Origin: Armatimonadota bacterium
GTDB taxonomy: Bacteria > Armatimonadota > SYMT01
Direction of reading: 5' to 3'
Length of the DNA stretch: 36,911 nt
Assembly: GCA_046292385.1 (NCBI GenBank)
Contig: JBKBRF010000059.1
Coordinates: forward strand, 1-36,911
The position numbers were made by a program, and so were the translations under genes. This document shows positions 1 to 36,911 of this stretch, in pieces (the stretch's first letter is position 1; each line of letters opens with the position of its first letter). The notes below the pieces were generated by a model. That model searched no databases, was not told the origin of the DNA, and saw only the letters and a program-made list of their open reading frames with translations.

Positions 1-64
1 CGCTTCCAGCGTGCGGACCTCCGGCCCTGATTCCGGCTGTAAAGCGAGTACCCGCCCTGCAGCC

Positions 65-126
65 GGCAAAACATACTCTGCGCCCCGGGGCGCACCAACT
101 TTACAGCGTGTGACACTTGCTCCCGC
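65..126 (+). repeat. Dispersed intergenic repeat (GGCAAA-N-CTGCGCC-N-AACTTTACAGCGTGTGACAC), copy 1
   Basis: Bases 78-116 match the reverse complement of 24197-24234 with about 2 differences. The core AACTTTACAGCGTGTGACACTTGC recurs at 24528-24551. Confidence 0.8.
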
Positions 127-377
127 TTTCGCCGCCGGCTGCGATATCGATGCGTCGAAAGCTGCGACAGCTCGCTGTCGCCCGAGAGCATACGACGGGA
201 ACAGCCGGACTATGGAGTGCGGCCCGCGAGCTGGTCCCGCCTCGCCCCGCGGCGTAATCCCGGTCCGCAGCTCTCCGCCCGCGCCTGCGTTCAGAGCCAC
301 GCTGCCCGGCGAATGAATTGCACCCCGGGTGGCGGAGGGGGTTCCTCCCGGCCCCATGGTGGGCGCGGCTCGCCGCT

Positions 378-998
378 TCAGTCGCCGGCGGGCGGGAGGT
401 CGGAGAGGCGGTGCAGCTCCCGCTGGTAGTCCTGGGGAGTGTCCATGTCGGTGAGGACGATCTCGCTCGGCACGTCCACGTGCAGGAGGTCGTCCGGGTG
501 TCGGCGCAGCAGCTCCCGCAGCCCTACCTCGGGCGGCAGGGCGAGCGCCTCGTCGAAGTAGCGGCGGTGGATCAGCAGGGGGTGCCCGCGCCGCATCCCG
601 TAGGAGGGCACCACGATGCCGGGACGCTCCGGCGTCGTGCGGGCGCGCTCCAGGAGCAGCCGCACCGTGGACGGCTGGAGCGCGGGCTGGTCGCCGAGGG
701 CGATTACGGCCCACTCGGTCTCGGGGGAGGCGGCGGTGAGGCCGGCCTGGACGGAGGTGAGCATTCCCTCCGGATAGCGCGGGTTGAGGACAGTCTCCGC
801 GCCGGTGGCGTGCAGGTGCGCCGCGAGCTCCTCGCTACGGTGACCCAGCACCACGAGGACGCGGTCCACGGGGGAGGCTCTCAGAGAGCGGACGACCGCC
901 TGAATCACGCTGCCCGGACCGTACGGCAAGAGCGGCTTGAGCGTCCCCATCCGCCGCGACTCCCCCGCCGCCAGCACGATCGCCGTCACCTCCCCCAC
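378..998 (-). CDS. mocA: Molybdenum cofactor cytidylyltransferase-like nucleotidyltransferase
   Basis: IVLAAGESRRMG..K.LL N-terminal motif, GMLTSVQAGL, LGDQP, RGHPLL and DMDTPQDY. Lies next to xdhC and a xanthine-dehydrogenase-family operon. Confidence 0.9.
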   Translation of the reverse strand: MGEVTAIVLAAGESRRMGTLKPLLPYGPGSVIQAVVRSLRASPVDRVLVVLGHRSEELAAHLHATGAETVLNPRYPEGMLTSVQAGLTAASPETEWAVIALGDQPALQPSTVRLLLERARTTPERPGIVVPSYGMRRGHPLLIHRRYFDEALALPPEVGLRELLRRHPDDLLHVDVPSEIVLTDMDTPQDYQRELHRLSDLPPAGD

Positions 999-2052
999 GC
1001 GTGCTCCCTTTCCTGCGCACCAGCACCAGCTCGGCGGCGATGCAGAGCGCGATCTCCTCTACCGAGAGCGCGCCGATGTCGAGCCCGATCGGGGCGTGAA
1101 TGCGCGCCAGCTCCTCCGGCGTCGCGAGCCCTTCCGCCACGAACTCGTCGTAGATCGTCAGGATCTTGCGCTTGCTCCCGATCATCCCCAGGTAGGCGAC
1201 CGGCGCCTTCACCACCTCCCGCAGCACCACGGCGTCGTGCCGGTGCCCGCGGGTCACGATGACGAAGTAGGTCTCCGGCGTCTTCGGCCAGCGCCGCACC
1301 GTCTCCACGATGTCGCCCGCCAGCACGTGCTCCGCGTCCGGCAGGCGCTCTGCGTTGCAGAGGGAGGGGCGATCGTCGACGATGGCGACCTCGAACCCGA
1401 CGCGCGCGGCGTAATGGCAAAGGGCGGCGCCGACGTGACCCGCCCCCGCGATGAGGCAGACCGGCCGTGGGAGCAGCGGCTCCAGGTAGAGGGTGGCCCC
1501 CTCCTCCCGCAGCCGCACGCGCCGGGGCTCATCCCCGCCCTCGGAGAGAATCCGCCGCGCCGCCGCTTCGATCGCCTCCCGCAGCGCGGGGCTGCCGGGA
1601 TCACCGACGGTCGGCGCCTCCGCGCGGACCAGGCAGCGGCGGCCGACCGTCTCGGGTGCTCCGTCTACGACCAGCGCGACCACCCCGCGACCGCGCTCCG
1701 CCCGCAGCGCGACCATGGCGCGGAAGACCTCTTCCTGGCCGGTCGGACGCGGCTGCAGGAAGATGTGGGCGGTGCCGCCGCAGATCAGCCCGTCGTCCCA
1801 ACCGAAGTCGTCGTCCAGGTGGAGCTCCATCAGCTCCGAATCACCGCCGCGGGCCAACTGCAGCCCCCGCCGGCGCGCTTCCGCCTCCATGCAGCCGCCG
1901 CCGAGCGTGCCGAGCAGCTCCCCGCCGGGCAGAAACACCGCCTGTGCGCCGGTCTTCTGCGGCGTGGAGCCGGAGGTGTGGACGACCGTTCCGAGCGAAA
2001 ATGGCTGCCCGGCCTCCAGCAGCTCCAGGATCTGCGGATACAGCTCCGACAT
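835..2052 (-). CDS. xdhC: XdhC/CoxI family molybdoenzyme maturation factor (PaoD-like)
   Basis: GSTPQKTGA, GTLGGGCME, GLICGG, GAGHVG, VTRGHRHD, YLGMIGSKRK and HAPIGLDIGA..EEIA. Homology ends near 1000, and the ORF runs 164 nt into mocA. Confidence 0.9.
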   Translation of the reverse strand: MSELYPQILELLEAGQPFSLGTVVHTSGSTPQKTGAQAVFLPGGELLGTLGGGCMEAEARRRGLQLARGGDSELMELHLDDDFGWDDGLICGGTAHIFLQPRPTGQEEVFRAMVALRAERGRGVVALVVDGAPETVGRRCLVRAEAPTVGDPGSPALREAIEAAARRILSEGGDEPRRVRLREEGATLYLEPLLPRPVCLIAGAGHVGAALCHYAARVGFEVAIVDDRPSLCNAERLPDAEHVLAGDIVETVRRWPKTPETYFVIVTRGHRHDAVVLREVVKAPVAYLGMIGSKRKILTIYDEFVAEGLATPEELARIHAPIGLDIGALSVEEIALCIAAELVLVRRKGSTRGGGDGDRAGGGGVAADGDAQAALAVRSGQRDSGGRPLSESLPRGPRPRGAGSP

Positions 2053-2061
2053 GTCTCCCCG

Positions 2062-2277
2062 CTACTCGCCCGAGGCGCCGCGCGCCCGGTAGCACTCCCG
2101 GCCCGGCACGCACCGGTCGAAGATCACCCAGCCGCCGTCCGGCCCGGTGTCGGTGCGGGTCCGCTCGCACCAGTAGGTATCCTGGCGCGCCTTCTGCAGG
2201 TCCGCCAGGATGCTCTCCGGCTCGTCACCCGCCATCATCAGGTGCTTGGAGTTCAGCGAAAGACAGAGAGAATGCAT
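2062..2277 (-). CDS. Small Cys-containing hypothetical protein (YWC..T....GPD.......C...R.CY)
   Basis: 71-aa ORF co-oriented with xdhC and ending 9 nt before it, with GC-typical codon use and 4 Cys. No strong RBS. Confidence 0.6.
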   Translation of the reverse strand: MHSLCLSLNSKHLMMAGDEPESILADLQKARQDTYWCERTRTDTGPDGGWVIFDRCVPGRECYRARGASGE

Positions 2278-2283
2278 CTTTTT

Positions 2284-2500
2284 AAGGCTAAACGCAGAAG
2301 GCTAAAGGCCGCCGCAAAGGCTAAAGTGAAAAGGCTAAAGGCTAAAGCTCCGAACCGCTTTCCCGTCGGGCCTCGCTATCTTGCCGGTTCGCGCAGCATG
2401 CCTTCGCGTACCCGCGGGCGTCCCGGAAAGCGGCAGTCACCCTTCGTCGCGGGGTTCCCACTTTAGCCTTTAGCCTTTTGCCTTTTGCCTTTTGCCTTTA
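2284..2500. repeat. Heptamer (AAAGGCT/AGCCTTT) tandem-repeat-flanked palindromic element
   Basis: Perfect 19-bp inverted repeat AAAAGGCTAAAGGCTAAAG (2329-2347) / CTTTAGCCTTTAGCCTTTT (2461-2479), with extra degenerate heptamers on each side and an inner IR CCGCTTTCC / GGAAAGCGG. Confidence 0.8.
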
Positions 2501-2956
2501 GGGAGTGGGGATCACCCAGAGGCGGCGGAGGTAGGCGGCGACCAGCAGGATCAGGAAGCCCAACACTACGTTTACGGAAAGCAGCGACTTCCGGTTCTCC
2601 GCGGCGCCTTCACGCGGCTGCAGCGCGAAGATAGCGATCCCGAACAGCACCAGGGAGAGGAGCATCTTCACGCCCATCACGGCGTGATACATCTCGAAGC
2701 CGGGGAGCTGCTGCTCGCGCGCGGCGCGCACCGCGGGGATGGAGACGACCAGGTAGTTGTAGAAACCGGTAAGCAGCACCAGCCCCAGGGAGCTGTGGAT
2801 CAGCCGCTTGTAAGCGGGCTGGATCCGCGCCGCCAGCTCCGCCGCATTCGGCATCACGACGAAGCGCATCATCACGGTCGCACCGATCCCCACCACGGCG
2901 GAGGCCACGTGCAGCCACCGCATCAACAGGTTCACCCAGAACATCGCATCCATCAA
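2498..2956 (-). CDS. Four-TM membrane protein (CopD/DUF2269-like RWLH motif)
   Basis: Four hydrophobic segments with RWLHV, LIH and YH...GVK. RBS GAGGTGG. Confidence 0.8.
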   Translation of the reverse strand: MMDAMFWVNLLMRWLHVASAVVGIGATVMMRFVVMPNAAELAARIQPAYKRLIHSSLGLVLLTGFYNYLVVSIPAVRAAREQQLPGFEMYHAVMGVKMLLSLVLFGIAIFALQPREGAAENRKSLLSVNVVLGFLILLVAAYLRRLWVIPTP

Positions 2957-3105
2957 GCCACCTCGCTCGCGGGGTTCGCTCCGACGGGAGCCCCGGGGGT
3001 ATTGTATCCCCCTGCGGGACGCGGGCGCGTGACCGCACCCCGGATGCGAGAAAGGGCTCGCACCCGGTGGATGCGAGCCCCTCTGGGGGTCCGGTAGCCG
3101 CCGCG

Positions 3106-4110
3106 TTAGACGGTCAGCTTGCCGGTGCAGGCCTGCTCCACCGCGCGGCGGACCAGCACCTTGGTGAGCGGCACCTTGTAGGCGTTCTGGCTCAGCGGCC
3201 GGGCGCCCTGGAGCGCGGCTTCCGCCGCCTGGTTCGCCACCGCCTTGCTGAACTTCTTGCCGCGGAGCGCCGCTTCCGCTGCCTCACTGCGCCACGGCTT
3301 CGGCGCCACGCCGCCGAGCACCACCCGGGCGTCCTTGATAATCCCTGAGGCGTCGGTCCGCGCCCGCACCGCCACCGCAGAGACCGCCCAGTCCATGGAG
3401 TCTTTCTCCTTGAACTTGATGTAGGTGCTGCGGGTGCCCGCGGCGGGAGCCGGGACGAAGACCTCCGTCACGATCTCGCCCTGCTTCAGGATGTTCTCCC
3501 AACGGGGATTCTCGTTCGGCAGCAGGAAGAACTCGTCCGCGGAGACGGTCTGGATCTTGCCCGCGCGGTCGCGGTAGCGCACCTGGGCATCCAGCGCCAC
3601 CAGGGCGGTGGCGCAGTCGCTCGGATGGACGATGTAGGACGGTCCCCCGCCGAGGATAGCGTTGAACTTGTTGTCCGCCTCGTCATCCGCGGCGAAGCAG
3701 CGCGCGCCGCCCTTCTTGATGCAGATGATCGTCTCGTCCCGGTAGTACCAGCAGCGGGGCCGCTGGCAGAGGTTACCGCCGAGCGTGCCGACGTTCCGGA
3801 TCTGCGGCGAGGCGACCGACTCCGCCGACTCCGCCAGCGCCGCGTAGCTCTTCCGGATCGCCGGGTGCTTCTCGATGGCGGTCAGGGTGACCAGCGCGCC
3901 GAGGGTGAGACCCTTGGCGTCGGAGCGGAGGACGTCGAGACCGGGGATCTGCTTGATGTTGACCACCGTCTCCGGCTCGATCAGCCGGTCCTTCAGTTCC
4001 GAGACCAGGTCGACGCCGCCCGCCAGGATCTTCGCCCGGTCCGGGTCGCGTCCCAGTGCCTGCGAGGCGGAAGCCAGGTCGCGGGCGTTGACATACGAAA
4101 ACGCTTTCAT
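3106..4110 (-). CDS. Xanthine dehydrogenase family FAD-binding subunit (PaoB/YagS-like)
   Basis: LAGGVDL, ASPQIRNVGTLGGNLCQRPRCWYYR..C..KGG..C (PaoB-type Cys insertion), HPSD and LGGVAPKPW. Confidence 0.93.
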   Translation of the reverse strand: MKAFSYVNARDLASASQALGRDPDRAKILAGGVDLVSELKDRLIEPETVVNIKQIPGLDVLRSDAKGLTLGALVTLTAIEKHPAIRKSYAALAESAESVASPQIRNVGTLGGNLCQRPRCWYYRDETIICIKKGGARCFAADDEADNKFNAILGGGPSYIVHPSDCATALVALDAQVRYRDRAGKIQTVSADEFFLLPNENPRWENILKQGEIVTEVFVPAPAAGTRSTYIKFKEKDSMDWAVSAVAVRARTDASGIIKDARVVLGGVAPKPWRSEAAEAALRGKKFSKAVANQAAEAALQGARPLSQNAYKVPLTKVLVRRAVEQACTGKLTV

Positions 4111-4113
4111 TCC

Positions 4114-6399
4114 TTAAGCTCCCTTCCTCGTCGCAGCGCCCTTTTTACTCGCGAGGGCCGCCAGCACCCGGTCCGGCGTGGCCGGTAGGCTCGTGACGTG
4201 CGTGCCGATGGCGTTGAAGATGGCGTTCGCCACCGCCGCCTGGACGCCGATGACGGCCGGCTCGCCGATACCGCTCACCTTGCCGGTCGGAGTGTCGTAG
4301 ATGATCGTCACCACTCCCTGTTCCTCCGGCCGCAGGGTGCGGTACGGCGGGTCCATGGTGATGTTGATGCCGCCTGCCTCGAAGGAGCCGCAGAGCTTGT
4401 ACTCCTCCAGGTTCGGGTTCAGCATGCGCCCGGTCAGGTTGTCCAGGTGCTTCCGCTCCAGCAGCGCCGTGCCGATGCCCTGGATGATGCCGCCGGTCAC
4501 CTGGCTCTCCGCCTGCAGGCGGTTCAGCACCAGGCCGCAGTCCTGCACGCCGACCACCTTCAGCACCGTCACCTTGCCGGTCTCGGTGTCGACCTCCACC
4601 TCCGCGAAGGTACAGCCGGCGACGCCGCCGGCCTGGAGGTCCGGGTTCCACTCGCCGTGCGCCTTCAGGCCCGCGGCGGGGAGAGTCGCGCAGAGCTGCT
4701 TCCAGGTGAGGCTCTTGGCCGGCTGGCCCTTCACGCGGAAGGTGCCGCCGGTGACCAGCTCCACCTCTTCCGGCTTCGCCTTCAGCGCCTGTGCCGCCGC
4801 GATGACGAGCTTGTCCTTGGCGTCGAGCGCCGCCATCTTCACCGGCGGCGCCACGGAGCCGGTGGTGGTGGAGCCGCCGGAGGCGTGCCCCGGACCGTAC
4901 TCGCTGTGGCCGATCAGCGGGGTCACCTCGTCCAGCTTCAGCCCCAGCTCCTCCGCCACGATCCCCTGCACGTAGAGGCGGAGACCGGTGCCGAGGTCCT
5001 GAACGCCGGAGTAGACCTTGACCGACCCGTCTTTTCCGACAGTGATGCTGCAGTCCGCGCTCTTCCGGCCGCCGCCGCCCCAGATGGCGCTGCCCAGGCC
5101 GATGCCGCGCTTGCGGACCCCAGGCGCCGCGCCGGGGGTTTTCTGGCGCCGGTCCCAGCCGATCACCCGGGCGCCGATCTCCCACTCCTGCACGCGGACC
5201 GGGTCGCTGTGGTTCTTCCGGCGCAGCTCCAGCGGATCCATGTTCAGCTTGGCTGCCAGCTCGTCCAGCGCCATGTCCCAGATCAGCGCCGCCTGGGGAT
5301 GGCCGGGCGCGCGGAGGGCCGCGGTGCCGCCGGTGTTGGTGAGCACCGCCACGCTGGTCGCGCGCCGGGCTTGCGGCTCGATGATGTAGAAGCCCTGGTC
5401 CAGCGGGTATCCCGGCGCGTTGCCGGCGCCGCCGTCCCGGTAGTTCTTCACGTCCGCCGCCAGCAGGGTCCCGTCTTTCGAGGCGGCCAGCTTGACCCGG
5501 GCGATGTAGCCGGGACCGCGGAAGTTGACGATTTGCTCGTCGTAGCGGGTCAGCATGAACCGCACCGGCGCGTTCGCCGCCTTCGCCAGCTTGATCGCCA
5601 TGTCGCCTTCCGGCCCCAGGCCGAACTTGCTGCCGAAGCCGCCGCCCATGTGCTCGCAGATCACGCGGACCTTCGACTGGTCGCCGCCGGCGAAGTCGTT
5701 GGCCACCGAGTCCCGGATGCCGGTGATGAACTGCGTGGACGACCACACGGTGAGCCGGTCGCCGTCCCACTTCGCGGTGTGCCCGTGCGTCTCCAGGCAG
5801 GTATGCAGGCGCGTCTGGGCGTGGTATTCCTGCTCCATCACCACGTCGGCCTTCGCCAGGGCGGCGTCGACTTCCCCGTTCGCCTGCTGGCCGGGGAACT
5901 GCAGGTTGCTCTCCGTATCCGGCCGCACCTTGGGCGAGTTCGGGTCCATCGCCTTATCGAGGTTCACCACGTGCCGGCGCGGCTCGTAGGTGACCTTGAT
6001 GGCGCGGATCGCGTCTTCCGCGATTTCCGGGGTTTTCGCGGCCACCGCGGCGACGAACTCCCCGGCGTAGAGCACGGAGCTGCCCGGCGTCTTCATCGGG
6101 ATCACCGCCATCACGCCCGGGATCTTCTCGGCCGGGCTGACGTCGATCGCGGCGATGCGCGCGGAGGCATACGGCGAGCTGGCGAACCGGCCGTAGCACA
6201 TGCCGGGAAGCACCACGTCCGACGTGTACTTCGCGCGGCCAGTCACCTTGTCCGGACCGTCCGGACGCGGGTTGCGCTTACCCAGGATGCGGAGCTGGCC
6301 CAGGTCCCCCCACGAGGCGGGAGGGCCGTCCGGCACCTCGATCTCCACCTCGCGCTCGAAGCCGTTCTCCACGATGACTTGCTTGACTTTTCTCGCCAT
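4114..6399 (-). CDS. Xanthine dehydrogenase family molybdopterin-binding subunit (PaoC/YagR-like)
   Basis: KVTGRAKY, GGGFGSK, LRAPG, QDLGTG, SGGS, EVEVDTETG, Q.TGGIIQGIG and GIGEP (catalytic Glu). Confidence 0.95.
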   Translation of the reverse strand: MARKVKQVIVENGFEREVEIEVPDGPPASWGDLGQLRILGKRNPRPDGPDKVTGRAKYTSDVVLPGMCYGRFASSPYASARIAAIDVSPAEKIPGVMAVIPMKTPGSSVLYAGEFVAAVAAKTPEIAEDAIRAIKVTYEPRRHVVNLDKAMDPNSPKVRPDTESNLQFPGQQANGEVDAALAKADVVMEQEYHAQTRLHTCLETHGHTAKWDGDRLTVWSSTQFITGIRDSVANDFAGGDQSKVRVICEHMGGGFGSKFGLGPEGDMAIKLAKAANAPVRFMLTRYDEQIVNFRGPGYIARVKLAASKDGTLLAADVKNYRDGGAGNAPGYPLDQGFYIIEPQARRATSVAVLTNTGGTAALRAPGHPQAALIWDMALDELAAKLNMDPLELRRKNHSDPVRVQEWEIGARVIGWDRRQKTPGAAPGVRKRGIGLGSAIWGGGGRKSADCSITVGKDGSVKVYSGVQDLGTGLRLYVQGIVAEELGLKLDEVTPLIGHSEYGPGHASGGSTTTGSVAPPVKMAALDAKDKLVIAAAQALKAKPEEVELVTGGTFRVKGQPAKSLTWKQLCATLPAAGLKAHGEWNPDLQAGGVAGCTFAEVEVDTETGKVTVLKVVGVQDCGLVLNRLQAESQVTGGIIQGIGTALLERKHLDNLTGRMLNPNLEEYKLCGSFEAGGINITMDPPYRTLRPEEQGVVTIIYDTPTGKVSGIGEPAVIGVQAAVANAIFNAIGTHVTSLPATPDRVLAALASKKGAATRKGA

Positions 6400-6402
6400 A
6401 GC

Positions 6403-7077
6403 TTAAGCCCCTTTCTTCCCGCCGGACGCCTTGGCGGCGGCCAGCGCGGCCTCGAAGATCCGCGGGTAGGCGCCGCAGCGGCAGATGTTGCCGGAGACGC
6501 CCATCTTCACCTCGTCCAGCGTGGGGTTCGGGTTCTCTTCCAGCAGCGCCGTCATCGACATGACGAAGCCGGGGGTGCAGAAGCCGCACTGGTAGCCGTC
6601 CTTCGCCACCATCTCCCGCTGCACGGGAGTGAGCTGGCCGTTCTTCGCCAGCCCTTCCACCGTCACGACCTTCCGCCCCTGCGCGTCGATCGCCAGCATC
6701 ATGCAGGAGTAGACGGTCTTGCCGTCCACCATCACCGTGCACGCCCCGCAGGAGCCACGGTCGCAGCCCAGCTTGGCGCCGGTGAGTGCCTGGTCCGCCG
6801 GCAGCGGCGTGTGCCCCACGCCCCGCAGCGCGTTTGCCAGCGTGGTGCGCGGCTCCACCTCGATCGTCCGGTTGGCGCCGTTGATGTTCAGGGTCACGCG
6901 CGCCGGTCCGGGGCCCACCTTCTGCGCGCCCGCCGGCCGCTGCTGCGCCTCCGCTTCCTGCGGCTGCACCGCCCCGCTCCCGGCCACGGCCGCCGCCCCG
7001 GCCACGCCGGCGCCGGCGCCCTTGATAAAGGAGCGACGGGTAACTACGAACTTACGGCCCTGTGTCTCCTCGGCCAT
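6403..7077 (-). CDS. (2Fe-2S)-binding subunit with Tat signal (PaoA/YagT-like)
   Basis: TRRSFIKG Tat motif, GCDRGSCGACTV...SC, QCGFCTPG and GNICRCG. RBS GGAGG. Confidence 0.95.
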   Translation of the reverse strand: MAEETQGRKFVVTRRSFIKGAGAGVAGAAAVAGSGAVQPQEAEAQQRPAGAQKVGPGPARVTLNINGANRTIEVEPRTTLANALRGVGHTPLPADQALTGAKLGCDRGSCGACTVMVDGKTVYSCMMLAIDAQGRKVVTVEGLAKNGQLTPVQREMVAKDGYQCGFCTPGFVMSMTALLEENPNPTLDEVKMGVSGNICRCGAYPRIFEAALAAAKASGGKKGA

Positions 7078-7246
7078 GGCCGTTTGCCTCCATTCGTGAA
7101 ATCAGCTCGGAGCCGGGGTCGTCTCCCGGTGGTCGTCCCACCGGAACAGGTCGCCCGGAACTCCGCGTTGTCGTTCACGCGGACCCGCGAATTTCCCTGC
7201 GCGGTCGCGGAAAGTCTCGGCGCTGGGCGGCCCAAGGGCAGTTAAG

Positions 7247-7275
7247 CTGACTTCGGACTGCCGGCAGCGTACAAT
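7247..7275 (+). promoter_or_regulatory. Putative sigma70 promoter giving a leaderless transcript
   Basis: CTGACT (7247-7252), 17-bp spacer, TACAAT (7270-7275). The ATG at 7283 is 7 nt downstream with no SD. Confidence 0.55.
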
Positions 7276-7282
7276 CGAAGCG

Positions 7283-7678
7283 ATGCGCTTCCGACGGATC
7301 ACGAGATGGCTGGCCCTCCTGGCGCTGTTCCTCTACGGAGCAGCCCCCGCACTCGCCTGCCTGAATCCGGTCCCGACGGCGGGTGCCTGCCGTCCCGAGA
7401 AAGCGCACACCTGCGCCTGCCGCGCAGACGCGCACGCAGGCAGCGACTGCTGCTGCGGTGAAGAGCGCAGCGGCTCCGACTGCCGCCTGGAGAGCGCCCC
7501 GTGCGGCTCTCCCGCCGCGCCTGTGTCCGCCGTGCCGAGCGTCAGCTACCCGCTCGCGGCGCTCTCCCCGGGCGGCCACCCTGCCGCCGCGCTGCTCATC
7601 ACCCGCGGCTCCCGCGTCGCCGCGACCGCCCCCCGGCAGAGAGCCAGCTCTCCACCTCTCCCGCCTCCGCGCGCCTGA
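7283..7678 (+). CDS. Secreted Cys-rich protein with C-terminal PPPRA (DUF2946-like upstream ORF)
   Basis: Signal peptide (MRFRRITRWLALLALFLYGAAPALA), 9 Cys including CAC and CCC, a low-complexity linker and the terminal PPLPPPRA. Confidence 0.7.
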   Translation: MRFRRITRWLALLALFLYGAAPALACLNPVPTAGACRPEKAHTCACRADAHAGSDCCCGEERSGSDCRLESAPCGSPAAPVSAVPSVSYPLAALSPGGHPAAALLITRGSRVAATAPRQRASSPPLPPPRA

Positions 7679-7863
7679 ACCTCTCCCCCCGTGCCCGCGT
7701 CCCACCGCCGAGCACGCCACACGAGTGTTCCGCACGGCTCCTGTCCTGCTGCCGACCCCGGCCGGCCTGTCGCCGCGCCCGCGCGTCAACCCGCGCCGGC
7801 AGCGACGCAAGAGCCCCCACAGGTGCTGATCCGTCCCGATGCGGACGAACGGAGGCCGACCCA

Positions 7864-8553
7864 ATGTCGCGTCGACGCGCGTTTACCTTGATCGAGCTGC
7901 TGGTGGTGATTGGGATCATCACCATCCTCGCCGCGATCCTCTTCCCCGTCTTTGCCCAGGCGCGGGACAAGGCGCGGGCCGCCTCGTGTCTCTCCAACTG
8001 CCGCCAGATCGGCATGGCGTTCATGCAGTACACGCAGGACTACGACGAGTACCTGCCGCTCACCACTTATCCGATGCCGTCCAACTCCTGGACCGACACG
8101 GTGCAGGCCTACATCAAGAACCGCAGCATCCTGCGGTGCCCCAGCGACACGAGCCGGAACTGGCTCCAGCCGCTCCCGGGGGAATCGGAGCTCCGGCGCT
8201 CGTCGTTCTTTCTGAACGCCTGGATGTCGGGTGCGGGCGGCTACGGCAGCCTGGCTTCGATCCAGAGCCCCGCCAGCGTCATCTACATGGCGGAGAGCGC
8301 GGAGAACGTCACGCGGGATCACTTCCACCCGTTCTATTGGGGCACCCCCGCGGAGCGGACCAGCGGCTTCATGCAAAACCTGACGTGGGACGCCACGAAG
8401 GGCGAGACGAAAGAGCTGGCGCTCCGGCGCCACCAGGGCGGCTTCAACGTCACCTACCTCGACGGACACGCGAAGTGGGTCCAGTGGACCCGCACCTGGA
8501 ACCACCCGCCCCGCCCGCAGGTCTCCCAGGGCGCCTTCGACCCGCGGCAGTGA
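7864..8553 (+). CDS. Prepilin-type N-terminal cleavage/methylation domain protein (DUF1559-like, H-X9-DG)
   Basis: RBS GGAGG at 7851, then [38 protein letters not shown] and RHQGGFNVTYLDGHAK. The ORF-track start at 7501 is too far upstream. Confidence 0.92.
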   Translation: MSRRRAFTLIELLVVIGIITILAAILFPVFAQARDKARAASCLSNCRQIGMAFMQYTQDYDEYLPLTTYPMPSNSWTDTVQAYIKNRSILRCPSDTSRNWLQPLPGESELRRSSFFLNAWMSGAGGYGSLASIQSPASVIYMAESAENVTRDHFHPFYWGTPAERTSGFMQNLTWDATKGETKELALRRHQGGFNVTYLDGHAKWVQWTRTWNHPPRPQVSQGAFDPRQ

Positions 8554-8579
8554 GACAGCCTCGGCAGGGACGTAACCAG

Positions 8580-8630
8580 GTGTAAGAAGAGGAGATGGGG
8601 GGATGGGATGGGGATAGGGGGATGAATTGG
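8580..8630 (+). repeat. Left end of GTGTAAG/GGGGAT element (orphan end)
   Basis: GTGTAAGAAGAGGAGATGGGGGGATGGGATGGGGATAGGGGGATGAATT matches the left ends at 9012 and 9532. Confidence 0.8.
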
Positions 8631-8737
8631 AGCTGGCACCGCCCGTCGCTCGGCTCCTGCGGCCACGGGCAGGGGACCTTTAGCGCCCGCCCCCGGCCTG
8701 GCGATACCGGAGCAGTAGTCGGAAATGGAGGTGGGCT

Positions 8738-9001
8738 ATGGAACGAGAGCGCCAGGAGTGGAGCGACCGGACGGAGCGGGACGACCGCTTTTGAGCCGAT
8801 GCGCAAGCGACGCCGCGGCTTCCCGTCAGAGACGAACGTCGGCCGCGGGCTCCGGGTCGTGCACGGGGACAAAGTGCTGGATGAGAAGCTCGGGAAGGAA
8901 GACCCCTGCCCCTGCGGCTCCGGACGCCGCTTTCAAGCGCTGCTGCCGCAACTCCGGCCGGTACGACGGCGCGCCGCGCCAGGTCTACTTTCCGCGAGTG
9001 A
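8738..9001 (+). CDS. SEC-C (CPCGSG..FK.CC) zinc-motif small protein, interrupted by three +1 frame changes (recoded gene or pseudogene)
   Basis: SD GGAGGT at 8727 and ATG at 8738. Frame changes at TTT 8789, TTT 8931 and TTT 8989. The second restores [13 protein letters not shown], and TGA follows at 8999. Confidence 0.65.
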
Positions 9002-9011
9002 CCGGGCAGGA

Positions 9012-9217
9012 GTGTAAGAAAAGGGGATAGGGGGATGTGGTGGGGATAAGGGGATGAATTGATCAAGCGCAACCTACGGCGCCGCGACTACCCACCGGGA
9101 ACGACGCGGGCGCGCTAACAATCTACGGTCGCCTGGCCGCAGCTGCCCCACGTCGCGCGGACCAGGGGAGTTTCATCTCCCCATCCCCATCTCATCCCCC
9201 CATCCCCTTCCTTACAC
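9012..9217 (+). mobile_element. MITE-like element with GTGTAAG...CTTACAC termini and GGGGAT/ATCCCC subterminal repeats
   Basis: Terminal IR plus internal motifs (TGATCA..CCTAC.GCGCCG; ACCAGGGGAGTTTCATCTCCC) shared with 9532-9805. Confidence 0.7.
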
Positions 9218-9241
9218 ATCCCAATCCCGCGCCTCCGCCGG

Positions 9242-9250
9242 TGGTATACT
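9242..9250 (+). promoter_or_regulatory. Extended -10 element TGGTATACT
   Basis: TGnTATACT 9 nt before ATG 9260, with no SD. Confidence 0.5.
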
Positions 9251-9259
9251 CGTTCCGTT

Positions 9260-9520
9260 ATGACGCGGAGCGACACTGCCAATTCGGGCTCGGGGACTCT
9301 CGAGGAGGCAGTCAACCTGCTGGCGGATGAGTACCGCGTCCGCTGCCTCTGGTTCCTGCGTCCGGACTACTACCCCGAGACCCTGGAGGAGCGCCTGCGG
9401 GTGCTCGAGTATATCCAGTGGCACGGAGACCTCTCTGCCTTCCGCCGCGCCGGCGAGCTGCGCCGATGCCTCTTACGGATTTCCAACGAGAGATCTGCCG
9501 AAGAACCAGCCGCCGCGTAA
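9260..9520 (+). CDS. Hypothetical protein (YR.RCLWFL..DY motif), putative antitoxin partner of a nucleotidyltransferase toxin
   Basis: 86-aa ORF with its own promoter. The family resemblance is recalled, not searched. Confidence 0.65.
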   Translation: MTRSDTANSGSGTLEEAVNLLADEYRVRCLWFLRPDYYPETLEERLRVLEYIQWHGDLSAFRRAGELRRCLLRISNERSAEEPAAA

Positions 9521-9537
9521 TCGGCGGAACGGTGTAA
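9466..9537 (+). pseudogene. Truncated N-terminus (MPLTDFQREIC...) of a probable AbiEii-like nucleotidyltransferase
   Basis: The ATG overlaps the 3' end of 9260-9520. The frame stops after 23 codons at the TAA inside the repeat terminus GTGTAAG. Confidence 0.4.
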
Positions 9538-9805
9538 GAAAAGGGGATGTGGGGATGGGGATAAGGGGATGTTCTGATCAGGTCAGACCTACAGCGCCGG
9601 GGCGGGACGTAAGTAACGCCAGCTTTTCGAGCCACCGCGTCTTAGCCCGCGCAGGCGGGCTTCGCTTTCTGTAGCCTCGACTTCAGTCCGAGGCGCGGCG
9701 CTGACGAGCGACGACTACGGGGCCTCAGTAGCTCCACGTGACACGAACCAGGGGGAGTTTCATCTCCCTATCCCCAGTTCATCCCCCTATCCCCTCTTCT
9801 TACAC
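9532..9805 (+). mobile_element. Second full GTGTAAG...CTTACAC MITE-like element, containing a GTAG-type REP
   Basis: Same termini as 9012-9217. Internal TTAGCCCGCGCAGGCGGGCTT and GTAGCCTCGACTTCAGTCCGAGGCG (about 9642-9695). Confidence 0.7.
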
Positions 9806-11362
9806 GTCCGGTCCGCTAGAACGCGCGCTGCTGTTCAACAGCGGCAGGGTGAACGAGAAGGTGCTGCCGGCTCCCAGCTCGCTCTCCACCCAGATGCGGC
9901 CGCCGTGGGCTTCCGCGACCATCTTGCAGAAGGTGAGCCCGAGGCCGGAGGAGTTCTTCCGGCCGCCGCGGCGGTTCTCCACCTGGCCGAATTTCTGGAA
10001 GATCCGCTCGTAGGCGTCTTTCGGGATCCCCTCGCCGGTGTCGGTCACGGCGAAGAGCACCTCTCCTTCCTCGGGCAGCACCCGGGCGGAGATGGTGATG
10101 CGGCCGCTGGAGGGCGTGAACTTGATCGCGTTGCCGACCAGGTTGACTAACATCCGGCGGACCTTCTCCTCGTCCGCGCGGATCGGCGGCACCTCGTGGG
10201 GAAGCTCCATGCGCAGGTCCAGCTCCTTGTCCTTCGCCAGCTGCGCGACCTGGCGCAGCGCCACGCTGAGCGTCTCATGGGGATCGAAGTCGCTGTACTC
10301 CAGCTTCATGGAGCCGTCCTCGAGCTTGCTGATGTCGAGGAGGTCGTTGATCATCCGGAGGAGCATCTCGCCCCCGGAAGTCGCCATCTTGAGGAACTCC
10401 TGCTGGTCTTCGTTCAGCGGCCCCAGCACGTCGAGCGTCTGCAGCGAGCCGGTGAGCGCGGTGAGCGGCGTGCGGAGGTCGTGGACGATCATGTGCGTCA
10501 GGTCGTCCTTTAGCTTCGCGAGCGACTCGATCTCTTTGCGCCGGGTGATGTCCTGGATGAGACAGACGCAGCCGACGGTCTGGTCGAGGTAGTCCCGCAG
10601 CGGCGCCACGCTGATCGTCACGGGGGTGGACGACCCGTCGCGCCGCACCACCTCTGAGTCTTTGCCGGAGACGACGCGCTGCGCGGAGAGCGCCTCCGCC
10701 AGGACGGCCTGCATGTCGGGGCCGGCCGGATCGCCGAGCACCTGCGCGGCGGGTTTGCCGGCGATCTCCTCTTCCGTCACGTCGACGAGGCGGCAGAACG
10801 CCCCGTTGACGGTGCGGATGCTGCCCTCGGTGTCGCACGTCAGGATGCCTTCGGAAAGGTTCTGCAGGATCGTCTTCAGCTCGATCCGCTCCACGGTGGT
10901 CGAGTAGAGCTCCCGGTCCATCAGGGTGCTGACCTGGCTCAGGATGTCCTCCGCCGTGGGCGCCTCCGCCGCGGCGCGGGTGTTGCCGGCAGGCGGCAGC
11001 AGGCGCTCGACCGTGGCGAGCAGGGCCGAGGGGTCGAGGTTCTTCGTCATGAAGGCGTCGGCGCCGGTCTGCAGGCTCCAGAACTCGTCCCCCTGGCTCT
11101 CCGAGCCGGTCAGGATGATGACCGGGATCGCGGCGACCGCCGGATCGGCCTTCAGCAGCCGGCACGCCTGGTAGCCGTTCATGCGCGGCATGAAGATGTC
11201 GAGCACGATCAGGTCCGGCGCGTCGCGATAGGCGGACTGCACCGCCTCCACGCCGTTCGAAGCGGTGATCACCGTATAGCCCGCCCCGCGGAGCATGCGG
11301 GAGACCATCGCCACCACCATCGGGCTGTCGTCCGCGACCAGTATCTTTCTTTCGCTGCTCAT
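9800..11362 (-). CDS. Hybrid sensor kinase REC-PAS-HisKA-HATPase
   Basis: ILVADDS..LDIFMP, a PAS domain, VHDLRTPL, NLVGNAIKFT, DTGEGI and GLGL. RBS AAGGAGG before the ATG at 11362. Confidence 0.93.
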   Translation of the reverse strand: MSSERKILVADDSPMVVAMVSRMLRGAGYTVITASNGVEAVQSAYRDAPDLIVLDIFMPRMNGYQACRLLKADPAVAAIPVIILTGSESQGDEFWSLQTGADAFMTKNLDPSALLATVERLLPPAGNTRAAAEAPTAEDILSQVSTLMDRELYSTTVERIELKTILQNLSEGILTCDTEGSIRTVNGAFCRLVDVTEEEIAGKPAAQVLGDPAGPDMQAVLAEALSAQRVVSGKDSEVVRRDGSSTPVTISVAPLRDYLDQTVGCVCLIQDITRRKEIESLAKLKDDLTHMIVHDLRTPLTALTGSLQTLDVLGPLNEDQQEFLKMATSGGEMLLRMINDLLDISKLEDGSMKLEYSDFDPHETLSVALRQVAQLAKDKELDLRMELPHEVPPIRADEEKVRRMLVNLVGNAIKFTPSSGRITISARVLPEEGEVLFAVTDTGEGIPKDAYERIFQKFGQVENRRGGRKNSSGLGLTFCKMVAEAHGGRIWVESELGAGSTFSFTLPLLNSSARSSGPDV

Positions 11363-11385
11363 GGCAGCCTCCTTACTTCGACACG

Positions 11386-12444
11386 TCAAGCAGCCAGCAC
11401 CCGCGCCAGCGCGCGGCCGATCTCTACGGGCGGCAGCACCCGCTCCACCGCTCCCAGCTCGATCGCCTGCCGCGGCATTCCGAAGACCGCGGAGGTCTCC
11501 TCGTCCTGCGCGAAGGTGAGCCCGCCCCGGCGGCGGATCTCGAGCAGGCCTTCCGCGCCGTCACGGCCCATTCCGGTCAGGAGCACCCCGATCGCCGCCC
11601 CGCCGCAGCGCTCCGCGGCGCTGGCAAGGGTGACCGTGGCGGACGGCCGGTGCCCTTCCACCGGCGGCGCCTCCGTGAAGCGGAGCAGCCCCTGTGGAGA
11701 GAGCTCCATGTGCCGGTCTTCCGGGGGAAAGTAGACGACTCCCGGAGCCGGCAGCTCGTCCGGCTTCCCGATGCGCACCGGGAGGGCGCAGTCCTGTGCC
11801 AGCCAATCCACGAGGCCGGTCAGGAACCCCTTGCTGATGTGCTGCACGCAGAGCACCGGCAGCGGGAAGCCGGCGGGAAGCTGCCGCAGCACCTCCTTCA
11901 GCGCGGGCGGCCCGCCCGTGGAGGCGCCGATCACCACCAGGCGCGGGCGCGGGCGCCGATCCGGGCCGGGCGCCGCCGGAGCGGCGGTACTCGCCGCCGC
12001 GACCGGGGCCGCTCCCGCCTTGCGGCGGTAGACCCGCACGCCGGAGAGGATGCGGATCTTCGCCACCAGCTCCTGGCTCGCCGCCTCGAACTCACGGGTC
12101 GAGCCGAGCTCCGGCTTTGGAAAGACGTCGAGCGCTCCCGCCGCCAGCGCCGGATAAGCGTTGGTGGTGTCGTCCGCACGGATCGTGCTGCTCACCACCA
12201 GGATCGGGCAGGGATACTCCGCCATCACCCGCTGCGTCAGCTCCACGCCGTCCATGTTCGGCATGCGCAGGTCGGTCAGGAGCACGTCGGGCCGGGCCGC
12301 GCCGAGGAGCTGGAGCGCCTGCACTCCGTCCAGCGCCGTCCCCACGATCCGGATCTCCGGCGAGGGAGCGAGGAGGCGCTTCAGCATCGCCAGGGCGACC
12401 GGCGAGTCGTCTACCAGCATCACGTTGATCGGGTTGAGGCTCAT
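11386..12444 (-). CDS. cheB: Chemotaxis methylesterase (REC-CheB)
   Basis: REC domain, GASTGGP, VQHI, HRPS, LTGMGRDG and VFGMP. Confidence 0.96.
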   Translation of the reverse strand: MSLNPINVMLVDDSPVALAMLKRLLAPSPEIRIVGTALDGVQALQLLGAARPDVLLTDLRMPNMDGVELTQRVMAEYPCPILVVSSTIRADDTTNAYPALAAGALDVFPKPELGSTREFEAASQELVAKIRILSGVRVYRRKAGAAPVAAASTAAPAAPGPDRRPRPRLVVIGASTGGPPALKEVLRQLPAGFPLPVLCVQHISKGFLTGLVDWLAQDCALPVRIGKPDELPAPGVVYFPPEDRHMELSPQGLLRFTEAPPVEGHRPSATVTLASAAERCGGAAIGVLLTGMGRDGAEGLLEIRRRGGLTFAQDEETSAVFGMPRQAIELGAVERVLPPVEIGRALARVLAA

Positions 12445-12463
12445 GAGCTCGTATCGGGCTTCA

Positions 12464-15175
12464 CTACACCAGCCGACGGAGGGCTTCGGTGAGCGACTTC
12501 TGGTTGAACGCGGGCTTGGGGATGTAGGCGCTGGCGCCGACGTCGAAGCCGCGCTTGCGGTCTTCCTCAGCGGAGAGCGACGAGACGAGGATGACCGGCA
12601 GGTCCCGATGCTGCGGGTGCTGACGGATGCGGGAGGTGAGCGCGAGGCCGTCGAGGTTCGGCATCTCGATGTCGGAGACGACCGCCGCGAACTCGCCGGC
12701 GCAGAGCTTGTTGAAGCCGTCCAGCCCGTCTACCGCAGTGACCACCTCGTAGCCCGCCGCCTCGATGATCCGCTTCTCGTGCATCCGCGTGGTGATCGAG
12801 TCGTCGACCAGTAGAATCGCCCGCGCCGGCCTCGGCTCGGCGCTTTCCATCTCTACCGGCCCCGTGGGCTCGCGCGGCGCGGCCGGGCGCTGACGGCGGA
12901 GGAGGTCCATCGGGTTGAGGACGATGCAGATCTCCCCGGTGCTCAGGATGGTGAGTCCGGAGACGTTCGGGACCCGCTGCAGCACCCCGCCCAGCGGCTT
13001 GAGCACCACCTCCTGCTCGTCGGTCACGGAGTCGACCAGCAGCCCCAGCCGCTGCTTCCCCAGCGAGAGCACCACACAGGGGCGGGAGGTGGGCCCGCGC
13101 CGCGCCAGCGGGCCGCGGCCATTCTCGATCCCCAGCAGCTGCGCCAGCCGGACCACGGAGACCGCCTGGCCGTCCAGGCTCACCGTCTCCGCGCCCTGGA
13201 CAGAGAAGAGATCGGTGTCCGCCACGGAGCAGATCCGCTCCACCCAGTCGATCGGCAGCCCGTAGAGCTGCCCGCCCACCGCCACCAGCAGCACGCGCGT
13301 GGTGGCGAGCGTCTTCGGCAGCCGCACCTGGAAGGTGCAGCCCTGGCCGGGGCGGGAGTCGATGCTGATCGTGCCCTTGAGCCGCTCGATGTTGGTGCGG
13401 ACCACGTCCATGCCGACGCCGCGGCCGGAGACGTCGGTCACCTCCGCGCGGGTGGAGAAGCCGGGGGCGAAGATGAGCAGCTCCACCTCGTTCCGGCTCA
13501 GCCGGGCGAGCTCCGCCTCGGTGCGGATCCCCCGCTTCAGCGCCGCGCGGCGCACCGCCTCCACGTCGATCCCGCCGCCGTCGTCCTCGATCTCGATCAG
13601 CACGTCGCGCGCGCTCTGAGAGGCACGGATCCGAAGGGTCGCCGCCTGCGGCTTCCCCGCCGCCTCGCGCGCGTCCGGACCTTCTACGCCGTGGTCGCAG
13701 GCATTCCGGAGCATGTGCATCAGCGGATCTTTGATCTCTTCCAGGATCCGCTTGTCGACCGCCGTCTCCGCCCCCTCGATCAGCAGCCGGATCTCCTTGC
13801 CCCCGGCGCGGGCGAGGTCTCGCACCATCCGGGGGAAGAGGTTGAACACGGTGGAGAGCGGCAGCAGGCGCAGCTCGCGGATCCCCTCCTCCATGCGGTC
13901 GGCCAGGTACTCCAGGCGGGCACTGTCGCCGTACGACTCCACCCGCAGGCACTCCAGCAGCATCCCGAGGCAGTCGAGCCGTTCCAGCTCCAGCTCGTAC
14001 AGCTCGGCGACCTGTCGCCGGGCGTCGTCGGAGGCGAGGCGCATCCGCTGCTGCGCGCTCCAGCGCCGCTGCAGCACCTCCCGGCTCCACTCCGAGTAGA
14101 CGCTGATCAGGTGATCGATCTCGCCCTGCCGGCGCGCGAGCCGCTCGCGCGTCACCTTGAGCTCTCCGGAGTGGGTCAGGAGCGTGTCGAGCTTGCGCGG
14201 GTCGACCCGGATCGCTTCGATCCGGAAGTCGGCCGCCCCGCGGGCCGCCGTCGCCGGAGGGTCGGTCGAAACGGGGAGAGGAGCCGCCTCCGCCGCGGCC
14301 GGCGCGGGAGCGGGCGGGTCGGACCGTCTCCAGGGCGGCGGCATCTCCCCGGCCGGACCCTCGATCCAGGCGATCAGCTCCCCCGCCGTGAATCCGGCCG
14401 GCCCCCCCGTCAGCACCTCCCGGGCCAGCAGGCGCATGCCGTCCAGCGCCTGGTAGAGCCGGTCCATCCGCTCCGGCGCCGGCGCGTCGCCGCCCCGGCG
14501 CAGCGCGCCGAGAATGTCTTCGAAGCGGTGCGCCACCTCGCTCACGGCGGTCGCGCCCACCATCCGCGCTGCCCCCTTCAGGTTGTGCGCTTCCCGGAAG
14601 ACGGCGTCGAGCGCCGCGGTGTCGGCGGGGCTCTCCTCCAGTCGCAGCAGTCCCGCGTCGAGGTTCTGGATCCGCTCGTCGCTCTCCGCGCGGAAGAGCG
14701 AGGCCAGCTCCGCGTCGAGCACCGGCGGCGCCCCCGGCGGAGCGGGCGGCTCGGCGGCAGGAGACTCCGCGGCGCGGACCGGGATCGGCCCCGTTCCCGC
14801 GATGCAGGCGGCCAGCTCCGCCGCCGTCACGCCGGCCGGGGCGCCGGAGAGTACCTCTTCGACGAGGGCGCGGATCCCGTCGAGCGCCGCGGTGAGCCGA
14901 TCGATCAGCTCCGGCCCCAGCGGCACCTGCCCGCGCTTCGCCCCGCCCAGCAGGTCCTCGAAGCGGTGGGTCACCTCCGCGACTTCCAGCGCGCCGACCA
15001 TCCGCGCCGCGCCCTTCAGGTTGTGCGCGTCCCGGAACGCGGCGTCGAGGGTCGCGCCGTCACCGGGCTCCGTCTCCAGGCGCAGCAGCGCTGCTTCCAG
15101 GCTCTGGAGACGCTCCGACGTCTCTGCCCGAAAGATGGCGCCCAGCTCCGGATCGAGTTGGAGGAGACCGCTCAT
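12464..15175 (-). CDS. cheA: Chemotaxis histidine kinase with two Hpt domains, CheW and REC
   Basis: Two copies of FR(D/E)AHNLKGAARMVG, HMLRNACDHG, DDGGG, PGFST..SGRGVGMDVV, CheW and a C-terminal REC. Confidence 0.96.
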   Translation of the reverse strand: MSGLLQLDPELGAIFRAETSERLQSLEAALLRLETEPGDGATLDAAFRDAHNLKGAARMVGALEVAEVTHRFEDLLGGAKRGQVPLGPELIDRLTAALDGIRALVEEVLSGAPAGVTAAELAACIAGTGPIPVRAAESPAAEPPAPPGAPPVLDAELASLFRAESDERIQNLDAGLLRLEESPADTAALDAVFREAHNLKGAARMVGATAVSEVAHRFEDILGALRRGGDAPAPERMDRLYQALDGMRLLAREVLTGGPAGFTAGELIAWIEGPAGEMPPPWRRSDPPAPAPAAAEAAPLPVSTDPPATAARGAADFRIEAIRVDPRKLDTLLTHSGELKVTRERLARRQGEIDHLISVYSEWSREVLQRRWSAQQRMRLASDDARRQVAELYELELERLDCLGMLLECLRVESYGDSARLEYLADRMEEGIRELRLLPLSTVFNLFPRMVRDLARAGGKEIRLLIEGAETAVDKRILEEIKDPLMHMLRNACDHGVEGPDAREAAGKPQAATLRIRASQSARDVLIEIEDDGGGIDVEAVRRAALKRGIRTEAELARLSRNEVELLIFAPGFSTRAEVTDVSGRGVGMDVVRTNIERLKGTISIDSRPGQGCTFQVRLPKTLATTRVLLVAVGGQLYGLPIDWVERICSVADTDLFSVQGAETVSLDGQAVSVVRLAQLLGIENGRGPLARRGPTSRPCVVLSLGKQRLGLLVDSVTDEQEVVLKPLGGVLQRVPNVSGLTILSTGEICIVLNPMDLLRRQRPAAPREPTGPVEMESAEPRPARAILLVDDSITTRMHEKRIIEAAGYEVVTAVDGLDGFNKLCAGEFAAVVSDIEMPNLDGLALTSRIRQHPQHRDLPVILVSSLSAEEDRKRGFDVGASAYIPKPAFNQKSLTEALRRLV

Positions 15176-15185
15176 GCCCCTGACG

Positions 15186-16724
15186 CTACCTCGTCTCCAG
15201 GATCGCCTTCACGTCGGTGCCCACCAGCGCGGTGAGGTCTATCGCCGCGCCGTTCAGCCGCTGCACGCCCTGCTTGGTATGCGTGATGCCGTTGGCAGTC
15301 TCCCGCGCGCCGGAGGTGAGGCTCGCCATCGACTCGACCACCTGCAGCACCGCTCCCGACTGCTCGCGCGCGTTCAGCGAGATCTGCTGCATGCTCTCGA
15401 ACGTGCTGTTGATCGCGCGCGCCAGCTCCTGGAACGCCTCCTCGGTCCGCCGCGCCAGCCGCGCTCCCTCCTCGACCGTCAGCGTCCCTTCCTCGGAGGC
15501 GGCGACCGTGCTGCTGGTGGTGTGCTGGATGTCCGCCACGATGCCGCGGATCCGCTCCGCCGACTTCTTGCTCTGGTCCGCCAGCTTGCGGATCTCGGAG
15601 GCGACCACCGCAAAACCGCGGCCGTGCTCCCCGGCCCGCGCGGCCTCCACCGCCGCGTTCAGGGCGAGGAGGTTGGTCTGGCTCGCGAGGTCGCCCACCA
15701 GGTGAGTGATGTGGCCGATCTGGCTCGTCTGCTCGTTCAGGCGCTGGATCTGGTCCGCGATGGCGCTCACCTTGTGCTTGAGGCTCGCCATCCCGTCCAG
15801 CGTCTGCGCCACGGTCCGGTTCCCCTCCTCCGCCAGCGCCAGCGCCTGCCTCGCCGCGGCGGAGGCGTTCTGCGCCTGCTCCGCGGAAAGCCGGGACGAA
15901 GCGCCCAGCTCTTCCATCGTGGTCGTCGTCTCGTGGACGGCGGTCGCCTGCTGCGCCGCCATCCGCTCCTGCTGGTCGATGTTCGTAGTGAACTCCATCG
16001 TCACGCCGGAGATCGCGGCGGCGGCGCGCTTGAGCGGCCGGGAGATCAGCTGCACGACACGCTCGGCAACCACCAGCGTGAGGACGATGACAAGACCCCC
16101 GAAGATCCCCACCGAACGGAGCCAGCCATCAGTCCCCGCGCGCATCGCTTGCTCATCGCGCGCGGTGACCGCGATGACCCGCTGGAGAGCAGCACCCGAG
16201 GCAGTCATGTAGTCGCTGTACGCCGCCTCCACGTCGCCGCGGATCAACAGCCATGCCTTCTGGCGGTTGCCGTTCAGCACCGCCGGGATTACCTGCTGCT
16301 CTGCCAGCTCAAAGAACCGCTGGGAGCGGGGCGCCAATTCTGCACCGGCCATTTTCAACTCGCCGGCGGGCAGGCTCTCCAGCCAGGCGCTGTGGCGGCG
16401 GCGGACCGTGTTGAGCTGCGTACTCAGGGAGCGAACCTTCTGCAGGTCCGGCTCGCCGGCGATGCGGTGCAGCAGAAGATAGGGTTCGACCAGGACCCCC
16501 GGGGCAGGGTTGAGCTCCGCGTGGATGCGGTGATCCGCGATGATGCTCGCCGGGAGCGCTCCGGTCCGCAGCCGCTGCTGGCTCGTCGAGACGTAGACGG
16601 CGAAGAGAATGAAGAATCCCATCGCGATGAGCATCGCGAAGGTCATCGTCCGGCTGACGTAACCGTTCATCAACTGGGAAGCCGACCACTTCGCCACGGC
16701 CCGCTCTGGTTTAGGCGTGTTCAT
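15186..16724 (-). CDS. Methyl-accepting chemotaxis protein
   Basis: Two TM segments and [34 protein letters not shown]. Confidence 0.95.
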
Positions 16725-17742
16725 TGACCATCAGACCTCCCTGGTGGAGCAGCTTGTGGAAGTCGAGGACGCCCACCAACTGCGTCCCGAACGGCATCAT
16801 TCCTTCTAGAAACCGGAGCGCCGCACCGCAACCTGCCGGGGCCGGCGAAAGCAGCTCGGGCTGCAAGTAGAGCACGTCGAGCACTTCGTCTACCAGCACG
16901 CCCACGCGTAACTCGCCGGACTGGGTCACCATCACGCTGCGGGCGTCCCGGCGCGGCATCCCGGTCACCGGCACCTGCAGCGCTCCCCGGATGTCGATGA
17001 GCGTCAGCACCTCTCCGCGCAGGTTCACGGCGCCGACCACGTGCTCCGGGCAGCAGGGGATCGGGGTGACGTGGCGGACTTCGATGAACCCCTCCACGGC
17101 GTCGGCCGGCAGGGCGAAGCGCTCTTCGCCGAGACCGATCACCACGAACGGCCGGCGCTCCGAGAAGTCCTCCTCCGCCGGCGGGGCCGTCAGCGACGCG
17201 GAGCGCGCCGCGAGCAGCCGCTCCACCCGTTCGTCTTCCGGCAGCGCGAAGATGCCGTCGTCTACCTCCGGCCCTCCATCGCCGGCCGGCGGGGACGCGT
17301 CGAGCGCCGCTTCTCCCGCGAGCGAGACGAGACTCTCCGGGTTCAGCAGCGTCACCACGTCGTCTTCGTACCGCGCCAGCCCGGCACCGCAGCGAACGCT
17401 GGAGCCGAGCGCCTCCCACCCGGCGGGAAGGGCTTCCCGCTCCCCCACCGGGTGAACCGCCAGCACCTGGTGAGCCAGCAGCCCCGCGATGGCACCGCCG
17501 GCCTGGAAGATCAGGACATGGTCGTCCAGCCCATAGCGCTGCGGCGGCAGCCCCAGCCGCCGGGCGAGGTCGAGGACGGCGATGGCGTGGCCGCGGTAGC
17601 TCAGCGCTCCCGCCACGAAGGGGGGCGCTTCGGCGACCGGCGAGAGCCGCGGCAGCGGCGCCAGCTCCCGCACCGAGGGGGCCGGCAGGCCGTAGGTGGC
17701 GCCGCCGAGGCGGAAGAGCAGGTAGTCGGAAGGGAGCGACAT
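16711..17742 (-). CDS. cheW: Tandem CheW-CheW protein
   Basis: Two CheW domains ([33 protein letters not shown]). The ATG at 17742 overlaps the cheR stop (TGATG). Confidence 0.9.
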
Positions 17743-19208
17743 CACTCCGACCTCTCCAGCTCCCGCGCCACCTGATCCGCCAGCAGCCCCGCGGAGACGC
17801 CGTCGAGCTCCGGAATCGGCCGCTCCGGCGGGAGCGCCCGCAGGCACTCGAGCGCCGAGAGACGCAGCTTGCGCGCGCGGTCCGGATCGGACTCCGTCTC
17901 GTAGAGGGACGCGAGGTCAAGAGAGGCGGGCACGAACGAGGGCTCCAGGTAGAGGACGCGCTGCAGGAGCGTCTTCGCCCCCTCGCGGTCGGCCTGCGCC
18001 TCCGCGATCTGGGCGAGCAGGTAGTGCGCTTTCACGGAGAGCGGCTCCAGCTCCAGGAGCGCCCGGCAGAGACGCTCCGCCGCCGGGTAGTCGCCGAGAT
18101 TAGCGCTGCACTGCGCGGCCAGGCCCAGCGCCTCGCGCCGCGCTCCCGTGTTACTCAGGTCGGCATCCTCGTCGAGCAGCTGCCGCACGGAGGCCACTGC
18201 ACTGGCGTACCGCCGCGCCTCGAGCTCGCGGCGCGCCCGGCGAAGGCGCTCCACCGCCTCCGGCTCCGCTGCCGGAGGGGCCGCCGGCGGCGCAGCCGGG
18301 GCGGGGGCTCCGCTCCCCGCGGCCGGTGCGGATCCCGGCTCCGCCTCCGGACCCCGGAAGGGGCGGCGGCGGTAGACGACCGACTCCTCGTAGATCTCGC
18401 TGTCCAGCCCCGGCAGCGCGACCCCGTGGAGCTCCGCGTGGCCGGTCACCAGGTACCCTCCGTCTCGCAGGGTCTCCGAGAAGCGCGCGCCGGCCTGGGC
18501 CACGCCCTCGCGGTCGAAGTAGATCAGCACGTTCCGGCAGAGGATCAGATCGAGCGACCCGCGCGCCAGCTCGGGGGGAGCGCCGCCCGGATCGAGGAGG
18601 TTCGCCTGGCGGAACGTGACTCGCTGCCGCACCGCCGGATCGAGCTCCCACTTGCCGTCGCCGGCCGGCTGGAACCGGCGGCGCCAGCGCTCCGGCAGCG
18701 ACCGGAGTGAGCGCGGGGAATAGACGCCGCGGCGCGCGGTCTCCAGCGCGTAGGGGTTCACGTCGGTGCCGATCAGGGTCAGCTCCCACCCCTCCAGCTC
18801 GGGGAACCGCTCGCTCAAGACCAGCGCGAGCGTGAACGGCTCCTCCCCGGTGGAGCAGCCGGCGCTCCAGCAGCGGAGACGGCGCTCCGAGCGGCGGCTG
18901 CGCACCAACTCCGGGAGGATCTGCCGCGTCAGCAGCTGCCACTGCCCGGCGTCCCGAAAGAAAAAGCTCTCTCCGTTGGTGAGCGCCGCCACCAGGCGGG
19001 TCCACTCCGGCTCCGCGGGCCGGCCCCGCAGGTTCTGCAGGTAGGAGCGCGCATCGTCTTCTCCCACCGCCCGCGCGCGGGAGCGCACCACCTCACCCAG
19101 GCGCGCATTGTCCTTCTCTCGCAGGCAGAGCCCGGCGCGAGACCGCACCTCCTGGCGGAGCCAGCTCACGAGCGGAGCTTCCAGATTCACCGATAGGTCT
19201 TCGTTCAC
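17742..19208 (-). CDS. cheR: CheR methyltransferase with C-terminal TPR
   Basis: LTNGESFFFRD, WSAGCSTGEE, GTD, DLILCRNVLIYF and TPR repeats (LYLEP). Confidence 0.95.
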   Translation of the reverse strand: MNEDLSVNLEAPLVSWLRQEVRSRAGLCLREKDNARLGEVVRSRARAVGEDDARSYLQNLRGRPAEPEWTRLVAALTNGESFFFRDAGQWQLLTRQILPELVRSRRSERRLRCWSAGCSTGEEPFTLALVLSERFPELEGWELTLIGTDVNPYALETARRGVYSPRSLRSLPERWRRRFQPAGDGKWELDPAVRQRVTFRQANLLDPGGAPPELARGSLDLILCRNVLIYFDREGVAQAGARFSETLRDGGYLVTGHAELHGVALPGLDSEIYEESVVYRRRPFRGPEAEPGSAPAAGSGAPAPAAPPAAPPAAEPEAVERLRRARRELEARRYASAVASVRQLLDEDADLSNTGARREALGLAAQCSANLGDYPAAERLCRALLELEPLSVKAHYLLAQIAEAQADREGAKTLLQRVLYLEPSFVPASLDLASLYETESDPDRARKLRLSALECLRALPPERPIPELDGVSAGLLADQVARELERSE

Positions 19209-19464
19209 CGCGGATCAAGAGCGGAGCGCCACCGCTCCGCTCGGAGCGGGGAAGGCGGGAGCGGGGTCACCGAACGAGCCGGCGAGCGGGCGAGGGAGCG
19301 GGGAGCAGCAGCCTTCTTATTCTTCATGTTTGAAGGCTACATTTCCTTGGACGCCGCCGGCGCGCGTCGCTTCGACCGAAACGGCGAGGAAGAGCGGCGG
19401 CGGATCCAGAACGTGGGATCGGTACGGGGAACGCCGCGCGGGCCGGCGACCAGGGAGAACTTGA

Positions 19465-20547
19465 ATGAACGGTAGGGTATGGGAGCGGAGGTCGGTGCTG
19501 CGGCTCGGGCTGGCCGGTATCGCCGCGGCCCTCACTTCCGGCTGCAGCGGTGAAGGCTCGCCGGAAGCAGCGGGCGGCGGGTTGAAGCTCGGCATGGTGA
19601 CCGACGCGGGCGGCGTGGGCGATCTCTCCTTCAACTACATGGCTTCGCTCGGCCTGGAGCGGGCGAAGCAGGAGCTGGGGGCGGAGATCCTGATCATCGA
19701 GTCGCGCCAGCCGTCCGACTACGAGCGCAACCTCCAGCGGGCGGCGGAGCGGGGCTGCGCCGTCGTCTTCGCCATCGGCTTCGCCCTGGAGGACTCGCTC
19801 AAGAAGGTGGCTCCGCAGTACCGGGACGTCCACTTCGGCATCGTCGACGCCGACGGGCCCTCCGAGCCGAACGTCACCGGCATCCGCTTCCGGGAAGAGG
19901 AGGGCGCCTTCCTCGTCGGCGCGCTGGCGGGCGGCATGACGCGCACCGGCACGATCGGCTTCGTCGGCGGCATGGAGATCCCCCTGATCAAGAGGTTCGA
20001 GGCGGGCTACCGGGCCGGACTCCGCACCACCCGCCCCGACGGCAGCGTGCTGGCGAAGTACACCAACAACTGGGAAGAGGTCGACAAGGGGCGGGAGCTG
20101 GCGCTGACCCTCTTCAGCCAGAACGCCGACATCATCTTCCACGGCGCCGGCCGCTGCGGCCTGGGCGTGATCGAAGCGGCGCGCTCCCGCGGACCCGGCT
20201 ACTGGGCGATCGGGGTCGACGCGGACCAGGACCGGCTCGGCACGGCGGACCCGGAAAACCCGCAGCCGCCCTCCCGGGTGCTGACGAGCATGCTGAAGCG
20301 GGTCGACAACGCCGTCTTCACCCTCTGCCAGGAGGCTGCCCAGGGAAAGCTGGAGCCGGGGGTCCGCACCTTCGGCGTGAAAGAGGAGGGCGTGGGCCTG
20401 ACCGAGATGAAATACAGCCGCGCCGAGGTTCCGGAGGAGCTGCTGAAGCGGGTCCAGGAGCTGGAGACGCTGATCCGGGAGGACAAGCTCGACCCGCCGA
20501 CCACCCTGGAAGAGCTGGAGGCCTGGAACCCCCCCTCCGCGGCGTAG
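19465..20547 (+). CDS. BMP family ABC transporter substrate-binding lipoprotein
   Basis: Lipobox LTSGC, GGVGDLSFN, FREEEGAFLVG, GFVGGM, AIGVDADQ and TSMLKRVDNAV. Confidence 0.93.
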   Translation: MNGRVWERRSVLRLGLAGIAAALTSGCSGEGSPEAAGGGLKLGMVTDAGGVGDLSFNYMASLGLERAKQELGAEILIIESRQPSDYERNLQRAAERGCAVVFAIGFALEDSLKKVAPQYRDVHFGIVDADGPSEPNVTGIRFREEEGAFLVGALAGGMTRTGTIGFVGGMEIPLIKRFEAGYRAGLRTTRPDGSVLAKYTNNWEEVDKGRELALTLFSQNADIIFHGAGRCGLGVIEAARSRGPGYWAIGVDADQDRLGTADPENPQPPSRVLTSMLKRVDNAVFTLCQEAAQGKLEPGVRTFGVKEEGVGLTEMKYSRAEVPEELLKRVQELETLIREDKLDPPTTLEELEAWNPPSAA

Positions 20548-20548
20548 T

Positions 20549-20586
20549 CGATCGGAGAGGCCGCGGCGCCGCGGCCTCTCCGATCG
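20549..20586. terminator. Perfect 38-bp palindrome between convergent genes
   Basis: CGATCGGAGAGGCCGCGGC|GCCGCGGCCTCTCCGATCG, with no U-tract. Confidence 0.55.
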
Positions 20587-20592
20587 CGATGA

Positions 20593-21909
20593 TTACCACA
20601 TCGGCACGTCAAGCTCGAGCCGGCGGCCCTCCCGAAGCAGCGTCAGCCTCACCCGGTCACCGGGCGGGTGCTGCAGCCGGAGGTAGGCGAGGTAGTCGCC
20701 TTCGTTCGCGAAGTCGGACCTTCCGTCCGCCGCCAGGATCACGTCACCGATCCGCACCCCCGCTTTCACCACCGGCTCGGCGCGGACACCGTAGAGACCG
20801 GTGACGCGCAACGCCATCGCTCCCGACGGGATGCTCGCGGCGGCTCTTTCTTCCTCCGGCAGCGGGGTGCACCAGACGCCCCAGCGAAGGCCCGGACCGG
20901 AGGATGGCCGCCAGGTGAGATCGGTCCGTTTCCAATCTCCGGAGAGTGCCAGGGTGGCGGTGCGCACCGCTCCCGCCCGCAGGTACCCCGCTTTTAGCTT
21001 CGGAGCGGCCGGTGCGTGGTGGAGCACCCACTGGATATCCGCCTGCGAGAGGAGCGGCTGGCCGTCGAGCGCCCGCAGCTCATCGCCGGGCTGGAGCCCC
21101 GCCTTCGCGGCGGGCGACCCGGGGGCGACCGCTTCGATCCGGAGACCATCGTCGACCACCATCTTCATCCCGGCATTCTCCGGGAGCGGATAGACCCAGA
21201 GATCGGCGGGCTTCAACTGCTTCGCCTGCCACTTGAGTCGCAGCGGCGTCTCCCGCGCCTGGTGGCAGTGGAGGCACCCGTCGCCCTCCCGGTTGATGCG
21301 GAGCGGCCGGTCCTCGAAGCCGGGCATCGCGTTGAGCGTACGATACTCCGGCGCGGGCCCCCGCTTGGCCGCCAACTGCTCCCGGTTCGCCGGGTAGCCG
21401 CGGTGCAGCGCCAGCGCGCGCTCCATCGTCCTCCGGAAGGAAGCGAGGGAGACGTGTGTCGAGGACTCCGCGCCTTTGCCCGCACGAGTGCCGTAGCGCC
21501 CGTAGATCGTCCCGTCCGCATTCAGGAAGAAGGCGGCGAGAGTCTGGTCGTAGTCGAACTGGAACAGGCCCAGGTCGAGCCCGTTCATCTGCACCAGCCG
21601 CACGCAGACGAACTGCTTCTGGAGCGCCTCCACCTCGCCTTGAGGACGAGCCAACTGCTCGTCCAGTTCAGCACAGGCCGCTCAAGGCACGCAGCGCAGC
21701 AGCGCCAGGATCGGCTTCCCGGTCGCCTTCGCCTGCGCTGCCGCCGCGGGGAAGTCGTCGTAGATCCAGTGCGGGGCCACCCGATCGTCCGCCAGCGCTT
21801 TCCGCAGCCGCTCCTGCGCCTGCAGCCCGGCCGCGGTCAGCAAGACGGCGCCGGCCAGCAGGCCGACCGTCCACCGGCTGCCGCGCCGGCTCTTCATCCA
21901 TCCAGTCAT
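20593..21909 (-). CDS. Thioredoxin-like/PDZ domain selenoprotein (Sec at TGA 21682-21684; UxxC; CxxCH)
   Basis: ORFs 21682-22029 and 20593-21654 are in the same frame and join as KPILALLRCVP-U-AACAELD. Has a signal peptide, CLHCH and two PDZ domains. Start at 21909 (GGAG SD) or 21897. Confidence 0.88.
21644..21664 (-). promoter_or_regulatory. Bacterial SECIS-like hairpin
   Basis: GGACGAGC-AGUUG-GCUCGUCC: an 8-bp perfect stem starting 17 nt after the UGA, with G at loop position 2. Confidence 0.75.
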
Positions 21910-21973
21910 CCACTCACTCCCATCCGGCACCCTCGGCGCCAGCCGGAGGCACCTGGTCTCCGAACCAGGGGGA

Positions 21974-22789
21974 TTACTCCAGGTCCCACAGCTCATCCGT
22001 CGTCGGATCCCCATCCCGATCGATGTCACCGACGTTGTGCTGCTTCAGCAGCTCGAGCGGGGCATTGGAGCGGGCGTAGATCTGGGGACGCCTCGACTTC
22101 GCGTGACCGTCCGCCCAGATCACGATTCCCATCTCGTTGTGCCGGCCGTGGAAGCAGCTCCCTCCCCGGGATGGGGGGCACGGATGCGGGGTCGACTGGA
22201 GCTGCCCCTTGACGAACCGTGCCGAATCGTGGAACACCACCGTCTCCGCCGGCGACTGGATCGCCGCGAGAGAGACCGGATCGATCAGGATCTGCGTCGG
22301 AGGCCACCCGACCGTCGTGGTGGGAGCAAGATAGCGGTCGTTGTAGGCGTAGCCGAGAGAGTCGTCCTGTGCGCGGCCGACGGGCGGCCGGGACGGGCAC
22401 GCCTTCAGCATCCCGCTCTTGGTGTAGGGATAGAGGAGCGCCTCATCGTCTCGGTAGACGCCCTGGTTGTCCCAGCTCCCGTACCAGCGCCACTCCTTCT
22501 GCCAGCCGGAGCCGACGCAGCACCAGTAGCCGCCGGGGGACACTCGTTCGTCGTAGTCCTGGGCGTACATCATCCACGCCGTGCCGATCTGACGGGCGTT
22601 GGACGCACACATGGTGCCCCGCGCCGCCTCTCGCGCCCGGGCAAAGACCGGGAACAGGATCGCCGCCAGAATGGCGATGATCGCGATCACGACGAGGAGC
22701 TCGATCAGGGTGAAGCCGCGACGGCTCGTCGCCGCCTTCTGGAGAAAAGCGAGTCGCGTCCGCGGGCGCACTTCCGCTGGAAGATGCAT
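21974..22789 (-). CDS. Prepilin-type N-terminal cleavage/methylation domain protein (DUF1559-like, H-X9-DG)
   Basis: [52 protein letters not shown] and [16 protein letters not shown]. Confidence 0.92.
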
Positions 22790-23271
22790 AAAACCTCCCC
22801 AACCCCTGCAAGGGGGTAGCCACGGAGCCGGGGAGTGGTAGAATCGGGTGGGGACGGGTGAGCCACCAGCACACCCGGCTCGGGCCCTCCGGTGCGCCAA
22901 CACCGGGGGGCCTTTTCTCTTGTCGCCGCTCCTCCAGGGGAGCGACGGAACAACTATAGCCCACCTCAAGAAGCTCTGCCACTCCGCCGTGAAGTTTTTT
23001 TAACCTGCACTAAATTACGGGCGCAAGTGGCGGCAGACTGCGGCGACAGGGGGAGGAGAGGCGGAGTGAGTGCCGCTCGAATTCCGGAGCGGGAGCCGGG
23101 GGAGACCCGGGAGGACGGCCTGGCGAGCGCCCGGAGATCGAATTACGCGAAAATTGGGAACCTGAAGCGGCGGCGGGCAGTCCTAAAACTGCGTTCCGGG
23201 ATAAACCCGAGCCAATTACTGGCCGCCCGGGGTCTTAACCGACCTCGGCGCGGCATTTTTTCTTTCTGCGG

Positions 23272-23571
23272 CTACTTACCCGCCGCGCGCTTCAGGGGTG
23301 GCTCGGCAGCGACGCCGAAGGACTCGGGACGCCGCGTCTGCGGATAACGCAGCTTCCAGAGCCAGCCGTACAGCACCCGATACCACCACGGACCCAGCAG
23401 CCCGGTACTCAGGCGCCGGCCGCAATCCGGGCACTCGCTGTAGAGGACCGGCGTGCGGACTTCCCGGTGGTCCGCGCCGATGATGAGGCCTTTACCTCGC
23501 CAGAGGCAATCGGCTGGAATGTCGCTCTCACACCGTTCACAGTAGGTAACAGGCTCTTCCGGATACCACAT
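23272..23571 (-). CDS. Hypothetical zinc-ribbon protein (CxxC...CxxC)
   Basis: 99 aa from ATG 23571 with CERC and CPDC and a Trp-rich C-terminal segment. Confidence 0.6.
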   Translation of the reverse strand: MWYPEEPVTYCERCESDIPADCLWRGKGLIIGADHREVRTPVLYSECPDCGRRLSTGLLGPWWYRVLYGWLWKLRYPQTRRPESFGVAAEPPLKRAAGK

Positions 23572-23916
23572 GGAGGGCTCGCCCAGCGGAGCGCCCGTCA
23601 CACCCGGGACCGGAGAACTGGCCACGTCGGAGCGCCCTGCTGCTTCTACTATTGTCGAGAAAGCGCTTGCGCCGCCGAAACTTCGCTCCGCAGTTTTTCC
23701 ATGGTCCGAACCCGGCAGAGGGAGGCACAGGAGGGAGTTCCCGCGGGGCTGAGCACCGCAAACCTCCGGAGGTGCAGCGACGCCGATCCTCGCCACAAAC
23801 GGGGCTCGGGTCTGACGTTGTGGGGATGAGCCGCTCCTACCGGTCGCCACCCGAGTCATCCCGCGCCTCAGGCACGGCCCGAAGAAACGGGATGGAGACA
23901 CCGCTCCCCGAGCTTT

Positions 23917-23951
23917 GTCATTCTGAACCCAGTGAAGAATCTCGGCAGCCG
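23917..23951 (+). repeat. Solo arm of GTCAT(C/T)CTGAAC..AGTGAAG(G/A)ATCT repeat
   Basis: Matches 24285-24319 with 4 mismatches. Confidence 0.75.
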
Positions 23952-24189
23952 TCGTGGTTCGGGGTACGCATGCGCGTGACGAGGAGTCGGCCCGGCGGGG
24001 CGCTCCCGAGGGTCCGACCGCGACGGCTCTCCGCCGAGCAGCGTAGCTACGCAAGTGGCCTCGCTATCGAGGGGGCGAGAGCAAGCTCCCCCCGTACTGG
24101 GGGCAAGCATTCACACTCCAGAGACCAGACCGAGCCGGTACTCCCTCTCGCCGGAAGGGATACATCTGCGGTGAAGCCTGTGGAGTGCG

Positions 24190-24555
24190 GTGGCTTGTGT
24201 CACACGCTGTAAGGTTGGTGCCCCCGGGGCGCAGCGTAAGATCTGCCCAGAGGAACGAACGGCCCCTCACGTACTTCTACCCCAGTCATCCTGAACGGAG
24301 TGAAGGATCTCGGCAGCCGGAAGGGAACGGAGTACGCAGGCCGTGACGCGGGCTCTACCGTCGGTGCCCTTCCGCACGGCAAGCCTCCCGCTCCGGCGCG
24401 GAGGGGGCGACGTAGATCCTTCACTGCGTTCAGGATGACTGGGATGGGGAAACGAAGGCGGCCGAGCTTTTCCCGCCCCTCCCGAACCGCGGACGGCGGC
24501 AAATCTCGCCTGCGCCGCCAGTGGCGTAACTTTACAGCGTGTGACACTTGCCACC
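24190..24555. repeat. Nested palindromic composite: outer TGTCACACGCTGTAA IR, inner GTCATCCTGAAC IR
   Basis: Outer arms at about 24197-24247 and 24498-24547. Inner arms 24281-24310 and 24414-24443 pair at 29/30. Confidence 0.85.
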
Positions 24556-24721
24556 GCTTCAGTGCTCGGCCGCCGGTCATCCTCCGGCCCCGCTGAATCG
24601 GCCACCAGTATCCCGACTGCGGGGCAGGCATTCGCAGTGCAGAGCAGGCTTCCCGACGGGGTAGTGGCCGCCGGGTGCTACCGATGGCTCACGCGGGCAG
24701 GCTGCACCCTCGGACGGGCTA

Positions 24722-25645
24722 CTATTCCGCGATGATCTTGGTGGAGACCACCTTCAGCGGCCGGGGGAGCGGGCCGGAGTTGAAGACGAGGGCGAGATAG
24801 CGGGCTTCCCGCTCCGAGCCGAATCCACCCATGATGTCGGTCTGGGCCCGCTGCTCGTCCTCGCGCTCGTCCCGCTCCTCGCCTTCCGCGCGCGGCTCCC
24901 CCTTCTTTCGCTTCCGCTTTGGCGGGGGCGGCTGCAGCGCTCCGTTCAGCGCCACCAACTCTCCGTCCAGTACCACTCCGAGGAGCCGGCCGGGACGCTT
25001 GTAGAAGCCGGAGAGGCGCCGGGTCGCCCGCTGGCTCAGCTCCACCCGCACCGCCATCAGGACCCCGCTGGAGACGAGTCGGGCGGTGCCGGGCTCCAGG
25101 TCCGAGTTGTCGGCCACCCGCGGGCAGCGCTCGAGGAACTCCTCGACGGAGAGCGTCCGGTTGGACCTGGTGTCCCGGAAGCGAAGGCTCGTCTCCGACT
25201 CCCGGCCGCCCTCGACGCGCCGCACTTCGAGGAGGTACCGGTCGGAGCTCCCGATGCCGGTCCGGAGGTCCTTCAGCTCCCGCATCTCCAGGAGGCCCTG
25301 GCGGCGGAGAAACTCCAGCTGGTCCGGGCTCACCGCGCTGGAGGGCGCCTTCACGACGATCTCGGTCGGAGAGCCGGCGGTCACCGTGCCGCCCATCTCC
25401 GCGAAGATCGGGAGCCGCTTCGTTAGCACCTCCTCGATCCGCTTCAGCTCCTCCGGCTTGAGCGCCTTGCCTCGCTGCTCCGGCGGCAGCGCCGCGGTGT
25501 CGACCGCCAGCTTGATCTCGGTCAGGAAGTCGTCCGCCGCGGCGGAGTCCCGGGCTCCGCCGCACGCGGCGATCAGGATGGCCGCGATCAGGACGACCGG
25601 AGCGACCGCGCGGCTGGGGATGCGGAACGGGCGGATCATCTTCAC
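24722..25645 (-). CDS. SecDF periplasmic (P1 head)-like lipoprotein without the SecD TM core
   Basis: Lipobox LIAAC, GLLEMRE, V.VELS..ATRRL, GVVLDGELV and GGF...EA..LA..FNSGPLP.PL. Confidence 0.75.
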   Translation of the reverse strand: MKMIRPFRIPSRAVAPVVLIAAILIAACGGARDSAAADDFLTEIKLAVDTAALPPEQRGKALKPEELKRIEEVLTKRLPIFAEMGGTVTAGSPTEIVVKAPSSAVSPDQLEFLRRQGLLEMRELKDLRTGIGSSDRYLLEVRRVEGGRESETSLRFRDTRSNRTLSVEEFLERCPRVADNSDLEPGTARLVSSGVLMAVRVELSQRATRRLSGFYKRPGRLLGVVLDGELVALNGALQPPPPKRKRKKGEPRAEGEERDEREDEQRAQTDIMGGFGSEREARYLALVFNSGPLPRPLKVVSTKIIAE

Positions 25646-25669
25646 CTCACTTGCGAGCCGCGGCGGGCA

Positions 25670-27223
25670 CTACGTGACGGCAGCGACCGCCGGCCGCGCC
25701 TCCAGGTGCTTTCCGAACACTTCCTCTACGGCGCCGCGCTGGTTCTGTACGCCCCACAGCTCGAGCTGGCAGTCCGAGTCGGAGACGATCTCCATCGAGA
25801 GCACCTGGCCCCGGCTCTGCAGGGTACAGCGGACCGTATCGACACGGCCGAGGTGGCCGCGGTCGAGCGATTCGGCGAGGCGCAGGATCGTAGAGAGCAC
25901 GGTCACGCTCTCCCGCTGCTTGCGGCTCAGGTCCGCCATCGCCTCCTCCCGGCGCTTCGGCAGCCCCTTCCGGTGATGGAGCACCATCGCGGCGAGCATC
26001 GCGATCTCGGTCGAGTCGAAGCCGAGCAGCGGACTGTTGCGCACCAGGTAGTAGCCGTGCTTGTGATGGTCGGTGTAGGAGATAAACCCGCCGATATCGT
26101 GGAGGATCGCGCCGTAGCAGAGCAGCTCCCGCTCCTCCGCGCCGTACTGGTGCAGGGAGAGCTCGCGGAACTGGTCGAAGAGCTGGGTGGAGAGATCGGC
26201 CACCTTCAGCGCGTGCGCTTCTTCGAACTGGCACCGCCGCGCCAGCTGGAAGACGCTGCGGTGGCGGATCGACTCGCCGACGATCGCCTCCGCGCCGCCG
26301 GCGGAGCGCCCGAGCCGGTCGACGATCATCCCCTCGCGGAGGGCGCGGTCGCTGGTGTGGAGGCCGGTGGCGCCGACCTCGCGCATGACCGTGGTGAGCA
26401 CGGCGGCCCCGGCGACGATGATGTCGGCGCGCTCCGGATTGATACCGGGCACCTTTCGCCGCTGCTCCAACGTCATCCCGCAGAGCCGCGCCGTCTGCGC
26501 CTCCAGGTCATCCAGCTTTACAAAGTAGCCGGAAGGCGCGACCTCTCCCTTGCTGCGCGCCACGATCTCCGCCAGGTTCAGGATCGTGCCGGAGCTGCCG
26601 TACATCAGGTCGAAGCCCTGCTGGCGGACCCGCTGCACGGAGTGGAACGCCACGCCGCGCACGTACTCCTGGATGCGCCGGAAAAGCTGCGGCTGGATCG
26701 GGCCGGTCTCACCCTCCGTGAAGATCCCCGCCACCCGGATCGCGCCGAGCTTCGTGCTCTCCAGCAGCACCGGCCCGGCGTTGTCGCCGACCGCCAGCTC
26801 CGTGCTGCCGCCGCCGATGTCGATCACCAGCGCCTGCTGCGCGCCGATGTCGACCCCGGAGAGCACGCCCAGGTAAATGAGCCGCGCCTCTTCGGCGCCG
26901 GAGATGACGTTCACGTCGATCCCCAGCTCCTCGCGGGCCCGCTCCACGAACTCGCTCTGGTTCTCCGCCTCGCGGAGCGCGGAGGTGCCGAAGACGGCGA
27001 TCTCCGAGACGCCGAAGCCGCGCGCCACCTCCACGAAGTTGGAGAGCACCAGCAAGCCCCGCTCCATCGCTCGCTGCGTGAGCTGGTTGCTGGCGAATTC
27101 ACCCTCCCCCAGCCGCACCACTTCCTTGCGGGTGGAGAGGAGGTTGTACGTCAGGTCCGGCTCGGGCTGCACTACCCCGAGCCGGATCGAGTTGGTTCCG
27201 ATGTCGATGACCGCAAACGGCAT
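25670..27223 (-). CDS. ppx: Ppx/GppA exopolyphosphatase with HD domain
   Basis: VIDIGTNSIRL, TSALREA, GAEEARL, DIGGGSTE, ALREG, LHDIG and HHKH. Confidence 0.95.
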   Translation of the reverse strand: MPFAVIDIGTNSIRLGVVQPEPDLTYNLLSTRKEVVRLGEGEFASNQLTQRAMERGLLVLSNFVEVARGFGVSEIAVFGTSALREAENQSEFVERAREELGIDVNVISGAEEARLIYLGVLSGVDIGAQQALVIDIGGGSTELAVGDNAGPVLLESTKLGAIRVAGIFTEGETGPIQPQLFRRIQEYVRGVAFHSVQRVRQQGFDLMYGSSGTILNLAEIVARSKGEVAPSGYFVKLDDLEAQTARLCGMTLEQRRKVPGINPERADIIVAGAAVLTTVMREVGATGLHTSDRALREGMIVDRLGRSAGGAEAIVGESIRHRSVFQLARRCQFEEAHALKVADLSTQLFDQFRELSLHQYGAEERELLCYGAILHDIGGFISYTDHHKHGYYLVRNSPLLGFDSTEIAMLAAMVLHHRKGLPKRREEAMADLSRKQRESVTVLSTILRLAESLDRGHLGRVDTVRCTLQSRGQVLSMEIVSDSDCQLELWGVQNQRGAVEEVFGKHLEARPAVAAVT

Positions 27224-28056
27224 TAGCGCTCCAACAGCTCTTCCAGTTGTTTTCTCCGTTTGCGGATCCGCGTGGCGAGTTCCTTCTGGTCTGCGTGGCT
27301 GAACGCCTGCTTTTCGATGGCGCGCTGCAGCGCGCGGTCGACCTGGCCCAGGATCTGGTGGGCGCGGCGGCGCTGCTCCGGCCCGAGCTGCCGCTCGTCC
27401 GAGACGAATTCTCCGGAGCAGATGAGCAGCCGCGTGAGCTGCCGGGTAAGCTGGCGCGTCACCGCCGCCTGGCGGATCGCGTCCATCAGGCTCAGCGCCG
27501 TCTCCGGAAGCTGATCGCGCTGGGCGCGCACTTCCTCCACCCAGGCTTCCATGGTGGAATCCGCTTCTTCGTCCTCCGCCTCCTCGGCTTCAGATTCCGC
27601 TTCTTCGGATTCCTCCGGCTCGGCGGCCGGCTCCCCCGGCCCCCCTGCGGCCCGGCCGTCCGGGGACGGCTCCGCCTTCGGCTCCAGCCGCTGGGCCGCC
27701 GCCACCGCATCCGAGAGGATCTCGACTTCCGCTTCCAGCTCGGCCTCTCGCTGCGCCTGCGCGTCGAGGGCGGTGGCCGCCTCCGCCAGCGCCTCGAGGT
27801 CCTCCTCGTCGCGAATGCCGGTCACGAGGACGCTGTGGGTCTCGGCGTCCTCTTCCAGCGACAGCCCGCGGTGACGCAGGTACTCGTGGATCTTGCGAGC
27901 CTGCCACATACCGATGCCGCGCACCGCCGCCAGCTCCGCCACTGTCTTGGTCAGCAGCGTCTGCAGGTCGTGGATACCGGCCTCCGCCAGCGCGGTGCGG
28001 CGCACCGGCCCCAGGCCCGGAATCTCGGCGAGATCCCCGCGCTCCAGTTCACTCAT
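27223..28056 (-). CDS. Helix-hairpin-helix domain protein with acidic linker and helical C-terminus
   Basis: LAEIPGLGPVR and LAAVRGIGMWQA HhH motifs. The start at 28056 overlaps the CHAD stop. Confidence 0.8.
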   Translation of the reverse strand: MSELERGDLAEIPGLGPVRRTALAEAGIHDLQTLLTKTVAELAAVRGIGMWQARKIHEYLRHRGLSLEEDAETHSVLVTGIRDEEDLEALAEAATALDAQAQREAELEAEVEILSDAVAAAQRLEPKAEPSPDGRAAGGPGEPAAEPEESEEAESEAEEAEDEEADSTMEAWVEEVRAQRDQLPETALSLMDAIRQAAVTRQLTRQLTRLLICSGEFVSDERQLGPEQRRRAHQILGQVDRALQRAIEKQAFSHADQKELATRIRKRRKQLEELLER

Positions 28057-29101
28057 CTCCCGCTCCTCCTCCATCCGGATTCCGAATCGCTTGCAGAAGC
28101 TCGCCGCGGAGCCCCCGCTCTTCCAGCTTGCGCCACTGCGCGTAGAACCGTGTGTAGCAGTCGTTCCGGGTGCCGGTCTCCCGGCGCTGCAGCTCATGCA
28201 GGCCGCTTTGCACCGCGTCGGGGCTCAGCAGCCCCAGCGCGGCGAGTCCCTTTGGCTCCAGCGGCTCGCGCCCGGTCCGCTCCAGCAGCTCCAGCCGCAC
28301 GTCGCTGTCGTGCAGGTCGCCGAGCAGCTCCTGCACCTTCTTCACCGCGGCGAGCTGCTTCTTCAGCCCCGTCGAGTACGCGGGAGCGAAGACCTCCATG
28401 GTGTAGCGGAGCCACTTGGCGGCGATCCGCATCTCGTGCAGCTCTTCCACGGCTTCCGGCCGCGCGACGTACGGCTCGAACGCGTACAGCTCTTCCACGC
28501 GCGCTCGCAGCGCCACGGGAGCCGCTTCCCGAAACGTCATCTCCCCCCGCGGCACGCCGCCCCGGCGGCTCCCGGGGTGAGGGTCCGGCCCCCAGATCCG
28601 CACGGGGGAGAGGCCCACCCGGTAGGCGTCGTCCTGCTCCGCGAGATAGGCATCCAGACGCGCCTCGAATCGGCTCTCCAGCAGGCGGTCGAGCGACTTG
28701 AGCATCGGCTGCCGCGCCGTCTCTCGCCGGGCGGAGAGGACCGCGACCAGGTACTCCACCGCGGTCGTTTCTTCCCCCTGCAGGCCTTCCCGCAGCCGTT
28801 TCAGGTAATCGAGCTGGACGTCGAGGTCCCGCACCTCCCCCAGCGCCCGCGTCACCCGCCGTGCCTCTCGCATCAGCTTCCGGTAGCCCGGCTCCGGGAA
28901 ACAGACGGCGAAGAGACGCATCGCCGCGACCAGGCGCCGCGACCAGACGCGCATGTCGTGCACCGCCTCGATATCTTCTCCCAGGCGCACCCCATCCGCG
29001 TGGCTCACCATCTCGGCCGCGCGGCGGGTGATCATCTCGGAGCCCCAGGCCCACAGTGGTGCGTCCGGACCCAGCTCTCCCTGTGCCGCTCCACCCGCCA
29101 T
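28049..29101 (-). CDS. CHAD domain (polyphosphate-binding) protein
   Basis: VHDMRVWSRRL, LGEVRDLDV, LHEMRIAAKWLRY and QELLGDLHD. Confidence 0.93.
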   Translation of the reverse strand: MAGGAAQGELGPDAPLWAWGSEMITRRAAEMVSHADGVRLGEDIEAVHDMRVWSRRLVAAMRLFAVCFPEPGYRKLMREARRVTRALGEVRDLDVQLDYLKRLREGLQGEETTAVEYLVAVLSARRETARQPMLKSLDRLLESRFEARLDAYLAEQDDAYRVGLSPVRIWGPDPHPGSRRGGVPRGEMTFREAAPVALRARVEELYAFEPYVARPEAVEELHEMRIAAKWLRYTMEVFAPAYSTGLKKQLAAVKKVQELLGDLHDSDVRLELLERTGREPLEPKGLAALGLLSPDAVQSGLHELQRRETGTRNDCYTRFYAQWRKLEERGLRGELLQAIRNPDGGGAGDE

Positions 29102-29356
29102 CAGCGGCCTGCCCCGGCAGTATGATTGGTGAAAATCGGTTTCATACTAACGTTATTACCCCACGCCACGTGCGCAGTTTCCTTTCCGAAGTAGCCATTT
29201 CCCTGCCGCGGGCTGCTTAAATCTTCACGTACCGGGAGCGCAGCTAACCGGTTCGCCAAGCCAGTCACAACCCCCCTCGCCCCGGTAACACCTGACACGT
29301 GCCGACAACGGCGTGAAACCCTGCCCCGCGGCGCGTGTCTGCGTCAGGTAGAGCTT

Positions 29357-29522
29357 AGAGCCTATCCGGACAGGCTCGGTTGTTAGCGAAGCCGAGCGAG
29401 AGGCGAGCAGGCTAGGAGGGAGCGAGGGTGCGGCCTCGAAGCATGGCCGGACCCCCGCTCCGGACGACGCATGGTCGGCTCGCAGCCGGCTGCAGCCAAG
29501 CAGGCCTGTTCGGATAGGCTCT
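29357..29522. mobile_element. 166-bp MITE-like element with 19-bp terminal inverted repeats
   Basis: AGAGCCTATCCGGACAGGC / GCCTGTTCGGATAGGCTCT pair at 18/19. Confidence 0.65.
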
Positions 29523-29554
29523 TTTGTCAGCACCACGGCGAGCGGGAGGTCACC

Positions 29555-31105
29555 ATGGACAGGCGGAGTCGACGGGCGCTGCTGGCCGACGTAGGACGCG
29601 GGATGCTTCTGGCGAGCATCGGCACCGGGCTGACGGCGGAGCTGGGCCTCACCCCAGCAGCGGCAGAAGCCGAGACAGCCGGCACCCTCGCCTTCGGGCG
29701 GCTCGAGCCGCTCGTTTGCCTGATGCAGGAGACGCCGGCGGAGACGCTGCTGCCGCGGCTGGCGGATCGACTGAGCGCCGGCACCCCGCTCCGCGACCTG
29801 GTAGCCGCCGCGGCGCTGGCGAACGCCCGCACCTTCGGCGGAGAGGACTACATCGGCTTCCACACGATGATGGCGCTCTCACCGGCCTACCACATGGCGC
29901 GGGAGCTGCCGGTGGAGCGGCAGCCACTGCCGGTGCTGAAGGTCCTCTATCGAAACAGCGCGCGGATCCAGGAGACCGGCGGCCGCACCCGAGAGGTGCT
30001 TCATCCCGTCTCCCCCGCGCCGGCCCCCGCCGACGCGGCAGCGCTGTGCGAGGCAGTGCGAAAGCAGGACGCCGGCCGGGCGGAGGCGCTCTTCGCCGCC
30101 GCCGCGCGGGAGTCGGCGGCGAAGGCGTTCGACGACCTCCTCTACGCCGTGCAGGACCAGTTGGAAGTGCACCGGGTGGTGCTGCCCTACCGGGCCTGGG
30201 ACCTGCTGGAGATCGTCGGCTCCGAGCACGCCCACACGATGCTGCGGCAGTCGGTCCGCTACTGCGTCAAAGCGGAGTCGGTCCGGCGCCCCGCCTGGGA
30301 CGAGCCAGTCGCTCTGCTGCCCCAGCTGCTGGAGCAGCACCGCTTGCTGGAGCGGTCGCCCGGCACGCGGGAGGGGGACGACGCCTGGCTCGCCGGCCTG
30401 AGCCGGACGATCTTCGGCTCGAAGCCGGCCGACGCCGCCGCCGCGACCGCCGCCGCGCTGGCCGAGGGGTACTCTCCGGCGCAGGTAGGCGAAGCGCTGT
30501 CCCTCGCCGCCAACGAGCTGGTCCTCCGGGACCCCGGCCGGACGCCGAGCCTGGAAGACGTGGGGAAGCCGGTCGGCAGCGTGCACGGCGACTCGGTCGG
30601 CGTCCACGCCTGCGACACCGCCAACGCCTGGCGGCAGATGGCCGGGGTCGCCAGCGCCCGCCACACCTGCGCGTGTCTCATTCTCGGCGCCTACCAGGTA
30701 GCGCGGGACCGGACGCTGGGAGGGAGGGATCTCGCCGGCTATCCCCCGCTCCCCCTGGAGCACCACCTCGCGCGGGTCACGGCGACCGATCCGGCCGAGC
30801 TGCTCCGCGAGGCGGAGGCGGCGATCCGCGGCAACCTGCAGGCGCGGGCGAGCGCGGCGGTGCACCGGTACGGCGCCCTCGGGCACCCGGCCCGCCCGGC
30901 ATTCGAGCTGATGCTCCGCTACGCCGTGAGCGAAGATGGGAGCCTGCACGCGGAGAAATACTACCGGACCGTCTCCGAGGAATTCGCCGCCACCCGCCCC
31001 GCGTTCCGGTGGCGACACCTGGTGGCGCTGGCCCGGGTTACCGCCAGCGAATTCGGCCGGCCCGCTCCGGGCTACGCGGAGGCCTGCCGGCTGCTGAAGA
31101 TCTGA
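29555..31105 (+). CDS. Hypothetical protein with twin-Arg-like leader and His motifs
   Basis: RBS GGGAGG, 516 aa, SRRALL, GFHT, VHGDSVGVHA and LHAEKYY. Confidence 0.85.
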   Translation: MDRRSRRALLADVGRGMLLASIGTGLTAELGLTPAAAEAETAGTLAFGRLEPLVCLMQETPAETLLPRLADRLSAGTPLRDLVAAAALANARTFGGEDYIGFHTMMALSPAYHMARELPVERQPLPVLKVLYRNSARIQETGGRTREVLHPVSPAPAPADAAALCEAVRKQDAGRAEALFAAAARESAAKAFDDLLYAVQDQLEVHRVVLPYRAWDLLEIVGSEHAHTMLRQSVRYCVKAESVRRPAWDEPVALLPQLLEQHRLLERSPGTREGDDAWLAGLSRTIFGSKPADAAAATAAALAEGYSPAQVGEALSLAANELVLRDPGRTPSLEDVGKPVGSVHGDSVGVHACDTANAWRQMAGVASARHTCACLILGAYQVARDRTLGGRDLAGYPPLPLEHHLARVTATDPAELLREAEAAIRGNLQARASAAVHRYGALGHPARPAFELMLRYAVSEDGSLHAEKYYRTVSEEFAATRPAFRWRHLVALARVTASEFGRPAPGYAEACRLLKI

Positions 31106-31138
31106 GACGAGGCTGCCCTGGAGCGGGAGCGGTTCCGG

Positions 31139-32101
31139 CTACCGCACCCGCTGCAGCTCCAGGGCGTGCTCCCGCAGGAACTGCGCCGTCTCTTCCGCGT
31201 TGAAGACGCCCGCGCAGGCGCCGAGGGAGCGGACGCACGAGGCGCCCAGGGCGCTCCCGTATTCCAGGCAGCCGCGGAGGTCCAGGCCGCGCACCATGCC
31301 GGTGATGAAGCCGGCGCAGAACGCGTCGCCGGCGCCGGTGGCGTCGATCGGAACCGAGGGGAACGGATACGCCTTCCAGATCTCGTCCTCGTGCGCCACT
31401 ACCAGACCGTCGCCGCCCTGGGTCACGATCACGGTGCGGGCGCCGAGGGCGCGGCACGCCTCCGCCTGGCGCACCGGCTCGGTCTCTCCCGTCAGGATCG
31501 CCGCCTCGTCGTTGTTCGGCATGAAAACGTCCGTGTGCGGCAGCACCGGCTCCAGCTCTCCGCCGGCCGTGTAGCCGCTCGGCACCACCACGTCGAGCAC
31601 GTTCCGCACTCCCTGCTCGCGGCAGTGGCGGAAGAGCGCGCCCAGCTCATCCGGATCGAACGCCGGCATCAGCAGGTACCCGCCCAGGTAGAAGACCTTG
31701 GAGCGGCAGACCTGCTCCCGCGGGATGTCCGACACCCGGAAGTCCCCGTTGGCGCCGAAGGAGTGGACGAACCGCCGGTCCTGTCCCTTGACCAGCAGCA
31801 CCAGGCTCTGCGACGTCTGCTCCGTCTCGGAGGCGGCCAGGTGCTCGGTCGCTACCCCGTGCTCCGCCAGGTCTTCCCGGATGAAGCGCCCCCAGACGTC
31901 GCTGCCGACTTTCCCGGAGATGCCGACGCGCACCCCCTGGCAGGCGAGATCGATCGCCACGTTCGCCGCGCAGCCGCCCGTGGTCAGCGACATCCCCGGC
32001 ACCGCTACCAGCTCCCCTTCGGCGGGCAGGTGCTCCATCGGCATGCTGACGTGATCGGCAACGAGAATCCCGGCACTGATGACTTCGTGTGGGGCGGACA
32101 T
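31139..32101 (-). CDS. PfkB family carbohydrate kinase
   Basis: GGCAANVA, GKVGSD, PNNDEA and DATGAGDAFCAG. Confidence 0.93.
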   Translation of the reverse strand: MSAPHEVISAGILVADHVSMPMEHLPAEGELVAVPGMSLTTGGCAANVAIDLACQGVRVGISGKVGSDVWGRFIREDLAEHGVATEHLAASETEQTSQSLVLLVKGQDRRFVHSFGANGDFRVSDIPREQVCRSKVFYLGGYLLMPAFDPDELGALFRHCREQGVRNVLDVVVPSGYTAGGELEPVLPHTDVFMPNNDEAAILTGETEPVRQAEACRALGARTVIVTQGGDGLVVAHEDEIWKAYPFPSVPIDATGAGDAFCAGFITGMVRGLDLRGCLEYGSALGASCVRSLGACAGVFNAEETAQFLREHALELQRVR

Positions 32102-32314
32102 GGCTATACCTGGCCCCGGAGGCAGCGGCGCGCTCCGGGAAGACACGGGGCAAGAAAACTCTAGCCACGTTCCCCGCGGCGGGAAGCGCCTCCTCCGAAG
32201 CGGCACCCCCTCGAACGCTCACAATGGGAATGCAACGTGGGGCAGAGCGAAGAGGTCCGGGGTGGCAGTGGAGGAGGCGCTCCTCGCCTACAGATCCAGC
32301 GCCGGAAAGCTCTC

Positions 32315-32404
32315 GGAGTAAGAGTAGGAGAACGAGTAGGAGTAAGAGTTACCGGATACGGAGGGTTCGGAATTCATCCCTCATCCCTCCGCCCTCATCC
32401 TTCA
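32315..32404. repeat. Short tandem repeats (GAGTAA/GAGTAG hexamers; TCATCCC heptamers)
   Basis: GGAGTAAGAGTAGGAGAACGAGTAGGAGTAAGAGT followed by TTCATCCCTCATCCCTCCGCCCTCATCCTTCA. Confidence 0.6.
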
Positions 32405-32647
32405 GGCCGCCGACCGCCCCGTCTCCGCCTCATGCGGGGCGCGGCGCCGCTCCAGCAGCGGCTGGACCTGCTTCCAGGTCCGGATGCGCGTGGCGCGCTC
32501 GTCGCACGCCGCGCAGACCCAGCGCGCCGGCTGCTCTTCGGCGCGCTGGCGGGTCAGCCTGACCGGGTATGAGGCCGTCCCCCTCCGCCAGCTCCGGTAG
32601 GCGCAGCGCAGGCTGAGACGACGACTGCAGATCTCACAGTGGGTCAC
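32402..32647 (-). CDS. Small hypothetical protein with two CxxC motifs
   Basis: 81 aa with CEIC and CAAC. GGAG lies upstream of the GTG start. Confidence 0.5.
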   Translation of the reverse strand: MTHCEICSRRLSLRCAYRSWRRGTASYPVRLTRQRAEEQPARWVCAACDERATRIRTWKQVQPLLERRRAPHEAETGRSAA

Positions 32648-32811
32648 GCGGACACTCCGATCGAGTCACGGCGCGGAAAGGATGCCGGGCAGGCAGGGTA
32701 GCAAGCGCCTGGGGTACTGCAGATGTCGGCAGCATTCCCGCGATCATGCATGGCATCTTGCAAACGGAAAGGCAAGGGGCTGCCCGCCGGCCGCGAGCAG
32801 CCCCGGCCAGA

Positions 32812-33810
32812 TCAGATCTCGGAAAGCTCCACCCGGCGGCGCTCTCGGGCGCTCCGGCGGACCGCTTCCAGCACGCGCATGTTCTCCAGCGCGTCTTCCG
32901 GCCCGCGCACCGGGGCGCTGCCGGTGCGGACGCACTCGCTGAAGTGCTCCACCATCAGGGTGTAGTGGTCCACTCCCTCGGTGGTCAGCTCTTCCTCGCC
33001 GTTCTGGTCCCAGACGCGCACCACGGCCGGGTCCTTGCCCGGAAGCCACGGCTTCGGGATCTCGAGCCGGCCCTCGGTGCCGACCACCTCGATGCCGCTC
33101 CGCGCGGCCGACTCGAAGCTGCAGTCGAAGAGCCCGGCGAAGCCGTCGTACTCCAGTACGCCGGCGCACGACAGGTCGCCGCCGCTCGCCTCATCCCAGG
33201 TGGCCCACGCGGAGACCGCTTTCGGCGCGCCGCCGCCGAAGAGGCGGGTGGCGTTGACGCAGTAGCAGCCGACGTCCATCAGCGCGCCGGGGCCCTGGTC
33301 GGCCTGGAAGCGCGGGTTCACCGGGTCCGGCGCCAGGTTGAAGGAGAAGCTGGTGCGGATGAGACGCAGCGCCCCCAGGCGCCCGCTCTCCACCACCTGC
33401 TTCGCCAGCTCCATCTGCGGATGGAAGCGGTACATGAACGCCTCCATCAGCACCCGCCCGGTGCGGCGGGAGACGGCGATCATCTCTTCCGTCTCCGCCG
33501 GGGTTACCGTGAACGGCTTCTCGCAGAGGACGTGCTTGCCCGCCTCCATCGCGCGGATGCTCCACTCCGCGTGCTTGCCGTTCGGGAGGGGGTTGTAGAC
33601 CGCCTCGACCTCCGGATCCTCCAGCACCGCCTCGTACGAGGGCGCCAGCCGGTAGTTGTACTCTTCCGCGTTCTCGCCCACCCGCTCCGGGCGCGGCGTT
33701 CCCAGGCAGACCAGCCGCGCGTTCGAGGCCGCCGTGATGGCGGGTACGAGCGCGTTCCGCGCGATCTTGGCGCTGCTGATGATCCCCCAGCCTACTTCTC
33801 GCTCAGCCAT
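32812..33810 (-). CDS. Gfo/Idh/MocA family oxidoreductase
   Basis: WGIISSAKIA, VYNPLPN..H, GKHVLCEKP, MEAFMYRFHP and GALMDVGCY. Confidence 0.94.
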   Translation of the reverse strand: MAEREVGWGIISSAKIARNALVPAITAASNARLVCLGTPRPERVGENAEEYNYRLAPSYEAVLEDPEVEAVYNPLPNGKHAEWSIRAMEAGKHVLCEKPFTVTPAETEEMIAVSRRTGRVLMEAFMYRFHPQMELAKQVVESGRLGALRLIRTSFSFNLAPDPVNPRFQADQGPGALMDVGCYCVNATRLFGGGAPKAVSAWATWDEASGGDLSCAGVLEYDGFAGLFDCSFESAARSGIEVVGTEGRLEIPKPWLPGKDPAVVRVWDQNGEEELTTEGVDHYTLMVEHFSECVRTGSAPVRGPEDALENMRVLEAVRRSARERRRVELSEI

Positions 33811-33848
33811 CGTTGGTTCGTTCCTGTCTCTCGCCCGCGCCGTGCCGC

Positions 33849-34367
33849 TTACTCGCCGAGGACCGCCAGGATCTCGCGGCAGAAGGCGGGCAGGTCTTTC
33901 GGCACCTGCGCCGTCACCAGGTTGCCGTCGGTCACGCACGGCTCGTCTACCCACTCGGCACCCGCGTTGATCATGTCGTCCTTGATCGCCGGGACGGAGG
34001 TGCAGCGCCGGCCCCGCAGCACTCGGGCGGAGACGAGGACCCACCCGCCGTGACAGACCGCGGCGGTGAGCTTGCCCGCCTCACAGATCTCCCGGGTGAA
34101 GGTGAGCACTTCGTCGTAGCGCCGCAGCCGGTCCGGGCAGAAGCCGCCAGGGACGATCACGCCGTCGAAGTCGGCCGCGCGGTAGTCGGCCACGTTGCCG
34201 TCGGTCTCCACCGGGTAGCCGTGCTTCGACTTGTAGCTCTTCTCCCGCGGTCCCGCGACCACCACTTCCACGCCTGCCTCGATCAACCGGAGCTTCGGAT
34301 ACCAGAGCTCCAGGTCTTCGTAGTTGTCCTCCGCGAAGATCAGGACGCGCTTTCCCGCTGCCGCCAT
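33849..34367 (-). CDS. pfpI: DJ-1/PfpI family protein
   Basis: YEDLELWYP, VPGG..PD.LR, AVCHG (nucleophile Cys) and DGNLVT. Confidence 0.93.
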   Translation of the reverse strand: MAAAGKRVLIFAEDNYEDLELWYPKLRLIEAGVEVVVAGPREKSYKSKHGYPVETDGNVADYRAADFDGVIVPGGFCPDRLRRYDEVLTFTREICEAGKLTAAVCHGGWVLVSARVLRGRRCTSVPAIKDDMINAGAEWVDEPCVTDGNLVTAQVPKDLPAFCREILAVLGE

Positions 34368-34532
34368 CTCAGCACCCTCCTCCGGCCCCTCGGGCGTCGC
34401 GCTCCCAACGGCGCCGCCCTCGGCCTCCGATAGTTTAGCCTATCCGTCCAGGGATCCCCCCATTCCTCGCAGCCCGGGCGCCCGCCTGCTTGGCCCTCGC
34501 CCAACCCGGCGAGCGCGGCCGGTGAGAGCCTC

Positions 34533-34562
34533 TTGTCTCTCCCCCGCCCTTCGCGCTATACT
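34533..34562 (+). promoter_or_regulatory. Putative sigma70 promoter
   Basis: TTGTCT, 18-bp spacer, TATACT. Confidence 0.45.
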
Positions 34563-34620
34563 GGGTCCCGCTTGCCGGCGCCCGCGGCGCGCGGCCGATC
34601 GAGCAGACCGGAGTAGACGG

Positions 34621-34779
34621 ATGGCATCCCGAAGAACCGTTATCACCCGCGACCGCCAGCGCAACTCGACCGCGCGGAAGCGGACCCATCGCGCCGGCCA
34701 GGAGCGGGCACAGCAGCAGGCGCAGGTCCTGCAGAAGCTGTGGTCGCAGGCACGCGCGGAGCAGAAGGCGCAGGCCTAG
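34621..34779 (+). CDS. Small basic hypothetical protein (52 aa)
   Basis: GGAG SD before ATG 34621, with a promoter upstream and a terminator-like hairpin downstream. Confidence 0.55.
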   Translation: MASRRTVITRDRQRNSTARKRTHRAGQERAQQQAQVLQKLWSQARAEQKAQA

Positions 34780-34807
34780 TCTCCGCCCGCAGCCGGACAG
34801 TGTCCCA

Positions 34808-34846
34808 GGGGGCAGCGCCGATCAGGTGCTGCCCCCCTTGCTTTTT
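34808..34846 (+). terminator. Probable intrinsic terminator
   Basis: GGGGGCAGCGCC-GATCA-GGTGCTGCCCCC followed by CTTGCTTTTT. Confidence 0.55.
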
Positions 34847-34933
34847 CGCCGCTCGGCCGCGGCGGAGCAGGCGGCTCGCCGGCACGCGGCGAACCGCCTG
34901 CCAGTGGAGAGATTCGCCGTTCAAGGAGGGGTT

Positions 34934-35335
34934 ATGGTAGCCGGTGTCGACCACGTAGCGATCGCCGCCCGGGATCCGCGGGCGCTGGCGCAGTGGTACT
35001 GCGAGGTGCTCGGCATGCGGGTGCTCTTCGATAACGAGAAAGACCCCCCCACCTGCCTCGTCGGCGGCGACATGGGCGGCGTGCTCGAGATCATGCCGGA
35101 CAACGGCGCGGAGCGGACCGTCCACCATCCCTACGACCCCGGCTTCCGCCACGTCGCCCTGCGCGTCCGCGACTTCGATGCGGCCTACGCCGCCCTGCAG
35201 GAGCACCACCAGGCGGAGCGGGTCCTCGGCCTCATGCCCCCCGCCCCCGCCGCCGGCGGCGGTCAGATCGCCTTCTTCCACGACCCCGAAGGCAACCTGG
35301 TTCAGATCGTGTCTCGCGACCGGGAGCTATACTGA
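34934..35335 (+). CDS. VOC/glyoxalase family protein
   Basis: RBS AAGGAGG, VDHVAI, WY.EVLGM, RHVAL.V.D and FFHDPEGNLVQI. Confidence 0.92.
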   Translation: MVAGVDHVAIAARDPRALAQWYCEVLGMRVLFDNEKDPPTCLVGGDMGGVLEIMPDNGAERTVHHPYDPGFRHVALRVRDFDAAYAALQEHHQAERVLGLMPPAPAAGGGQIAFFHDPEGNLVQIVSRDRELY

Positions 35336-35352
35336 GTCCGGGAGGTGGCACG

Positions 35353-36159
35353 ATGCCCGGTCCGTTTCCCGGAATGGATCCTTACCTGGAGAATCCGCTC
35401 CTCTGGCCTGGGGTACATCACGGCCTGATCTCCGCAATTCGCGCCCAGATCAACGCCGTGCTGCCCGAGCAGTACGTTGCCGACGTAGGGGAACGAGTGT
35501 ATCTCGCGCAGTCGGCGCGAGACGTGATCCCCGATGCGGTCGTCTATCGGGATCGGTCGCCAGCCACGGCGAGGGGTGCGACCGCGGTAGCGAGCAGCAC
35601 GGTCGCAGATCCGCCCTGGCGCCTCGTTCTGGAGCCGTTGGAGGTTCGGGAAGGCTTTATCGAGATCCGGTCGGTGCGGCCCGGCCGTCGGGTAGTCACG
35701 GTGATCGAGATCCTGAGCCCCTCCAATAAGCTAGCCAACAGCGACGGACGCCGGCAGTATCTGGAGAAGCAGCGGGAGCTGCTCGGCAGCGCAGTGAGTC
35801 TCCTCGAGATCGATCTCCTACGCGCGGGAGCCCACACCGTAGCGGCACCGTATGAACATCTCGAACTGCGGGGCAGGTGGGATTACCTGGTCTGCCTTCA
35901 CCGGGGCTCCACCCCGCGGGAGTTGGGAGTCTGGCCGATCCGGCTGCGGGACCGCCTGCCGTGGATTCGCGTCCCTCTGGCTGACGAGGACCACGATGTG
36001 CAGGTCGATCTGCAGGTGTCGTTAGACCGTTGCTACGACGAAGGTCTCTACCGTCGTCTTGCCGAGTACTCCGGCGAGCCGGTGCCGCCGTTGGCGCCCG
36101 CGGAAAAGGAATGGGCCGAGGCGCTGCTGCGAGAGGCGGGCCTGCGCCCGGCCGCCTGA
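35353..36159 (+). CDS. DUF4058 family protein
   Basis: MPGPFPGMDPYLE, IEILSPSNK and LLEIDLLRAG. Confidence 0.88.
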   Translation: MPGPFPGMDPYLENPLLWPGVHHGLISAIRAQINAVLPEQYVADVGERVYLAQSARDVIPDAVVYRDRSPATARGATAVASSTVADPPWRLVLEPLEVREGFIEIRSVRPGRRVVTVIEILSPSNKLANSDGRRQYLEKQRELLGSAVSLLEIDLLRAGAHTVAAPYEHLELRGRWDYLVCLHRGSTPRELGVWPIRLRDRLPWIRVPLADEDHDVQVDLQVSLDRCYDEGLYRRLAEYSGEPVPPLAPAEKEWAEALLREAGLRPAA

Positions 36160-36187
36160 CACGCTTGCCTGGGCTCCTGGCTGGCGT

Positions 36188-36216
36188 TTGACGACGCGGC
36201 CCGATTCTGGTAGACT
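36188..36216 (+). promoter_or_regulatory. Sigma70 promoter of RNA-binding protein gene
   Basis: TTGACG, 17-bp spacer, TAGACT with extended TG. Confidence 0.65.
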
Positions 36217-36469
36217 CTGGACGTTATAGCAAGCCAGCTCAGGCCGGCGCGCGTCCGCGCCGCTACCGACACGAGGCCTAATGCCGGGTTGATGCCCGCT
36301 TCTCTTCTCCAGTCGCAGACGTAAACCACCGGAGATCAAGCCTTTTCCTGAAGGCCCAACCGAAGCACGAACACCACCGTTCGCCGCATCCACTTTTCTC
36401 ACGAGGCCCGTGTCGGCAGCCCCACGCTGCCGGTGCGGGCCTTTGTGTCTGGCACGACCAAGGAGCAGA

Positions 36470-36796
36470 ATGTCCAAGCGGATTTTTGTTGGAAATCTAT
36501 CGTTCAACGTGTCCGAGGCAGAGCTGGAGAAGGCGTTCGAGCCGTTCCAGCCGACCGGAGTTGAGATCCCGAAGCGGTGGGTGCGCCGCTCGGACCGCGA
36601 GGACCGGCCCAAGGGGTTCGGCTTCGTGGAAGTGCCGGATTCGACCGCCCAGGCGGCGATCCGGGCGATGGACGGCAAGGTGCTGGACGGCCGGCCGATC
36701 GAGGTGGCCGAGGCGAAGCCGAAGCCGGACCTCTTCCCGCCCACGCGGTTCGGTGGCGGCTTCAATAACGGCGGCGGCCGCCGGTTCCGCCGCTAA
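36470..36796 (+). CDS. RRM (RNP-1/2) RNA-binding protein with Gly/Arg tail
   Basis: IFVGNLSF (RNP2) and KGFGFVEV (RNP1). SD AAGGAG. Confidence 0.95.
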   Translation: MSKRIFVGNLSFNVSEAELEKAFEPFQPTGVEIPKRWVRRSDREDRPKGFGFVEVPDSTAQAAIRAMDGKVLDGRPIEVAEAKPKPDLFPPTRFGGGFNNGGGRRFRR

Positions 36797-36812
36797 CCCA
36801 AGTTCCGCAGTT

Positions 36813-36844
36813 GGTGGTGGCAGATTACTGCCACCACCTTTTTT
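36813..36844 (+). terminator. Intrinsic terminator
   Basis: GGTGGTGGCAG-ATTA-CTGCCACCACC followed by T6. Confidence 0.9.
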
Positions 36845-36911
36845 CGTGCCTGACTGGCGGTTGCGCTACGAGGTCTCCACCGAGTTACAGGCATGGCTGC
36901 CGCCGCATTGC

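Follow-up and report, generated by a model that had tools for sequence, protein, structure and literature searches.

A widespread family of small SEC-C zinc-motif genes predicted to be read through stacked +1 ribosomal frameshifts at Phe codons

Introduction

Is a short bacterial reading frame that is broken at three Phe codons a dead gene, a sequencing error, or a functional gene whose mRNA is read through three changes of frame? This question is raised by a locus in contig JBKBRF010000059.1 of an Armatimonadota bacterium (assembly GCA_046292385.1), of which the whole stretch of 36 911 nt, hereafter the window, was analysed. An 86 aa protein carrying a SEC-C zinc motif is obtained from positions 8738–9001 of the window only if in-frame TTT followed by T or C is taken as four bases at 8789–8792, 8931–8934 and 8989–8992. 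The original prediction, made from the sequence alone, held that three +1 shifts at TTT-Y Phe codons are needed to make an intact zinc-binding protein, that three accidental insertions are an unlikely explanation, and that the gene may sense translational fidelity.

Programmed +1 frameshifting in bacteria is typified by the autoregulatory site of prfB, the gene for release factor 2, at which the ribosome slips on CUU_UGA_C with a Shine–Dalgarno (SD) sequence positioned 3 nt upstream. To our knowledge, very few bacterial cellular genes depend on +1 frameshifting, and each of these, including the classic case of prfB, uses a single site.

Results

Anatomy of the window gene

On re-reading the sequence, every coordinate and reading originally given for the SD sequence, the ATG start at 8738, the three slip positions, the stop codon and the 86 aa length was confirmed; the features are collected in Table 1. 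The product was reconstructed with the rule that each in-frame TTT together with any next base forms a four-base step, which yielded exactly three such steps, at F18 (TTTT), F65 (TTTC) and F84 (TTTC). The fourth Phe codon of the gene, within the GFP tripeptide, is TTC and is decoded in frame, as had been proposed. TTT therefore accounts for three of the four Phe codons, compared with 7.4% (3050/41178) in the long ORFs of the source genome. Of the 0-frame codons, that of site 2 (CAA) makes up 3.7% of Gln codons and that of site 3 (CCG) 70% of Pro codons. The T runs at the window sites are 3–4 T long. An SD-like stimulator with prfB spacing was found at none of the three window sites, in line with what had been noted for site 1.

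Table 1. Features of the window gene and its surroundings
Feature	Position	Strand	Remarks
Shine–Dalgarno GGAGGT	8727..8732	+	5 nt 5' of ATG; direct sequence reading
Segment A, frame 1	8738..8791	+	18 codons, 18-residue peptide; last codon is slip codon TTT 8789–8791
Shift site 1, CGC TTT/T GAG	8789..8795	+	T8792 skipped; 0-frame stop TGA 8792–8794
Segment B, frame 2	8793..8933	+	47 codons, ending CPCGSGRRF; first half of SEC-C zinc motif
Shift site 2, CGC TTT/C AAG	8931..8937	+	TTT 8931–8933; C8934 skipped; 0-frame codon CAA
Segment C, frame 3	8935..8991	+	19 codons, 19-residue peptide KRCC...QVYF; CC completes zinc motif
Shift site 3 and gene end, TAC TTT/C CGC GAG TGA	8989..9001	+	TTT 8989–8991; C8992 skipped; Arg-Glu, stop 8999–9001
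GGGGAT-rich dispersed repeat	8580..8629	+	5' of gene; about 30 genome positions; contig depth raised
Second repeat copy (9012–9061) and inverted partner (9165–9208)	9012..9208	.	Long hairpin-like element just past stop codon

The gene follows a DUF1559/prepilin-type gene and precedes a small uncharacterised ORF, with GGGGAT-rich repeats on either side of it. A scan of positions 8450–9350 for promoters and terminators found none, and a search of Rfam at a permissive threshold gave no match relevant to the gene.

Homologues and the recoding rule

When 60 related genomes were searched in six frames, six (G043, G013, G021, G050, G047 and G017) had family-specific matches, all broken in the manner of the window gene. 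When TTT_T/C was read as a +1 step in the window gene and these first six homologues, all seven gave proteins of 80–87 aa, the homologues being 64–71% identical to the window protein; residues invariant amongst the seven include F18, F65, F84 and all four Cys. Within the phylum, 401 genomes were searched with a profile and 30 of them (G000 included) were found to carry the family, with E values of ~2e-18 or lower, and a scan of prokaryotes with one genome per species gave at least 589 stretches confirmed by tblastn. The best 80 of these at least 589 stretches come from Planctomycetota, Acidobacteriota, Armatimonadota, Chloroflexota, Verrucomicrobiota, Gemmatimonadota, Pseudomonadota, Melainabacteria and others, and include cultured isolates, with Stieleria magnilauensis TBK1r, Sphingomonas naasensis KIS18-15, Hansschlegelia plantiphila, Snodgrassella alvi and Rhizobium puerariae among the carriers; the closest among the matches listed are from Chthonomonadaceae (Armatimonadota), at 76–82%. 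Phage records gave generic SEC-C matches only, and matches to plasmids were confined to two records without an annotated feature under the match. In public annotation, the family appears only as fragments that end at the shift sites, labelled 'SEC-C metal-binding domain-containing protein', 'nucleic acid-binding protein', YecA or YchJ.

The recoding rule was assessed on 108 distinct homologous loci, the cross-phylum part of which was drawn from the best 80 of the at least 589 stretches. The TTT_Y rule alone restored an intact protein with the family pattern in 87 of the 108 loci, which upholds the claim that +1 shifts at Phe TTT-Y are needed. The standard code restored two, both spurious, since they relied on GTG/TTG starts in the middle frame that lack an SD sequence and they missed the true ends. 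Eleven control rules gave 0–10 intact proteins (TTT_R 2, TTC_N 0, TTC_Y 2, CTT_Y 3, AAA_R 2, CCC_Y 1, GGG_N 5, CGC_Y 10, TAC_Y 2 and AAG_N 0), and the related rule TTT_N gave 69. In a frameshift-aware alignment to which no slip motif was supplied, the +1 events fell directly after conserved Phe columns.

Individual sites were scored in 100 evaluable loci, after removal of five decayed or aberrant copies (L046, L056, L104, L079 and L093) and three that ran into a contig end or had no start (L057, L069 and L099). Three of the removed copies are decaying: L046 has lost a Cys and the stop codon, L056 contains an insertion, and in L104 a C-to-R change is joined by an indel away from TTT. The 100 loci contain 263 shift sites, comprising TTT_C (133), TTT_T (119; 252 TTT_Y sites in all), CTT_T (3) and eight others, and a 0-frame stop directly follows the slip codon at 121 of the 263. 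Because sites outside TTT_Y and CTT_T exist (for example, TTT_A in L041, TTT_G in L102, TAT_T in L049 and a break after TTC in L116), a simple re-pairing rule is incomplete. The number of shift sites per gene was one in 3 loci, two in 33, three in 62 and four in 2, and no locus had none; in the three loci scored with one site (L048, L051 and L089), a further site is visible in three-frame views. The idea that every in-frame TTT shifts is true of all three TTT codons of the window gene but does not extend further, as family members have in-frame TTT-G/A and, in L033 and L105, in-frame TTT-C, and the source genome has 1521 in-frame TTT_Y.

Features of the individual shift sites

Upstream of site 1, an in-frame ATG or GTG preceded by an SD sequence was found in 94 of 108 loci. 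The N-terminal peptide, segment A, is variable amongst homologues and ends in Phe in nearly all of them. At site 1, the sequence is TTT_T with TGA in 44 of the 108 loci, TTT_C with CGA in 36 and CTT_T with TGA in 2, and in 46 of 92 loci an SD-driven ORF of 11–25 codons terminates at the site-1 stop. Locus L010, which has an in-frame TTC at this position, represents a natural control.

Site 2 requires a shift in 88 of 108 loci, 81 of these at TTT_Y; the 20 non-shifters have TTC (18), TTT-A (1) or CTG (1). A prfB-like SD sequence (GGGAGG, 3 nt 5' of TTT), or a weaker SD-like match, is present at site 2 in 32 of the 88 shifters and in none of the 20 non-shifters. At site 3, a shift is required in 57 of 100 evaluable loci, 41 of which have a 0-frame stop; the Arg codon here is mostly AGG or AGA, giving 0-frame TAG or CAG, and the C-terminus YF-R(E/D)-stop is conserved. 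The extra base is thus kept at the same sites in relatives of the window gene, as the original prediction required.

TTT_T sites are nearly all followed by a 0-frame stop. Where a sense codon follows a TTT_C site, it is most often CGA or CAA; CGA, like CAA, is rare in the source genome (4.4% of Arg codons). CTT_T with a 0-frame TGA, which is the prfB site itself, occurs at site 1 in L037 and L045 and at site 2b in L062. A second natural control is the fourth site of L011 (GRF/DG, TTT C GAC): the corresponding column holds in-frame TTT GAC in L009 and L010, and TAC or TAT in the remaining genes of the initial seven. The Phe codon of the GFPSE sequence is an in-frame TTT_C in L033 and L105; the viral locus L155 has a shift site there. 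Runs of seven T are present in a few planctomycete and viral copies, such as L074 and L155.

Selection and independent sequences

If the segments are translated in successive frames, codon-position constraint should change register at each site. Mean pairwise identity at codon positions 1, 2 and 3 was 0.79, 0.81 and 0.40 in segment B (103 loci). After site 2 it was 0.66, 0.71 and 0.44 in the +1 frame of the shifters and 0.70, 0.71 and 0.42 in the non-shifters, and for the two codons past site 3 it was 0.83, 0.97 and 0.34. Position 3 is variable in each frame; by this comparative measure, purifying selection follows each successive frame.

Near-identical soil-metagenome contigs from three runs of two further studies showed the same T runs and no indel, with run X2 covering sites 1–3, X3 sites 1 and 3, and X4 site 1. 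A further run, X1, probably corresponds to the source sample and is not independent. The contigs carry 23 substitutions, of which 3 lie upstream of the ATG, 1 past the stop and 19 within the gene. Of the 19 within the gene, 18 affect third positions in the frames predicted (13/14 in frame 2 and 5/5 in frame 3).

The predicted protein

The product consists of a basic N-terminal half and a C-terminal zinc knuckle of the SecA type (SEC-C), C-x-C-x8-C-C. The shifted product matches the Pfam SEC-C model (PF02810) with 32.8 bits (E 6e-8; cut-off 20.4), whereas the unshifted frame scores 22 bits (E 1.5e-4), the lower score arising because the second Cys pair sits past shift 2. NCBIfam models of the YecA/YchJ type (UPF0149/UPF0225) match the terminal motif only, at 12–31 bits against cut-offs of 68–267, and none reaches its cut-off. 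Amongst solved structures, the nearest chains are those of the YchJ C-terminus (PDB 9L6B chain C) and of zinc-binding peptides of SecA (1SX0 and 1OZB). A search of the ESM Atlas gave SEC-C clusters only, some of them viral. AlphaFold2, run with 80 in-frame segments, produced a low-confidence model (mean pLDDT 68.8, pTM 0.47), too weak to base a fold search on.

Like SecA, YecA and YchJ, the family carries a motif of the form LG(R/K)xDPCPCGSG(R/K)(R/K)(F/Y)KxCC. Unlike those proteins, a family member is a stand-alone protein of ~80 aa with its own basic N-terminal half, and its motif is split by a frameshift. The pattern of the N-terminal half, which includes xV.RG.RVVHGDKEL, is specific to the family.

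Genomic neighbourhood

Same-strand arrays of 4–32 tRNA genes hold or adjoin the gene in 9 of the 80 cross-phylum loci (the best 80 of at least 589), and in L062 and L075 it lies between the genes for tRNA-Arg(GCG) and tRNA-Cys. One to three tRNA genes are nearby in 4 more of those 80 loci. Three true family members were identified on viral contigs, two of them among tRNA genes; the viral locus L154 has 21 tRNA genes, three of which are for tRNA-Phe, and the viral locus L155 has 7.

Amongst protein-coding genes, the recurrent neighbours in 78 loci were RtcB (4 loci), HNH endonuclease (4), Ro60/TROVE (3) and SPFH (3). The 1927 ORFs flanking the gene in the 78 loci contained no cluster present in more than 4 loci, and hence no conserved protein-coding neighbour. 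The window copy has no tRNA, RtcB, Ro60 or HNH neighbours. The original prediction suggested examining homologue neighbourhoods for RNA-repair, tRNA-modification or release-factor genes; RNA-repair genes (RtcB and Ro60) and tRNA arrays were found there, in a minority of loci.

Discussion

A gene probably read through three frameshifts

Taken together, we estimate a probability of about 0.8 that the window gene is a real gene for an 86 aa protein, with its mRNA read via three selected +1 ribosomal frameshifts. The shared sites and the codon-position signal of the homologues support the gene being real. That the correction is made by the ribosome rather than at the RNA level is likewise probable, judging from the slip codons and the codons that follow them.

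We propose that peptidyl-tRNA-Phe (anticodon GAA) on a P-site UUU would re-pair one base downstream, onto UUU or UUC. The slip would compete with decoding of the 0-frame A-site codon; at site 1 that codon is UGA, site 2 has the rare CAA, and site 3 has CCG. The zinc-binding protein would come only from ribosomes that slip at all three sites, and the remaining ribosomes would either release an 18-residue peptide or yield products that lack the second Cys pair. The family shows marks of such a kinetic contest with A-site decoding in its 0-frame stops, the rare codons CGA and CAA, and the SD-like element at site 2. Two to four stacked sites would multiply their efficiencies; because they multiply, output would be low and the response to more UUU_Y slippage, or to slower A-site decoding or termination, would be steep.

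The primary work on UUU_Y slippage and on tRNA undermodification is reportedly that of Fu and Parker (1994), Schwartz and Curran (1997) and Urbonavicius et al. (2001). According to the text of the review by Atkins et al. (2016, PMC5009743), bacterial ribosomes are especially prone to +1 shifts at UUU_Ynn, also where no stop follows, and frameshifting is raised when tRNAs are undermodified. The source genome encodes one ordinary tRNA-Phe (GAA) and has miaA; its prfB is apparently uninterrupted, with a match from model position 7 in one 364 aa frame. Amongst the 2653 GC3-filtered long ORFs of this genome, TTT_Y occurs in frame 1521 times, which rules out obligate four-base decoding of TTT_Y. TTT_C is enriched in the long ORFs, TTT_T is depleted (8.4% vs 13.2% after TTC), and TTT_CCG, the context of site 3 of the window gene, is the commonest pair, with 313 cases. 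Because TTT_Y is not avoided, slippage must be inefficient or dependent on context, and the yield across three sites could be tiny. A slip of this kind is probabilistic, and two to four efficiencies multiply to give the full-length yield, which argues for ordinary ribosomal slippage rather than deterministic four-base decoding.

Alternative explanations

The simplest alternative is that three accidental one-base insertions, in life or in the assembly, have broken a dead SEC-C gene. Public gene callers do treat the family as fragments, and a few relatives (L046, L056 and L104) are truly decayed. Set against this, the same sites are kept in more than 100 loci from many phyla at 55–80% protein identity, no evaluable locus is without a shift site, the codon-position periodicity tracks each frame, and the T runs are identical in independent contigs. 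Because of the shared sites, the frame-following periodicity and the indel-free independent contigs, we consider error and simple decay to be excluded for the family and for the window copy, and accidental insertion to be an extremely improbable account, as the original prediction had argued from the window alone. It is distinctly improbable that the frame is instead corrected in the RNA, by polymerase slippage or editing that drops one U from each T run before ordinary translation. The product of a one-U deletion would be the same as that of a ribosomal +1 shift, and a few planctomycete and viral copies do have T7 runs; however, homopolymers known to cause transcriptional slippage are far longer than 3–4 T, the length found at most family sites (the TTT_C and TTT_T classes) and at all three window sites, and both the frequent 0-frame stops and the prfB-spaced SD-like element are signals to a ribosome, not to a polymerase.

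Two further explanations keep the ribosome at the centre of the process. Reading of UUU-Y by a dedicated tRNA whose anticodon loop is expanded, of the quadruplet or suppressor type, in place of slippage by ordinary tRNA-Phe, was suggested by two tandem tRNA-like genes with 8 nt anticodon loops in genome G000 (G000:C5:199142-199303). These genes adjoin an HNH endonuclease gene, their loops are CU-CUCU-AA and CU-CGAA-AC, and the CGAA copy contains GAA and has discriminator A. However, a CGAA anticodon pairs with UUCG, not UUU-Y, and CUCU likewise does not match UUUY. The two genes are 79% alike mutually and 75% alike to tRNA-Phe, and the closest relatives found for them elsewhere are ordinary tRNA-Lys and tRNA-Gln. 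A DNA search of 401 genomes returned mostly ordinary tRNAs through shared arms, and no counterpart in relatives. The tRNA arrays that bear the gene contain ordinary tRNA-Phe(gaa) and no Phe-like tRNA with an 8 nt loop, and in-frame TTT_Y is common in normal genes and occurs within the family itself (L033 and L105). We regard a dedicated tRNA as very improbable. Alternatively, what matters might be translation as such or the short products, rather than the full-length protein, with stalling or termination on the ORF controlling neighbouring RNA genes such as tRNA arrays. The position of the gene within same-strand tRNA arrays in several phyla fits this leader-like arrangement, as do the short SD-driven ORFs that stop at site 1 in half of the 92 loci. 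We consider it improbable, as the residues after the shifts (both Cys pairs and the YF-RE end) are conserved with third-position periodicity, which requires selection on the full-length protein, and most loci, including the window, have no tRNA neighbours.

Comparison with known recoding systems

Translation of the family by +1 ribosomal slippage at Phe codons would resemble the prfB mechanism, in which a P-site tRNA slips +1 to an overlapping cognate or near-cognate codon against a slow 0-frame A-site codon. In the window gene, a slow A-site codon would fit sites 1 (TGA) and 2 (CAA) but less clearly site 3, where CCG is common. As in prfB, a conserved protein is obtained only via a +1 change of frame with selection on both sides of it, and the slip codon can re-pair, the three window sites being UUU_U/C. 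The 0-frame stops at 121 of 263 sites, the three CTT_T sites and the SD-like matches at site 2 in 32 of 88 loci add to the likeness, and UUU_U in place of CUU_U is described for a minority of prfB genes in the text of PMC5009743. Unlike prfB, which has one site, the family has two to four sites per gene, with Phe UUU as the slip codon; about half of its sites have sense codons in the 0 frame (CGA, CAA, CAG and CCG).

Other +1-prone UUU_Y sites are given in PMC5009743 and PMC5052127, in Escherichia coli argI, Yersinia YopN-TyeA, a rhizobial ICE activator, influenza PA-X (UCC_UUU_CGU) and amalgaviruses (UUU_CGN). Their tetranucleotide is that of the family, and tRNA-Phe is presumed to re-pair on it in the same way. 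They are single sites that mostly yield a minor extra product or an error, whereas the family has several obligatory sites for its sole conserved product, is cellular, and spans many phyla. The stacked, obligatory and widely conserved arrangement is apparently new, the slip site and mechanism are of a known kind, and the family is apparently undescribed; we found no description of it in the literature, including the text (as distinct from the figures and supplements) of PMC5009743, PMC3711429, PMC8421152 and PMC10272220.

Possible role and significance

Long tRNA arrays with linked, co-induced HNH and rtcB genes are described in the text of PMC8421152 as induced by translational stress in Anabaena. 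Some family members resemble this system in lying inside same-strand arrays of 9–32 tRNA genes by HNH and RtcB genes, whereas most, including the window copy, lie outside arrays; the text of PMC8421152, taken apart from its figure 6B and supplements, makes no mention of a SEC-C gene. The neighbourhoods of a minority of loci suggest, and fit without proving, a role in stress. From the recurrent tRNA-array, RtcB, Ro60 and HNH neighbours, we therefore favour, albeit at odds well short of even, a role in the response to stress on translation or tRNAs, in which the stacked slips would form a steep gate. A regulatory or sensor role tied to such stress is possible, at less than even odds.

More speculative, and unlikely in its full form, is a multi-step frameshift gate in which two to four serial UUU_Y slips would convert slight shifts in frame maintenance or A-site decoding speed into steep on/off production of a small SecA-like zinc protein that would act on ribosomes or RNA during translation stress. 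Together with tRNA arrays, RtcB and Ro60, this protein would belong to a mobile kit for translation repair or counter-defence, and the gate would generalise prfB-like feedback to global decoding capacity. Inputs to the gate could be the modification state of A37 in tRNA-Phe, the supply of release factor or of rare tRNAs, and nuclease damage to tRNA.

The conserved 'broken' design of these genes looks like a deliberate expression gate, not damage. The family needs two to four slips within ~80 codons, across many phyla and some viral contigs, and if the proposed reading is true this would rank as the densest known case of bacterial recoding. It would also provide a natural reporter of frame maintenance at UUU_Y, and would explain the 50–70 aa 'SEC-C domain' fragments listed by annotation pipelines. 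The placement of the gene amongst tRNA arrays and RNA-repair genes offers a testable lead on how cells and mobile elements may sense failing translation.

Genomic neighbourhood of the frameshifted SEC-C genes

Same-strand tRNA arrays of 4 to 32 tRNAs contain or adjoin the frameshifted SEC-C gene in nine bacterial loci (L062, L075, L133, L091, L094, L095, L098, L113 and L120) and in two viral contigs (L154 and L155). Genes encoding RtcB, Ro60/TROVE, HNH and SPFH proteins also recur near the frameshifted gene, each in a few loci. The CP114562.1 record has no annotated feature beneath the family member on the Candidatus Manganitrophus plasmid. A tyrosine recombinase borders this copy on one side; on the other comes a SIR2-family protein and then a pair of ATP-binding proteins, surroundings that resemble a defence island.

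In the window, the SEC-C gene and the small ORF that follows it are both flanked by copies of a GGGGAT-rich repeat, present at around 30 sites genome-wide; this ORF has no Pfam match. The coordinates of these and other features are listed in the table.

Features of the window, its source genome (G000) and homologous loci
Feature	Location	Strand	Remarks
GGGGAT-rich repeat, direct copies	window 8580-8629, 9012-9061, 9532-9581	+	~50 nt
GGGGAT-rich repeat, inverted copies	window 9165-9208, 9752-9805	inverted	
Long hairpin	window 9012-9217		weak miRNA-precursor matches (Rfam)
86-aa ORF	window 9260-9520	+	between repeat copies
CRISPR-DR28 match, single	window 9643-9666	-	24 nt; Rfam, 39.9 bits vs gathering score 35
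prfB entry	G000:C6:109189-110232	-	second interval listed with it, C6:110696-110779
SEC-C family member	L234 (CP114562.1) 5001-5147		Candidatus Manganitrophus plasmid
SEC-C family copy	L155:4880-5300		viral contig of 532 kb
Two tandem tRNA-like genes	G000:C5:199142-199303 (= L138:6143-6304)		8-nt anticodon loops

Variant and decaying copies

In the viral L155 copy, site 1 is read in frame and a +1 shift falls at the GFPSE Phe itself (TTT C CCC). The T7 run at its site 2b requires either two +1 steps in a row or a single -1 step. Other copies of the gene are decaying. L056 (genome G343) has an insertion of ~130 nt in the middle of the gene, L046 (genome G313; duplicated as L073) has lost one Cys and the stop codon, and L104 combines a Cys-to-Arg change with an indel away from TTT.

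Translation-related genes of the source genome

The prfB gene, which adjoins secA, apparently does without its usual programmed frameshift, since the match to the model starts at position 7 and lies in a single frame of 364 aa. Two tRNA-SeC genes were called by ARAGORN (contigs C11 and C77). The tandem tRNA-like genes of contig C5 are 79% alike, with identical D and T arms and anticodon loops of CU-CUCU-AA and CU-CGAA-AC; close upstream lie two ORFs, one for an HNH endonuclease and one of 473 aa that has no Pfam match. This pair could represent natural frameshift-suppressor-like tRNAs, or else decayed copies.
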